Positions 1 through 64,000 of a DNA stretch of 64,000 nt are shown piece after piece. Each line of letters begins with the position of its first letter. Within the stretch, counting starts at the first letter, position 1. Both the position numbers and the translations under genes were made by a program. This stretch comes from Candidatus Sulfotelmatobacter sp. (GTDB lineage Bacteria; Acidobacteriota; Terriglobia; Acidiferrales; UBA7541). Location of the stretch: positions 25,292-89,291 of the forward strand of contig DASPSD010000031.1 in assembly GCA_035624115.1 (NCBI GenBank), given 5' to 3'. The notes under the pieces are model-generated. The model was not told the DNA's origin. It ran no database searches and was given only the letters and a program-made list of their open reading frames with translations.

Positions 1-1770
1 AGCCGCGTGGACGCGCTGGTGGCGGCCTTGCAGAAAGAATATCCGCAGGATTATCCGGCGCAAAACGGATGGAAAGTGCGGCTGGTGCCGTTGAAGGAGA
101 CGCTGGTCAGCAACGTTCGCCAGTCGTTGATTCTGCTGCTGGGAGCAGTCGGATTGGTGCTGCTGATCGGCTGCGTGAATATCGCCAACTTGCTGCTCGC
201 GCGCGCGAGCGCGAGGGGGCGCGAAATGGCCGTGCGGCAGGCGCTGGGGGCGGCGCGAAGCAGGCTGATGGCGCAATTGCTGACGGAGAGCATGCTGCTT
301 TCGCTGGCCGGCGGAATCATGGGCCTCGGGATTCTCTTTCTCGCGAAGGGGTATCTGCTGCAATTGCTGCCTGAGACCATGCCGCGGTTCAACGAAGTGG
401 CGATCAATTTGCCCGTTCTGCTTTTTGCGCTGGGCGCGTCGATCGCCGCCGGAGCGATTTTCGGGCTGGCGCCCACGCTGCACGCGGGGCGGCTCGATTT
501 GAACCACATGCTCAAACAGGAAGGCCGGGGCACGAAGGGATCCGGGGAACAGGCGCGAACGCGCCGCGGGCTGGTGGTGACAGAATTCGCGCTGTCGCTG
601 GTGTTGATGATCGTGGCGGGGCTTCTGCTGAGAAGCTTCTGGGATTTGTTGAATGTGCGGCCGGGATTCAATCCGCAGAAGGTGACGACGGTGCAAGTAT
701 GGCTGCCGGTGCCGAACGATCCGAAGACCGATATTTATGGAACCGCCGCTCAAGAGGCCGTGTTGCTGCGGGAAGTGCTGCGCCGCGTGCACACGTTGCC
801 CGGAGTGGAGGAGGTTGCCGTGGCGAATCTCCCGGCTCTCCCGCTGGGCCATGGCCGGAACGATCTGAGAACGGTGCCGTTCAATCTGGAAGGCCACGAG
901 ACCGATAGCAACGAGGCTCCGCTGGTGGGATCTTCGATCGTTACGCCGGAATATTTTCACTTGCTGGGAATGACGCTGCTGCGCGGGCGCTTTTTTAACG
1001 ATTTGGACACCGATACGGCGCCGCAGGTGGTGGTGGTCAATGAAGCGTTCGCGCGGACGTACTGGCCAAACGCGAACGCGGCCGGGCAGCGCCTGAAGCT
1101 GCCGGCCCCGGGCGGCCGGAATGAGTTGGCGTGGACGACCGTGATCGGCGTGGCCGCCGATGCGCGAACCGAATCGCTGGCGGAGGCGGCGGTTCCGCAA
1201 ATCTATTACAGCGCGTTTCAGAGGCGGGCAAAGGACCTGGCGATATTCGTGCGCGGACGGATCGACCCGGCAGCAATTCTCGAGCAGGTGCGCGAGCAAG
1301 TGCAGGCGGTGGATGCGGAGCTGCCCGTTTTCGGCGCGCAGTCGCTCAGCGAAACAGTGACCGCGTCGCTGGCGGAGAGGCGATTCGCGATGGAAATGGT
1401 CGGACTGTTCGCGCTGACGGCGCTGCTTCTTGCAGGGCTTGGGATTTACGGAGTAATTTCCTATATCGTGAGCGAGCGCACGCACGAGATCGGGATCCGG
1501 CTCGCGCTGGGCGCGCAGTCGAGGGACATCCTGCGGATGGTGCTCGGGCAGGGGCTCGGGCTGGCGGTGGCCGGCGCGGGTACGGGGTTCATCGGCGCGC
1601 TGATTGTGTCGCACTTGATGGCGGGGCTGCTTTACGGCGTGCGGCCGGCGGATCCGCTGACGTTTGGCGGCGTCACACTGCTTCTGATCGGGGTTGCGCT
1701 GCTGGCGTGTTTTATTCCAGCGCGGCGCGCGACGAAGGTGGATCCGATGTTTACGCTTCGGGAGGCTTGA
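1..1770 (+). CDS. ABC-transporter permease, FtsX/MacB-like (ADOP-type), 5'-truncated by window edge
   Basis: Frame is open from nt 1 (track ORF 7..1770). TM helices flank a large MacB-like periplasmic domain. C-terminal FtsX bundle ends ...FIPARRATKVDPMFTLREA. Confidence 0.85.
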   Translation, partial: SRVDALVAALQKEYPQDYPAQNGWKVRLVPLKETLVSNVRQSLILLLGAVGLVLLIGCVNIANLLLARASARGREMAVRQALGAARSRLMAQLLTESMLLSLAGGIMGLGILFLAKGYLLQLLPETMPRFNEVAINLPVLLFALGASIAAGAIFGLAPTLHAGRLDLNHMLKQEGRGTKGSGEQARTRRGLVVTEFALSLVLMIVAGLLLRSFWDLLNVRPGFNPQKVTTVQVWLPVPNDPKTDIYGTAAQEAVLLREVLRRVHTLPGVEEVAVANLPALPLGHGRNDLRTVPFNLEGHETDSNEAPLVGSSIVTPEYFHLLGMTLLRGRFFNDLDTDTAPQVVVVNEAFARTYWPNANAAGQRLKLPAPGGRNELAWTTVIGVAADARTESLAEAAVPQIYYSAFQRRAKDLAIFVRGRIDPAAILEQVREQVQAVDAELPVFGAQSLSETVTASLAERRFAMEMVGLFALTALLLAGLGIYGVISYIVSERTHEIGIRLALGAQSRDILRMVLGQGLGLAVAGAGTGFIGALIVSHLMAGLLYGVRPADPLTFGGVTLLLIGVALLACFIPARRATKVDPMFTLREA

Positions 1771-1815
1771 GAGCGCGGGTGGTTCGGGCGTGAAGTTGGC
1801 GCCCGCTTTACTCAG

Positions 1816-1875
1816 ATTGAAAACAAAGCGGGAGCAAGCTCCCGCACTCCAAAGGTCTCGAAGGCGGCGCGGGGG
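1816..1875 (+). repeat. RepA hairpin repeat, copy 1 (core attgaaaacaaagcgggagcaagctcccgcactccaaaggtctcg)
   Basis: Perfect 8-bp stem gcgggagc/gctcccgc. The same core is seen at 4548, 6476, 19238 and 24054. Confidence 0.85.
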
Positions 1876-1937
1876 CATTTCGGCGGAGCAAGTACGAGGA
1901 ACATTTCGGCCTGTAAGAAAAGTTAGGAGGGACTCGA

Positions 1938-2512
1938 ATGAAGCGAGTGCGAATTTTTATGGCGATGACGATCATGATGGTGGCAGCGACGGCGGCGCGG
2001 GCGCAGCAGGCGCAAGATCCCACGACGCTCGCTTCCGTGGTGGATCGCGAAATCAGCAACGTCGAAAAGCAGATTGTGGATGTTGCCGAGGCCATGCCGG
2101 AAGACAAATTCAATTTCACTCCGGAAAGTTTGAACATTCCGGGGAGCGATTACAAAGGCGTGCGGTCGTTTGCAGGGCAATTGAAGCACGTGGCTGCTTC
2201 AAACTGGTTCATCTGGTCGCCACTGACCGGCGAAAAGCCGGCGGAGGGCTTGAACGACGGAAACGGGCCGGAGAATTTGAAAACGAAAGCTGAAATCATT
2301 CAGTTTTTGAAAGATTCGTTTGCGCTGGGCCACCGAGCCGCGGCCACGCTGACCGCCGAGAACATGCTGCAAAACCCCGGAAAGAGCAAATCGACGCGGC
2401 TGCGGCTGGCTACATTCGGGGTCGCGCACGCGTACGATCACTAGGGCAAATGGTGGAATATCTGCGAATGAACGGAATCGTGCCGCCCGCCAGCCGGGGG
2501 AAGTCAGATTGA
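1938..2512 (+). pseudogene. DinB-family protein with apparent 1-nt deletion near the 3' end
   Basis: AGGAGG lies 7 nt upstream of ATG 1938, followed by a signal-like N-terminus. The ORF stops at TAG 2442-2444 right after ...GVAHAYDH. The neighbouring frame continues (L)GQMVEYLRMNGIVPPASRGKSD* to 2512, which is the expected DinB C-terminus (H-x-GQ motif). Confidence 0.6.
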
Positions 2513-2516
2513 CGCG

Positions 2517-2729
2517 CTATCCGCCCGCGCCGGCGGCTTGCGCCCGGGCTTCCTGCTTGACGAACACTTTGCTGGCGAGCTCGACCACCTGCTTCAGGTG
2601 CCACCACTCGCGTTCGGTCATGAATCGGCCTTCGCTGCTCGAAAAATAGATAGAGACAAAACTGTCTTCGGAGAGCGGAGTGCGAATCACCAAGAGCGGC
2701 TCGCGTTTTTCTGTCCCCTGTTCCGCCAT
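2517..2729 (-). CDS. small hypothetical protein (70 aa)
   Basis: Track ORF with non-repetitive, protein-like composition. No recognisable family. Confidence 0.35.
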   Translation of the reverse strand: MAEQGTEKREPLLVIRTPLSEDSFVSIYFSSSEGRFMTEREWWHLKQVVELASKVFVKQEARAQAAGAGG

Positions 2730-2877
2730 AATCCCCCCTAATTCGCCGTCGGCGATGGTCCTGAAGAATGGGCAGGACGCTAACTGCTTATATCAGCGCC
2801 GCGTCATAGTGGCAACTGTCGGTTAGTAGGCGGGGGCAGAGGCGGAACAGCAGTGCTGGGTTGAAGCACGGGATGCG

Positions 2878-2968
2878 CTGACCGAGTCAAGCCTCGGTCG
2901 ATTGATTGGTTTTTAGCAGAGGTCCACGGTCAAAAAGCGGCGTCAAGCCGCCGCACTCCAAAAAACCG
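2878..2968 (+). repeat. RepC double-hairpin repeat, copy 1
   Basis: accgagtcaagcctcggt ... gcggcgtcaagccgccgcactccaaaaaa. A near-identical copy lies at 19918-20008. Confidence 0.8.
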
Positions 2969-3082
2969 ATGCCTCCGGCAGCGCTTGCCGAGCTACGATG
3001 TCAACAGAGCAAAAATCCTTGTAAAAGTTTGCTTGGATAAGGTTCGGTGTAAAATGGTTTTGGAAATCGTTGAGGCCATGGA

Positions 3083-3310
3083 ATGCCTATCTACGAATAC
3101 ATCTGCAATGATTGCGGCGAGCGATACGAGCGGCTGGTGATGAGCCAGAAGCAGGCCATCACGTGCCCGAAATGCGCGAGCGGCAAGCACACTCTACAGC
3201 TTTCCGTCTTTGCGGCGCCATCGAACGGAAAATCTTCCGCTGGTTCTTCCACCTCGGCGTCCTCCAGCGGTTCTTGCGGGTGCACGCCTCGATCCTGCGG
3301 CTGCCACTGA
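3083..3310 (+). CDS. FmdB-family zinc-ribbon protein
   Basis: MPIYEYICNDCGERYE...ITCPKCAS (CxxC...CxxC) followed by a Ser/Gly/Cys-rich tail, typical of the CxxC_CxxC_SSSS family. Confidence 0.85.
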   Translation: MPIYEYICNDCGERYERLVMSQKQAITCPKCASGKHTLQLSVFAAPSNGKSSAGSSTSASSSGSCGCTPRSCGCH

Positions 3311-3320
3311 CCGCGGGCGA

Positions 3321-3713
3321 ATGAGGCGGATCGCGAGACTCGGCCCGCGATTTTTGCTGCCGGTCGAAATTTCGAAAAAGGTGGGCCCGCTCGATCTGGA
3401 TTTCGAAGGCGGCTATTTTTTCCCCTGGCACGGGCCTTACGAAAGAATTCTCGGGTTTGTGGCGGGGCACCAGATGACACCGCGCCTCGAACTGGACGTT
3501 GAGATTTATAATGACCGCGCCATGGCTGCGCTGCCGCACGATACGACGTTCGACTTTGGCGGGCGCTACAAGCTGCACAAAGGATTCATTCTTCTGTTCA
3601 TGGCCGGGCGCACTTTCAGCGGCAATTGGAGCGGGCAGCCGGAATTCCTGGGATATTTCGGAATTCAGATCCTCTGGAGCAACTACGGGCGCGAGCTGAC
3701 GCCCGAGCCTTAG
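3321..3713 (+). CDS. hypothetical protein, beta-barrel-like C-terminal fragment (possibly truncated outer-membrane protein)
   Basis: In-frame ATG at 3321 inside track ORF 3210..3713, whose upstream part overlaps the FmdB gene. Alternating aromatic/polar pattern ending ...FGIQILWSNYGRE. No clear signal peptide. Confidence 0.4.
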   Translation: MRRIARLGPRFLLPVEISKKVGPLDLDFEGGYFFPWHGPYERILGFVAGHQMTPRLELDVEIYNDRAMAALPHDTTFDFGGRYKLHKGFILLFMAGRTFSGNWSGQPEFLGYFGIQILWSNYGRELTPEP

Positions 3714-3782
3714 CCCCGCGCGCCATTTCCGCGACGTGCCGGGGGCAGGATGAAGCTCGACAAACTTGGCGCGTGCTCTCGG

Positions 3783-4421
3783 TTACCGGCTCAAGCTTTC
3801 ACGGTGGAAGAGCGCGGGTGCATAGATTTGCAGGGGCGCGGGGCGAGCGGTCGAGCCCCCTGCGCCGGGGCCGGGCGAGCCCGCGAGGCCCGCGATATTG
3901 CACTGCGCCGTGGTCGCCCCCATTACGATTTGCGGAACGGTCCAAAACGCGGGAGCGAATTCCCACGGGTCTGAGCCCTTGAACCAGCGGTTCATCCACA
4001 GGTGGTTCACGCCGATCACTGCCAGGCCCATCCCCGCGGAGAGCGAATAGACTCCGAAATTCGAAGGGCGCCTGCCAATCAAGAAACGCGTGAACCCGTC
4101 AGCTTCGAACGCGGTTCCGGTGTGGATGCCGTGAACCGTGGTGGCCGCATCGGCCATGCGCGCCAGCATCAACCCTGTGCCCATGGCGAATTCCGACTTG
4201 TGCTCGAGCGGGTAGGATGCGATGCGACGGAGCAGACTGCGCTCCTTTGCTGGGCGGCTGACCACAGCGGCGTTAGTGGCCGCCGAGGCAGTGCCGGAGA
4301 GATCGGCGGGGGGAGCCGGAGGAGTGGAGGCAAGGTTGAGAGTTGCGTTCTGCGCTCGCGCGATTCCCGTTGCGGAACTGATGGCCGCGGCAAATATCAA
4401 AATGGCCTTAGAAAACCTCAT
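3783..4421 (-). CDS. secreted hypothetical protein
   Basis: N-terminal signal peptide MRFSKAILIFAAAISSATGIARA|Q. No recognisable family. Confidence 0.55.
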   Translation of the reverse strand: MRFSKAILIFAAAISSATGIARAQNATLNLASTPPAPPADLSGTASAATNAAVVSRPAKERSLLRRIASYPLEHKSEFAMGTGLMLARMADAATTVHGIHTGTAFEADGFTRFLIGRRPSNFGVYSLSAGMGLAVIGVNHLWMNRWFKGSDPWEFAPAFWTVPQIVMGATTAQCNIAGLAGSPGPGAGGSTARPAPLQIYAPALFHRESLSR

Positions 4422-4547
4422 CTTTATGCCCTCTGCCCATCTCTTGCACGGGGGATTCCACTGCGGCGATGGTGAAAAGGAAATGAGGCGCGAGCTTTCA
4501 GGCGCTCCGCGCGGCCTAAAGGCGAATTGCAGAATTCAATTTTGAAA

Positions 4548-4732
4548 TGGCTCTGTTGAGATCCTCGCGAATTCGGCTGAGCCCCGGTGCTGGCGCGGGT
4601 TGTACCGGAATTGAAAACAAAGCGGGAGCAAGCTCCCGCACTCCAAAGGTCTCGGAGGCGGCGCGGAGAGTATGGGCAGCGGTTCGGAAATTGGCAGCGC
4701 GGGCACGGCATGCCGTGCCCCTACGAGAAACA
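4548..4732 (+). repeat. RepA repeat, copy 2 (extended form with left and right arms)
   Basis: Core hairpin plus a left arm shared with copy 24054 and a right arm (gggcagcg...ggcagcgcgggcacgg) shared with copies 6476 and 24054. Confidence 0.85.
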
Positions 4733-4747
4733 CCCAAGTCATCCTGC

Positions 4748-5398
4748 TCAGCGCGAGTAGTTTTTCGCGTAGGCGGGCGGGTCGAGGGCCTGCTTCAATG
4801 CGGGATCGGGGATGGGCGCGGCCGGAACGAGCTTGAGGGGAACGACGCCGGCCCAAATCGGAAGCGAGTAATCTGCTTCGTCGTCCTTGGGAGGGCCGGT
4901 GCGAACTTTCGCTGAACATTCCTGAAGCGGAAGGGCGAGCACGGAGGTGGCTTTCAGCTCGGATTCGGTGGGCTGGCGGACATCGTCCCATCGGCCGTGA
5001 ACGATGTGATTCGTGAAGGCAGTGAGCGCCTGCAATTTTTCGGCGGGATCTTCCACCAGCCGCGCCTTGCCGAGGATCACCACCGAGCGGTAATTCATCG
5101 AATGATGAAAAGCCGAGCGCGCGAGGACCAGTCCATCGAGAAGCGTCACGGTGACGCACACGGGCACGCCGCCGGCCAGCGTGCGAAGCAGGCGGCTCGC
5201 TGCCGAGCCGTGAATGTAAACGGTCTCTCCCACGCGGGCGTAGCCGGTGGGGATCACGTAAGGCTGGTCATCGGCCACGAAGCCGATGTGGCAGACAAGC
5301 CCTTCATCGAGAATTCGGAAAATGGTTTCCGAGTCGTAGGCGCCGCGGGCGGGCAGCCGGCGGACCTGGGTGCGTTCGGTGGGCGTAAATTGAGTCAT
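4748..5398 (-). CDS. pyridoxamine 5'-phosphate oxidase-family (FMN-binding split barrel) protein
   Basis: RRLPARGAYDSETIFRILDEGLVCHIGF...YIHGSAASR...RSAFHHSMNYRSVVILG, typical of the Pyridox_ox_2 family. Confidence 0.8.
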   Translation of the reverse strand: MTQFTPTERTQVRRLPARGAYDSETIFRILDEGLVCHIGFVADDQPYVIPTGYARVGETVYIHGSAASRLLRTLAGGVPVCVTVTLLDGLVLARSAFHHSMNYRSVVILGKARLVEDPAEKLQALTAFTNHIVHGRWDDVRQPTESELKATSVLALPLQECSAKVRTGPPKDDEADYSLPIWAGVVPLKLVPAAPIPDPALKQALDPPAYAKNYSR

Positions 5399-5487
5399 CC
5401 GATCAGCCTAGAGACCTCCGGCGGCTGGCGCAAGAGCCAATCTGGATGGGTTAGAATGGTCGCGACAATCGGAGAGGCAGGTGCGGC

Positions 5488-6171
5488 ATGGCGGATCGGG
5501 CGGGGATTTTTTCCAGCGACATTTTCAAATTTTTTCGCGAGCTGGGGCGCAACAACCATAAATCCTGGATGGACGCGAACCGCGAGCGTTACAAATCGGC
5601 CGTGGTCGCGCCCTTCCGCGTGCTGCTCGAGAAACTCTCGCCCGCGGCGCGGGAGCTGAATCCGCGTTTCGGCACTTCGGGCCGCGTGGGAGAAAATTTT
5701 TCGCGCATCAACCGCGATATCCGCTTCGCGCAGGATAAATCGCCCTACCGCTCGCAGATGTACCTGCTGTTCCGGGAGCCGGAGGGCGAAGCGGGCGAGC
5801 TCTACGTGGGCGTTTCGGCCGAGAGCGTCACGTCCGGATTCCGCATCTACGGCACCGGCAAGACGTCCGCTCTTGCGCAGATGGCGCGCCCGCGCGGAAA
5901 CGAAAATTTCAAATGGGTCGAAAAGCAGAAAGGCCGGCTGGGGAAGAAGTACGAAAGCTATTGGTATTCTTCCGAAAAAGGCGAGTGGACGAAGCACTCC
6001 GGCTGGCCCGTGAAGCCGGAGGATTGGAAAAAGATGCAGGGCTGGGTGGTGCGTCGCAAGCTGGCCACGGGCGCGGCCACGCGAAGCGGACTCGAACGGG
6101 AAACGGCGAAGATCTTTCGCGAAGTGTATCCGCTTTATCGGTTCACGTCGGCGGCAGATTGGAAGCCGTAA
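5488..6171 (+). CDS. DUF2461 (TIGR02453) family protein
   Basis: FFRELGRNNHKSWMDANRERY...FSRINRDIRFAQDKSPYRSQMY signature. Confidence 0.8.
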   Translation: MADRAGIFSSDIFKFFRELGRNNHKSWMDANRERYKSAVVAPFRVLLEKLSPAARELNPRFGTSGRVGENFSRINRDIRFAQDKSPYRSQMYLLFREPEGEAGELYVGVSAESVTSGFRIYGTGKTSALAQMARPRGNENFKWVEKQKGRLGKKYESYWYSSEKGEWTKHSGWPVKPEDWKKMQGWVVRRKLATGAATRSGLERETAKIFREVYPLYRFTSAADWKP

Positions 6172-6190
6172 GCGGGAAGGAGCGAATTTT

Positions 6191-6370
6191 ATGCCCATGA
6201 GCCGCGAACAGGCGCGCAGCGAACACACGTCCAAGACAGGCCACGATCAGTTCAGCGAGACGATTTACGGAGTCGTCTGCGCCGGCTGCCACAACTATAT
6301 TCTTATCGACAAGACCAATTGCGCGTCCACATGCCGGGAGCATGAAACGTGCCGCCGGGCGTATTCGTGA
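6191..6370 (+). CDS. small Cys-rich protein (59 aa), below the ORF-track length cutoff
   Basis: GGAAGGAG lies 8 nt upstream of ATG 6191. Translation is MPMSREQARSEHTSKTGHDQFSETIYGVVCAGCHNYILIDKTNCASTCREHETCRRAYS*. Confidence 0.4.
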   Translation: MPMSREQARSEHTSKTGHDQFSETIYGVVCAGCHNYILIDKTNCASTCREHETCRRAYS

Positions 6371-6475
6371 GTGCCTGCTCTCGGGGTTCGAAAGCCATGA
6401 GTGCCGATGCCATTACGGAGACCGACGCGGACACAGGTTTAGCTCAGGTAGTGAACTTGGCTGAAGCTGTGCCTA

Positions 6476-6612
6476 GATTGAGAACAAAGCGGGAGCAAGC
6501 TCCCGCACTCCAAAGATCTCGGAGGCGGTGCCTAGAACTCGGGCAGCGTCGTGGTAAGGGGCAGCGCGGGCACGGTCCGCCGGACTGCCGGTGGATGCCC
6601 CTACAGAGAAAA
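6476..6612 (+). repeat. RepA repeat, copy 3
   Basis: agattgagaacaaagcgggagcaagctcccgcactccaaagatctcgg plus the shared right arm. Confidence 0.85.
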
Positions 6613-6615
6613 GCG

Positions 6616-8157
6616 TCACCCCTTGCCCATGCCACGCGCGAGGCGGCTGTGCGTGCGTCCATAACCCAAATAAATGGCCATTCCGATGATGAGCCACACG
6701 ATCAAGCGCAGCCAGGTGGCCCGCGAGAGGCTCAGCATCAGAATCAAGGGGATTCCCATCCCGAGGATGGGGACCAGCGGCACGAGCGGCGCCTTGAATG
6801 GCCGGGGCAAATCCGGCCGGCGCACGCGCAAAATCCAAACGCCCGCGCTCACGATCGCAAAGGCAAGGAGCGTCCCGATCGAAGTCAGCTCACTCAGCAC
6901 ATTGATGGGAAGAAGACTCCCGAGCAGCGCAACGAAAAACCCCACGACGATGGTAGAGATCCACGGGGTGCGGAATCTTGGGTGCACGCGCCCGGCCCAG
7001 GGTGGCAGCAGGCCGTCGCGCGACATCGAGTATTGGACGCGGGATTGCCCCAAAAGCATGACGAGCATCGCCGAGGTGAGGCCCGCAAACGTGCCCAGCA
7101 TCACGAGCGTGCTGCCCCAGCTTGCGCCGGTGGCTTCAATTCCAAGCGCGACGGGCGCGGCCGTGTTCAGCTGGGTGTAGCTCACAACTCCCGTGAGCAT
7201 GGCACCCAGAGCGACGTACAAGACCGTACAAATCGCGAGCGAGCCCAGAATTCCGATGGGCATGTCTCGCTGCGGATTTCGCGCCTCCTGTGCGGCTGTG
7301 GAAACGGCGTCGAAGCCGATGTAAGCGAAAAAAATCACACCCGCACCGCGCGCTACGCCGGACCATCCGAATTGCCCGAACTTGCCCAGGTTCGGCGGAA
7401 TGAACGGGCGCCAGTGGGCCGCCGCGACCGACGGGTGCTGGAGAAGGAACGCCGCCGCAACAAAGATGAATGTGAGCACGGTGCCGACTTTGATGATCAC
7501 GATGGCGGAGTTGACGTTGGCGGACTCACGTATGCCCAGAACCAAAATCATCGTAATCAGCGCGGTCACAAGATAGGCAGGCAAGTCCATGATTCCGTGC
7601 GCATGCGGAAGTGTCTCGGGGCGGATCCCGGCATGATCGAGCAGCGGCTGGACCGTCGCAAGCGGCGACCATTTGCCGGCGTAGAAAACCAGGAGCGTGC
7701 CTGGAGTAGCGATGAGCTGGGGTGGGATTTGAATTCCGAAACTCTGCAGCAACGCCACCAGGTTGCCGCTCCAGCCAGCCGCCACGACCGCGTCGCCGAA
7801 GGCGTACTCGATGATGAGGTCCCAGCCGATAATCCAGGCAAAGATTTCGCCCAGGGTCGCATAGGCGTATGTGTACGCAGATCCGGCGACAGGAATCAGC
7901 GAAGCAAACTCGGCGTAGCAAAGACCGGCAAAGAAACAGCCGATTCCCGCAAAAATGAAAGAGAGGACGATCGCCGGGCCGGCAAAATTCGCCGCCACGG
8001 TTCCCGTCAGGACAAAGATTCCCGCGCCGATAATCGCGCCGATTCCCAGGGTGACCAGGTTCAGCGGGCCGAGCACGCGCTTCAGATCGGTTTCGCCCTG
8101 ATGGCGGGCTTCGTCCATCAGCGCTTCGAGCCGCTTGGTTGCCAGCAAATCAGTCAC
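6616..8157 (-). CDS. APC-superfamily amino acid permease (cationic amino acid transporter-like)
   Basis: LNLVTLGIGAIIGAGIFVLTG signature and about 12 or more TM helices. Start is uncertain: GTG 8157 (VTDLLATKRLEAL...) or ATG 8118. Confidence 0.85.
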   Translation of the reverse strand: MTDLLATKRLEALMDEARHQGETDLKRVLGPLNLVTLGIGAIIGAGIFVLTGTVAANFAGPAIVLSFIFAGIGCFFAGLCYAEFASLIPVAGSAYTYAYATLGEIFAWIIGWDLIIEYAFGDAVVAAGWSGNLVALLQSFGIQIPPQLIATPGTLLVFYAGKWSPLATVQPLLDHAGIRPETLPHAHGIMDLPAYLVTALITMILVLGIRESANVNSAIVIIKVGTVLTFIFVAAAFLLQHPSVAAAHWRPFIPPNLGKFGQFGWSGVARGAGVIFFAYIGFDAVSTAAQEARNPQRDMPIGILGSLAICTVLYVALGAMLTGVVSYTQLNTAAPVALGIEATGASWGSTLVMLGTFAGLTSAMLVMLLGQSRVQYSMSRDGLLPPWAGRVHPRFRTPWISTIVVGFFVALLGSLLPINVLSELTSIGTLLAFAIVSAGVWILRVRRPDLPRPFKAPLVPLVPILGMGIPLILMLSLSRATWLRLIVWLIIGMAIYLGYGRTHSRLARGMGKG

Positions 8158-8425
8158 GGATTTCCTTGATTGGAGCGGGATGCCATGCCCCCGAAGGGCA
8201 ACGCCGAAGCACGTGGAAGCTGGGTGCATTGTACTGGGATTGTTGTGGCAAGTTCCCGCCGCTTTGTGCTATCTGTGTTTTGTGAGCAGTCATTGTCACC
8301 TTCGCTCGCCGCAAGTCTTTCGCTCGCCGCATACCTTGTTCCGGCTGCTGAGCTATACTGCGAGCTACTTCTAGCCAGCTTCATGCGCTCTCCTCTCTCT
8401 CTGCACGTGTGTTTCTAAAATCTTT

Positions 8426-9427
8426 TTGTGGAGAAAATCTTTGGGCATTTCATCGAGCAGTCCGATTACCTCTTTTATCAGAAATCACTACCGGCATTTC
8501 AACGCCGCTGTCGTCGTTGACGCTGCGGAAGCCTACAACAGGCACCTGGCGAGTGGCGGCAAAATGTTCGTCACGCTCGCCGGGGCCATGAGCACGGCCG
8601 AACTCGGGTTGTCCCTGGCCGAGATGATCCGGCGGGACAAGGTGCATGGCATCTGCTGCACCGGGGCCAATCTCGAAGAGGATCTTTACAATCTCGTCGC
8701 CCACAACCATTACGAACGTGTCCCCCACTACCGCCAGTTGAGCCCGCAGCAGGAAGTCGATCTTCTCGAGCGGCACCTGAATCGCGTGACCGATACCTGC
8801 ATTCCCGAAGAGGAAGCCATGCGCCGCATCGAGCGAATCGTCATGGAAGAGTGGCAGGCGGCCGACAAGGCCGGGGACCGATTCTTTCCGCACGAGTTTC
8901 TGTACAAGATTCTCCGGGGACAGAAGCTCAAACAGTTCCATCAGATCGACCCGAAAGACAGTTGGATGGTTGCGGCTGCGGAAAAAAACCTGCCCCTGTT
9001 CGTTCCGGGGTGGGAGGATTCGACGCTCGGCAACATGTATGCCGCTCAGGTCATCAGCGGAAAGGTGAAAAACGTCACGACCATGCGAAGCGGTGTTGAA
9101 TACATGATTGAACTCGCGCGCTGGTACACCCAGTCGACTGCCGAATGGTCACTCGGCTTTTTTCAAGTTGGCGGGGGCATCGCCGGCGATTTCCCGATCT
9201 GTGTCGTCCCGATGCTCCATCAGGACCTCAGGCGAGAAAACGTGCCTCTGTGGGGTTACTTTTGCCAGATCAGCGATTCGACGACCAGCTATGGATCTTA
9301 CTCCGGTGCGGTGCCTAATGAGAAGATCACGTGGGGAAAGCTCGGCATCGATACACCGCGCTTTGTCATCGAATCGGATGCCACCATTGTTGCTCCGCTT
9401 ATCTTCGCCTATGTGCTGGGGTGGTAG
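8426..9427 (+). CDS. deoxyhypusine synthase-family protein
   Basis: HFNAAVVVDAAEAY...MFVTLAGAMSTAELG...ICCTGANLEEDL, typical of bacterial DHS-like proteins. TTG start is uncertain. Confidence 0.8.
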   Translation: MWRKSLGISSSSPITSFIRNHYRHFNAAVVVDAAEAYNRHLASGGKMFVTLAGAMSTAELGLSLAEMIRRDKVHGICCTGANLEEDLYNLVAHNHYERVPHYRQLSPQQEVDLLERHLNRVTDTCIPEEEAMRRIERIVMEEWQAADKAGDRFFPHEFLYKILRGQKLKQFHQIDPKDSWMVAAAEKNLPLFVPGWEDSTLGNMYAAQVISGKVKNVTTMRSGVEYMIELARWYTQSTAEWSLGFFQVGGGIAGDFPICVVPMLHQDLRRENVPLWGYFCQISDSTTSYGSYSGAVPNEKITWGKLGIDTPRFVIESDATIVAPLIFAYVLGW

Positions 9428-9466
9428 TTTTGGCTCATGATTGGGAGGATGCCCGCGCACACGACG

Positions 9467-9852
9467 TCACTTCGCGCTGGACGGCGTGAAGTGAAGCGTG
9501 AAGGAAAATCCGGCTATGCCCACCCGCGCCCGGTAGTCCGCCGCAATGAAGAAGGTCGGCGACTTCTCGGGGCCGGAGCGACGGATGGTTACCTGCTCCG
9601 GTCCGAGTTGGATGCCGTACGATTTCGCGATGCGGATGACGGAGTTGCGAAGATCTTCATCCGAATTCGGGGGAGTCAATCCGATGGCGGGAGCGACTTG
9701 CGCGGCGAGGTCGTGCAAGTCCTCTTTCATCTCAATGTTGGTGAGTTCCAGCGAAGCGATCTGCCACGCGGCGATGACGGCCAGGAGCAGGACGGCGCAT
9801 CCAGCGATGATGAGTGGTTTTTTGATTGACGTGGTCCAAGTACATCATTCAT
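9467..9852 (-). CDS. membrane-anchored hypothetical protein; N-terminus needs a frame change at an A6 run
   Basis: Track ORF 9467..9730 begins at an internal Met. The same frame stays open upstream through a TM helix (KKPLIIAGCAVLLLAVIAAWQIA) with no start codon. ATG 9852 is in another frame and joins the main frame via A_AAA_AAC (plus-strand 9817-9823). Confidence 0.5.
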
Positions 9853-10075
9853 TTTGACGTACTGGGCCTGTTAATGAACAAGCAAAATATCTGAGGGATA
9901 ACGGCTAGTATACGGAGTCGGGGAAAAGATTTTTACTTACTGGAAAGCCGCGTTGACGCAAGCGGCTTTCGGCCCTGGAGCGGCATTCCCGTAGAACTCC
10001 GCCATGGTGATGGGCGCCGGCAAACACCGGCCGGGCCGGGGCGCTGGTCGCTCGAACCACAGGGGCTGCGGAGTT

Positions 10076-10185
10076 TGTGTGAGAACTGCGAAATCAGTCC
10101 CTCAGCGGCTGAAGCCGCCCTGAATTTGCAACACTTACGGCACGGCTGAAGCCGTGCCCTGACGGAAATCCCTGGTTCTCACACA
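10076..10185. mobile_element. MITE-like 110-bp element with perfect 11-bp terminal inverted repeats
   Basis: tgtgtgagaac (10076-10086) and gttctcacaca (10175-10185) enclose two RepB-type hairpins (cagcggctgaagccgccctg, ggcacggctgaagccgtgcc). Confidence 0.65.
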
Positions 10186-10227
10186 GGCTCCGGGGGCGGC
10201 GCCCCAGACGGCCCGCAGTGTCCACCT

Positions 10228-13200
10228 CTAAAAATCGAGGCGCAGAGCTAATTGGCCGGTGCGGTTTCCGCCGTTGCCTTGCGGCAGCACGGAGGTGAGC
10301 ACTCCAAAGGATGACGGATTGCTGATGTTGAGAGCGGGCGGCGCGAAATTGGAGCGGTTCAGGAGGTTGGTGAACGAAGCCTCGAAGCGCAGCCGGTATC
10401 GTTCGCTGATATGGACGACCTTGGCCAGCGCCGCGTTCACGTTGATCAGGTTTGGCCCTTGGAGGATGCCCAGGCCGCAAGTTCCAAAGCGTCCCGCGTC
10501 TGCCGGCGGAACGGAGAATGCATTGATGTTGAAGAACTCCGCCCGGCTCTGATTCGAAGGCACGGGATTGCCCACGCAGTCGGGGCGCGCTACTGCCGAT
10601 CCTTCCGAATTTCGGATTTCCATGTTGGTGTTGGATTGATCGGAGGCCGCGTTCATCGTGGGCGTCAGCCACTGGCCGGTCTGCATCGTCACAACCGTGC
10701 TGAAATTCCAGCCCCCCAGGAGCGGGTTCAAATGCTGCGGCACATTTACAAGCTGCCCGGTACCGACCGGCAGTTGATAAATTCCCGTCAGCAGGAAGCG
10801 CTGCCGCGGCGTTCCCGCAACGTTGCCGCGGTCGTACTGAAGGTTATAGCGGTTGGCGATCTCCACGGCATAGGGTTCTTCGCTCGCGAATCCGGCAGGC
10901 GCGTCGCTGCCCTGGGCGTCGCTGATATTTTTTGCGAACGTATAGTTCGCCTGGAACGTCAGCCCGTGCGAGACTCTGTGCTGCACCTCCGCGATGCCCG
11001 CCTCATAGGTGGCGTTCCCGATGCTTTCCGAAGACATCAGCAGATCGAACTGCGGAAAGGGCGCCTCGCTTTGCGAGTACGGAGTCTTGCTGGCCGGCAC
11101 TTGGTTCAGATCGATGGTGATGGGCAGATGCCAGGTGCCCTGGCCCACATAGCTGAACCGCACCGTGGTGCTGGGCGTTACTTGCCGCTCCACAGTCAGG
11201 TTCCATTGAGCTGAGGTGGCATCCTTCCAGTAGGGATTGTTGGCCTCCTCAAATGCGCCCCCGCCATACTGAATCGCAGCATTCAGAGGGGTGGCGTCCG
11301 GAAACTGGAAGATCTTGTTTGTGACAGGATACGGATTGGAATAGCTGACCAGATCGGAAACACCGACCATCGCATTGTTGAACGACATCGGGCCAAGCGT
11401 CGTCATCGTGAAGAGGCCGAAGCCCGCGCGAATCACCGTCTTTTCGTCCTTCGACGGCCGGAAGGCGATGCTCACGCGCGGGTCAAAATCATGCAGAGGC
11501 GTATGCCTCAGACCCTGCGGAAGGCCGGCCTGGCTGGCCGAGATCACATTAGTGCAGGGTAACGATGGATCCGGGCTCAGCCCGTAGTTCGTAAGCGAGC
11601 ACCCGTTGTAGGACTCCAGAACTCCCACGTAGACGGGGGTGGCGGGGCCGTAAGTCTTGAGCATGGAAAAGAATTTGTCCGGAACGACGATGCTGTTGAG
11701 CGCCGGATCGAAACTGGCCAGATCGCCGTTCGTTTCGAACATGGCGGGTTGCACTTCCCACCGCAAACCGAAGTTGACGGTGAGATGGCTGTTCACCTGC
11801 CATTGGTCTTGGCCGTAAACACCCGAATGCCAGCTATGGGCGTTGACTTGTGGGCCGCCGGTGATCGCGAAGTTCGATTGCGGCGCCCCGAGCAGAAAAT
11901 CGCCGAATGAATAGCCGCCGATCTCTGGGGCCCCAGGGGTGGGATTGTAGCCTGTCAGTGCGCCGCTGAAGTTGAACTGGCCGTAGTCGTCTGAAGCGTA
12001 ATAAAACATGAGGGCGTTATAAAGCACTCGGCGGGTGTCGAAGCCGAATCTTATCGTGTGTGAGTGCTTTATCATCGTGAAATTGTCGGTGAATTGATAC
12101 GTCTTGGATAGGGTCGTGCCCACCCGGTCCTGCCCGATGTTGGTCATGGTGCCGTCTAGGAAGTTGAAAGTGGGGAAGGCATGGCCCGTCGGCTGCGCGA
12201 TGAACTGCAAGGGAATGGTGCTTTGCACCAGGCCCAGCTCGCCGGGCCCCGTGCCGACATCGGCCTGCGCTCCGCTGAGGGGAAACGTGTCGTTTTCCGT
12301 GTAATTCGTGAATCCAAAGCGGAATTCGTTTACCAGGTTTGTGCTCAGCACATAGTTGTGGGAGACGACGAGGCTGCGGTTCTGGTCGCGCGCTTGGTCA
12401 TTGGGCAGAAAGTTATTCGCGGGGGCAAGCGCGCCGGCGCTGTTGGACTCAGTGACAAAGACGTTTTTCCAACTGTACCGGGCGAAGATCTGCTGCTTGG
12501 ACGTCAGCCGCTGATCCACGCGGAGGTCCCAGCCGTTGGAGTTAGACGGGATCGGCACAAGCGTCTGGTAGTTGTACGCGGGTCCGATAACATTTTGGTT
12601 GACGTTCGGCAGCGGATACCATGCATTCAGCAGTTTCTGCGTCACAGGATTGAGGCAGTCCGTCGGCCCTCCCGGGCCCGGGGCCGTGCAGGACGGAATG
12701 GTGTTGTTCGGATAAGGATTGCCGGTAAACGGATCATAGACCGAGAAGTCGCTCGTGGGCGTGCCGGGGTTGGCCGCTGCCGCCGCTAGCACAAGATTGT
12801 TCAAATTCCCGTTTCTTTCGGCTCGCGTGGGAACGAGCAGAAACTCCGGTGCCGAAGTGGTCTTGCGATTTCCCTCGTAGTCCAGAAAGAAATACGTGTT
12901 CTTCTTTCTGCCGTTCCACACGCCGGGGATAATCGCCGGGCCGCCCAGGCTGCCGCCGAAGGTGTTGAAGGTCTTGGGCGCTTTTGAGGGAAAGCCATAG
13001 ATTGTGGAGTCCAAGGCGTCGCTTTGGAAGTACTCGAAAGCGCTTCCGTGGAACTGGTCGGACCCGCTTTTAGTTGTGAAGGTCACGTCGCCGATCTGGG
13101 CGAACTCCGCGTTGTTGTTGAACGCCGTGACCCTCATTTCCGAAATTCCCTCCTGCGAGGGATAGGCGTCCTGGAGCGCGCCGTTGGCGCGCACGCTGGC

Positions 13201-13800
13201 CGTAGAGATTCCGTCCACCGAGAAACCGGTCTGCGCGGAGGTGGCGCCACCCACGGCGAAATTTCCCTGGCTGTCCTTCACTACGTCGGGAGAAAGGGCG
13301 AGGGCGGCCAGCGGGCTGCTCGACACGGCGCGCGAGTTCAAGGGCAATTGTGTGAGTTCAAGGTTTTCGAGGGTGCTGTCGATCGTTCCGTTCTCCGTGT
13401 TGATATGGCTCGCGAGCTCGCTGACCACTACGGTCTGAGCCTGGCTGGCCACGGAAAAGGTGAGGTTGAGGCGCAACTCCTGGCGCGCCTCGAGCGCGAA
13501 TTCGGGGACGCCGGCATCGGCGAAACCCGGCTTCTTGCCTGCCAGGCGGTAACGCCCGGCCTTCAGATTCAGAAATTCGAAAAGCCCCGCATCGCCGCTG
13601 ATCGCTTTGCGTTCGCTATTGTCGTCCAGGCCGATGAGAGTTACTTCCGCGCTGGGGATGGCCGAACCCGTCGCGTCCAGCGTCAAGCCGCGCAGGCTCC
13701 CGAAAGTGGATTGGCCCTTGGCCGCAGGCCCTCCGAAAAGCAACACAAGCACACCGACTGCAAGCACACCCGTAGTGAATGAGGAGCGCACACGCCCCAT
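10228..13800 (-). CDS. TonB-dependent receptor with N-terminal carboxypeptidase-regulatory-like domain
   Basis: 1190 aa. Signal peptide, then CarboxypepD_reg-like start (TLDATGSAIPSAEVTL...AGRYRL), a plug region, and a long beta-barrel ending ...GQLALRLDF (terminal aromatic). Confidence 0.9.
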   Translation of the reverse strand: MGRVRSSFTTGVLAVGVLVLLFGGPAAKGQSTFGSLRGLTLDATGSAIPSAEVTLIGLDDNSERKAISGDAGLFEFLNLKAGRYRLAGKKPGFADAGVPEFALEARQELRLNLTFSVASQAQTVVVSELASHINTENGTIDSTLENLELTQLPLNSRAVSSSPLAALALSPDVVKDSQGNFAVGGATSAQTGFSVDGISTASVRANGALQDAYPSQEGISEMRVTAFNNNAEFAQIGDVTFTTKSGSDQFHGSAFEYFQSDALDSTIYGFPSKAPKTFNTFGGSLGGPAIIPGVWNGRKKNTYFFLDYEGNRKTTSAPEFLLVPTRAERNGNLNNLVLAAAAANPGTPTSDFSVYDPFTGNPYPNNTIPSCTAPGPGGPTDCLNPVTQKLLNAWYPLPNVNQNVIGPAYNYQTLVPIPSNSNGWDLRVDQRLTSKQQIFARYSWKNVFVTESNSAGALAPANNFLPNDQARDQNRSLVVSHNYVLSTNLVNEFRFGFTNYTENDTFPLSGAQADVGTGPGELGLVQSTIPLQFIAQPTGHAFPTFNFLDGTMTNIGQDRVGTTLSKTYQFTDNFTMIKHSHTIRFGFDTRRVLYNALMFYYASDDYGQFNFSGALTGYNPTPGAPEIGGYSFGDFLLGAPQSNFAITGGPQVNAHSWHSGVYGQDQWQVNSHLTVNFGLRWEVQPAMFETNGDLASFDPALNSIVVPDKFFSMLKTYGPATPVYVGVLESYNGCSLTNYGLSPDPSLPCTNVISASQAGLPQGLRHTPLHDFDPRVSIAFRPSKDEKTVIRAGFGLFTMTTLGPMSFNNAMVGVSDLVSYSNPYPVTNKIFQFPDATPLNAAIQYGGGAFEEANNPYWKDATSAQWNLTVERQVTPSTTVRFSYVGQGTWHLPITIDLNQVPASKTPYSQSEAPFPQFDLLMSSESIGNATYEAGIAEVQHRVSHGLTFQANYTFAKNISDAQGSDAPAGFASEEPYAVEIANRYNLQYDRGNVAGTPRQRFLLTGIYQLPVGTGQLVNVPQHLNPLLGGWNFSTVVTMQTGQWLTPTMNAASDQSNTNMEIRNSEGSAVARPDCVGNPVPSNQSRAEFFNINAFSVPPADAGRFGTCGLGILQGPNLINVNAALAKVVHISERYRLRFEASFTNLLNRSNFAPPALNISNPSSFGVLTSVLPQGNGGNRTGQLALRLDF

Positions 13801-14237
13801 GTAGCCCTCCTTAGGCGAAACCCTTGGCTGTCGCTGAGATCAGCCTTCCCGGCTCGTAGACGACTTCCGGCGTCAATGTGGCACGGTGCCGTGCTCTTAT
13901 CGCACGATGGTAGGCCGTCTCTATCTGGTTAACCGAGCCGCAGGCAGACGTCAAATCGCATTTTTCGATAGCCGCGATGCGTAAAACTTTTGAATCACTG
14001 CCGCGGAGAAAAATGACGCCGCCCAAGCAGCTCGCTGAACCATGAGGAAGGTGTATCCGAATGGCCGCAAGGAAAACCTAAAGAAGTTGTAAGGAATTCG
14101 TTAGGTTTTGATTCATATTTTCGATGGGATCAATTACAACGCTGAGTGTCGCTGATCACATGGATGAGTACACTGCGTTGACGCGAACGGCGCGCGGCCC
14201 GTATAATGGGGGTTTCTCAATCGCTTCGGGAGGCAGC

Positions 14238-14552
14238 ATGTACGCAGTGATTCGCAGTGGCGGAAAGCAGTACCGGGTCGAGCCCGGAGAAACAATCGAG
14301 GTCGAGCGGCTCGAAGGAAAGGTCGGCGGCAAGGTGACGTTTGAAGACGTGCTCGCCGTGCGCACCGACGACAAGAAAGTCGTAGCCGGAGCGGACGCGG
14401 GCAAGGCCAAAGTGACGGGGAAGATCGTCGCGCACGGGCGTGGGCCGAAGCTCCAGGTGCTCAAGTTCAAAAAGACGCGGCAATACAAGATTCAGCGCGG
14501 CCACCGGCAGGGGTACACGTCGGTTCAGGTCAGCGACATTCAATTGGCATAG
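14238..14552 (+). CDS. rplU: 50S ribosomal protein L21
   Basis: [25 protein letters not shown]... GGAGG lies upstream of ATG 14238. Confidence 0.95.
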
Positions 14553-14560
14553 AGGATTTT

Positions 14561-14866
14561 ATGGCGCACAAAAAAGGCGGCGGGTCCTCGACAAACGGAC
14601 GCGACTCGCACGGACAGCGGCTCGGAGTCAAGCGGTTCGGCGGGCAGAGGGTGAACGGCGGAAGCATCCTGATCCGCCAGCGCGGCACGCGTTACAAGGC
14701 GGGCAAGAACGTCGGCCGCGCGAAAGACGATTCGCTTTTCGCGCGAATCACCGGCGTGGTCCACTTCGAGGATAAAGGCGGGATGGGGCGGTTCATCAGC
14801 GTCCTGAGCGTGGAAGAAGCCGCCGCGAAATCCGAAAAGAAGCCGGAAGCAACGGCAGCAAACTGA
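14561..14866 (+). CDS. rpmA: 50S ribosomal protein L27
   Basis: [29 protein letters not shown]... Confidence 0.95.
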
Positions 14867-14902
14867 CCGAAGTGATTCGCATTGCTGTGGATCACCGCAT
14901 TA

Positions 14903-14974
14903 GGGAACTTCAGGGGCTGAAGCCCCAGACATTCGAGATTTCGAATGTCGCGGTTGAAACCGCGACCCACAAAC
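14903..14974 (+). repeat. RepB hairpin repeat (ggggctgaagcccc + cgcggttgaaaccgcg)
   Basis: gggaacttcaggggctgaagcccc...gtcgcggttgaaaccgcgacccacaaa. Homologous copies lie at 20701 and 21721. Confidence 0.8.
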
Positions 14975-15002
14975 CTCTCCCTTGAGATGAGCTCTACCAT
15001 GA

Positions 15003-16908
<1,906 letters not shown>

Positions 16909-16912
<4 letters not shown>

Positions 16913-17316
16913 CCCTGCACTCCCTTCGCCCCGAAATTCGCTGGGCCGTTGAAGCGGCCCAGGACAAACAGGCCGTGGACATCACGGTGCTGAAATTGCC
17001 GGGCACGGCCGCATTCGCGGAATACTTTTTGTTGTGCTCCGGGCACAGCCAGCCGCAAATCCAGGCGATCGGCGAAGCGATCGAAGAGCGCCTGGAACGC
17101 CACGGCGTGCGCCTGCAGCATCGCGAAGGAAAATCCGGCGCGGAGTGGGTGCTGCTCGATTACGGCGCGTTCGTGGTTCACATCTTCAGCGAGCGGGCGC
17201 GAAGCTACTACGATCTCGAGCGGCTGTGGCGCACCGCCGAGCGCATCGATTTTCCCGCGCCGGTGCGGAACCCGGATTCGCAGCAGGCTTCCGATAGCGG
17301 CGCGACGCAGCCATGA
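16909..17316 (+). CDS. rsfS: ribosome silencing factor RsfS
   Basis: DITVLKL...FAEYFLLCSGHSQPQIQAI...WVLLDYGAFVVHIF...YYDLERLW. Confidence 0.9.
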
Positions 17317-18251
17317 GCGCGAATCAATTCGCATGGGTGGCGGCCGATCCGGCTTCGCGGCACATCCTCGAGATCGCGGAAAAACTTGCCGAACCGTCCA
17401 CCACTCTGCTGATCACCGGCGAAAGCGGCACCGGAAAGGACCAGCTCGCGCGGTGGATCCACGAGCGCGGGCCTCGGCATGATGCTCCGTTTTTGAAAAT
17501 CGATTGCGCCAGCCTGCCGGCGGAACTGGTGGAATCGGAGCTGTTCGGGCACGAACGCGGCGCGTTTACGGGCGCGGTGGCGCGGAAGCTCGGGCGGCTC
17601 GAGCTGGCCGAAGGCGGCACGATCGTGCTCGACGAGGTGGCTGCGCTCGCGCCGGGAATGCAGGCGAAGCTTTTGCGCGTGCTCGAAGAGCGGACGTTTG
17701 AGCGTCTGGGGGGAACGGAAACGCTCCGCATGGACGCGCGGCTCATGGCGCTGACGAATGCGGACCTCGCGCGGCTTGTCGCCGCGGGGCGGTTTCGCGA
17801 GGACCTTCTATTTCGACTGAACGTGCTGACGATCGTGGTGCCGCCGCTGCGGGAGCGGCGCGGGGACATTCTTCCGCTCGCTGCACATTTTCTTGCCCGG
17901 CTCGCGCCCGTACACGGACGACGGGATGCGTCGCTTGATCCAACTGCAGAGCGGCTGCTTGAGAGCTATGCGTGGCCGGGGAACGTGCGCGAATTGAAGA
18001 ACGCGATCGAGCACGCGCTGGTGTTCGCGAAGGAGAGCGTGCTGCACGCGCAGGATTTTCCGGAAATTATGCGCGCGCCTGGCGATTCGCAGGGCCCTGC
18101 CGGGCCGTTGCGTTCGCTTGAAGAGCTCGAGCGCGAGGCGATTCACGCGACATTGGAGGGAACGCGGTACAAGATCGGCCGCGCGGCGGAAATCTTAGGC
18201 ATCAGCCGGAAAACGTTGCTAGAGAAGCGCAAGAAATACGGACTGATTTGA
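17313..18251 (+). CDS. sigma-54-dependent transcriptional activator lacking an N-terminal sensory/receiver domain
   Basis: Walker A is LITGESGTGKD, about 40 aa from the start. GAFTGA loop (HERGAFTGA). C-terminal Fis-type HTH (AAEILGISRKTLLEKRKKYGL). ATGA overlap with rsfS. Confidence 0.85.
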   Translation: MSANQFAWVAADPASRHILEIAEKLAEPSTTLLITGESGTGKDQLARWIHERGPRHDAPFLKIDCASLPAELVESELFGHERGAFTGAVARKLGRLELAEGGTIVLDEVAALAPGMQAKLLRVLEERTFERLGGTETLRMDARLMALTNADLARLVAAGRFREDLLFRLNVLTIVVPPLRERRGDILPLAAHFLARLAPVHGRRDASLDPTAERLLESYAWPGNVRELKNAIEHALVFAKESVLHAQDFPEIMRAPGDSQGPAGPLRSLEELEREAIHATLEGTRYKIGRAAEILGISRKTLLEKRKKYGLI

Positions 18252-18266
18252 AATTCAATGCGTACC

Positions 18267-18332
18267 CCAGGGGTTGAAACCCCTGACCTCCAGATGACTA
18301 TCGGCACGGCTAAAGCCGTGCCCTGACGCAAG
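18267..18332 (+). repeat. RepB-type hairpin pair (aggggttgaaacccct + ggcacggctaaagccgtgcc)
   Basis: Two GC-rich stems with small loops, in the same style as 10076-10185. Confidence 0.7.
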
Positions 18333-18351
18333 ATTACTTCGTTACCCTGCG

Positions 18352-18783
18352 ATGAAAATTCGTCTAGTCATGCTTGGGAAGACGCGGCGAGAGGAGGCGC
18401 GGGCGCTGGTTGAGGATTACATTGGGAGGATACGACGCTACACCGAAGTCGAAATCACCGAGCTGCGAGATGGGGCACCAGCGGCGCTGCGAAAGCTGAA
18501 AATCGAACCGGGCGCGACGATTGTGTTGCTTGATGCTGCGGGGAAGCAGTTGACATCGCAACAATTTGCGCAGTGGCTGGGCGATTTGCGCGATCGCGGG
18601 ATGCGCGAGCTGGTTTTCCTGTGCGGCGATGCGGAAGGATTTTCAGAAGAGCTGCAAGCGAGTGCGAGGCAGAAGATTTCGCTTTCGACGCTGACGATGC
18701 CGCACGAATTCGCGCGCGTCGTGCTGGCCGAACAGATTTACCGGGCATTCGCAATTCTGGCGGGCCACCCCTACCCGAAATAG
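18352..18783 (+). CDS. rlmH: 23S rRNA (pseudouridine1915-N3)-methyltransferase RlmH
   Basis: SPOUT-family pattern: MKIRLVMLGKTR...IVLLDAAGKQLTSQQFA...LVFLCGDAEGF...LSLSTLTMPHEFARVVLAEQIYRAF. Confidence 0.9.
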   Translation: MKIRLVMLGKTRREEARALVEDYIGRIRRYTEVEITELRDGAPAALRKLKIEPGATIVLLDAAGKQLTSQQFAQWLGDLRDRGMRELVFLCGDAEGFSEELQASARQKISLSTLTMPHEFARVVLAEQIYRAFAILAGHPYPK

Positions 18784-18810
18784 GCGCGCTTCTGCAAGAA
18801 TAGCCGGGCC

Positions 18811-19185
18811 ATGTCGATCAAAATCACACACGATGCAGGCAAGCCGACCGCTTCAGTCGAGTTGATGATTAGGCGGCCGCTTGCGGATTACGATCTCGTC
18901 GAAATCGAGGGCGCCATTCCGCGGGATGTCGATCCCATGCTCGCTTCGCAGGGATTCAAGGATTTGCTCGACGAGGCGCGCGGCATTCTCGGGCGCGAAT
19001 TGGCGGCCGCGAATTTTGAGATCGCTCAGCTTACAGGTGCGATTTGCCGCGACGGAGGCGTGTACAGGCCGGGGATTTGGCTTGTGTTGAGGGAGCGCGA
19101 CGCGGGCGGGGAAATGTCAGCCACAGCGTGGGAGCGAGTTGCAGCAATCGCGGAAACGCTTCGGAAGTCTCTTCAGATTTCTTGA
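18811..19185 (+). CDS. hypothetical protein (124 aa)
   Basis: Track ORF with protein-like composition. No recognisable family. Confidence 0.45.
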   Translation: MSIKITHDAGKPTASVELMIRRPLADYDLVEIEGAIPRDVDPMLASQGFKDLLDEARGILGRELAAANFEIAQLTGAICRDGGVYRPGIWLVLRERDAGGEMSATAWERVAAIAETLRKSLQIS

Positions 19186-19237
19186 GGCGCGTTGTCTTCG
19201 GGGGCATCATACGGACCAGGGACACACTGCGTTCCCA

Positions 19238-19296
19238 TCGAAAACAAAGCGGGAGCCCTTCGGCTTCGCTCAGGACAAGCAAGCTCCCGCACTCCA
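19238..19296 (+). repeat. RepA repeat, copy 4, with a second unit nested in the hairpin loop
   Basis: gcgggagc-[ccttcggcttcgctcaggacaagca]-agctcccgcactccaaagg. Confidence 0.8.
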
Positions 19297-19324
19297 AAGG
19301 TCTTAGTCGCGCAGTTTCCTTAGA

Positions 19325-19870
19325 CTATTTGGTCTCGGTCATGTCTACGGACGCGCGGGTGGTTTCCCAGTCCAGATGGATTACGCAGCCGGCGCCGGAT
19401 TGATCGAACGCAATCGTGAAGTTCTCAACCGGCGCGGGAAGCTTCGACGATTTCATCTCGACACGTGCAAAATCTTCAGCTTCGCCGGGATAGGGCTCGC
19501 CCCATTCGCCGGTTTTTTTGCTGATGATGAGCGTCCATTTGTCTTCGTTGGGAATCACGAAGAGTGTATAGCTGCCGGCGGGGATCCTTTTGTCGCCCAC
19601 CAAAAAATCGGCGGTGGTGACGAACGTGGTGGCTTCGTTTGCCCCGGCGCGCCACACCTGGCCGTAGGGCACCAGTCCGCCGAAAATTTTGCGGCCTTTC
19701 ATGCGCGGGCTGGAGTAGTCCACGGTGATGGTCTTGCCGTCGGCGATTTTGCAGGCAGCGGTGGCAGGCGGGCTGGGGCGCTTGCTCTTATCTTGCTGCG
19801 CATGGGACGGAATCGGTAGGACAGTCAAAGCGATTAAGAGCGCTGCAATATTGGCGAAGATTCTTGGCAT
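19325..19870 (-). CDS. DUF2911 domain protein, secreted
   Basis: Signal peptide MPRIFANIAALLIALTVLPIPSHA, then YSSPRMKGRKIFGGLVPYGQVWRAGANEAT. The longer track start (19930) would run into repeat RepC. Confidence 0.85.
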   Translation of the reverse strand: MPRIFANIAALLIALTVLPIPSHAQQDKSKRPSPPATAACKIADGKTITVDYSSPRMKGRKIFGGLVPYGQVWRAGANEATTFVTTADFLVGDKRIPAGSYTLFVIPNEDKWTLIISKKTGEWGEPYPGEAEDFARVEMKSSKLPAPVENFTIAFDQSGAGCVIHLDWETTRASVDMTETK

Positions 19871-19917
19871 TCTTCTCTCCCTTACCATTTGAAATGGACC
19901 TTCACGCGTCAGTTGTG

Positions 19918-20008
19918 CCGACCGAGTCAAGCCTCGGTCGAGTGATTGGCTTTTCGTGCGCTGTCACGGGCGACAAAGCGGCGTCAAGCCGCCGCACTCC
20001 AGAAAAAC
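19918..20008 (+). repeat. RepC double-hairpin repeat, copy 2
   Basis: Near-identical to 2878-2968. Confidence 0.8.
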
Positions 20009-20155
20009 GGAGCCGCCCGAAGCCGCTGACAATTCTCTGCTCACGGCAGGAATGGAGTCAACCTATCGCAAGAGTGCAGCGTCGTCCCCCCGGCTTCTTG
20101 ACGTTTGGGCAGCGTGCGGTCACTATTCTCACTCGGGCAAGCGAGCCGCGAAGCG

Positions 20156-20692
20156 ATGCCGGAAGGCAAGGGACTGCTGATTGTCTATACCGGGCCGGGC
20201 AAGGGGAAGACGACTTGCGCGCTCGGCACCGCCTTTCGCGCCGTGGGGCAAGGGCTGCGGGTGTTGATGGTGCAGTTCATCAAAGGCTCGTGGCATTACG
20301 GCGAACTCGACGCGGCCAAGATGCTCGGCGACGATAAATTCGAAATCCGGCCGATGGGCCGCGGATTCGTGAAAGTGGGCGGCGCGGAAACCGATCCCGA
20401 AGACGTACGATTGTGCGAGCAGGCATGGGAGTACGGCCGCGAGCAGATTTACAGCGAGAAGTTCGATCTCGTCGTGCTCGATGAAATTAATTACGTGATC
20501 AGCTACAAGATGCTGGATGCGGAGCGCGTGGTGGAAGCGCTCGCTGGGCGGCCGGAGCGCATCCATGTGATTTGTACGGGGCGGAACGCTCATCCGAAGC
20601 TGGTAGAAGCGGCGGATCTGGTGACCGAGATGCGCGAGATTAAGCATCCGTATACAAAAGGAATTCTTGCCCAGCGAGGAATAGATTATTAA
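20156..20692 (+). CDS. cobO: cob(I)yrinic acid a,c-diamide adenosyltransferase (CobO/BtuR family)
   Basis: GLLIVYTGPGKGKTTCALGTAFRAVGQGLRVLMVQFIKG...DLVVLDEINY...VICTGR. Confidence 0.85.
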   Translation: MPEGKGLLIVYTGPGKGKTTCALGTAFRAVGQGLRVLMVQFIKGSWHYGELDAAKMLGDDKFEIRPMGRGFVKVGGAETDPEDVRLCEQAWEYGREQIYSEKFDLVVLDEINYVISYKMLDAERVVEALAGRPERIHVICTGRNAHPKLVEAADLVTEMREIKHPYTKGILAQRGIDY

Positions 20693-20700
20693 AAGTGGTT

Positions 20701-20777
20701 GGGAACTTCAGGGGCTGAAGCCCCGGGCGTTTGGGCATCGTAATGTCGCGGTTAAAACCGCGACCCACAAAGCGGGC
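20701..20777 (+). repeat. RepB hairpin repeat
   Basis: gggaacttcaggggctgaagcccc...gtcgcggttaaaaccgcgacccacaaagcggg. Confidence 0.8.
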
Positions 20778-20797
20778 TTGTACGATAGGGTTTGACG

Positions 20798-21649
20798 ATG
20801 GCGTGGTTTAAGAGAGAGAAAAAATCGATTGAGAGCCCGACGCCGGCCGAAGAGCGGCGCGTCCGCACCGAAGGGATGTGGACCAAGTGCAACGCCTGCC
20901 GGGCGATCATCTGGAGGAAAGACCTCGAATCGAATTGGGAAGTTTGCCCGAAGTGCGAGCACCACTTTCGCCTCGGCGCGCGCCGGCGGCTCGAATTGCT
21001 GCTCGATGACGAGCAGTACACGGAGCGCGATACCGAGCTGGCATCGAACGATCCGCTGAAATTCGTGGACACGAAGCCCTATGCGCAGCGGCTGCGCGAC
21101 GCTCAGCACAAGCTGGGCATGAAAGATGCCATCCTTACGGCGGAGGGGCGCCTGAACGGGCGGCCGGTGATTTGCTGCTCGATGGAATTTGGATTCATCG
21201 GCGGATCGATGGGAGCGGTGGTGGGAGAAAAAGTGGCCCGCGCGATCGAGCGTTCGCTCGAGACAAAGGAGCCGCTGATTATCGTCTCGTGTTCGGGTGG
21301 CGCGCGGATGATGGAAGGCGCGGTGAGCCTGATGCAGCTCGCCAAAGTGGCGGCGGCACTGGCGAGGCTGGACGAAGCGCGGATTCCGTTTATTTCGGTG
21401 CTTACGGATCCGACCACGGGCGGCGTGACGGCAAGTTACGCGATGCTGGGCGATTTGAATATTGCCGAGCCCGGCGCACTGATCGGGTTTGCTGGGCCGC
21501 GGGTGATTGAGCAAACCATCCGGCAGAAACTGCCCGAAGGATTTCAGACGGCGGAATTTCTGCTCGAGCATGGCTTCCTCGACGCGGTGGTGCCCCGCAA
21601 GGAATTGAAACCTTACATCGGCCAGGCGCTGGATTTTTTCCTTAATTGA
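20798..21649 (+). CDS. accD: acetyl-CoA carboxylase carboxyltransferase subunit beta
   Basis: MAWFKREKK..., Zn ribbon WTKCNACRAIIW...CPKCEHH, then FIGGSMG. Confidence 0.95.
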   Translation: MAWFKREKKSIESPTPAEERRVRTEGMWTKCNACRAIIWRKDLESNWEVCPKCEHHFRLGARRRLELLLDDEQYTERDTELASNDPLKFVDTKPYAQRLRDAQHKLGMKDAILTAEGRLNGRPVICCSMEFGFIGGSMGAVVGEKVARAIERSLETKEPLIIVSCSGGARMMEGAVSLMQLAKVAAALARLDEARIPFISVLTDPTTGGVTASYAMLGDLNIAEPGALIGFAGPRVIEQTIRQKLPEGFQTAEFLLEHGFLDAVVPRKELKPYIGQALDFFLN

Positions 21650-21720
21650 CACGGCAAGAGAAAGCCGGACGCATCAGCCTGGTGCCAGTAGTCAGAAAAG
21701 TTCCCTCATCCGGTTTGAGC

Positions 21721-21797
21721 GGGAACCTCAGGGGCTGAAGCCCAACGAATAGAAGCGGCTGAATGTCGCGGTTGAAACCGCGACCTACAAAGCGGGT
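21721..21797 (+). repeat. RepB hairpin repeat
   Basis: gggaacctcaggggctgaagccc...gtcgcggttgaaaccgcgacctacaaagcggg. Confidence 0.8.
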
Positions 21798-21817
21798 CTA
21801 CCAAATAGGCGTCGCTG

Positions 21818-23203
21818 ATGAATTACGAACAATCGGTTCGCGAGCTGTTGGCGCTGGGAAAAGAGCTGGCCGCGCCGCGGCAAGCGCGCGTGCAGAAGTT
21901 CGGCCTCGAAAACATTACCAGGCTTTGCGAACACCTCGGCAATCCACAGCGCAAGCTGCCGTGCGTCCACATCGCCGGCACGAATGGCAAGGGATCGACG
22001 GCGGCGATGCTCGAATCCATTTTGCGCTCCGCCGGCATGCGAACCGGCCTCTACACTTCGCCTCACCTGGAACGAATCAACGAGCGCATCCGCATCGGCG
22101 GAGAAAATATTTCCAATGCCGAGTTCGCGGAATCGTGGGCGCGCATCCGGGCGGCGGTTGAGTCGCTCATGGCCGCAGGACGCCTGGCGGCTCACCCGAC
22201 ATACTTTGAATGCCTGACGGCGATGGCGTTCCTGGCTTTCGAGAAAGCCGGAGTGGAATTCGCGGTGTACGAGGTTGGGCTCGGCGGAAGGCTGGACGCC
22301 ACCAACGTGGTGACGCCGGAAGCGGCGGTGATCACGCCGATCGATTTCGATCACGAAGATTATCTGGGCCACTCGATCGCGGAAATTGCCGCGGAAAAAG
22401 CGGGCATCATCAAACCGGGCGCGTGGGTGGTGAGCGCGGTGACTCGGGCGGAAGCGCGCGAGGGGATCGCGCGGCGGTGCGCGGAGAAGAGCGCGCGGCT
22501 CGTGGAAGTTGGAAGCGCGTGGCAAGCGGAAGTAGTTCACGCGTGCGGCGGATGCTATCGGACCACGATTGTGGCGCCCGATTCGGCCGACAAAATCCTG
22601 CTCGATTTGCCGCTCCGCGGCCGGTTCCAGGTGCAGAATGCGCTGACTGCTGCGACGGCCGCCCGGCTGCTGCTCGCGCGCGGGTTTCCGATCCAGGATG
22701 ATTCCATCGCGCGCGGAATCGCGGGCGTGCGATGGCCCGGGCGCCTCGAACGCATGCTGGAGAATCCCGAAGTGTATCTCGATGGAGCCCATAATCCTTC
22801 CGGCGCAAGAGAGCTTCTTCGCTTTTGGGACGAGAACTTCGAGGGGCGGGGAATCGTGCTCGTTTACGGCGCGATGCGCGATAAAGCCGTGGATGAAATC
22901 GCCGGACTGCTTTTTCCCCGCGCAAGCGAAGTGATCCTCACCCAGCCGCGCCAGCCGCGTACGATTTCCGCCGCGCTGCTGGCGGAGATGACGGCTCATC
23001 TGGCAAAGAAAATCAGCGTTGTTTGCGATCCGGCCGAAGCAGTGGAACAAGCGATTGAATCGGCGCGGGCGGGTGAAGCGATTTTCGCCACAGGCTCGCT
23101 CTATCTTGTCGGCGACCTGCGAAGCTATTTTTCCAGCCGAGTGACAAACGGCCGGCCGTCTGGCGCGCTCACCGCGGCCGCGCATCCATCCGAAATCCGG
23201 TAG
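21818..23203 (+). CDS. folC: bifunctional folylpolyglutamate synthase / dihydrofolate synthase
   Basis: VHIAGTNGKGST P-loop, Mur-ligase middle and C-terminal domains (LDGAHNPSGA). Confidence 0.9.
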   Translation: MNYEQSVRELLALGKELAAPRQARVQKFGLENITRLCEHLGNPQRKLPCVHIAGTNGKGSTAAMLESILRSAGMRTGLYTSPHLERINERIRIGGENISNAEFAESWARIRAAVESLMAAGRLAAHPTYFECLTAMAFLAFEKAGVEFAVYEVGLGGRLDATNVVTPEAAVITPIDFDHEDYLGHSIAEIAAEKAGIIKPGAWVVSAVTRAEAREGIARRCAEKSARLVEVGSAWQAEVVHACGGCYRTTIVAPDSADKILLDLPLRGRFQVQNALTAATAARLLLARGFPIQDDSIARGIAGVRWPGRLERMLENPEVYLDGAHNPSGARELLRFWDENFEGRGIVLVYGAMRDKAVDEIAGLLFPRASEVILTQPRQPRTISAALLAEMTAHLAKKISVVCDPAEAVEQAIESARAGEAIFATGSLYLVGDLRSYFSSRVTNGRPSGALTAAAHPSEIR

Positions 23204-23478
23204 AAATCTCCGGCAAATCGTAGAAATTTCTTTCAAAAACGCGAATATCTCTGTGAAATCGTATCGTTTCCGCCGAAAACGAACAGTTTTGCAAACCCGC
23301 TGAGCCGCCTGCGCGCGGATTGCGAACAGAAATTTCCCGCGTTCGGACGGAATCTGCGAGGCCGTTCAATGATTTAGGGGAAATTGTGAACAATTCGCGG
23401 AATTGGTGCGTTTATTCGGTGGGTGTTGGAAGAAAAACTGCACGCTGGAACGTCTAAGTGTAAGCAGACGGGGGACCA

Positions 23479-24045
23479 ATGACGCGCGAGGAACGACGAC
23501 AAAGGTTGGAATCGTTTGGCCGCGCGCCGGCGTTGCTTTCAAACGCGCTGCGGCAATTTCCGAAGAAGATGTGGCTGTACAAGCCTGTTCCGGAGCGGTG
23601 GAGCATTCACGAGATCATCCTGCATCTCGCCGATAGCGAGGCGACCGCCTATGTGAGGTGCCGCCGCTACATCGCCGAGCCCGGAACCCACACGCCGCAA
23701 TTTGATGCTGCACGCTGGGCCGGCTCGCTCGGATACTTCCACCAGAGCACGCGCGAAGCGCTCGAGGTCATCCGCCGGCTGCGACGGATGACCTATCAAT
23801 TGCTCATCACTCTTCCGGATCCGGTGTGGTCGCACACCGTGGGGCCCTCCACCGGAGACGGCATGAACCTGGAGCAATGGCTCGAAGTTCAGGAGCGTCA
23901 CATCCCCCACCACATCGAGCAGATGAGATTGAACTACGAAGGATGGCTGAAGAGCCATCCGCCGCGGAAATCCCCGGCGTCTTCCGCTTCCGCACGATTC
24001 AGCATGCCCTCCCGCATCATCGGGATTGCTGCCGCAACCCGCTAG
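23479..24045 (+). CDS. DinB-family (DinB_2) protein
   Basis: WSIHEIILHLADSE...ERHIPHHIEQM His-triad pattern. Confidence 0.8.
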   Translation: MTREERRQRLESFGRAPALLSNALRQFPKKMWLYKPVPERWSIHEIILHLADSEATAYVRCRRYIAEPGTHTPQFDAARWAGSLGYFHQSTREALEVIRRLRRMTYQLLITLPDPVWSHTVGPSTGDGMNLEQWLEVQERHIPHHIEQMRLNYEGWLKSHPPRKSPASSASARFSMPSRIIGIAAATR

Positions 24046-24053
24046 AAGTCATC

Positions 24054-24258
24054 TGGCTCTGTTGAGATCCTCGCGAATTTGGCTCAGCCCCGATTCTGGC
24101 GCGCGTTGTACCGGAATTGAAAACAAAGCGGGAGCCCTTCGACTTCGCTCAGTACAAGCGAGCTTCCCCTGGCTATGCTCGGGGCAGGCCGCACTCCAAA
24201 GGTCTCGCGGGCGGCGCAAAGGAAATGGGCAGCGCTCCGGACAACGGCAGCGCGTGAA
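24054..24258 (+). repeat. RepA repeat, copy 5 (extended arms, doubly nested loop insertion)
   Basis: Left arm matches copy 4548. The loop carries ccttcgacttcgctcagtacaagcgagct plus a further insert before ...gccgcactccaaaggtctcg. Confidence 0.8.
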
Positions 24259-24362
24259 GGGATCGCTCTCTGCATGGCGCATCGCCGGCTGCGATTCGGT
24301 TCATGCGCTCGCACCAGAGGGCGGGTTGCCGGGGTTTGCTGCGGGTGGTAGGATGAAGGGCC

Positions 24363-25121
24363 ATGACGAGCGAAATGAATCGGAAGCCGCGCATTGGTAT
24401 CCCGTATCGCACACGAAAAGAAGAACTTAAGGGCGAGCGCCGCAAGTACAACATGTATGTCGAGGCGGTGTGCCAGGGGGGTGGTGAACCAGTTCCAGTC
24501 TCGCTTGGTCTCGAACCGTCCGCCTTGAACGAGTTGGCCAACACTCTCGACGCTATCGTGTTACCTGGCAGCCCGATGGACGTCGATCCGGCGCGTTACC
24601 ACGAGTCTCGCCATCCGAAAACTGCCGACGGGGATGTAGAACGCGAGAAGACGGACCAGGCGCTGCTGGAGCACGCGTTTGCCGCGCACAAACCTGTTCT
24701 GGCGATCTGTTACGGAGTGCAGAGCCTGAACGTCTTTCTAGGGGGCACGCTAGTGCAAGATTTGCCCAGCGAGATCGGGACGCAAATCGCCCACCCGTGG
24801 ACAGGCCAGGAGCAGGGCGCTCCAGAACCGAGGCATCCGGTGCGGCTCGAGCCGGGGTCGCGGCTGGCTCGCTTGGCGGGAGCGGCGAAAGCGGAAGTGA
24901 ACAGTTCGCATCACCAATCGGTGCGCAAGCCGGGGCGTGGCTTGCGAGTTGCGGCGCACGCGGCCGATGGCGTGATCGAGGCGGTCGAATGGACGGGCGA
25001 TTCGAACTGGGTCACAGGGGTGCAGTGGCATCCCGAGCGGATGGCGCAGACGGATCGATTCGCGCAGTCGCTCTTCAAAGAGCTGATTTCGGCAGCCCGT
25101 CAAGTGCCGGTGCAGTCGTAA
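24363..25121 (+). CDS. gamma-glutamyl-gamma-aminobutyrate hydrolase-family class I glutamine amidotransferase (peptidase C26)
   Basis: LPGSPMDVDP...PVLAICYGVQSLNV (nucleophile Cys)...SSHHQSV...GVQWHPE. Confidence 0.85.
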   Translation: MTSEMNRKPRIGIPYRTRKEELKGERRKYNMYVEAVCQGGGEPVPVSLGLEPSALNELANTLDAIVLPGSPMDVDPARYHESRHPKTADGDVEREKTDQALLEHAFAAHKPVLAICYGVQSLNVFLGGTLVQDLPSEIGTQIAHPWTGQEQGAPEPRHPVRLEPGSRLARLAGAAKAEVNSSHHQSVRKPGRGLRVAAHAADGVIEAVEWTGDSNWVTGVQWHPERMAQTDRFAQSLFKELISAARQVPVQS

Positions 25122-25222
25122 ATCCACCGAAATTTCAGGGCCGCATGGACATTCCGGGTGGGACTCCTTATTCTGCTCTCACTTTTTGTGCCTGAGTTTT
25201 CTACATTTCTTCTGGGGGAACC

Positions 25223-25987
25223 ATGATTTCGCTCGCGGGGAAGGCAGCGCTCGTGACCGGAGGGTCGAGAGGGATCGGGGCCGCGACGGTGAAAATGTTC
25301 GCGCAGGCCGGCGCCGACGTTGTGTTCAATTACCATCGGAGCCGGGAAGCAGCAGCGCAGGTGGAGCAGGAAGCCCGGAAGCATGGCACGCGCATCGAAT
25401 CGTTGAAGGCCGACCTCGGGAAAATGGCGGATGCCCGGAGGCTGGTGGAATTCACCCGCGAGAGGCTGGGACGGCTGGACATTCTCGTGGCGAACGCGGG
25501 AATCTGGAACGAGAAGGACACTCCCATCGAGAAACTGACGGAACGCGAGTGGGATGAAATGGTGCGCGTAAATTTGAAAAGTGTCTATTCGGTGATTCAT
25601 TTTGCCGTGCCGCAGATGATCGCGCAAAAGTCCGGCCGGATCGTAGCGATCAGTTCCACGGCCGGGCAGCGCGGTGAGGCATTCCATTCGCACTACGGGG
25701 CGACGAAAGGCGCCATCATCAGCTTCGTGAAGGGCCTTGCGACCGAGCTTGCCCGGCACGACATCCTCGTGAATTGCGTCGCGCCCGGATGGGTGGATAC
25801 GGACATGTCGGCCGGGGTGCTGCGGACAAAGGCCGGGTTGAAGGAAGCGATCGTGCCCATTCCATTGAAGCGCGTCGCCACCGCCGAAGAAATCGCGGGG
25901 CCGATCCTTTTCGCGGCTTCGGATCTGGCAACGTTTATCACGGGTGAAGTGATCAATGTAAATGGAGGTTCGATTCTGTGCGGATAG
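25223..25987 (+). CDS. SDR-family oxidoreductase (FabG-like)
   Basis: ALVTGGSRGIG, NAG, S...YGATK catalytic pattern, ITGEVINVNGG. Confidence 0.9.
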   Translation: MISLAGKAALVTGGSRGIGAATVKMFAQAGADVVFNYHRSREAAAQVEQEARKHGTRIESLKADLGKMADARRLVEFTRERLGRLDILVANAGIWNEKDTPIEKLTEREWDEMVRVNLKSVYSVIHFAVPQMIAQKSGRIVAISSTAGQRGEAFHSHYGATKGAIISFVKGLATELARHDILVNCVAPGWVDTDMSAGVLRTKAGLKEAIVPIPLKRVATAEEIAGPILFAASDLATFITGEVINVNGGSILCG

Positions 25988-26823
25988 TTTTTCGAACGGT
26001 TCTTGCCGGTTTCCTCCTCGTGGGAACCCGGATCGCGCTGGCGCCGGCTTTGGCGGTGGCGCAGGATCCCAATACGATGATGCCCACCGAGAGCGCGGCC
26101 AAAGCGAAGCAATTGATCGAGGCAGCCGTGCAGGCCATGGGAGGGAGCACGTACCTCAACGTGCGCGATGCAACCTGCACCGGAAAGCTCAGCCAGTTCG
26201 GGCACACCGGCCAGCTCAATGGGTACGCAAAATTCATCGACTATTCCAAGCCGCCCGACCGGGATCGCACCGAAAATCTTCCGCAGCGCAATATCATCAC
26301 CGTGATGAACGGAGACAAAGGTTGGGTGCTCGACCGTGGCGGCGTTTCCGAAGCGCTGCAAACCGACGTGGCGGCATTCGTAGGGGACACGAAAAAGGAC
26401 ATCGACAATGTCCTGCGGCGCCGCTACAAGGAGCCGGACACAGTGCTCCGCTATGCCGGGCGCGATGTGGTGGACCTGCGAGAGGTGGATTGGATCGAGA
26501 TGGTCGATAGCGACGACCGCACGATCCGCATCGCGTTTTCCACCGAGACGCACCTGCCGGTGCGAAAAGTGGTGACTACGCGCGACCCGAACCTGCGCAT
26601 GAAATTCGACGAGACCGAATACTACTCGAATTATCACCCGCTCAGCGGCGTCGAAACGCCGTTCCAAATCACGCGCGAGCGCAACGGGGTGAAGTTCTAT
26701 CAGGTGTTTTTCGATAGCTGCGAATACAACACCAACCTTTCCGATTCGCTATTCACGAAAGAATCTCTCGAAGAACGCTGGGAAAAAGTCGCTCCAAAGA
26801 ACAAAAAGAAGAGCAAGGACTGA
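25978..26823 (+). CDS. secreted hypothetical protein (possible LolA-like fold)
   Basis: Signal peptide (GTG)[27 protein letters not shown]. Lys-rich tail. Family not recognised. Confidence 0.55.
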
Positions 26824-26935
26824 AGCCCGTTCGTCGATCGCTGAAAATTCCGGAATTTCCGTTCCGTTTCCCTTGAATCTCGATGGGTCTGCCTGCGAGT
26901 GGCCCGCCGCGCGCCGTGCGCGGTATAATCACCGG

Positions 26936-27487
26936 ATGCCAATTACGCGGAAATCCGATCCGATGCACGGCACGACGGTGTTGTGCGTGCGCCGCGACAA
27001 CAAAGTGGTGCTGGCCGCCGATGGCCAAGTGACGCTCGGCGAGGGAGTGATCAAGCACAGCGCCAAGAAAACGCGCCGGCTTTTCAACGACAAGATTCTG
27101 GCGGGATTTGCGGGGAGCACGGCCGACGCGCTCTCGCTCTTTGCCCGCTTCGAAGGGAAATTGCAGGAGTATCATGGCAACCTGCCGCGGGCGGCCGTGG
27201 AGCTGGCCAAAGAGTGGCGCACGGATCGTTCGCTCCGCCACCTGGACGCATTGTTAATCGTGGCCGATGCCAAGTCCACCTTCCTGCTTTCGGGAAATGG
27301 CGACGTGATCGAGCCGGACGACGGGATCTGCGCAATCGGCTCGGGGGGCCCTTACGCGCTGGCGGCCGCGCGGGCGCTCGCAAAGGTTACGAAAATGGGC
27401 GCCAAGGACATCGCGCAGGAAGCCATGCGCATCGCCAGCGAAATCTGTATTTTCACGAACGCGAATTTCAGCATCGAAGAATTGTGA
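26936..27487 (+). CDS. hslV: ATP-dependent protease subunit HslV
   Basis: [25 protein letters not shown]...[14 protein letters not shown]. Confidence 0.95.
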
Positions 27488-27506
27488 CGGGAATTCGGAG
27501 CAAGAC

Positions 27507-28913
27507 ATGGTGATCTATCTTTCCGGGGAGTCGCAGACGGCCGAACCCGAGCCGCTTCCCTCTTTTGACGAGCTTACGCCGCGCGAAATCGTGGTGGAGC
27601 TCGACAAATACATCGTGGGACAAAACGCCGCAAAAAAGGCGGTTGCCATTGCGCTGCGCAACCGCGTTCGCCGGCAGAAACTCCAACCGGAAATGGCGGA
27701 GGATATTCTTCCCAAGAACATTCTGATGATCGGGCCGACCGGCGTGGGCAAGACGGAGATTGCGCGGCGCCTGGCGCGGCTGGCCGGATGTCCGTTTGTG
27801 AAGGTGGAAGCCTCGAAATATACGGAAGTGGGATACGTCGGGCGCGACGTCGAGTCCATGGTGCGCGACCTGGTGGAGACTTCGATCGATATGGTGCGGG
27901 AAGAAAAGCTCGACGAAGTCGCCGAACGCGCCGAACAATCGGCGGAAGAGCGCCTGCTGGATCTGCTGCTCCCTGCTTCCCCGATGCCGGCGGACGCGAA
28001 TCCGGCCGCGGAAGCGGCGCGGCGCGAGCAGGTGCAGCGCACGCGCGAAAAATTGCGCGCGCAATTGCGCGAGGGAAAGCTCGACCAGCGGCTCGTGGAA
28101 GTCGAAGTGCGCGAGCGCGCGATGCCCGCCTTCGAAATCATCACCAACCAGGGCGTCGAGGAAATGGACATCAACGTCAAGGACATGCTCTCGGGTTTCT
28201 TCGGCCAGCAAAAGAAGAAGCGCAAGATGACCGTGGCCGAAGCTTTCGACTACCTCATCCAGGAAGAAGAAAGCCGGCTGATCGATATGGACCAGGTGAC
28301 GCGGATCGCGGTGGACCGCGTCGAGCAGATGGGGATTCTCTTTATCGACGAAGTCGATAAAATCGCCGGGCGTGAAACGGGACACGGGCCGGACGTTTCT
28401 CGCGAAGGGGTGCAGCGCGATATCCTGCCGATCGTCGAGGGCACCACGGTGAACACGCGCTACGGCATGGTGCGCACGGACCACATCCTATTCATCGCCG
28501 CGGGCGCATTCCACACCACGAAGCCCTCGGACTTGATTCCCGAGCTGCAAGGCCGCTTCCCGATCCGTGTCGAGCTGAGCTCGCTATCGGAAGCCGATTT
28601 CATCCGCATTCTCACGGAACCAAAAAACGCGCTCATCAAGCAGTACACCGCGCTGCTGGATACCGAGGGGCTGAAGCTTGGCTTCACCGAGGATTCGATT
28701 GCCACGATTGCGCGGTATGCGGCGATGGTCAACGAACAGACCGAAAACATCGGGGCGCGCCGCCTGCACACGATTCTGGAAAAAGTGCTGGAAGAAATCT
28801 CGTTTGAAGCCCCGGAAATGAAGAAAAAAACCGTGAAGGTAGACGCCGCCTACGTGCAGAAGCAGCTCGCGAACATCGTAAAGGACCAGGATCTGAGCCG
28901 CTACATCCTCTAA
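27507..28913 (+). CDS. hslU: ATP-dependent protease ATPase subunit HslU
   Basis: [17 protein letters not shown]...[17 protein letters not shown]...[11 protein letters not shown]...[11 protein letters not shown]. Confidence 0.95.
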
Positions 28914-28931
28914 AGAGCGCGAAACTCGAAA

Positions 28932-30122
28932 ATGGAAATTCGAAAATCGGGAGAGCGTCCCGAGTCCAGTCCAAAGCCCCGCAAGTTGCCGAGTTTCGAG
29001 TTTCTAGTTTCGATTTGCGCCTTTTCGCTGCTGCTGGGGTGCGCGTCTCCGGGAGACCCGATTGAACGCAAGCCCCCGGTGCCGGAAACCGTGAAAGACC
29101 TCGCTGCTTCGCAATCGGGCAACGACGTCGCGCTGACTTTTACTCTTCCCAAGGAGACCGTTGAGCGCCGAGTCCTGAAACATGCGCCGGGGATAGAGAT
29201 TTACAGAGATTTTGTTCCCGTCTCCGCCGGAACGCCTTCGCTTCCGGCCGCGGCAAATCCGACGCTGCTTTTCACCATTCCTTCGGAAGTGCTGGACAAG
29301 TATCTGGCGCGAGGCCGCGTCCGTTTCGTCGACACTTTGACAGCGGGAGATTTTGCGAAGCACTCCGGCAGCGAAGCGCTCTACATGGTCCGCACGCGAG
29401 CCTCGCGAAAGAGGGAGTCGGCAGATTCCAATGTCGTTGCGCTGCAAATTTATCCGGCGGCCGATCCCGTCGAAGACCTAAAGGCAGAGATAACCCATTC
29501 GGCCGTCGCTTTGACTTGGACAACCCCGCGAAGAACTGTGGCTGGCCCCGCTCCGCCCATCGCCGCGTTTGAAATCTTCCGCGTCCAGCCGGAGACGGCC
29601 GCGCCCACTGGCGCTCCAAGTCCTGCTCCCCAAAAAGGCCCGCTTAAAATCGGCGAAAGCACGGCCCCTGAATTCAGGGACACACAATTTGAATTCGGCA
29701 AGACGTACGTCTACTCGGTGAAATCCGTGATCCATTACCCGGGTCTGACGCTCGAATCCGCCGAGTCAAATCTCTTGAGCGTCACTCCAAAAGACGTTTT
29801 CCCTCCCGCTGCCCCGCAGGGGCTTGTGGCGGTGTACGTGCCCGCCGCCGGCGGCGTGCCTGCGCACTTGGAGCTTTCCTGGGCCATCAATCCTGAAACC
29901 GACATTGCGGGTTACAACGTCTATCGGAGTGAGGAGCCTGGCTCTCCTGGGACACGGGTGAACGCGGAATTATTGCTTACGCCCGTGTTTCGCGATATGA
30001 ATGCGGTACCCGGCCGCCGCTACTCCTACAGCGTTACCGCGGTGGATCGCTCCGGCAATGAAAGCCCTGCCGGGGCGAGTGTCGTTGCCGGCATCCCGTC
30101 CGAAGGCCCGTCGTCGCCATGA
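28932..30122 (+). CDS. lipoprotein with fibronectin type III-like repeats
   Basis: Lipobox LLLGC|AS. Repeated beta-sandwich-like segments (YNVYRSE...YSYSVTAVDRSGNES). Confidence 0.6.
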   Translation: MEIRKSGERPESSPKPRKLPSFEFLVSICAFSLLLGCASPGDPIERKPPVPETVKDLAASQSGNDVALTFTLPKETVERRVLKHAPGIEIYRDFVPVSAGTPSLPAAANPTLLFTIPSEVLDKYLARGRVRFVDTLTAGDFAKHSGSEALYMVRTRASRKRESADSNVVALQIYPAADPVEDLKAEITHSAVALTWTTPRRTVAGPAPPIAAFEIFRVQPETAAPTGAPSPAPQKGPLKIGESTAPEFRDTQFEFGKTYVYSVKSVIHYPGLTLESAESNLLSVTPKDVFPPAAPQGLVAVYVPAAGGVPAHLELSWAINPETDIAGYNVYRSEEPGSPGTRVNAELLLTPVFRDMNAVPGRRYSYSVTAVDRSGNESPAGASVVAGIPSEGPSSP

Positions 30123-30601
30123 TTGAAATGATTCCGATCGACCGGATCGTTCCCGCTGAGCAGCGCAGCGCGGCTGTGCATACAGGTGCGTACACGGGCG
30201 TTCTGCTGGGCATCGTGATGTTCGGGGCGCTTTTCGTCGCCAACCGGCTTCCCTGGCTCGAGAGCCGCGCGCTGGAGCGGAACGCCGCGTGCTATTCCCT
30301 GTTTGTTCTCATCATGTTGATTCCGGTGGCGCGTTTTTTGAACCGGCCGTTGCAGATGTTCACTTCGGCGATGATCGGGTGGGTCATCTTCGTCTTGTGT
30401 TATTACGCGGCGGGCCTGTATTTTCGCGATCTGTTCCAGGTTCTGCGGACGCCCTTTGAAGCGCTGGTGGAAGGCGCCGTGATTTACGGTGTATGCGCCG
30501 TGGGTTCCTGGGTGGGCGCGATGGTTCTGCACGCGCGAAATCATCCGATCATCCGTCGGCGGCGCCGCATCGATTCGGAACTTCATCATCACCATCAATG
30601 A
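30119..30601 (+). CDS. integral membrane hypothetical protein
   Basis: 4 predicted TM helices. ATGA overlap with the upstream gene. HHHH tail. Confidence 0.55.
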   Translation: MIEMIPIDRIVPAEQRSAAVHTGAYTGVLLGIVMFGALFVANRLPWLESRALERNAACYSLFVLIMLIPVARFLNRPLQMFTSAMIGWVIFVLCYYAAGLYFRDLFQVLRTPFEALVEGAVIYGVCAVGSWVGAMVLHARNHPIIRRRRRIDSELHHHHQ

Positions 30602-31422
30602 AGCTCTGTCGCTTCCAGCCAATTGAACTCCCGGCGAAGGAATTGAGCCGCTCGGCGCACGCCGTTCATCCCGCGCCCCGCAGCGGCATCATCGAAGGCC
30701 ACACGGTTGTGGAGATCATTGCCGAATTGTGGGGAACGCGGGAACGCACGGGGAAATCCTGGCCGCTTGAGACAGTGAAACTGCTGCCTCCTTCGGCGCC
30801 GAGCAAGATCGTTTGCGTGGGGAAAAACTACGTGGATCACGCCGCCGAAATGGGAGGCCCGCCACCGAAAGAGCCGGTTATTTTTCTTAAGCCGCCTTCC
30901 TCCATCATCGCGCCCGAGGAGCCCATCATTCTGCCGCGCATTTCGAAGCGCGTCGATTACGAGGGAGAAATTGCCGCGATCATGGCACGGCCGTGCCATG
31001 AGCTGCGCCCGGACGAAGATGTGCGGCCTTATATCGCCGGCTACACCTGCTTCAACGACGTGACCGCGCGCGACATTCAATACGGCGATGGCCAATGGAC
31101 CCGCGGCAAGAGCTTCGACACGTTTTGCCCCTTCGGGCCGGTGCTCGAGACGGAATTTGAACCAGCCGCGGCCACGATCGAAACGCTCGTGAATGGAGCG
31201 AGGAAACAGTTCATACGCGGCTCGGAAATGATCTTTTCCGTTGATGTTATAATCCGATTCATCGCCGAGGTGATGACGCTCGAGCCCGGAGACGTGATCG
31301 CCACCGGAACGCCCTCGGGCATCGGGCCGCTCGCCGCCGGGGACGTGGTGGAAGTGATCGTGAGCGGGATCGGAACGCTTCGCAATCCTGTCATCGGCCC
31401 CGGCAATGCCCGCGAAGTTTGA
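30598..31422 (+). CDS. fumarylacetoacetate hydrolase-family protein
   Basis: MKLCRF...KIVCVGKNYVDHAAE...DYEGEIAAIM...NDVTARD...KSFDTFCPFGP...GDVIATGTPSGIG. Confidence 0.9.
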   Translation: MKLCRFQPIELPAKELSRSAHAVHPAPRSGIIEGHTVVEIIAELWGTRERTGKSWPLETVKLLPPSAPSKIVCVGKNYVDHAAEMGGPPPKEPVIFLKPPSSIIAPEEPIILPRISKRVDYEGEIAAIMARPCHELRPDEDVRPYIAGYTCFNDVTARDIQYGDGQWTRGKSFDTFCPFGPVLETEFEPAAATIETLVNGARKQFIRGSEMIFSVDVIIRFIAEVMTLEPGDVIATGTPSGIGPLAAGDVVEVIVSGIGTLRNPVIGPGNAREV

Positions 31423-31484
31423 CGCGGCGCTGGCCGCTTGCGGCGGCAGGGGATAAGTGATCACCTCGAAGAGTTCCATAGAGA

Positions 31485-32003
31485 TTGGGAGAAAGCGCGC
31501 GAAACGCTGGTCGAAATCGCCGTGAGGGCCGGCGCGCGCAAAGTCGGACGTTGAAAGACTTATTTTCGGATTGGCACAATTGGGCGCCGCTGGCCGGGCT
31601 GGTAGTGCTGGCCATCGTCACCATTATCTTCTGGCTGATGCGCAAGCCGGAAGACGCCGCCGAGATCGAACGCCAGCGCCGCGCCTATTTGAATCGAGTG
31701 GGCAGGATTGTCGAAGGCCAGGTGCTCGAAGTGGTGAATCACCCGGGCGGCGCGAAGGATGCGAAGCGCGCGGGCACATTCGGCAAGCGAGCAGCGGCCA
31801 CGGCCAATGGCGCGCAAAAGCTGCTCTATTACACTTATTCGATTTCCGGCGTCACTTACGAAACCGCGCAGGACATCACCGGCCTCGAAGACCAAGCGCA
31901 TTTGAGCACAGTCATCGCCGGCCAGCACGCCAGCGTGAAATACGACCCCTCGAATCCCAGCAATTCCATCCTGCTCGCCGACGATTGGTCAGGCCTGAAT
32001 TGA
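31485..32003 (+). CDS. membrane protein, DUF3592-like
   Basis: One N-terminal TM helix (WAPLAGLVVLAIVTIIFWLM), then ...YYTYSISGVTYETAQD...VKYDPSNPSNSIL. TTG start is uncertain. Confidence 0.5.
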   Translation: MGESARNAGRNRREGRRAQSRTLKDLFSDWHNWAPLAGLVVLAIVTIIFWLMRKPEDAAEIERQRRAYLNRVGRIVEGQVLEVVNHPGGAKDAKRAGTFGKRAAATANGAQKLLYYTYSISGVTYETAQDITGLEDQAHLSTVIAGQHASVKYDPSNPSNSILLADDWSGLN

Positions 32004-32014
32004 TCTTCTGAACG

Positions 32015-33187
32015 CTACTCAGCGTAGTCCGCGGGTAAATTGTAGAGAAAAACCATTCGAATGCGGATGGATGGGCCGTGAAAAGCATCCGGGAGAGGAT
32101 CGAAGGGCGCCGAATTGCGGATCGCTGTGAGCGCCGCTTGATCCAGGGGAACTTTACCTGAACTTCGCTCAACCGCCGGTCCGTCGCCCAACTTGCCATC
32201 GTGCTGAATGTTCACCACCACGCTGACCATCCCCTTTTCACCGAGCATGACTGGCTCCGGCATCACTGCGTACCAATTCCGCTTGACTGCGGGCAAGAAT
32301 CTTCCGACATACGCCGTGAAATCTACACCCTCAGTGGGCGTAAGGATCTGGACTGCCGCTCCTGCGGCACCCAAGTGACGGCCTCCTGGTGGGCTGCCGG
32401 GAGGGAATGCAGGCACGGGGCCGAATTCCAAAGTATTCAACGTTTCCACAAGTGCTTCCAATCGATCAGGAGTCTGCGCGGCGACAACAAACGTCAAAGC
32501 GTAGCCTCTCACAACAGTCGAGACGATGCTTTCGTACTCAGTGTTGCCCAGCTCTCCCTTGGATTTGAAATCCATCCGCGAAAAATCCTTGCCCCCGAAA
32601 TCGCAATCCTGAGCTTCGTGAATCAGCATGAGGCCCAGATGATCCTCCTGACGATGGCGCCCTTGCATCGTATTGAAGTCTTTGCCGGTTTGGATGCCCG
32701 GTGCGAAAGAGACATCCACTGCAAGAATTGTGACTCCAGGGTTTACGGGGACCAGGGTGTCAAAAGGCCGCTCAAGAAGAACGAGCAGTTGGTGAGTCTT
32801 CGAGGCGAGGAAGCCCAAAACAGCAACACTCGGTGCGGTGGCTTTGGAATCCTGTGCCTTATCCACGTTTAGGAGGAAATCTCCCGTGCGCCCACTTTGA
32901 ACGGATAGGCTCTTCGGGAAGTGATATTTGAATGCGAAGAATTCATTTGTGTAGATGTTGTTCGAGACGAATCCACTTTCCGGCGTGATCCGGCGCGTGT
33001 CAAGCTGCTTGTCGCTCGCATCATTGGATTGTTTCCGGGTTGCAGCTTGCGTCGAGTCACTTTTCGATGGGGAGGGCTGCTGTGCAGCGCCGCGCACGGA
33101 TATGGTGAGAAGCAGGGCAAGGGCTGCCGTCGCGTTTCGCGTGACTGCCGGCTTGGATGACCAGATCATGCGGAACAAAGCCATCAT
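32015..33187 (-). CDS. secreted protein with TonB C-terminal-like domain
   Basis: Signal peptide MMALFRMIWSS...SVRGAAQ. C-terminus YVGRFLPAVKRNWY...VVVNIQHDGKL...LDQAALTAIRNSAPFDPLPD resembles TonB_C. Confidence 0.6.
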   Translation of the reverse strand: MMALFRMIWSSKPAVTRNATAALALLLTISVRGAAQQPSPSKSDSTQAATRKQSNDASDKQLDTRRITPESGFVSNNIYTNEFFAFKYHFPKSLSVQSGRTGDFLLNVDKAQDSKATAPSVAVLGFLASKTHQLLVLLERPFDTLVPVNPGVTILAVDVSFAPGIQTGKDFNTMQGRHRQEDHLGLMLIHEAQDCDFGGKDFSRMDFKSKGELGNTEYESIVSTVVRGYALTFVVAAQTPDRLEALVETLNTLEFGPVPAFPPGSPPGGRHLGAAGAAVQILTPTEGVDFTAYVGRFLPAVKRNWYAVMPEPVMLGEKGMVSVVVNIQHDGKLGDGPAVERSSGKVPLDQAALTAIRNSAPFDPLPDAFHGPSIRIRMVFLYNLPADYAE

Positions 33188-33339
33188 GTTGACTTGCAGC
33201 TGAATGGCCTCAAACGCAAGTCTGCGACCCGATAACGATTTCGTCAAGTAAGGGGAGAGCAGCCCGGCTGGCAGCAGCAGCGGCTTGCTCGAGGTGCGCG
33301 GGTGTGGCACGCTAGCCGCGCCGATTGTGGCAAGCAACC

Positions 33340-34908
33340 ATGACTGAAGACCTCAAGCGTCACGATGGGCTGGAAGAGCTGCGGCGGCGCAGCGCCGAAG
33401 CCGAAGAAGGCGGCGGCAGAGAGCGCCGCGAGCGGCAGCACAAAGAAGGCAAATTGAGCGCGCGGGAGCGCATCGAGCTGCTGCTCGACGAAGGCACATT
33501 CGAGGAGCTCGACAAGTTCGTTCGGCACCGCTGCATCGATTTCGGAATGGAAGAGCAGCGGCCCGCGGGCGACGGCTTCATCACGGGCTTCGGCCGCATT
33601 GACGGGCGGCTCGTTTACGTCTTCGCGCAGGATTTTACCGTGTTCGGCGGCTCGCTTTCGGAAGCCAACGCCTCGAAAATCACGAAAATCATGGACCTGG
33701 CGATCCGCCAGGGCGCGCCGGTCATCGGGTTGAACGATTCCGGCGGAGCGCGGATTCAGGAAGGAGTGATGTCGCTCGCGGGCTACGCAGATATTTTCCT
33801 GCGCAACACGCTCTCAAGCGGCGTGATTCCGCAGATTAGCGCCATCATGGGGCCGTGCGCGGGCGGCGCGGTCTATTCGCCCGCGATCACCGATTTTATT
33901 TTCATGACGCGCGACACTTCCTACATGTTCGTCACCGGCCCGGACGTGATCAAGACGGTCACCCACGAGGAAGTGACCAAGCACGAGCTCGGCGGCGCCA
34001 TGACGCACAACGCCACGAGCGGCGTAGCCCATTTCATTGCCGCCGACGACGCCGAATGCCTGGCAATGATCCGCGAGCTATTGAGCTACATCCCCTCGAA
34101 TAATCTCGAGGACCCGCCGCGCCGCGCAACCTCGGATCCATGGGACCGCGCCAGTCCCGCGTTGAATACTCTCGTGCCAGAGGATCCGCTCAAGCCCTAC
34201 GACATCAAGGACGCGATTCAAGGCGTGGCGGACGACGGCGAATTTTTCGAGGTGCACGAGCACTATGCGAAAAATATCGTGGTGGGATTCGCGCGGCTGG
34301 AAGGGCGTCCCGTGGGAATCGTCGCGAACCAACCGGCGTTTCTCGCAGGTGTGCTCGATATCAACGCGTCGGTGAAAGGCGCTCGGTTCGTCCGCTTCTG
34401 CGACGCCTTCAATATTCCGCTCATCACGTTCGAGGACGTTCCGGGATTCCTGCCCGGAACACAGCAAGAGTTCGGAGGAATTATTCGTCACGGCGCAAAA
34501 TTGCTGTTCGCGTTTGCCGAAGCAACGGTGCCGAAAATTACCGTCATCACGCGCAAAGCCTACGGCGGAGCCTATTGCGTGATGGCTTCCAAACACATCC
34601 GCACCGACATGAATTTCGCGTGGCCGACGGCTGAAATCGCCGTGATGGGTCCCGAAGGCGCGGTGAATATCGTGTACAAGCGCGAGATCGACCGCGCCGC
34701 AGAGGGCGAGCGCGAAAAGTTGCGCCGCGAAAAAATCGAGGACTTCAGGACAAGGTTCGCAAATCCTTACGTGGCCGCCGAGCGCGGCTATATCGACGCG
34801 GTCATCGAGCCTTCGGAAACCCGCGCGAAACTCATCACGGCCTTGCGCTCGCTGGAAACGAAGCGCGACCTCAATCCCCGCAAAAAACACGGCAATATCC
34901 CGCTCTGA
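33340..34908 (+). CDS. pccB: acyl-CoA carboxylase carboxyltransferase (propionyl-CoA carboxylase beta / methylmalonyl-CoA carboxyltransferase 12S)
   Basis: [18 protein letters not shown]...[13 protein letters not shown]...[13 protein letters not shown]...[13 protein letters not shown]...ends KKHGNIPL*. Confidence 0.9.
34845..34908 (+). repeat. direct repeat, left copy (intact 3' end of pccB)
   Basis: 64 nt recur at 41126-41190. The 33-nt identical core is 34855-34887. Confidence 0.85.
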
Positions 34909-35084
34909 AGCCCCTGCTTTCTTCCCCCCAATCTATTTCGAAGCGGGACAGCTCCGATATGAAGCGGCTTCAAAAATGAGAATCCACTAATTTTCTCCCG
35001 CGCAAGGTGAATCTGCCCGGTCTCCCGATTGCTGGATGAACCGCACGAGCCCAAAACGTCCCGGCGGGACCACGGAGTTCCATC

Positions 35085-38051
35085 GTGAGCGATTATCTGG
35101 CGCGGATTACCGGCGCAGGCATTTCGACGGAAGCGAATGAAACGCTCGACCCAAACGATTGGAAGGGCTTTCGCGCGCAGGGACACCGCATGCTCGACGA
35201 TATCCTCGATTACATCGAAACGATTCGCGACCGCCCCGTGTGGCAGCCGATGACAGACGAGGTTCGAGCGCGGATGCGCGGCACTTTTCCGAGCCAGCCA
35301 GCCGATCTCGCCGAAGTCCATGGTGAATTTCTGCGGGATATTCTGCCTTTCGCCGTGGGCAACGTTCATCCGGGTTTCATGGGGTGGGTGCATGGCGGAG
35401 GGACGCCGGCCGGCATGCTGGCGGAGATGCTCGCTGCGGGACTGAACGCCAACGTGGGAGGCCGCGATCAAGCGCCGCTCGAACTCGAGCGTCAAGTGGT
35501 CCGCTGGATGCGCGAGATCTTTGGCTTTCCGGAGGGCGCGACGGGCCTATTTGTCACCGGAACTTCCATGGCGAATTTCATCGCCGTTACGATCGCCCGA
35601 GATGCGGCCCTCGGCTTTGATGTGCGCCGCCGCGGTGTCGCCGCCAAAGAAAAGCAGCTCACCGCTTACGCCTCAACCGGAGTTCACGGCTGCATCGCAA
35701 AGGCCTTGGATCTTTCCGGCATCGGCAGCGATGCGCTGCGGCTGATCCGAACCGACAATCGCTACCGCGTCGATCTCGCCACGCTGGAAAAGGCCATCCG
35801 GTGGGATCGCGATGCCGGGTTGACTCCCTTCCTGGTAGTGGGGACCGCAGGGACGGTGGACACAGGGGCCATCGACGATCTCGCGGGCCTCGCCGATCTA
35901 TGCCAGCGCGAGAAGCTCTGGTTTCACGTGGATGGAGCTTACGGGGCGCTGGCCAGGCTCGCTCCCGATCTCGCTCCAAGACTCGAGGGCATCGAACGCG
36001 CCGATTCACTCGGATTCGATTTTCACAAATGGGGACAAGTGCCCTACGATGCCGGCTTCCTTTTAGTGCGCGATAACGCGCTGCACTTGAACGCTTTCTC
36101 CACCGGCGCGGCATACCTCACGCGGTCCGATCGGGGATTGGCTGCGGGTTCACCCTGGCCCTGCGACTTCGGGCCGGATCTCTCGCGGGGCTTTCGAGCG
36201 CTGAAGACCTGGTTCACTTTGAAGGTTTACGGCACAGACGCGCTGGGAGCGGCGATTTCGCGCACCTGCGAATTAGCGCGCTACCTCGAAAGCCGCATTG
36301 CCGAGACACAGGAGCTCGAGCTGATGGCTCCCGTGGAACTCAATATCGTCTGTTTCCGTTACCGGGCGGAGGAGCCGGACCGCGTCAACGAAAAAATTAT
36401 CATCGGCCTGCAAGAGTCCGGGATCGTTGCGCCGTCTTCCACGGTGATCGGAGGGCGAGTGGCGATTCGAGCAGCAATCGTCAACCATCGGACAGGCCGG
36501 GCGGAGATCGATGCGCTGGTGCAAAATACCCTCTCTCTGGGCCGCTCTCTCCAATACACTCTGCTGCAAGGAAAGGCCGCGCAGCAGACCGCGGAGTTTG
36601 ATCTTCCGGCGGATTCGAAAACAGCCTTGCAGACGGTGGAGCAACAGTTGGTGTCGCAGCCGGGCTCTGTCGCCCTGCGGTTCCTGCGCGCCGGGATCCT
36701 CGAAAAAATGGGCCGGAAGGCGGAAGCCAGGAAGGCCTATATTGACTTGCTCCGCCTCGAGCCATCTCATCTAGGCGCGCTGAACCATCTCGGAAAACTT
36801 CTGGCCGCTGCCGGAAAGAAAATTGCGGCGCGGACGGTCTATTCCGAAGCGATTGCGCGGCATCCCGATGACCCCATGAGCCGCGTAAATTTTGCCGCCC
36901 TTCTAATAGAGGCCGGGGAGCCCGAGAAAGCTCGCGAGCACCTGGAGCACGCCCTGAAAATTGATTCCACGTGCCGGCTCGCCCATGCCGGCTTAGGGTT
37001 CGCGCTTGCGGACCTGGGAGATCCGGAGGGTGCTTCCGAGCACCGGCAAATCGCCTATCGCGGGCACTGCGTGATACCAGTGGAGTATTGCGGCGAGCAG
37101 CCGCCGATCACGGTCTTGGAGCTGGTCACCACCACCGGAGGGGGCGTCCGGGTGGAGAGCTTTTTGAGCGAGGGCATGTTCCAAAAATACCTCGTCGCCA
37201 CGGAGTTCTACGACTCGAGCACGACCTTGCCGCCTCATCAACTCGTAGTCAACGCCATCGGGGATGCCGATACGGCTCGGGCCGCACTGGACGGCGCCGA
37301 AATTCTGCTCCGCTATACAACCGCGCCTGTAATTAATCCGCCGGCAGCGGTCCTCGGGACGGGCCGTTGCGATGTTGCAAGGCGCCTTTCCGGGTTGCCA
37401 GGCGTGATTACTCCGCGGACTTTAATCTTTTCGCGCGAATCACTCGCCGGATCCGACGCCCGCACAATGCTCGATCGTCATGGATTCGAGTTTCCTCTTC
37501 TGCTGCGAACGCCCGGCTTTCACGGAGGCGAACACTTTCTGCGAGTGGAAAGTTTCGATGAACTTCCTGCGGCGCTTCAAGGGCTTCCGGGCCGTGATCT
37601 AAACGTGATCCAGTACCTCGATGCGCGCGGGGCTGACGGAAAGTGGCGCAAGTACCGCGTCATGATGATCGATGGACGGCTCTATCCGCTGCACGTGGCA
37701 ATCTCGCGCCATTGGAAAATCCACTATTTCAGCGCCGAGATGGCAGACAATGCGGAGCACCGCGCTGAGGACGCCAAGTTCCTCGAGGGCATGGCCGGCG
37801 TGCTTGGGCCCCGCGCCCTGACGGCACTCGAGCGAATTCAAAATATCCTCGGGCTCGATTATGGCGGCATTGATTTTGGTTTGAACGAATCCGGCGATAT
37901 CCTGCTCTTCGAAGCAAACGCCACGATGGCCGTTGTTCCATCCGACGCAGACTCCCGATGGGACTATCGCAATCCTACGGTGGAACGAATTAATCAAGCT
38001 GTGTTGCGGATGTTGATTGCGAGGGCAGGGGTGAACAACGAAGCTCGATGA
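35085..38051 (+). CDS. fusion protein: group II PLP-dependent amino-acid decarboxylase + TPR repeats + ATP-grasp-like ligase domain
   Basis: aa 1 to ~495 form a complete Pyridoxal_deC-type domain (HPGFMGW, TGTSMANF, HVDGAYG, PLP-Lys motif SLGFDFHKWG). aa ~530-680 are TPR (AEARKAYIDLLRLEPSH...). aa ~690-988 are ATP-grasp-like (FPLLLRTPGFHGG...WRKYRVMMIDGRLYP...LDYGGIDFGLNESGDILLFEANATM). Confidence 0.8.
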   Translation: MSDYLARITGAGISTEANETLDPNDWKGFRAQGHRMLDDILDYIETIRDRPVWQPMTDEVRARMRGTFPSQPADLAEVHGEFLRDILPFAVGNVHPGFMGWVHGGGTPAGMLAEMLAAGLNANVGGRDQAPLELERQVVRWMREIFGFPEGATGLFVTGTSMANFIAVTIARDAALGFDVRRRGVAAKEKQLTAYASTGVHGCIAKALDLSGIGSDALRLIRTDNRYRVDLATLEKAIRWDRDAGLTPFLVVGTAGTVDTGAIDDLAGLADLCQREKLWFHVDGAYGALARLAPDLAPRLEGIERADSLGFDFHKWGQVPYDAGFLLVRDNALHLNAFSTGAAYLTRSDRGLAAGSPWPCDFGPDLSRGFRALKTWFTLKVYGTDALGAAISRTCELARYLESRIAETQELELMAPVELNIVCFRYRAEEPDRVNEKIIIGLQESGIVAPSSTVIGGRVAIRAAIVNHRTGRAEIDALVQNTLSLGRSLQYTLLQGKAAQQTAEFDLPADSKTALQTVEQQLVSQPGSVALRFLRAGILEKMGRKAEARKAYIDLLRLEPSHLGALNHLGKLLAAAGKKIAARTVYSEAIARHPDDPMSRVNFAALLIEAGEPEKAREHLEHALKIDSTCRLAHAGLGFALADLGDPEGASEHRQIAYRGHCVIPVEYCGEQPPITVLELVTTTGGGVRVESFLSEGMFQKYLVATEFYDSSTTLPPHQLVVNAIGDADTARAALDGAEILLRYTTAPVINPPAAVLGTGRCDVARRLSGLPGVITPRTLIFSRESLAGSDARTMLDRHGFEFPLLLRTPGFHGGEHFLRVESFDELPAALQGLPGRDLNVIQYLDARGADGKWRKYRVMMIDGRLYPLHVAISRHWKIHYFSAEMADNAEHRAEDAKFLEGMAGVLGPRALTALERIQNILGLDYGGIDFGLNESGDILLFEANATMAVVPSDADSRWDYRNPTVERINQAVLRMLIARAGVNNEAR

Positions 38052-38078
38052 GTATTTCGTCTTGGCGGTCACCGCCAT

Positions 38079-39461
38079 TTATTTGTTTGTGCCCGACCGG
38101 ACCCGAGGCGCCGCTGCGGGGGCGCGGAATAAGTTGCAGGCTTTGGTAACCGCCGCCTGTGTACGAAGCTCCCTGGCTGGAATTTCCAGGTTCGCCCGCG
38201 TCAGGGCCAAATCCCTCTCGGCTGCTCTTTTGCGGAACCCGCCGCCTGTGATGTGAAGGAGCACATGGGATCCTGGGATGATTCTGTTGGACCTGACTGC
38301 CTGCATCAGCGCGGCGAGCGCAACCCCAGCGGCCGGGTCTAGATCAATCTCCTCGCATTCTTCAAAAAGCCGCATGGCCCGAAGAACTTCATTATTTCTG
38401 ACCCCGAACAGATCGCCTTGGCTTTCCTTCAGGACGTCAAACAAACCACCGCCAATTGCATAGGGCGGCCTTTGATTCGAAAGAACGGAGGCCAGAATTC
38501 GTCGCGTCAAGGCTCTGGCTCGGCTCCGTTCCATGCGGATGAATTCGCGCCGGCCTCTCCTCCAGGAATCCAGAATGGGGGTGAAGGGCAAGTTCTGGCT
38601 GAGCATCAGCCGGGGGAGCGTGCGACTGAATCGTGAATTTTGGGTCAATCGTTTTGCGGCCACATGGGCCGCGATGGCTCCAGCGCCGCTGCTAATGGCT
38701 TGAAAATAGTAATCCGGCAGGGCGCCGATGGTTTCCACGGCGCTCAGCATCGCGGCTCCCAGCCCGTCGCGGCGCCCCACGTTTCGGACACCGCCCTCAC
38801 GCCGGAATCCTTCGCGCCGCGAAACAGCGTCCCCCAAGGCAATCGCGTCAGAATAGTCCGCATTCCCTGAGAGAGAGACGATTTTCACAGAGGGGCCAAG
38901 CGGGCGGGTGAACTGCATTGCCTTCATACCGCTCGCGGGAACGACAATCAGGCAGCGAATGCCGTTTTCAGAGCAGATTCGAGCGAAGGCTGCTGCGGAA
39001 TTCCCAGCCGATGCCACCACCAGAACTTCTGAGCCGCTCTGGGGAATTCGAGACAGAACCCCGTAAGCTTCCAGCTCCTTGAAAGTGGCGGTCTCGAGCC
39101 TGGCGCCTCTTTCCGGCCAATATCCGCTGAAGGTGATCCAAAGATTCGGAAGGCGGAGAATCGAGCTGAGACGCGCGCTTTTGTAAGTGACGGGAATAGC
39201 GGCTCCGGCCAACAGGTTCGCTGCAGGCAACCAACAGCGGTATCGGTACAAACCATCTTGTGTCTCATCGCATACGAGCGTGCGAGAAGAATACAGGGTG
39301 GTCAGCAAGGAAGCGGAGTGCGAGCGGGGACATTCGAGCATCCAACCATCGTCCGTGAATCGACAGCCGCAGGCCGGGCAAGCGAGCTGATAGTGCGCTG
39401 CCTTCTCGCTGGGGCGTTCCCGTTTGGGGACATCGAGATCCCGAATCGGGCTTTCTTTCAC
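38079..39461 (-). CDS. threonine synthase-like fold-type II PLP enzyme, resembling the cysteate synthase subgroup
   Basis: N-terminal Cys-rich segment (YQLACPACGCRF...LECPRSH). PLP-Lys context ETATFKELEA. VVASAGNSAAAFARICSENGIRCLIVVP. Subgroup assignment comes from memory of family motifs and is not verified. Confidence 0.65.
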   Translation of the reverse strand: MKESPIRDLDVPKRERPSEKAAHYQLACPACGCRFTDDGWMLECPRSHSASLLTTLYSSRTLVCDETQDGLYRYRCWLPAANLLAGAAIPVTYKSARLSSILRLPNLWITFSGYWPERGARLETATFKELEAYGVLSRIPQSGSEVLVVASAGNSAAAFARICSENGIRCLIVVPASGMKAMQFTRPLGPSVKIVSLSGNADYSDAIALGDAVSRREGFRREGGVRNVGRRDGLGAAMLSAVETIGALPDYYFQAISSGAGAIAAHVAAKRLTQNSRFSRTLPRLMLSQNLPFTPILDSWRRGRREFIRMERSRARALTRRILASVLSNQRPPYAIGGGLFDVLKESQGDLFGVRNNEVLRAMRLFEECEEIDLDPAAGVALAALMQAVRSNRIIPGSHVLLHITGGGFRKRAAERDLALTRANLEIPARELRTQAAVTKACNLFRAPAAAPRVRSGTNK

Positions 39462-39688
39462 TCTTCAGGAACCTCATTGCGGGCATCTGGCGGCACTGCG
39501 ATTTAATTATTTTTTTCTTAGAATTGCTCGCCGCGCGCGCGGCGTCCGGACGGACTCTTGCAATCGAGGTTCCCCAGCCTGCCTCCGCAATGGATGGCGG
39601 AACAGAGTGGGGCCAGTCCGAGTGGCACAGCGATTGCAAATCTATCCCGGCGGCCGGGTCGGCCGAACCGGCCATTCAAGATAGACCG

Positions 39689-41116
39689 ATGAAATCCAAT
39701 TCAAGCTTGGTAGATCAGAGATTTCGGCGGGCCCTCGCCCTCCAAAAGCAGGGCCACACCGTGGAGGCTAGAAACGAATACCTGAAGGTGCTTGAAATCG
39801 ATCCTTCGCACGGGCCAGCGCTCAACAACGTTGGGAGCCTCTTGCTCGCCGCGGGAAACCTTCCAGCCGCGCGAATCGCGTATGCCGAGGCCGTCGCCCG
39901 GCATCCGAATGATCCCGTGAGCCGGTCGAATTTAGGGAATCTGCTGCGCGAAGAAGGTGAGCTGGCCGCCGCACGCGAGCACTATGAGCACGCTCTACGC
40001 GTGGATCCGAATCTCGTGCAGGCGCATGAGGGTTTGTCCTATGTGCTGGCGGACCTGGGAGATGAAGAGCGCGCCGCATGGCACCGCCGCAAAGCCTTTG
40101 AACATCGTTTCCTGATCGCCTTGCCCTATCTCGGAAAAGGCAAGGGAATATCGGTGCTGCAGCTCGTGTCGTCCAACGGCGGCAACGTGCGAACGCGGGA
40201 ATTTCTCGATGAGCGCGTGTTCCGGACCTTTGTTGTCCTTCCAGAGTTCTACGATCGAAAGGTTGCCTTGCCTCCGCATCAAATGGTATTCAATGCCATC
40301 GGTGACGCCGACGTCGCAGCAGCGGCGCTCACGGCTGCCGAGCCTTTTCTCGCTCTCACTCAAGCACCCGTCATCAACCCGCCCTCGGCCGTGCTCGCTA
40401 CGCGCCGGCTCGACATATCCAGGCGCCTTTCGGGATTGCCGGGGGTGGTTACCCCCAGAACGGTCGCCCTGCCGCGAGAGATTCTCACTGCTCCCGACGC
40501 CGAGGCCGCGCTCGCCGCACAGGGATTCCGATTCCCCGTCCTATTGCGAACGCCCGGTTTCCACACCGGCGACCATTTTGTGCGGGCCAAAATTCCCGAT
40601 GAGCTTCCTGCCGCGCTCGCGCAGCTTCCCGGGCAACAATTGCTGGCAATCCAGTACCTCGAGGCACGCGGGACCGATGAAAAGTGGCGCAAGTACCGAG
40701 TGATGATGATCGATGGGAAGCTCTACCCGCTGCACGTGGCCCTCTCCTCGAATTGGAAGGTTCACTATTTCAGCTCCGAAATGGCGGATAATTCCCTTGG
40801 CCGCGCCGAGGAAGCCCAGTTCCTGGCCAATATGGCCGGTGTCCTCGGGCCGCGCGTCTTGGACGCTCTCACGCGGATTCAGAAAACTCTCGGCCTCGAT
40901 TACGGTGGAATCGATTTCGGATTGAACCGGGACGGCGACCTGGTGCTCTTCGAGGCGAATGCCACGATGGTGGTCCTTTCCCCCGGCGCGGACCCCCGCT
41001 GGGACTACCGTCGCACTGCGGTGGAGCAAATTTACCAAGCGGTGGCGAACATGCTGCTGGCCAGAGCGAACGCCGGTGCGCAGCACACGAATTGGAGTTC
41101 GGCCGGTGCGGATTGA
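39689..41116 (+). CDS. TPR + ATP-grasp-like protein, paralog of the C-terminal half of 35085..38051
   Basis: Aligns along its whole length with aa ~520-988 of the fusion protein (e.g. WRKYRVMMIDGKLYPLHVA, LDYGGIDFGLNRDGDLVLFEANATM). The start could also be upstream (track ORF starts at 39524). Confidence 0.8.
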   Translation: MKSNSSLVDQRFRRALALQKQGHTVEARNEYLKVLEIDPSHGPALNNVGSLLLAAGNLPAARIAYAEAVARHPNDPVSRSNLGNLLREEGELAAAREHYEHALRVDPNLVQAHEGLSYVLADLGDEERAAWHRRKAFEHRFLIALPYLGKGKGISVLQLVSSNGGNVRTREFLDERVFRTFVVLPEFYDRKVALPPHQMVFNAIGDADVAAAALTAAEPFLALTQAPVINPPSAVLATRRLDISRRLSGLPGVVTPRTVALPREILTAPDAEAALAAQGFRFPVLLRTPGFHTGDHFVRAKIPDELPAALAQLPGQQLLAIQYLEARGTDEKWRKYRVMMIDGKLYPLHVALSSNWKVHYFSSEMADNSLGRAEEAQFLANMAGVLGPRVLDALTRIQKTLGLDYGGIDFGLNRDGDLVLFEANATMVVLSPGADPRWDYRRTAVEQIYQAVANMLLARANAGAQHTNWSSAGAD

Positions 41117-41125
41117 GCCTTGTTG

Positions 41126-41190
41126 GCGCTTGCTTGAAACGAAGCGCGACCTCAATCCCCGCAAAAAAAAACGGCAATATCCTGATCTAG
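41126..41190 (+). repeat. direct repeat, right copy (degenerate pccB 3' remnant)
   Basis: Core 41136-41168 is identical to 34855-34887. An extra A and substitutions destroy the KKHGNIPL reading. Confidence 0.85.
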
Positions 41191-41214
41191 GTATTTCTGC
41201 TTCTGCTTGCCGCC

Positions 41215-43092
41215 TCAGGCGCGCTTGCCGACGTACCAAGGCGCACTCAGCGTAAAAATGCGCTGGTTCCCGCGGGAGAGCAACACCCATTCCAAGAGCC
41301 GGCCACGCTGATTGTGAAAGAAATATTCATACCATCTGTCTTCCACAAGCTCGGGGATCACCACGATGATCGTGCGGGAAGGGTTTTTCGCTGAAAGGTC
41401 GAGAACATACTGCACGATGGGAATGATGACGAAGCGATAGGGCGAGGGGAGGATTTCCAGCGTTGGCGGGACCGCGCCCGCCGCGCGGAACGGCCCGGCC
41501 ACGTACCGCTCCCAATCCATTTGCAGCAATTCCGATTGCTCGGCAGGATCCACGTGAAGGGCGATCACTTCCGGCGAAAGCCGCGCGGCAAACTCAATCC
41601 CCTGGCGGGTGATGCTGCTCCAGCGGTCGATTGCAATGATGGCAATCGGATGCTCGTTGGCGTTGGCAGGGTGCGCTGGAACCATGCAAGTGGTTTCCAT
41701 CTTCACCATGTGATAGTGGCGGCGGACAATCGTGAAGAAGAACATCGTAAACGGAATGAAAAGCAGAGTAATCCACGCGCCTTCGGCGAACTTCGCCACG
41801 AGCACGACGATCACGGTGACACCGGTGACGAACGCGCCGAGTCCATTCACGATTGCGCTCTTCTCCCAGTGCGGGACGCGGTTTTTCCACCAGTGCATCA
41901 CCATGCCGGCCTGCGAAAGCGTGAAAGCGAGAAATGCGCCGATGGCGAAAAGCGGGATGAGCCGGTCGGTGACGCCGCCGAACGCGATCAGAAGACTGCC
42001 CGTCAGGAAAGCCAGAACGACGATGCCATAGCTATAAACCAGCCGCCGGCCGCGATACCCGAACACATGAGGAAGGTAATTATTCTGCGCGATGGCGCGG
42101 CAGAGGCGCGGAAAATCCGCAAAGGCCGTGTTCGCCGAAAGCGATAGAACGGCAAGGATCGAGGCGATGGTGAGGTAGTAGAAGTAGCCTTTGCCGAAAA
42201 CGGCGGCAACAAGCATCGAGAGAAGGCTCTGATACCCGGGCTGGCCGGGATCCGTGGCGGCGATGCCATATGCCTTCACGAGATAGGAAATTCCAGCCAG
42301 CAGCACGCCGAGGAGAAAAATAATCACGCTCAGGGTGCGCTGCGCATTCTTGACGGTGGGCTCGCGAAAGGCCTTCACGCCGTTGCTCACCGCCTCGACG
42401 CCGGTCAAAGCCGTGCAGCCGCTTGAGAAAACTTTGAGCAACAGCCAGAATGTCACGGCCTGAGTCACCGGCGGCGGAGGCGGAGGCACAGTCACGGGCA
42501 CGGGATGCCCGCCGGCCTGTATGACGCGGAGGATGCCCGCACCGATCGTAATCAAAAGCGTGGCGACAAAGAGAAAAGTGGGGATCGAAAAGGCTAACCC
42601 GACTTCGCGCACGCCGCGAAGGTTGAAGATCGTGATGATGATCAGGATGATCACGCACAGCGAAACTGTATAGGGCTGCAACGACGGCACCGCCGAAATT
42701 AGTGCGCCCACCCCTGCGGAAATTCCCACGGCCGCCGTGAGGATGTAATCGGCAAGGAGTGCCGCCGCCGCAAGCAAGCTCGCGCTCGCGCCAAGATTGA
42801 ATCGCGCTACGGTATAAGATCCACCGCCCGAGGGGTAAGCCGCAATCGTCTGGCGATAGGAAAAGTACACGATCACTAGCAGCGTAATGATCGCCGCGCT
42901 GACGGGGATCAAGTAGCGCACGCCAAGTGCGCCCAAGGGAATCAGGAGGCTCAAAGCGGCTTCCGGACCGTAGGCGGCGGAACTGAGCGCATCGAGGCCG
43001 AAAATGGGGATGCCTTGCGTCGCTCCAATCTGTTCCGCGCGTTCGTCGCTCGTCTTGATAGGCTTGCCGACAACCATGTCAAGAATGTTCAT
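41215..43092 (-). CDS. APC-superfamily transporter with C-terminal cytoplasmic domain
   Basis: GIPIFGLDALSSAAYGPEAAL..., about 12 TM helices, plus a ~200-aa soluble C-terminal domain. Confidence 0.8.
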   Translation of the reverse strand: MNILDMVVGKPIKTSDERAEQIGATQGIPIFGLDALSSAAYGPEAALSLLIPLGALGVRYLIPVSAAIITLLVIVYFSYRQTIAAYPSGGGSYTVARFNLGASASLLAAAALLADYILTAAVGISAGVGALISAVPSLQPYTVSLCVIILIIITIFNLRGVREVGLAFSIPTFLFVATLLITIGAGILRVIQAGGHPVPVTVPPPPPPVTQAVTFWLLLKVFSSGCTALTGVEAVSNGVKAFREPTVKNAQRTLSVIIFLLGVLLAGISYLVKAYGIAATDPGQPGYQSLLSMLVAAVFGKGYFYYLTIASILAVLSLSANTAFADFPRLCRAIAQNNYLPHVFGYRGRRLVYSYGIVVLAFLTGSLLIAFGGVTDRLIPLFAIGAFLAFTLSQAGMVMHWWKNRVPHWEKSAIVNGLGAFVTGVTVIVVLVAKFAEGAWITLLFIPFTMFFFTIVRRHYHMVKMETTCMVPAHPANANEHPIAIIAIDRWSSITRQGIEFAARLSPEVIALHVDPAEQSELLQMDWERYVAGPFRAAGAVPPTLEILPSPYRFVIIPIVQYVLDLSAKNPSRTIIVVIPELVEDRWYEYFFHNQRGRLLEWVLLSRGNQRIFTLSAPWYVGKRA

Positions 43093-43338
43093 TGGCAGCT
43101 CCCGATTCTCGCAACGCTCAATTCGGGAAAAGATTGTGTTGCCCGCCGGACTGCGCAGCGCTCGGAATGGGATGGCGGGACCCTCTCAGGGTTAAGAAAT
43201 TCTCCGAGCGAAACGCGTTAAAATCGGCGCAAATTAGTATCACAGAACCGGTTTATCTCAAATGAACACGGCGGGCTGGGAGTGTGAATGCGATTCGCTC
43301 TGCGGTCGACCGAAGCCGGGGGGCAATGTGGGGCGCGA

Positions 43339-44100
43339 TCAGGTTTTCGTCGCGCGCTTTTTCCTGTGTGAATGCGCCCGAGCCCTGTGCGCAAGAGGCA
43401 AAATTTGGACACCACCCTTGCCGCCGATGAATACCTGCGAGGCAAATCCAAGAAAGAGTCCGTGCTCCATCACACCGACCACGTGGTCGAGGTGGTGTGC
43501 GATTTCTTTGGGGTCGGCCATCGGACCGAAGGCGCAATCAATGATGTAGTGGCCGCCGTCGGTGATGAACGGCTTCTCGTTCGTACCAAAGCGAAGCTTG
43601 GGATGCGCGCCTAGCCCGACCAATTTTCGCTCCGTGGCCTGCCAGCCAAAGGGCGCCACTTCGACAGGGACGGAGACGAGCGAGCCCAGACGTGCGACGA
43701 CCTTGCTTTCGTCCGCCACCACAATCATGCGCTTGCTGGTAGCAGCGACGATTTTTTCCCGCAGGAGCGCCCCGCCATGACCCTTGATGAGAAACAGCGT
43801 TCGCCGCTCGACTTCGTCCGCGCCGTCGATCGTCAGATCGATCTCGGAACATTCGCCGAGCGTAGCCAGCGGGATGCCAAGGCTGCGCGCCTGTTCGGCA
43901 GTGCGTTCGGATGTCGGGATGCCGGTGAATCGAAGCCGCTCTTCGTGGAATCGTCGGCCCAGGGCGGCAACGGCAAATGCGGCCGTTGATCCCGTGCCGA
44001 GGCCAACCACCATTCCGCTCTCGATAAGTTTCGCGGCCGCCTCAGCCGCAGCTCGTTTCCACTGATCCTGTTCCGAAGCGCTCATCGCCTGGCTCACCAT
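43339..44100 (-). CDS. rpiA: ribose-5-phosphate isomerase A
   Basis: VVGLGTGSTAAF...IDLTIDGADEV...LIKGHGGALLREKIVA. Confidence 0.9.
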   Translation of the reverse strand: MVSQAMSASEQDQWKRAAAEAAAKLIESGMVVGLGTGSTAAFAVAALGRRFHEERLRFTGIPTSERTAEQARSLGIPLATLGECSEIDLTIDGADEVERRTLFLIKGHGGALLREKIVAATSKRMIVVADESKVVARLGSLVSVPVEVAPFGWQATERKLVGLGAHPKLRFGTNEKPFITDGGHYIIDCAFGPMADPKEIAHHLDHVVGVMEHGLFLGFASQVFIGGKGGVQILPLAHRARAHSHRKKRATKT

Positions 44101-44210
44101 AGCTCGTGCCCACCCGCGGGCATCATATCCGGTCAATTGCGGGTTGCCAACCCTGGCCGGGCGGGTGCGAATGCCGCGTGCTAAGATGGCGCCCGCGAGT
44201 GCGAGCCAGA

Positions 44211-45755
44211 ATGTTCCGCAAAATTTTGATAGCCAACCGGGGAGAGATCGCGGTGCGCATTATGCGTGCCTGCCGCGAGCTGGGAATACGTTCGGTGGGA
44301 GTGTTCAGCGATGTGGACCGGGCTGCGCTGCATGTGCGCCTCGCGGACGAGGCGTATCCAATTGGCCCCGCGCCCTCGCGTGAGAGCTACCTTGTAATTG
44401 AAAAAATTCTCGGCGTTGCAAAGCGAGCCGGGGCCGACGCCATTCATCCGGGCTACGGCTTCCTTGCCGAAAATCCGGCGCTCCCGCGCGCCTGCGAAGC
44501 CGCTGGCGTGACGTTCATTGGGCCTGCGCCTGAAGCAATGGAAAAACTGGGAGCGAAGACCGCGGCGCGCCATCTGGCGCGCGCGGCTAAAGTGCCGACG
44601 GTTCCGGGAACTCTCGACCCGATTGAAAAAATTGAGGACGTGGCGGACATCGCCCGGAAAACAGGCTACCCGATTTTGCTGAAGGCCGTGGCGGGCGGCG
44701 GTGGAAAAGGGATGCGGCTCGTCGAGAGTGAAGGCCAGCTGGCCGCGGCGTGGCGCGATGCCTCTTCAGAAGCACAAAACGCATTCGGTGACGGACGCCT
44801 CTATCTTGAAAAGTACCTTTCGAGGCCGAGGCACGTCGAGATTCAGGTGCTCGCGGATCAGCACGGGAAAGTGATCCATCTGGGCGAGCGCGAATGTTCC
44901 GTGCAGCGGCGCCATCAGAAAGTGATTGAGGAATCGCCTTCGCCGGTGATGACACCCGAACTTAGGCAAGCAATGGGCGAAGCCGCCGTCAAGCTTGCGC
45001 GCGCGGGAAACTACACGAACGCGGGCACCGTTGAATTTCTCGTGGATGAGCACCGAAATTTCTATTTTCTGGAAATGAATACCCGCCTTCAGGTGGAGCA
45101 TCCTGTGACAGAGATGGTGACGTCGCTTGATCTGGTGAAGCTCCAAATTCATATCGCCGCGGGCGAGCCGCTGCCGATTTCGCAACAGGATGTTGCGCTG
45201 CGCGGTCACGCCATCGAATGCCGGATTTATGCGGAAGACCCGGACAACAACTTCTTTCCCTGTCCGGGGACGGTTGGTGCGCGGCGAGTGCCTGGTGGCC
45301 CCTCGGTGCGGCTTGATGATGGAGTCTATCCCCGCTGGACAATCCCGAACGAGTACGATCCGCTGCTCGGAAAGTTGATTGCCTGGGGAGCGGACCGCCC
45401 CGAGGCAATCGCGCGGCTTCAGAGAGCGCTTGCGGAATACTATGCGGGGGGCATCAAGACGAATATTTCGCTCTTCCAGCGAATCCTCGCTGCGCCTGAT
45501 TTTCAGAAAGGCGAGATCCACACCCGCTGGCTCGATGATTTCCTCCGCGAGGAGCAGGATCGGCGAAGTGCGAGGGCGGAAGTCGAGACAAGCGCGGCGC
45601 ACGTAAGGGAAGCCGCAATCTTGGCTGCGGCGTTGTGGCACCGATCGATGAATGGTCACGATGGGAATCAACCGGGAAACGCGGCGACAGGATCCCCATC
45701 ACGCTGGAAGACGGAAGCGCGGCGCGAGCAGGTGGAGCGCGACCCGCAGCCGTGA
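44211..45755 (+). CDS. accC: biotin carboxylase subunit of an acyl-CoA carboxylase
   Basis: MFRKILIANRGEIAVRIMRACRELGI...HPGYGFLAEN...GGGGKGMR...EMNTRLQVEHPVTE. No BCCP domain in this ORF. Confidence 0.9.
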   Translation: MFRKILIANRGEIAVRIMRACRELGIRSVGVFSDVDRAALHVRLADEAYPIGPAPSRESYLVIEKILGVAKRAGADAIHPGYGFLAENPALPRACEAAGVTFIGPAPEAMEKLGAKTAARHLARAAKVPTVPGTLDPIEKIEDVADIARKTGYPILLKAVAGGGGKGMRLVESEGQLAAAWRDASSEAQNAFGDGRLYLEKYLSRPRHVEIQVLADQHGKVIHLGERECSVQRRHQKVIEESPSPVMTPELRQAMGEAAVKLARAGNYTNAGTVEFLVDEHRNFYFLEMNTRLQVEHPVTEMVTSLDLVKLQIHIAAGEPLPISQQDVALRGHAIECRIYAEDPDNNFFPCPGTVGARRVPGGPSVRLDDGVYPRWTIPNEYDPLLGKLIAWGADRPEAIARLQRALAEYYAGGIKTNISLFQRILAAPDFQKGEIHTRWLDDFLREEQDRRSARAEVETSAAHVREAAILAAALWHRSMNGHDGNQPGNAATGSPSRWKTEARREQVERDPQP

Positions 45756-45794
45756 CACGCGGAGGAGAGAATTTAGAGTGAGGACGCGGACGAA

Positions 45795-46292
45795 GTGAAG
45801 CTCGAAATCGAACTCGACGGGAAGGCACATTCGGTGGAGATCACCGGGGCAGGAAAAGAACTTCGGTGCGTGATCGATGGAAAACAGGTGAATGCAGACG
45901 CAATCGAACTCTCGCCCGGAATTTATTCCATTCTGGCCGGCGGCAAATCGCTCGAGGCACGGGTAGAAACGGTTGGTGGAGATCTGCGCGTAAATGTGAG
46001 TGGACGTGAGTTTCGTGCCGCCATCAGAGATCCACGCCACTGGAGCCGGAATCGCGGCGCCGCGCTCGAAGCCGAAGGCCGGCAGCAAGTGGTGGCGCCG
46101 ATGCCGGGGAAAATTATCCGGCTGCTGGTGGGAGCGGGCGAGCACGTCGAGGCGCGGCAGGGTTTGCTTGTGGTGGAAGCCATGAAGATGCAAAACGAAA
46201 TTCGGTCGCCGAAATCGGGCACGGTCGAGCGGCTTTTAGTCAAAGAGGGCCAGGCCGTCAACGCCGGCGAAGCCCTCGCTGTGATTGCCTAG
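45795..46292 (+). CDS. biotin carboxyl carrier (biotinyl/lipoyl domain) protein
   Basis: C-terminal VAPMPGKIIRLLV...LLVVEAMKMQNEIRSPKSGTV (AMKM biotinylation motif). Confidence 0.85.
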   Translation: MKLEIELDGKAHSVEITGAGKELRCVIDGKQVNADAIELSPGIYSILAGGKSLEARVETVGGDLRVNVSGREFRAAIRDPRHWSRNRGAALEAEGRQQVVAPMPGKIIRLLVGAGEHVEARQGLLVVEAMKMQNEIRSPKSGTVERLLVKEGQAVNAGEALAVIA

Positions 46293-46425
46293 CGCCCTGC
46301 GCTTGACACAATCAGCCCCGGATGTAGACTTTTATTCCCCGTGAAGTGCGCCGGCCGCGCGCGGCGGCAAGCGTCCCCCAGCGAAGCGCATGGCACGGAG
46401 AATTGAACGCCACAAGGAGCATTCC

Positions 46426-46899
46426 ATGTCGAATCCCGTCAGAGCTATACCGGAAGGCTATCATTCGGTGACCCCGTCGCTCACTTGCAAGGATGCGGCG
46501 CGCGCCATCGAGTTCTACAGGCAGGCATTCGGAGCGCAGGAGTTGTTTCGCATGCCGTCGCCGGACGGAAGGATTGCGCATGCTGAAATCATGATCGGCG
46601 ATTCGCACATCATGGTGAATGATGAGATGGGCCCCGGAGCGACTGCGCCCTCCGGGTCGCCGGGAGTTTACCTGTTCCTCTACGTCGAAAATGCCGACGC
46701 GCATTTCAACCGCGCCGTCGCCGGCGGCGCCAAAGTGGATATGCCGCTCGAAAACATGTTCTGGGGCGATCGCTTCGGCCGCATTACGGATCCCTTCGGG
46801 CATCAGTGGGGCATCGCTACTCACGTGGAAGATGTGACGCCGCAGGAGATGCAGCGGAGAGCTTCGGCGTTTTTTGCAAAGGCGGCGGGGCACAGCTGA
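46426..46899 (+). CDS. VOC/glyoxalase-family protein (PhnB-like)
   Basis: SVTPSLTCKDAARAIEFYRQAFGA...HAEIMIGDSHIMVNDE...FWGDRFGRITDPFGHQWGIA. Confidence 0.85.
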   Translation: MSNPVRAIPEGYHSVTPSLTCKDAARAIEFYRQAFGAQELFRMPSPDGRIAHAEIMIGDSHIMVNDEMGPGATAPSGSPGVYLFLYVENADAHFNRAVAGGAKVDMPLENMFWGDRFGRITDPFGHQWGIATHVEDVTPQEMQRRASAFFAKAAGHS

Positions 46900-46998
46900 G
46901 AAAGGTCTGAACTGGGAGTGATTGCGGCACAAGCGGACTCGTGCGGCAACAGCTTTCTGGGATTTCATCCGGGTGTACCGGCGAGGAACAGTGGAGAA

Positions 46999-48072
46999 CT
47001 ACTTCGCCGCGGGAAGTTTGCCGCGAGAGTCCATGATTTGGTCGGCCAAATAATTCTTCACGTGCGATTCGTCGCGCTGCTGAATCATATAGGCCGACCG
47101 CAGTAGCTGCTCTTTGCGGTTGCGCAGCATGTCGCGGATCGATTGCTGCACCTGCGGGTCGGCAAGTTCGCGCTGCCCGGCCTGTTCTTTCGCTAGCATT
47201 TTCAGAATGCGGTAGCCCCCGCCTTTGCTGACGGCGACTGGTTGTGAAATTTCCCCGGAGCGCAACGATAGCACGGCGTGCTTGAGGACCGGGTCGGACT
47301 GATTGAGAGCGGACTCGGGGACGAAGCCGAGGTCGCCGCCGGTGGCCGCGGTGGAGTCTTCCGAATAGTCCATCGCGAGTTGCGCGAAATCGGCGCCCGC
47401 GTTGAGCTTCTGCTCGAGCATCGTTACCTTCCGCTTGGCATCGGCCTCGCTCAGAGCCTTGTCGTTCTTGCGGTTGTGGACGGAGGGATCGGGGCGCGGG
47501 GTAACCACAATCTGCGCGACGTGAAACTGGGGTTCGGCCACGTTGAATTGGGCGCGGTTCTTGGTGTAGAACTCGGAAACGTCTTGATCCGAGATTGAGA
47601 TCTTGGCCACCACTTCGCGGTTCAGGAGTTTCTGAACGGAGAGCTGGCGGCGAAGGTCGCTCTTCAAATCATCCACGGTGAGCCCGGCGTCTTTCAGTTT
47701 TTTCTGGAATTCCTCTTCGGTGTAAGGGCTTTTCGATTCGGTGAATTTGTCTTCCACTTCGGCGTCGCTTGCGATCAGGCTCAGCTTGGTGGCGCGCTCG
47801 ATCAGAATTTCGTTATTGATCAGCTCGTCGAGAATGCTGAGCTTGAGCGAAAGAGCTTCTTCCTGGGACGGGGCGGGGCCTTCGGCGTTCACGCGCGTTC
47901 GAAAGTATTTCTCCACCTGATCGCGCGGAATGTCTTTGCCATTCACGACGGCCCAAACATCCGGGCCGGGTGCGGTTTCCTTTTTGCACGATGCGGCAAA
48001 GGCGCAGGCGACCAACGCTGCAAAGATGAAAAACCGGCGGCGCAAGGAGATCACCCCCGAGGGGAAGGACAT
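46999..48072 (-). CDS. SurA-like peptidyl-prolyl isomerase lipoprotein (SurA_N + PpiC/parvulin domain)
   Basis: Lipobox FAASC. PpiC-type segment FAQLAMDYSEDSTAATGGDLGFV. Start overlaps the rpmB stop (TGATG). Confidence 0.8.
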   Translation of the reverse strand: MSFPSGVISLRRRFFIFAALVACAFAASCKKETAPGPDVWAVVNGKDIPRDQVEKYFRTRVNAEGPAPSQEEALSLKLSILDELINNEILIERATKLSLIASDAEVEDKFTESKSPYTEEEFQKKLKDAGLTVDDLKSDLRRQLSVQKLLNREVVAKISISDQDVSEFYTKNRAQFNVAEPQFHVAQIVVTPRPDPSVHNRKNDKALSEADAKRKVTMLEQKLNAGADFAQLAMDYSEDSTAATGGDLGFVPESALNQSDPVLKHAVLSLRSGEISQPVAVSKGGGYRILKMLAKEQAGQRELADPQVQQSIRDMLRNRKEQLLRSAYMIQQRDESHVKNYLADQIMDSRGKLPAAK

Positions 48073-48263
48073 CAAGCGGCCTTCTTGATCCGGCCGGCGC
48101 GAATGCAAGCCGTGCAGACGCGAACGTGCTTGCGCACGCCGTTAATGATGGTCTTCACGCGGCGCAGATTCGGATTCCAACGGCGGCGGCGGACATTGTG
48201 CGCGTGGCTGATCACATTGCCGTAGCGCGGTTTTTTGCCGCAAATTTCACATGCGAGTGCCAT
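48072..48263 (-). CDS. rpmB: 50S ribosomal protein L28
   Basis: MALACEICGKKPRYGNVISHAHNVRRRRWNPNL. Confidence 0.9.
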   Translation of the reverse strand: MALACEICGKKPRYGNVISHAHNVRRRRWNPNLRRVKTIINGVRKHVRVCTACIRAGRIKKAA

Positions 48264-48350
48264 TTTCCTCTTTCTCCAGACAGAAATATCGCCAATAGAG
48301 CGAATTTTCATGCTATCAGAGAATGCCTCAACCCGAAAGCGATTTGCCCG

Positions 48351-49439
48351 TTATGGAGAGCGCCGACGCTCGAAGGCACTGAATGCGGACTCTTGATCCG
48401 GTAGGAAATACCCCACCACGATGCCCATCGCGCCTTCGGGGAGATACCGGCCGGTAGGATTGTCGTAAGCGGCTGCCACTCTTACAACTTGGCCCGCCTC
48501 GAGCCGATAGCCGCCCGTCTCGGCGAAGGAAACGATTGGCACGTTCAACAGGTGGCCGGAGGCGTCCGTCTGGGCCTTGAGGTTGGCGATGGCTGACTTG
48601 AGCGTCACATCCTCCAGCAGAATTCCACGCCCGTAATCCTGGAGGTGACCGCCAACCCCCAGCAAAGCGCCCGGAAATTTCATCGTAAACCGCGCGGCGG
48701 TGATGCTCTTGCCAGGCTCGAGATCGTAGCCCGATTCGCGGCACTCCTCCACGTCGAACCAGGTCGGGTAAACGCTCTTGAGCGGCGCGGTGTCCGCGGA
48801 TGCGGCCCGGTATTCCATCTGCACGTCGAGGTAAATTTCGGGAAAGGCCATGTCGCTGGGGTTTGCGAAGATCGCGCTGATGCGCACGCGGTCGCCGCTG
48901 CGGACGCGATAGCCGACCCCCGGAATCGCCGGCCAATCCGCCATTTCGGTGCCTGCCCCAAAGATATGCTCCTCCTTATTGGGGCACAAAAAGTCCGACC
49001 GGCCTGTATTCCAAAAGGCCACCTGATGGAGCACTTTCGCCGTCACCGCAGCGCCGGAAGCATCAACAACTTTCGGGTGGTAGGCCACGAGCCAGCCGTC
49101 GAACGGAATGGTCAGATAAGAATCACGCGGCTGCGCGAGCGCCGTGTGATCGGCGTGGGCCGGCAATTTGACTGGCCCGACTCGCACTTTCAGCAAATTT
49201 TCTGAAGGATCCCGCGAGACGGCGAGCTTCGCGTCCGGCGAAAACGAGGTGCGCATCATCGTCGGGCCGGGATGCATTCCGCTCTCGTGTCCCGGCATCT
49301 TCATCGGAGACTGCTTCTGGGCAAAGACGCAGGGCGCTGAGGAAAAAGCGAGAAACGTAACGAGACCCGCGATCAACCGAGACTTGGGCTCGACCATGTG
49401 CAAACTCCCCACGCGCGCTGCCGGCTTGTGCCAAATCAT
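48351..49439 (-). CDS. secreted hypothetical protein
   Basis: Signal peptide (...LIAGLVTFLAFSSAPCVFA|Q). The start may be the internal Met at 49397. Family not recognised. Confidence 0.55.
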   Translation of the reverse strand: MIWHKPAARVGSLHMVEPKSRLIAGLVTFLAFSSAPCVFAQKQSPMKMPGHESGMHPGPTMMRTSFSPDAKLAVSRDPSENLLKVRVGPVKLPAHADHTALAQPRDSYLTIPFDGWLVAYHPKVVDASGAAVTAKVLHQVAFWNTGRSDFLCPNKEEHIFGAGTEMADWPAIPGVGYRVRSGDRVRISAIFANPSDMAFPEIYLDVQMEYRAASADTAPLKSVYPTWFDVEECRESGYDLEPGKSITAARFTMKFPGALLGVGGHLQDYGRGILLEDVTLKSAIANLKAQTDASGHLLNVPIVSFAETGGYRLEAGQVVRVAAAYDNPTGRYLPEGAMGIVVGYFLPDQESAFSAFERRRSP

Positions 49440-49802
49440 ACTCTCTTAGGCCTCCCAGCGCCTAGCCTGCTCTCGCCGAGATGTTTCGCAAGCGGCGGCC
49501 CGAGTGCCGGGAGTGGGAACTGGCCCCCGCGAAATATATGCTGCGTGCGGAAGTAAGGGCGATGCGAACGATGTATTTCTCATCGGCAGCGCTGCGAACT
49601 TCAACAGCCTAAAGTGCGGGCATATGTGTCAGTGAATGAGGTGGATGCAAGCCGCTGGCAGTAACCGCGACATTTCACTGTAGTGATTTTCATCGGGCCG
49701 CGATTGAACGTCCGCTCTTGACGCAATTCAAATGAGCCGCGTAACCGCCGGAATTGACTGCAACGCTGGAATTTACCTTTTTTTGCTGCCACTCCCCCTG
49801 AT

Positions 49803-49818
49803 TGGCAAAGTGATTGCC
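49803..49818 (+). promoter_or_regulatory. candidate sigma-54 (-24/-12) promoter
   Basis: TTGGCAAAGTGATTGCC: GG (49804-05) and GC (49816-17) are separated by 10 nt, matching TGGCAC-N5-TTGC. It lies 47 nt upstream of ATG 49864, with AAGGAGG at 49852-58. Confidence 0.6.
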
Positions 49819-49863
49819 CTTCTTATAAGCGGCTAGCAAAACAGAATCGGCAAGGAGGCGGCC

Positions 49864-50532
49864 ATGACAATCATTCTGCTCATCGCTACATTCGCAGTCT
49901 TCCTCACCATTGACTACATCCGCAAAGGAAAGCGGGTTCCCGAGCCAGTGAAAGCGGAACCGCCCTTGGCGACGGCCCCGCGGATGCTGCCCAACTACGT
50001 GGCTGGCTTCGCGGTTGCCGATAACTGCCGTTATCACCCCGGACATACGTGGGCGCTGCAAGAGAGCCCAACGCTGGTTCGCGTGGGCCTCGACGATTTC
50101 GCCGCGCGGCTGGCAGGCAAAATCGACCACATCGATCTCCCGAAGCGCGGCCAATGGATTCGCCAAGGCCAGAAGTTCGCCGCCATCTTCCGCGACGGCA
50201 GCAAAGCCGAACTCGTCAGCCCGATCGAAGGCGAAGTGACAAACGTCAACGAAGCATTGAGCGGCGATACTTCTCTGCCCTGCCAGGATCCGTATGGAAA
50301 GGGCTGGTTGATGTCGGTGTTCTCGCCCGACGCGGCGACGATGTTCCGCAACCTGCTGAGCGGCGAGGTAGCTCGCCGATGGATGGCGGAAGCAGCCAGC
50401 CGCCTGCATGCAAGGATGCCGGCGATGGTCGGAGCTGTCGCACAGGATGGCGGCCTCGCGGTCCACGACTTGACCGCCGAACTGCCGGACGAGAAGTGGG
50501 CTGAAATCACGCGTGAATTCTTTCTGAGCTGA
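49864..50532 (+). CDS. glycine-cleavage H-like (lipoyl-carrier-like) protein with N-terminal TM anchor
   Basis: TM helix MTIILLIATFAVFLTIDYI. GcvH-like core YHPGHTWA...VRVGLDDFA...FRDGSKAELVSPIEGEVTNVN, with a Lys at the position expected for lipoylation. Confidence 0.7.
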   Translation: MTIILLIATFAVFLTIDYIRKGKRVPEPVKAEPPLATAPRMLPNYVAGFAVADNCRYHPGHTWALQESPTLVRVGLDDFAARLAGKIDHIDLPKRGQWIRQGQKFAAIFRDGSKAELVSPIEGEVTNVNEALSGDTSLPCQDPYGKGWLMSVFSPDAATMFRNLLSGEVARRWMAEAASRLHARMPAMVGAVAQDGGLAVHDLTAELPDEKWAEITREFFLS

Positions 50533-50558
50533 GAAAAAAGAGGAGCACCGCTCGTACT

Positions 50559-50601
50559 CCGGCCCCGCCCACCAAAAAGTGGGCGGGGCCGGACTCTTTT
50601 T
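50559..50601 (+). terminator. rho-independent terminator
   Basis: 14-bp perfect stem ccggccccgcccac / gtgggcggggccgg, loop caaaaa, followed by actcttttt. Confidence 0.85.
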
Positions 50602-50635
50602 GGGGTGGGCAGACAAATTCCGGCTGGTCCTCGCG

Positions 50636-50673
50636 GGTGACAAAAGTCACCGTGAAACGTGACCATTGTCACG
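50636..50673. promoter_or_regulatory. tandem 16-bp palindromes sharing GTGAC-N4-GTCAC (candidate operator/UAS)
   Basis: GGTGACAAAAGTCACC (50636-50651) and CGTGACCATTGTCACG (50658-50673), centres 22 bp apart. An adjacent GGAAATTTCC palindrome lies at 50675-50684. Confidence 0.55.
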
Positions 50674-50860
50674 GGGAAATTTCCTCAAGCAACCGATCCT
50701 TGTCTTGGATGAGCGGCCATGCGGAGAAATTCAACGGCAGTGAGGAAAGGCCCGCTGCAATCTTCAACGCTTTCTCTTCATAACTCAAGCGCAAAGCAGG
50801 GTCGACCTGCACGCAAATCCTCCAGAAAAGTTCTTGGACGGGCCGACGACAGGAGTCCCT

Positions 50861-51637
50861 ATGAGTAAAGCCATCTTATACGACGCCACGATATGCATCG
50901 GCTGCAAGTTGTGCGAGCAAGCTTGCGCGGAACGCAACGGCCTTCCCTATAACGAAGAGATAGCCGCCGAATCCAAGCAGTCCGAAAACAAGTTCACCGT
51001 GGTTTTGGCTAAGGGCGACAAATTCATGCGGCGGCTGTGCATGAATTGCCAGGATCCCACTTGTGCGTCGGTTTGCCCGGTGGGAGCGTTCCACAAGAGT
51101 GCTGATGGCCCGGTGACGTATGAAGCTTCCCGGTGCATCGGGTGCCGTTACTGCATGCTGGCGTGCCCGTTCTCGGTGCCGAAATATGAGTGGAGCAAAG
51201 CGCTTCCTCTAGTCCGCAAATGCGACATGTGCGCGGATCGCGTCGCCAAAGGGCAGCAAACCGCCTGCGCCGCTGCATGCCCGACCGGGGCTACGAAGTT
51301 TGGAGATCGAGACGCCCTGATTGCGGAGGCGCGCGCGCGAATTGCTTCGAACCCCGGCCAATACGTCGATCACATTTATGGACTCAACGAGGTGGGTGGA
51401 ACCTCCGTGTTACTCCTCTCGAGCATCCCCTTTGAGGAGTTCGGTTACAAGCAAAACCTGGGCGACCAGTCCATGCCGATCCTTACGTATCGCGCGCTTT
51501 CCCACATCCCCGATCTTGTGACCATAGGAGCCGCATTGCTGGGCGGAATCTGGTGGATCACGGACCGCCGCACTGCTGTCGCCGCCGCTGAAGGGAGTGC
51601 CAGGGAATCGCAAGCATGGCCCGAGAAGAAGAGTTGA
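50861..51637 (+). CDS. 4Fe-4S dicluster-type ferredoxin subunit (HybA/DmsB-like) with C-terminal TM helix
   Basis: Four Cys clusters: CIGCKLCEQAC, CMNCQDPTCASVCP, CIGCRYCMLACP, CDMC...CAAACP. C-terminal helix LVTIGAALLGGIWWI. No Tat signal seen. Confidence 0.85.
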   Translation: MSKAILYDATICIGCKLCEQACAERNGLPYNEEIAAESKQSENKFTVVLAKGDKFMRRLCMNCQDPTCASVCPVGAFHKSADGPVTYEASRCIGCRYCMLACPFSVPKYEWSKALPLVRKCDMCADRVAKGQQTACAAACPTGATKFGDRDALIAEARARIASNPGQYVDHIYGLNEVGGTSVLLLSSIPFEEFGYKQNLGDQSMPILTYRALSHIPDLVTIGAALLGGIWWITDRRTAVAAAEGSARESQAWPEKKS

Positions 51638-51649
51638 GGAGAAATCAAG

Positions 51650-52813
51650 ATGTTTAAGCCGGGGATAACGTTCTGGAAAGGAATCCTGGCGGCGGTGCTG
51701 GCCGCTGGCGCTTACGCCACGGTCCTTCGATTTACTCGAGGGCTGGGCGCCACGACAAATTTGAGTGACGCTTTCCCCTGGGGCCTGTGGATCGGATTCG
51801 ACGTGATGTGCGGCGTGATGCTGGCCGCCGGCGGCTTCACCCTGACGGCCACCGTATATATCTTTCATCTGAAAAAGTTTCAGCCGATTGTGAGACCTAC
51901 GATTCTTACGGCCTTCCTCGGCTATCTATTGGTTGTTGTCGCGCTGCTTTTCGACCTCGGGCGCGGATACCGCATCTGGCATCCCCTGGTTATGTGGAAT
52001 CCAAGATCGGTCATGTTCGAAGTGGCGTGGTGTGTGACGCTTTACACGACGGTGCTCTCGCTGGAATTTGCGCCGGTGATCTTCGAGCGCCTGCGAATGG
52101 AAAAGCTGCTGAAAATCCAGCATGCCGTGTCGATCCCCCTCGTTATCCTGGGTGTGATCCTCTCGACGCTGCATCAGTCGTCGCTCGGGAGCCTGTACTT
52201 GATCGTCCCGAACAAACTGCATCCGCTCTGGTACACGCCGCTTCTGCCCGTGCTTTTCTTTGTTTCCGCGATTTGTGTCGGCCTGGCCATGACGATTTTC
52301 GAATCCTGTATGAGCTCACGGCATTTCGGGAAGCAACTCGAGATTTCACTGTTGCGGAGTCTTGGGCGGACGCTTCTTGTGGCGCTGTGTGTGTATTCCG
52401 TCATCCGCTTTCAGGATTTATTCGAGCGAGGGGCGCTGAAACTCGTAGCCCATCGGAGCTATGAGGCGAATCTGTTCTTGCTGGAAGTGGTGATGGGCTT
52501 GATTGTCCCGATCGGATTGCTGATGGTTCCAAAAATCCGTGAAAGCGCCGGGGGACTCTACCTCAGCTCCGTGCTGGTAGTCCTCGGCTTCGTCACGAAC
52601 CGAATGAACGTGGCGATCACGGGCATGGAATCTTCAGCCGGAATGCACTATTTCCCCAAATGGACAGAACTGGCAGTCACAGCGAGCATCATCGGCGTGG
52701 CATTCGCCATTTTCGCGCTCGCGGTGAAGTATCTGCCGATCTTCCAGGCGGAAAATGGGCACGAGGCTGCTCTGGAGCCGCGTGCGCCCGAGTTGTCCAA
52801 TGCCAACCCCTGA
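51650..52813 (+). CDS. NrfD/PsrC/HybB-family integral membrane subunit
   Basis: 387 aa, about 10 TM helices. The gene directly follows the FeS subunit, as in HybAB/PsrBC-type modules. Confidence 0.75.
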   Translation: MFKPGITFWKGILAAVLAAGAYATVLRFTRGLGATTNLSDAFPWGLWIGFDVMCGVMLAAGGFTLTATVYIFHLKKFQPIVRPTILTAFLGYLLVVVALLFDLGRGYRIWHPLVMWNPRSVMFEVAWCVTLYTTVLSLEFAPVIFERLRMEKLLKIQHAVSIPLVILGVILSTLHQSSLGSLYLIVPNKLHPLWYTPLLPVLFFVSAICVGLAMTIFESCMSSRHFGKQLEISLLRSLGRTLLVALCVYSVIRFQDLFERGALKLVAHRSYEANLFLLEVVMGLIVPIGLLMVPKIRESAGGLYLSSVLVVLGFVTNRMNVAITGMESSAGMHYFPKWTELAVTASIIGVAFAIFALAVKYLPIFQAENGHEAALEPRAPELSNANP

Positions 52814-54485
52814 TTCACATGCGCCGATGAAAAGCCGCTGGCGGCAGATTACCAGGAGCCTCAGTTTTCGCTTGGTCGCCTTGTTGGCCCTTTCCCTGAC
52901 GCTCGCCATCGGCTTGCTCGGCTATCTGAACATTCGCCTTCATCGCCGGCACCTCGAGCAAAGCACGCTCGCGAGCGCGGATCGCGTCAGCAACGTGATT
53001 AAGCAGAACGCGACCTATTACATGCTTCGAAACGAGCGCGAAGGGCTGTACCACTTGATCCAGGACGTCGGGAGCGGGCCGGGAATCGTGCGCATCCGGA
53101 TCATGAATCAAGACGGCCGGATCAGCTTTTCCTCGGATCCCAAGGAAACGAACACCTTGGTGGATAAGCGCGGCGAGGCATGCTATGCGTGCCACGCGCA
53201 GAGCACCCCGCTCAGCCGCCTCAATCGTCCCGACCGCTTCCGGATGTATCGCCAGGCCAACGGAGAGCGCTCGCTCGGAATCATCAATCCGATTGAAAAC
53301 TCGCCCGCTTGCTCCTCGGCGGATTGCCACTACCATCCGGCGAGCCAGGAAATTCTGGGCGTCCTCGATACGAACCTATCCCTCGCCGCTGCGGATGCGG
53401 ATATGGCCCAATCGACAAAGCAGACGATTCTCTACACCGTTCTCGCGGTGCTCACGGTTTCACTTCTTAGCGCGCTCTTCGTCTGGCGCGTCGTCCACGT
53501 TCCTCTTGTCGCGTTGAAAGCGAGCACCGAGCGGCTTGGTTCGGGCGACCTGGGCTACCAGATCGAAGTGGATTCGGATGGCGAGCTGGCCGACCTTGCC
53601 AGATCGTTCAACACGATGAGCCGGCAGCTTTGCGAAGCCCGGCAGGAGATCGATCGCTGGACAAAAACCCTCGAAGCGCGCGTGGAGGAGAAAACCAACC
53701 AGCTCACCGCCGCGCACGAGCAGATGCTGCGAGCGGAGAAGATGGCCTCCATCGGGAAACTTGCCGCCGTGGTGGCCCATGAAATCAATAATCCTCTGGC
53801 CGGAATTCTGACGTACGCGAAGCTGCTCAAAAGGCGTTATTCGCAGACGAACGCAGCGGAGAAAGAGATTTTCAGCACGCTCGACATGATCGAAAGCGAA
53901 AGCCGGCGTTGCGGCGAAATCGTCAAGAACCTGATGACCTTCGCCAGGGCCATGCCCATGACGTATGAGCTTGCAGACATCAACGCGATCATCCAGCGCT
54001 GTTGCAAGCTGGTTCAACACAAGCTCGAGATTGGCAATATTGACCTGCACCTGGAATTGGCGCCGGATCTTCCCGGCGTCACATGCGACGGCGGACAGGT
54101 CGCCCAGGTAATCCTCGCGCTGGTGATGAACGCTATCGAGGCGATGCCTCGCGGAGGAACTCTGACACTCGCGTCCCATCGATCCCCCGACTTGCCGAAA
54201 GTGCTGATCGAAATTCGCGACAACGGAGAAGGGATTCCTGCCGAGGTTCTCGCGCACATTTTTGAGCCGTTCATGACGACAAAAGAAGGCGGCCACAGTT
54301 TGGGGCTCGGACTGGCGGTCAGCCACAGCATCATTGAGCGGCACCATGGGGAGATCAAGGTGGAGTCCGAACGGGGTCTCGGAACTGCATTCATGATCTC
54401 GCTTCCGATCGGGCCCAATCCTGTTTCGGCCGCCGAACCGATTGCAACGATGAAGGAGGTGAGTGCAAGTGGCCACCAAAGGTAA
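52800..54485 (+). CDS. sensor histidine kinase (periplasmic Cys/His-motif domain, HAMP, HisKA, HATPase_c)
   Basis: TM, periplasmic region with CYACH and CSSADCH, second TM, HAMP, H-box VAHEINNPL, N/G boxes (MNAIEAM, RDNGEGI, GLGLAVS). Start is 52800 or 52827. Confidence 0.85.
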   Translation: MPTPDSHAPMKSRWRQITRSLSFRLVALLALSLTLAIGLLGYLNIRLHRRHLEQSTLASADRVSNVIKQNATYYMLRNEREGLYHLIQDVGSGPGIVRIRIMNQDGRISFSSDPKETNTLVDKRGEACYACHAQSTPLSRLNRPDRFRMYRQANGERSLGIINPIENSPACSSADCHYHPASQEILGVLDTNLSLAAADADMAQSTKQTILYTVLAVLTVSLLSALFVWRVVHVPLVALKASTERLGSGDLGYQIEVDSDGELADLARSFNTMSRQLCEARQEIDRWTKTLEARVEEKTNQLTAAHEQMLRAEKMASIGKLAAVVAHEINNPLAGILTYAKLLKRRYSQTNAAEKEIFSTLDMIESESRRCGEIVKNLMTFARAMPMTYELADINAIIQRCCKLVQHKLEIGNIDLHLELAPDLPGVTCDGGQVAQVILALVMNAIEAMPRGGTLTLASHRSPDLPKVLIEIRDNGEGIPAEVLAHIFEPFMTTKEGGHSLGLGLAVSHSIIERHHGEIKVESERGLGTAFMISLPIGPNPVSAAEPIATMKEVSASGHQR

Positions 54486-55821
54486 TTTGCTGATTGTGGA
54501 TGATGAACTCATCGTCCGCGACTCGCTTGGGAAATGGTTTCGCGAGGAAGGCTACGACGTCACCGTTGCCGAGAGCGCCCAGGAAGCGCTCGCGAAGATG
54601 GCGGCGCAACGATTCGACCTCGCGCTGATTGACATCAAGATGCCGGGGACCGACGGTGTGGAATTGCAGAGACGCATCCACGAAATCGATCCGGAAATGA
54701 TCGTCATCATCATGACGGGCTATGCCTCGGTTGAAACGGCGGTCACGGCGCTGAAAAATGGAGCCTATGACTACGTCACAAAACCTTTCGATCCCGACGA
54801 CATCGCCCACACGATTCACAATGCGCTCGCGCATCGCCGCACCGAACGCGAAAACGTGCGGCTGCGGGAGACCGTTGTAGCCATGGCGCAACCGAAGGAA
54901 TTCGTGGGCCAGAGTTCCGCGATGATGCGCGTGTTCGAAGCGATCCAGACCGTCGGCCCGACCGAGGCAACCGTGCTCATCAAAGGGGAAAGCGGGACGG
55001 GCAAGGAGCTCTGCGCGCGCGCCATTCATGCTGCCAGCCCGCGGCGCCTCAATCCGCTGGTGGTGATTCATTGCGGGGCTCTCGCGGAAACGCTTCTTGA
55101 AAGCGAACTCTTCGGCCACGAAAAAGGAGCCTTCACCGGCGCGCAATACCGCAAGAAGGGAAGCTTTGAAGTGGCTGAAGGCGGGACGGTTTTTCTCGAT
55201 GAGATCGGCGACATCAGCCTGAAAACTCAGACGGATTTGCTGCGCGTTTTGCAGGAGCGCGAAATCACGCGAGTCGGCAGCAGCCGCCCCATTCCGGTGG
55301 ACTTCCGTTGCATCGCCGCAACGAACAAAAATCTCGAGGCGCTCGTTCAGGAAGGAAAATTCCGCGCGGATCTTTATTACCGGCTGAATGTGTTCCAGAT
55401 CGAGCTCCCGCCTCTGCGGGAGCGCAAGGGAGACATCCCGATTCTGGTCGAACATTTCATTCGGAAATTTTCCGTTTCCATGAACAAGCAAATCACTCGC
55501 GTTTCGCCCAGTGCAATGGACATTCTCGACCGCTACCAGTGGCCGGGAAATGTCCGGGAGCTGGAAAACGCCGTCGAGCGCGGCATGGTGGTCGCCCAGG
55601 AGCCCGAGCTTCGCGAGCAGGATTTCTCGCTTCAGTTGTCCGGCCAGGAACATAACGGCCGCACACTGGAGGATGTGGAGCGCGCCCACGTTCTATCCGT
55701 CGTGGAAGATTGCAAGGGAAATCAGACGCTGGCTGCGGAGATTCTGGACATCGATCGCGTGACACTCCACAACAAGCTCAAGAAATACGGTTGGAAGAAA
55801 ATAATGGCCGATGCCCTGTGA
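54463..55821 (+). CDS. sigma-54-dependent response regulator (NtrC family)
   Basis: Receiver LLIVDDE...[14 protein letters not shown]+ [14 protein letters not shown] loop, [26 protein letters not shown] 54469 is an alternative start. Confidence 0.9.
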
Positions 55822-56345
55822 ACAGAATTCAGCTGCTACCGCTCGGAGAAGTGGCGCTCACGCTTCTCGACGCACTCCAGAAGGGACTGGCGAAGGAATT
55901 TTCGGTCCCGTGTGAGATCCTCCCGCCCGAGCGGGATCCCTCCTACGCATGGAACGTGCGAAGGCAGCAGTATTCCTCCACCGAAATACTCGCCGCTCTT
56001 GCTGCACGGCAGATTCCGTCGGATACGCGGTTATTGGCTGTTACGCCATTCGACCTATTTATCCCCATCCTGACATTTGTTTTCGGGGAGGCGCAGTTGG
56101 ACGGACGCTGCGCGGTCGTCTCGGCGTTTCGACTGCGCCAGGAGTTCTATGGTTTGCCCTCGGACCACGAGTTGCTGGTGAGCCGCCTCGTCAAGGAATC
56201 TGCCCACGAACTAGGCCACACTCTCGGAATTGCCCACTGTGACGACTATGCCTGTGTGATGGCGCCGTCTCATGCGGTCGAGTGGATCGACTTGAAGCGG
56301 ACAACCCTTTGCGAATCCTGCCGCGGATTCGTCCGGGCCCGATGA
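55818..56345 (+). CDS. archaemetzincin-like zinc metallopeptidase (peptidase M54)
   Basis: HELGHTLGIAHC (HExxHxxGxxHC) plus a downstream Cys motif CVMA...CESC. GTG start overlaps the regulator stop (GTGA). Confidence 0.75.
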   Translation: MNRIQLLPLGEVALTLLDALQKGLAKEFSVPCEILPPERDPSYAWNVRRQQYSSTEILAALAARQIPSDTRLLAVTPFDLFIPILTFVFGEAQLDGRCAVVSAFRLRQEFYGLPSDHELLVSRLVKESAHELGHTLGIAHCDDYACVMAPSHAVEWIDLKRTTLCESCRGFVRAR

Positions 56346-56355
56346 ACTGAACTTA

Positions 56356-57591
56356 CTACGCTGATTTCTCGAAGACTCGCTGAATACGCTCGAACGCCCA
56401 GTCAATTTCCGCTTGTCGAATGACTAGCGGCGGAGCGATACGGATGACTTTGTCGTGTGTCTCCTTGCAAAGAACCCCTTCATCCTTCAACTCTTCGCAA
56501 TAGGGCCGCGCCTCTGTCTGCAATTCGACGCCGATCCACAGCCCCTTCCCGCGGACTTCTTTTATGCAGGAGTTGCGCAGCGTGTGCAGCAACCCGAGGA
56601 AATAAGCGCCAAGCTCCGCCGAACGCTCCGTCAGCCTTTCTTCGATAAGGACCCGCAAAGCCGCGCGGGCTACCGCGCAAGCCAGCGGATTGCCGCCAAA
56701 TGTGCTGCCGTGATCGCCCGGGTTGAATACTCCCAGAATTTCTCGCGCCGCCAGCACTGCAGAGACAGGATAGAAGCCGCCGCCCAGAGCCTTGCCGACA
56801 ATCAAAATGTCGGGCCGAATTCCTTCGTGCATGTAAGCGAAGAGCTTGCCCGTGCGCCCGAGGCCCGATTGAATTTCGTCGGCCACGAGCAACACACGAT
56901 TTTGCCGGCAGATCTCGCACACCTCTTTTAGATAGCCCCGAGGCGGAATGATGACGCCAGCCTCTCCTTGAATGGGTTCCACAAGAAACGCGCAGGTATT
57001 TGAGGTAATCGCTTTTTTGAGCGCAGACGCATCTCCGAATGGAATCACTTTGAATCCGGGCGTGAGCGGCTCGAAACCTCGGCGATACTGCGCTTCCGAC
57101 GAAAAGCTGATGAGGGTCACTGTGCGTCCGTGAAAATTGTTTGCGCAGACTATGATTTCCGCCTGTCCCTCTGGAATTCCCTTTACCTCATAGCTCCATT
57201 TGCGGGCCGTTTTGACGGCGGTTTCGACAGCCTCCGCGCCCGTGTTCATCGGCAGAGCCATCTCGAAACCTGTCAGCTCATGTAGGTCCCTATAGAGCAA
57301 AGGAAGCTGATCATTGCGAAAGGCTCGCGAAGTGAGTGTTAATTTGCCGGCTTGGTCTACGAGGGCTTGAAGGATCTTGGGGTGGCAATGGCCCTGGTTC
57401 AGGGCCGAATAGGCCGCCAGACAATCCAGATAGCGCTTCCCTTCGATGTCGTAAACCCACACGCCTTCCGCGCGCTGAATCACCACATCCAAGGGACGGT
57501 AGTTGTGAGCGCCGTACAAGTTCTCCAGCTCAATAAAATCGGATGTGCACAATTCTTCTCCGCTTAGTCTTGCAGTTTGCATGGTCCGCAC
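56356..57591 (-). CDS. rocD: ornithine--oxo-acid aminotransferase (class III aminotransferase)
   Basis: [46 protein letters not shown]...[13 protein letters not shown]...VGKALGGG. Confidence 0.85.
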
Positions 57592-57611
57592 TCATTTCCG
57601 CGGCGTCGCTC

Positions 57612-58607
57612 TCACCCGCGCGCGACGGCGCGTTCATATCCTGGGGACACGTTTACTGGGACGTGTTTGGGGGCGGGAAAAACATGAGTTCCGGCAAGCC
57701 CTGACACCGCCGCGCGAAGGTCGCCAACGGAGGCGATGATTGCCTCTCTCCCTCCTCCACGCAAGAACTGCAGGACGGCCTCGACCTTTGGTCCCATGCT
57801 TCCGGGCGCGAACTGACCGGCGCGCACGTATCGCGCGAGCTGATCCGTGTCAAGCCGGACCAGGGGAAGCTGCGAGGTCTTCTTGTAGTCAAGATAGACG
57901 TAGTCCGTGTCCGTCCCGATGACGAATGTCTCGGCTCCCAGTTTCGATGCGAGCAAACTCGATGCGAGATCCTTATCAATCACTGCCTCGACACCCACCA
58001 GTTCCCCGCCGACCCACGCGACGGGGATGCCGCCGCCGCCGCAGGCAATCACGAATGTTCCGAATTTCACCAGTTGCTGAATCGCTCCCAGCTCGATGAC
58101 CTCCAATGGTTGTGGCGAAGGCACCAGACGGCGATAGCCACGCCCCGCATCCATTTCCACCGTCCATCCGCGTTGGCGCCTCCGTTCTTCCGCTTCGGCT
58201 TGCGTGTAAAACCGGCCGACGGGCTTGCTTGGATTCTTCATGGCGGGATCGTCGAGGGAGACAATGCACTGCGTCACCACGGTGGCGACGGGCACATGCA
58301 AGCCCGCCCGCTTCAATTCGGTGTGAAGCGCCAGTTGGAGCAAGTACCCCATCTCCCCTTGCGTGGAGGCGTCGCACACATCCAGCGGATGCCCGGGCAC
58401 CACTCCCACGGCTCGTTCCGAGAGCAGGAGTTCAGCACCTACCTGCGGACCATTGCCATGGGTGAGGACAATCCTCCACCCCTCGCGGAGCAACCGCACA
58501 ACTTCCGCCGCGACGCGCCGTGCGTTGGCGAGCTGCTCTCCAATTGTGCCCTTTTCACCGGCATGAATCAGCGAATTGCCGCCGATAGCAAGCACCATCA
58601 TTTTCAT
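57612..58607 (-). CDS. arcC: carbamate kinase
   Basis: MVLAIGGNSL...VLTHGNGPQVG...ACGGGGIPV. Confidence 0.9.
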   Translation of the reverse strand: MKMMVLAIGGNSLIHAGEKGTIGEQLANARRVAAEVVRLLREGWRIVLTHGNGPQVGAELLLSERAVGVVPGHPLDVCDASTQGEMGYLLQLALHTELKRAGLHVPVATVVTQCIVSLDDPAMKNPSKPVGRFYTQAEAEERRRQRGWTVEMDAGRGYRRLVPSPQPLEVIELGAIQQLVKFGTFVIACGGGGIPVAWVGGELVGVEAVIDKDLASSLLASKLGAETFVIGTDTDYVYLDYKKTSQLPLVRLDTDQLARYVRAGQFAPGSMGPKVEAVLQFLRGGGREAIIASVGDLRAAVSGLAGTHVFPAPKHVPVNVSPGYERAVARG

Positions 58608-58619
58608 TGCAGCACCTGG

Positions 58620-59591
58620 CTAGACAACTGCGAGTTCCGGCGCCTGCGCCGGCCGCACGGCTTCGAAGGGCACGTGCTTCATCAACTCGACCAAGATGGC
58701 CTTCTGAATATGCAGACGGTTTTCTGCCTGCTGGAACACCACGGAACGCGCCGAATCAATCACATCCGTCGTAACCTCCGCGCCGCGATAAGCGGGCAGG
58801 CAATGCATGAAAATGGCGTCCGGCTTTGCGCAGGCAAACAATTCTGAGTTCACCTGGTAGGGACGAAAAATCTGCCGCCGTTCCTTCGCTTCCGATTCCT
58901 GCCCCATGCTGGCCCACACGTCCGTGTAGACGACGTCCGCGCCTTCGACCGCGACCCGGGGGTCGTTGGTGATCCTTACTTTGCCTTTCGTTTGCGAGGC
59001 GCGCTGGAGTGCCCATGCGATCGCGTCCGGCCTCGGTTCGTAGCCCGGGGGCGAAGCGATGCAAATCTCGGCGCCAAGCTGTGCCGCGCCAAACAGCAGT
59101 GAATGGGCCACATTATTGCCGTCTCCCACAAACGCGAGCTTTACGTCCTTCAAGCGTCCCTTCACTTCCCAGATCGTCATGTAATCCGCCATCGCCTGGC
59201 ACGGATGGCTGAAATCGGTCAGCGCATTGATCACGGGGATATCGCAGCAGGCCGCCATTTCCTCCACAATTTCATGAGCGAACGTGCGGATGGCAATGCC
59301 TTGGACCATTCGTTCCAGATTCTTGGCCACGTCGTGGATTGACTCGCGCTTCCCAAGCTTGATTTCCGCCGGCGAAAGATAGAGGCAGAAACCTCCCAAT
59401 TGATGAATCCCCACGTCGAAGCTCACGCGGGTCCGCAGCGAAGGCTTCTCGAAAATGAGTGCGAGCGTCTTGCCCTGCAACGCCTCTCGATATGCCGGCG
59501 CACGGGCCTTAATTTGGCGGCCCAGGAAAAGCAGGTACTCCATCTCCGCGGGAGACAAATCCCGGATCGAAAGAAAATCTTTGATCTCCAC
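58620..59591 (-). CDS. argF: ornithine carbamoyltransferase
   Basis: FEKPSLRTRVSF, HPCQAMAD, DVWASMGQE, HCLPAYRG motifs. The catabolic versus anabolic role cannot be decided from the sequence. Confidence 0.9.
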   Translation of the reverse strand: MEIKDFLSIRDLSPAEMEYLLFLGRQIKARAPAYREALQGKTLALIFEKPSLRTRVSFDVGIHQLGGFCLYLSPAEIKLGKRESIHDVAKNLERMVQGIAIRTFAHEIVEEMAACCDIPVINALTDFSHPCQAMADYMTIWEVKGRLKDVKLAFVGDGNNVAHSLLFGAAQLGAEICIASPPGYEPRPDAIAWALQRASQTKGKVRITNDPRVAVEGADVVYTDVWASMGQESEAKERRQIFRPYQVNSELFACAKPDAIFMHCLPAYRGAEVTTDVIDSARSVVFQQAENRLHIQKAILVELMKHVPFEAVRPAQAPELAVV

Positions 59592-59593
59592 GG

Positions 59594-60934
59594 CTACACC
59601 CTTGTCGGCGCATGCTCCCGTGCAAACTGGGCCAGGCGTTCGGCCAGGCCCGGGCGCGTCAATTCCTGGACTTCATAGGTGACTCGAAGATAGGGCTTGT
59701 TCAACTTGATCACTCGAGCCAAGTCGACGGGTGTGGCGACCAGCACGAAGTCGCACGGCACTCGGTTGATGGTTTCTTCGAGCTCATGCCTTTGCATGGC
59801 GCTGTAGCCCATTGCGGGCAGCAAATTTGTGAGCTGCCGGAATTGCTCGAAGCTGCTTTGGATGGAGCCGACCGCGTACGGGCGGGGATCCACCAGCTCC
59901 GCCGCGCCAAACTCTCTGGCCGCAACCACACCGGCGCCGTAGGGCATCTCGCCGTGCGTGAGCGTGGGCCCGTCTTCCACCACGAGGACGCGGCTGCCTT
60001 TGATGAGTTCGGGGGCGGAAACAACCACTTGGCTGGCAGCTTCTATGATCACGGCATGGGGATTGTTGTTGCGGATGTTTTCCCGCACTTTTTGCACATT
60101 CAGCGGTGAGGCCGTATTCACCTTGTTGATCACCACCACGTCGGCCCGGCGAAGATTCACCTCTCCCGGAAAATACGAGAGCTCATGGCCCGCCCGCAAC
60201 GGGTCGGCCACGACGATCTCCAGGTCGGATTCGTAGAAGGGCGTGTCGTTGTTGCCGCCATCCCAGAGAATCACATCCGCCTCTTTTTCGGCTTGCCGCA
60301 GGATCCTCTCGTAGTCCACACCTGCGTACACAACCGTCCCCTCGCATAGATGAGGTTCATATTCCTCGCGCTCTTCGATGGTGCATTGTTGAGCGTCCAG
60401 ATCGTCCATTGTCGCGAATCGCTGAACCGCTTCTGCTTCCAGTTGTCCGTAGGGCATGGGATGGCGGACCACCACGGGCCTCAGTCCATTCCGCATCAAT
60501 TCGGAAGCCACCAGCCGCGCGACGGGGCTTTTGCCGCATCCGGTTCGCACCGCACACACGGAGACTATGGGGACTACAGATTTAAGTTGTGTGTGCTCGG
60601 TCCCCAGCAACCAGAAGTCCGCGCCCGCAGCTACCGCGCGCGAGGCCAGATGCATCAAGTTGAGGTGCGAAATATCGCTGTAGGAAAATACGACGGCATC
60701 TACCCTCAACTGGCGGATCAATTCCTCCAGCTTGTTTTCCGGAAAGATTGGGATGCCGTCCGGATACGCGGGGCCTGCCAGCGCCGAGGGATATCGCCGG
60801 CTCGCGATGCCCGGAATCTGGGTGGCGGTGAACCCGACGACTCGAAACTGCTGCTGATTTCGAAAAACTACGTTGAAATTATGGAAGTCTCTTCCTGCTG
60901 CGCCAAGGATCAGTATGTTCTTTGAATTGTCCAT
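59594..60934 (-). CDS. COG2403-type predicted P-loop NTPase (cyclic 2,3-diphosphoglycerate synthetase-like family)
   Basis: ILILGAAGRDFHNFN...VCAVRTGCGKSPV (P-loop)...VVVRHPMPYG. First gene of the OTC/CK/OAT operon, 2-nt gap to argF. Confidence 0.65.
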   Translation of the reverse strand: MDNSKNILILGAAGRDFHNFNVVFRNQQQFRVVGFTATQIPGIASRRYPSALAGPAYPDGIPIFPENKLEELIRQLRVDAVVFSYSDISHLNLMHLASRAVAAGADFWLLGTEHTQLKSVVPIVSVCAVRTGCGKSPVARLVASELMRNGLRPVVVRHPMPYGQLEAEAVQRFATMDDLDAQQCTIEEREEYEPHLCEGTVVYAGVDYERILRQAEKEADVILWDGGNNDTPFYESDLEIVVADPLRAGHELSYFPGEVNLRRADVVVINKVNTASPLNVQKVRENIRNNNPHAVIIEAASQVVVSAPELIKGSRVLVVEDGPTLTHGEMPYGAGVVAAREFGAAELVDPRPYAVGSIQSSFEQFRQLTNLLPAMGYSAMQRHELEETINRVPCDFVLVATPVDLARVIKLNKPYLRVTYEVQELTRPGLAERLAQFAREHAPTRV

Positions 60935-61155
60935 GAGAGCCTACCGGTGACACCAATATCATCCGGTCCAGGGTCGGCCCAGACCGTGACTCCAATCACA
61001 TCCCCGAGTGACAAGGGCGACAAAGAGCAGACCATGAGGCTGAAATCGGTCGCTTGTCCGGTGTCAATCCGTGGGCCCGAAATGGTGAACTCGTCAAGCA
61101 CCCAAAGTTGCGGCAACGACGCAAGTGATGGAAAATAACTGAACTAGCCAGCAGT

Positions 61156-61194
61156 GGGCGTGTAGCTCAGCTGGGAGAGCACCTGCTTTGCAAG
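61156..61194 (+). pseudogene. 5' half of tRNA-Ala(UGC), interrupted after the anticodon loop
   Basis: GGGCGTG-TA-GCTC-AGCTGGGA-GAGC-A-CCTGC-TTTGCAA-G. I found no T-arm or 3' acceptor strand (CACGCCC) downstream in the window. Confidence 0.7.
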
Positions 61195-61294
61195 TAAGCG
61201 GGTTAAATCACATAAGTGCCGCATCTGGTGTCGCTTGCGCGGACTCGCGCGGTGCGACCAACCTCTTGAGTTGGACTGAAGTTGGACCGAAAGT
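61194..61294 (+). repeat. 101-nt element, copy A (abuts the tRNA-Ala fragment)
   Basis: GTAAGCGGGTTAAATCAC...GTTGGACCGAAAGT. By hand alignment, 13 mismatches and no gaps against 63524-63624. Confidence 0.8.
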
Positions 61295-61470
61295 GTTTGG
61301 GACCGCCATGGCGCCCGCTTCATCGGAATATTGATGGCGACATTTACGGCCAATTTCAGCCCATCCGCACGCGACTACTGAAGAATTACGTCTTGTGCGG
61401 TGCCCTGCTTGTCGTTGCGCGAGGGCAGATCACCAATGGCCCGACAACACTTGGGACCTGACGAGGATCG

Positions 61471-62490
61471 CTATCCGATCCCCCACAGTCGCCGGGCCTC
61501 CTCGGCGATGATGTCCGGCCTCTCTTCAGGAAAGAACGCTTTGGCACCCTCGACGCGACGGACGCCGCGCGAACGCGGAAAGTTGTGGTCCAACCAGTCC
61601 GGGCTGGCCGGCGAGAACACCGTGTCGCCGGTGCCCCAGACGATCCGCACCGGTACGCGCGAGCGGTGGAGCGCGGGCTCAATCCCGGCAAACGGATTCT
61701 GCTCCAGAGCAATCGCGTAGGCCTCGCACTGGGCCTTGCGGCGTGGCGAGCTAACGAGCGGCGCGAAGTAGGTGTCCACCGCTTCATCGGTCGGATTGGT
61801 CGGCTCGACGTATGCGAGCCGGGCAATCCCTTTGGGCGATCGGGCCAGATTCTTATCAGCAACCATTGGCGCGAGCAACTGATCGACGAACGTGCCGGCA
61901 TGCGCCATTGCGATCACGGGCAGGAAAGACTTCGCCGGACTGTCGTTGGCGACTTCGCAGTTCGTGAGCAGCAGCGTTCGGACGCGCGATGGATAGCGGG
62001 CCACGAACAGTTGGGCGACCTGGCCACCGCTGTCGTTGCCGACGAGATCGACTGTGGAGATGGACAAACGGTCGAGCAGTGAGGTCAGCATCTCGACCTG
62101 CTGGCCTGGCGCTAGGTCCTGTCCGTCCGGAATTTCGGAGTACCCGAGTCCCATGAAGTCCGCGGCGATACACCGCCGGTACGGCGAGAGGCGCTCGAGC
62201 GCGCCGCGCCACTGGAACCCATTGAGTGGGAACCCGTGCAGGAACAGTGCGGTCCGGCCCGATCCCCGCTCCACATACGCGACCCGGCCGAATCGGAGCT
62301 CAGCGAACTGGCGCATGGCGTGGAACGCCGTCTCGTCGATCGGGCCTGCCGGTGTCGCCGCGACCGATGGGTGGACGCCGCGCATGCTGCAGCCGCCCAT
62401 GGCAGCCGACGCGATCGCGCCGGCGGTAAGTTCCATGAACTGTCTGCGATCCATGTTCCCATTAGTGATCTTGTTTCGTCTCTCCGTCAA
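61471..62490 (-). CDS. alpha/beta-hydrolase with Tat-type signal peptide
   Basis: MDRRQFMELTAGAIASAAMGG (twin-Arg), LFLHGFPLNGFQWR, nucleophile elbow GNDSGG. Confidence 0.8.
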   Translation of the reverse strand: MTERRNKITNGNMDRRQFMELTAGAIASAAMGGCSMRGVHPSVAATPAGPIDETAFHAMRQFAELRFGRVAYVERGSGRTALFLHGFPLNGFQWRGALERLSPYRRCIAADFMGLGYSEIPDGQDLAPGQQVEMLTSLLDRLSISTVDLVGNDSGGQVAQLFVARYPSRVRTLLLTNCEVANDSPAKSFLPVIAMAHAGTFVDQLLAPMVADKNLARSPKGIARLAYVEPTNPTDEAVDTYFAPLVSSPRRKAQCEAYAIALEQNPFAGIEPALHRSRVPVRIVWGTGDTVFSPASPDWLDHNFPRSRGVRRVEGAKAFFPEERPDIIAEEARRLWGIG

Positions 62491-62540
62491 TGACCTCCGA
62501 GGTCATGGTCTCACGCACGCAGATCATATAGAATCCAACT

Positions 62541-63371
62541 ATGCGTGGGATCGACTCGCGCTCTCCGCCGCCTCCCGCGTCGGCGACTCACTTCGGCGCG
62601 CTGCTCCGCGAGTGGCGCGCTGCGCGACGCGTGAGCCAACTCGATCTTGCGCTGGCGGCCGATATCTCGTCCCGGCATCTGAGCTGCGTCGAGACCGGCC
62701 GAGCACAGCCGAGCCGCAAGATGGTGTCGCGGTTGGCGGCCGCGCTGGCCATTCCACTGCCCGAGCGCAATGTTCTGTTGGTCGCAGCGGGCTACGCGCC
62801 CGGATACCGCGAGTCGGGGCTGGCAGCGCCAGAGCTTGAGCGCGCCCGACGCGCGATCGAGCTCATCCTGCGCCAGCAGGAGCCGTATCCTGCGATCGTC
62901 GTAAGCCAGCATTGGGATCTGCTGGCGGCAAACCAGGGCGCGAAGCGCCTCTTCGGCTGGATGCTCGGCGGCCCATCGCCACACACCAACATCATGCGGC
63001 TAAGCTTCGACCCGGCCGGCCTGCGCCCGTTCGTCGTGAACTGGGAGGCGGCGGCATTGGATCTCGTCCGACGCCTCCACGGCGATATCGCAGCGGCGCC
63101 GTCGGACACCCGCGCACGGGCCCTCTTGTGCGACATCCTCGCATATCCTGGCGTGCCACCGCAGTGGCACGACCGTGATCTGGGCGCACTGCAGGCGCCG
63201 CTGTCGACCATCACGTATCGCAAGGACGGCATCAACCTCACGTTTTTCTGGACGATCACGACGTTCGGCACGCCGCAGGAGGTGACGCTCGAGGAATTGC
63301 GCATCGAGTGCTCGTTCCCCACCGATGAGCCAACCGACCGGATGTGCCGCGATCTCGCCGCGGCGCTGTGA
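62541..63371 (+). CDS. XRE-family HTH regulator with MmyB-like C-terminal domain
   Basis: LLREWRAARRVSQLDLALAADISSRHLSCVETGRAQPS HTH. Divergent from the hydrolase gene. Confidence 0.8.
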   Translation: MRGIDSRSPPPPASATHFGALLREWRAARRVSQLDLALAADISSRHLSCVETGRAQPSRKMVSRLAAALAIPLPERNVLLVAAGYAPGYRESGLAAPELERARRAIELILRQQEPYPAIVVSQHWDLLAANQGAKRLFGWMLGGPSPHTNIMRLSFDPAGLRPFVVNWEAAALDLVRRLHGDIAAAPSDTRARALLCDILAYPGVPPQWHDRDLGALQAPLSTITYRKDGINLTFFWTITTFGTPQEVTLEELRIECSFPTDEPTDRMCRDLAAAL

Positions 63372-63523
63372 GTCACGGCACGGTGAGCGTATTCGGCCCG
63401 CTCATAGCGGACGGCGAGATGCGATGGGATGTGCCCTTTCTCGCCAATTTTGTTCCGGTCGGCTCGGCAGTGAGATGAGTCTCCCAACTATAACCATCCG
63501 AGCCTGGTCCTCCTGCGCGCGAG

Positions 63524-63624
63524 GTAAGCAGGTTAAATCATACAAGTTCCGCATCTGGCGTCGCTTACACGGAGCCGCGCGGTGCAACCAAACTCTTGAA
63601 TTGGACTGACGTTGGACCGAAAGT
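63524..63624 (+). repeat. 101-nt element, copy B
   Basis: GTAAGCAGGTTAAATCAT...GTTGGACCGAAAGT, in direct orientation relative to copy A. Confidence 0.8.
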
Positions 63625-63868
63625 CGATCTAGTTTCTCATTTGGATGGGCGGTGGGCGAGGACGCAACGGGAGCTGAGGCCAAGCCGGCGCTACCAGGCA
63701 GTGTCTGCAATGCACGAAATCCTCCGCGTCCGCAAATTGAAATGATATGTGTACCCTGATAACGGAATTGGGGGACCATCCCAATCGGATATCGGGCGCG
63801 CAATCTGAGGAACGGATTTGGGTGTTGCTCTACGGGCTCGCATGTCCGAAAATCATCAAGGTCAATCG

Positions 63869-64000
63869 ATGCCTCAAGCCGCTACACCCCGCCTTCCTGC
63901 CGAAGAACTGGCCAACAGCCTTACACACGGCGTCGGTTTGGTTCTGAGTATCGTAGGCTTCGCAACTTTGGTTTCTCTCGCGGTGATGCGTGGCAGCGCG
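63869..64000 (+). CDS. hemolysin III/PAQR-family membrane protein, 3'-truncated by window edge
   Basis: MPQAATPRLPAEELANSLTHGVGLVLSIVGF... (ANSxTHGxG signature). Confidence 0.7.
   Translation, partial: MPQAATPRLPAEELANSLTHGVGLVLSIVGFATLVSLAVMRGSA

Follow-up and report, generated by a model that had tools for sequence, protein, structure and literature searches.

A tRNA-Ala half in an acidobacterial genome, probably the left junction of a small integrase-less insertion in reversed orientation

The 5′ half of a tRNA-Ala(UGC) gene lies in the window (the whole stretch of 64,000 nt analysed here). It is probably the left junction (attL), on the target side, of one small integrase-less unit, or two accreted units, inserted site-specifically at the tRNA-Ala anticodon loop in reversed orientation. 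We place the probability of this reading at about 0.8. The mechanism is an ordinary and well-known one in an uncommon orientation, and not a new kind of element. The half tRNA is explained without invoking anything new, and the case illustrates how a window edge can mislead.

The tRNA-Ala fragment and the DNA past the window edge

The fragment is composed of the acceptor strand, the D arm, the 5′ strand of the anticodon stem, the loop TTTGCAA, and G39, just past which it ends (Table 1). The sequence-only reading had identified it as a tRNA-Ala 5′ half, and it is identical to nucleotides 1–39 of an intact tRNA-Ala on matching contigs (L002 7671–7709, the first 39 nt of the gene at L002 7671–7746). 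The dinucleotide GT ahead of the fragment is also identical to that ahead of the intact gene. ARAGORN finds zero tRNA genes over the 64-kb window, and Rfam gives no family, intron or tRNA at its gathering score there; a sub-threshold tRNA match at 61156–61227 reaches 18.6 bits (gathering score 29). A candidate nrdJ-RNA at 63333–63412 (22 bits, E = 0.5) was below threshold and was taken as a chance match.

Public contigs that continue past the window were fetched via a protein identical to the product of the regulator gene at 62541–63371. Window coordinates equal those of contig L001 plus 52540, with one mismatch over the 11,460-nt overlap. The sequence is present in the samples ERZ27251322, ERZ27251241, JGI 3300017975, SRR7004337 and SRR7004342. 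An intact tRNA-Ala(UGC), identified by ARAGORN and Rfam (68.2 bits), is located at L001 12702–12777, about 1.24 kb past base 64000. The earlier observation that the rest of the tRNA is missing therefore holds inside the window and fails beyond it, where the suggested search for an intact tRNA-Ala past base 64000 succeeded. Equally, the claim that neither junction regenerates the tRNA was mistaken: the right junction does so, and the apparent lack of regeneration is an artefact of the window ending at base 64000. An intact tRNA at one junction is expected from insertion by an integrase if the 5′ part of the gene travels with the element. A conventional intron, with a 3′ half spliced to this 5′ half, was rejected, because the 3′ half found downstream is part of a complete gene, one that has a 5′ half and a promoter region of its own.

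The two copies of nucleotides 1–39 form a direct repeat that brackets a segment of about 4.05 kb, and the right-hand copy belongs to the complete gene. Within the segment are genes for an alpha/beta hydrolase, an MmyB-type HTH regulator and HlyIII, and a 69-aa ORF. No integrase or excisionase gene occurs between 61195 and the intact tRNA, and no recombinase gene across the whole window. A unit that lacks its own integrase is non-autonomous or decayed. The nearest integrase (409 aa) lies beyond the tRNA, on the other side from the unit, in the usual 3′-type position, and no 11-mers of the kind described below were found near it; both the lack of an integrase or excisionase in the segment and the placement of this nearest one count against the proposed reading. 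The 409-aa ORF extends into the antisense strand of the tRNA and is followed by a 103-aa ORF. The matching contig ends in a putative transposase, judged by eye to be of IS3 type.

Table 1. Features of the window and of the adjoining DNA on matching contigs (window-equivalent coordinates beyond 64000)
Feature	Coordinates	Strand	Basis or remark
tRNA-Ala(UGC), displaced 5′ portion, nt 1–39, GGGCGTGTAGCTCAGCTGGGAGAGCACCTGCTTTGCAAG	61156..61194	+	Identical to nt 1–39 of intact tRNA
Core-like inverted repeat CCTGC-TTTGCAAGTAA-GCGGG	61182..61202	.	GCAGG conserved in family
Copy A of the ~100-nt element, putative element-side (P′) arm	61195..61294	+	Follows the tRNA-Ala half; conserved family
Two tandem 11-mers, AGTTGGACTGA + AGTTGGACCGA, candidate arm-type integrase sites	61269..61290	+	Motif enrichment
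Alpha/beta hydrolase, cargo	61471..62490	-	Pfam PF00561, PF12697
HTH regulator with MmyB-like ligand-binding domain, cargo	62541..63371	+	Pfam PF17765, PF13560
CCTGC-GCGCGAG-G before copy B, core-like remnant	63512..63524	.	No tRNA half; unrelated 7-mer
Copy B of the ~100-nt element, putative solo P′ arm	63525..63624	+	Sub-lineage other than that of copy A
Start of HlyIII gene, cargo, runs off the window	63869..64000	+	Matching contigs
11-mer of the class-P arm	65058		Beyond window
Intact tRNA-Ala(UGC)	65242-65317		Beyond window
Tyrosine integrase, 409 aa	65253-66482	-	PF00589; directly after intact tRNA; beyond window

The 100-nt element and its family

The fragment is followed by an element of about 100 nt. 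As the sequence-only reading had noted, it recurs 2.3 kb downstream (61194–61294 against 63524–63624, 87% identity over 101 nt), and each copy has a CCTGC 12 nt upstream that is complementary to GCGGG or GCAGG in the element. At copy A, the inverted repeat is made up of the 5′ strand of the anticodon stem, the loop, four extra nucleotides, and an element-borne copy of the 3′ strand. The GCAGG is conserved throughout the family, whereas the three nucleotides before it vary (TAA, AAA, TCA, TAT, TGA, CAC), and it sits 4 nt off its position in the tRNA. The best reading of the CCTGC/GCAGG hairpin is a pair of inverted core-type half-sites in a recombination site. The 4-nt displacement of the right half-site of the element relative to the tRNA is unusual for the core of a tyrosine recombinase and counts against this assignment.

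When one genome per species was scanned for the pattern formed by the 3′ end of the element, 37 loci matched. Thirty-five come from metagenome-assembled genomes of Acidobacteriota type (Acidoferrales/Acidiferrales, gp1, gp2), one of which carries the label Limnocylindria; the two Bacteroidales loci were set aside as chance matches. Among the 38 copies in Acidobacteriota genomes, the same tRNA-Ala(UGC) 5′ half stands directly ahead of the element in 28. The earlier suspicion of an insertion at the anticodon arm holds up, and the element is a recurring, conserved family. A tRNA-Arg(UCU) 5′ half takes its place in one copy, six keep the loop and part of the stem alone, and three, copy B included, have no tRNA sequence ahead of them. 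In the 78 alignment columns outside the search pattern, mean identity is 85%, and the downstream sequence diverges completely right past GGACCGAAA. Conservation is blockwise, comprising AAGTGCCGCATCTGGTGTCGCTTAC, GGTGCAACC and two tandem 11-mers. Diverged relatives recovered by profile search (L145 and L067) retain TGGTGTCGCTTAC and the tandem repeats in the forms TTGTACCGA and TTATACCGA. The element is most likely the integrase-binding P′ arm.

It could be argued that the native promoter transcribes the 5′ half and the element into a structured or regulatory RNA, hence the conservation. We consider such a tRNA-derived RNA very unlikely, and the results go against the corresponding option of the sequence-only reading. 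The element is conserved and the neighbouring DNA is not, the fragment has kept its upstream region, and a hairpin resembling an anticodon arm can be drawn; yet the two copies fold no better than shuffled sequences (z = -0.95 and +0.38 on the plus strand). RNAalifold of 35 distinct copies gives weak consensus structures (-11 and -14 kcal/mol) with zero compensatory pairs on either strand, and the substitutions between copies A and B disrupt the sole long hairpin. An alignment of these two copies folded by itself likewise gave no support for an RNA structure. Moreover, the element has no Rfam match, occurs also without any tRNA half, and exists as a diverged, inverted form at the far end of a usually oriented unit. 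Blockwise conservation without covariation fits protein-binding DNA.

Copy B shares ATCATACAAGTTCC with the lineage of L012, L014, L029, L032 and L034, and copy A lacks it. Copy B belongs, therefore, to a different sub-lineage and is not a local duplicate of copy A. The sequence upstream of copy B has no similarity to tRNA or to any arm class. That copy B is preceded by an unrelated 7-mer and no tRNA half counts against the preferred reading, as a simple model of tandem integration does not predict it. Deletion between two copies of the 12-nt repeat GAGAGCACCTGC, one in the class-P pseudo-arm described below and one in the real tRNA, accounts for some of the partial junctions seen at other loci; one of these (L012) has kept the class-P pair of 11-mers upstream. 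Such a deletion does not explain copy B.

Two pattern scans of IMG/VR gave one chance coding match and otherwise no element, and PLSDB gave a match to the tRNA part only. Nothing on these arms came up in a literature search for tRNA-gene integrative elements of Acidobacteria. The arm family and its abundance in Acidobacteriota appear to be undescribed.

Attachment arms, mobility and integrases

The 11-mer AGTTGGACYGA is present twice in tandem at the end of each element (in copy B at 63599–63620). L001 contains six matches against 0.36 expected, a number reached by none of 200 shuffles, and no enrichment is seen in 472 kb of unoccupied tRNA-Ala loci. A further copy is located 184 nt upstream of the intact tRNA, and the same position is occupied in most members of a conserved arm of about 200 nt, here termed class P. 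The class-P arm precedes every rebuilt tRNA and every 5′ half internal to an array. It contains a TTAGAAT box about 15 nt ahead of the tRNA, a second, degenerate version of the 5′ half and anticodon arm of the tRNA (GAGAGCACCTGC-AAACAGA-GCAGGTGCTC), and a pair of GGACCGA motifs at about -184. A scan of the region for the sigma-70 consensus gave no promoter match. Judged by their sequence, the GTTGGACCGA-type 11-mers of both arms are likely candidates for the arm-type sites of a tyrosine integrase acting in trans. The regions upstream of the leftmost fragments are unlike the class-P arm and match those of unoccupied genes. Class-P arms before rebuilt tRNAs and host-type sequence before the leftmost fragments are what the reversed orientation predicts.

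We propose that site-specific recombination in the anticodon-loop region brought in one unit, or two accreted units. The incoming DNA would bring a promoter and tRNA nucleotides 1–39 at its right end; a functional tRNA would be rebuilt at the right junction, and the original 5′ half would be stranded on the left (Table 1). The left junction would consist of the host promoter, the host 5′ half and an element arm, and the right junction of an element arm with its promoter, the element-borne 5′ half and the host 3′ half. The 100-nt element would serve as the P′ arm and the 200-nt arm upstream of the rebuilt tRNA as the P arm, with a tyrosine integrase supplied in trans. If the unit can still move, the restored target would read ...GCCAGCAGT followed by a complete tRNA, with ...AACTAGCCAGCAGT joined to GGGCGTG...TTTGCAAGCAGGGGGTCGCC at its junction. 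The circular junction would read class-P arm, 5′ half and TAAGCGGG..., and a circle or tandem junction ...ATCATAGAGTTGCGGT joined to GGGCGTG...TTTGCAAGTAAGCGGGTTAAATC.

The same arrangement recurs across the family. In L008, L014, L032 and L034, the half and the element are followed 3.7–4.4 kb downstream by an intact tRNA-Ala, with differing cargo: a MacB-type permease with PadR, or a permease pseudogene with DinB. Five loci (L009, L019, L025, L033, L042) carry tandem 5′ halves. The 3.86-kb unit at 308–4181 of L034 shares 99.69% identity with its counterpart in L014 and 99.9% with that in L032. The match starts exactly 5 nt ahead of the half and stops 23 nt past the intact tRNA. The flanks of the three units cannot be aligned, and the loci are representatives of different GTDB species.

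Within the family, targets that are unoccupied on their 5′ side were found, and their breakpoint coincides with the repeat. L067 has an intact tRNA and the same upstream flank as the occupied locus L019; the two are 100% identical over 331 nt, and the match ends at tRNA position 39. The flanks of L034 are matched in like manner, the left one by L073 and the right one by L102. A metagenome scan for an TTTAGAAT box followed by tRNA nucleotides 1–46 gave more than 120 contigs, of which 115 could be scored, and at 113 of these 115 loci with an TTTAGAAT-type promoter the tRNA is intact. No unoccupied version of the locus in the window was found via homologues of the flanking 446-aa gene. Relatives that are 88–89% identical in this gene have other neighbours and no tRNA-Ala there, and the contigs of relatives at 92–93% end 45–83 nt before it. 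The lack of an unoccupied version of this locus among relatives counts against the proposed reading.

These comparisons also bear on plain decay, which would make the fragment a tRNA pseudogene formed by segmental duplication or illegitimate recombination and the 101-nt repeats a local duplication. Copies A and B are just 2.3 kb apart, with no recombinase gene between the repeats, as such a history would have it. Against it, the repeat starts 2–5 nt from the 5′ end of the tRNA and ends at position 39 in many independent genomes, the two copies fall into different sub-lineages of a family with at least 35 loci, and one unit occurs at 99.7% identity in unrelated flanks. We regard decay as extremely improbable. 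The sequence-only reading had named a plain segmental duplication, confined to the two copies, as an outcome that would overturn it; the element occurs at no fewer than 35 further genomic loci.

Integrase genes or fragments are found beside the element only at L006, L010, L030 and L031 among all fetched loci, and no gene family other than cargo recurs beside it. In L010, the tRNA-Arg half ahead of the element is directly preceded by an integrase gene that reads into it. This integrase belongs to a family of 653 homologues of about 378 aa, which, together with an excisionase-like HTH_17 gene, lie about 20 nt upstream of intact tRNAs: tRNA-Arg(UCU) in L044, L045 and L179, and tRNA-Ala(UGC) in L046 and L048. 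These loci are autonomous elements in reversed orientation, and they use the two tRNAs from which the 5′ halves ahead of the 100-nt element also derive. That an integrase system of this geometry exists speaks for the proposed reading. Their left ends are more than 10 kb away. The family has no 11-mers in its own arm, and none of its neighbour genes occur beside the 100-nt element; both observations count against the proposed reading.

A member of the family that is 91% identical (L178) adjoins an inverted tRNA-Ala 3′ part and is thus in the usual orientation. The arm of L178 looked similar to the 100-nt element, but nhmmer did not bear out the resemblance. A 2.5-kb unit of L067, in the usual orientation, carries at its far end a diverged and inverted copy of the 100-nt arm. 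The near-palindromic anticodon arm (CCTGCT-TTGCA-AGCAGG) may be the reason why both orientations are used.

The integrase that abuts the tRNA at the locus of the window suggests another arrangement, similar to an integron. The 409-aa enzyme would capture integrase-less cassettes at the anticodon loop, with the half and element as the cassette site, and transcription from the tRNA promoter would enter the array. In keeping with this, every unit with both ends visible lacks an integrase, arrays of at least two units exist, and L008 has the remnant of another integrase at the same place. We judge such a platform unlikely all the same, since L014, L032 and L034 have the unit and no integrase beside the tRNA, while L098 has a 75% identical integrase there and no unit within 9 kb upstream. 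The absence of 11-mers near the 409-aa integrase, the orientation of cargo genes mostly away from the tRNA promoter, and the mixing of unrelated arm families within arrays also speak against it.

A wider version of the preferred reading can be put forward tentatively, as a possibility with the odds against it. The arms would be the hallmark of a family of gene units in Acidobacteriota, about 2.5–6.6 kb in size and devoid of an integrase, which a helper integrase would move in trans and which would be arrayed at the anticodon loop of tRNA-Ala(UGC), occasionally of tRNA-Arg(UCU). The near-palindrome would allow insertion in either orientation, with a promoter and 5′ half or with a 3′ half. If this is true, the family would in effect be a tRNA-anchored cassette system with double-stranded att sites.

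Comparison with known systems

Units that lack a recombinase gene, are flanked by att sites, and are mobilised by a related integrase are known as the CIMEs of Streptococcus and as mobilisable genomic islands. Like them, the units described here have conserved attachment arms on both sides and no recombinase gene inside, and stand in tandem with integrase-bearing elements (L006, L010). Unlike them, they carry no conjugation or mobilisation genes, and their trans-mobilisation is putative.

In the classification of Williams from 2002, tRNA islands and prophages with their crossover in the anticodon loop reportedly carry the 3′ part of the gene. The present units share with these classical islands the crossover in the anticodon stem-loop, whose stem provides inverted core-type sites, integration by a tyrosine integrase as proposed above, and tandem accretion at one tRNA. 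Classical 3′-type elements occupy the same tRNA-Ala here, and the one in L067 is the unit that bears the diverged arm. The difference is that the repeated part is nucleotides 1–39 instead of the 3′ part, and that the insert lies upstream of the functional gene.

Integron cassettes are similar in that small integrase-less units of one to three genes are arrayed at one site by a promoter. Here, by contrast, there is no IntI-type integrase, no attC hairpin and no significant hairpin in the element; the site has long arms and a double-stranded core that derives from a tRNA, and the adjacent integrase is inconsistent across loci. Group I introns also interrupt tRNAs at the anticodon arm. The present case differs from them, with no Rfam intron match at gathering or E-value thresholds, a break after position 39 and not within the loop, and a 3′ half 4 kb away inside a complete gene, with cargo on both strands in between.

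The closest counterparts are elements that recombine with the 5′-distal part of tRNA genes, documented in PMC6563490 as a less frequent variant; the reversed target orientation is credited there to Zhao & Williams 2002, and some archaeal viruses and plasmids are cited there as well. With this variant on record, the notion of a new type of anticodon-loop insertion element, one of the options of the sequence-only reading, falls away. As is reported for those elements, the 5′ part of the tRNA is directly repeated on the two sides of the insert, and an intact gene is rebuilt at the right junction from the element-borne 5′ part. An element that brings the 5′ part must also bring a promoter, and the conserved arm with its TTAGAAT box is present here as a putative promoter region. 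The autonomous relatives, too, resemble the reported elements in having xis-int genes that read into the tRNA. Measured against the reported elements, the unit in the window stands apart by its lack of an integrase, its very small size (about 4 kb, possibly two accreted units), and the degenerate second tRNA 5′ half and anticodon arm in its P arm.

A rarely reported reversed tRNA integration recurs at tRNA-Ala in one soil acidobacterial clade, where a single tRNA-Ala gene is shared by several families of elements, by small integrase-less units and by tandem arrays. The locus offers a practical marker for recently transferred genes in Acidobacteriota, and a natural test case for how an integrase chooses its target orientation at a nearly symmetrical site. 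In the metagenome sample, an integrase is encoded just upstream of the tRNA in 9 of 46 loci and just downstream in 12 of 39, which makes the tRNA gene a hot spot on both sides.

Arms at tRNA-Arg(UCU) and a second arm family

The conserved ~100-nt element, which is read as the P′ arm of an attachment site and follows the tRNA-Ala(UGC) 5′ half in the window, is also used at tRNA-Arg(UCU) in two public contigs. The anticodon stem of this tRNA, TCTGC, is similar to that of tRNA-Ala, whereas its loop, CTTCTAA, is different. A second arm family, CACGAC...CCATCC...GGGGAATCTGCTTCTCGCTC, is unrelated to the ~100-nt arm and is preceded by 5′ halves of tRNA-Ala and, in one instance, of tRNA-Pro(UGG). An inverted tRNA-Ala 3′ half adjoins an integrase and is followed by a copy of this second arm, with the loop inverted there (TTGCAAA). 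The unit carrying the second-family arm in contig L114 is only ~1 kb in size, and its small ORFs look, by eye, like a toxin-antitoxin pair.

Coordinates of arms, tRNA fragments, integrase and repeats (L, public contigs, D, repeat families of the window)
Feature	Position	Strand	Remarks
~100-nt arm at tRNA-Arg(UCU)	L010 (oriented) 930-1070; L039 176 and 7556-7632		
Second arm family	L114 73-240; L017 ~6470-6640; L009 2881; L025 200; L007 ~870-1000; L030 1480-1640		
409-aa integrase ORF	L002 7682-8911 = window-equivalent 65253-66482	-	
Degenerate second tRNA-Ala-like 5′ half	L001 12600-12660; also class-P arms of L008, L014, L033, L034		
tRNA-Ala 3′ fragments (n=2)	L067 (oriented) 1590-1640 and 4001-4180		downstream of intact tRNA
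Short interspersed intergenic repeats	window 1807-1921, 4548-4715, 6468-6582, 19237-19312, 24054-24261		D2, D3, D5, D8-D10
71-nt repeat, 3 copies	window 14903-14973, 20701-20771, 21721-21791		
Further two-copy repeat pair	window 2874-2982 and 19914-20023		
300-nt repeated stretch	window 37608-37907 vs 40649-40948		75% identity, ~3 kb apart
Recurring short intergenic motifs	window 34845-34906, 37884-37908, 41126-41188		spacing similar to 300-nt repeat
Sub-threshold nrdJ RNA match	window 63333-63412	-	Rfam, 22 bits vs 40.3, E = 0.5

The integrase gene and tRNA-Ala fragments

The 409-aa integrase ORF reads through nearly the entire tRNA-Ala in antisense before its first stop, and its tail, ...VDVAGIEPATPCLQSRCSPS, is the antisense of the tRNA. 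A homologue in locus L098, 75% identical, is arranged in the same way. The class-P arm, a conserved ~200-nt element-borne sequence upstream of the rebuilt, intact tRNA-Ala, contains the degenerate 5′ half ~45-100 nt upstream of that tRNA, with a complete pseudo-anticodon arm, GAGAGCACCTGC-AAACAGA-GCAGGTGCTC. Possible explanations of the degenerate half are a remnant of an earlier junction, a secondary site and a terminator.

Two tRNA-Ala 3′ fragments follow the intact tRNA in L067; this contig therefore shows tandem 3′-type islets while the 5′ side is unoccupied. All three assemblies with relatives (92-93%) of the 446-aa gene on the left flank, at window 59594-60934 (L169, L176, L177), end 45-83 nt upstream of the gene. 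The break point lies just short of the expected position of the tRNA fragment, as if a repeat had halted the assembly.

Other repeats in the window

Short interspersed repeats between genes fall into several families that share AGCAAGCTCCCGCACTCCAAAGGTCT and resemble REP-type genome repeats. Families D4, D11 and D13 cover the two-copy pair and the 71-nt repeat, which has two GC-rich hairpins, GGGGCTGAAGCCCC ... GTCGCGGTTGAAACCGCGAC. The 300-nt repeat and the similarly spaced intergenic motifs (D1, D6, D12) suggest tandem paralogous genes. The nrdJ RNA match overlaps the end of the gene for the MmyB-type regulator and is probably due to chance.
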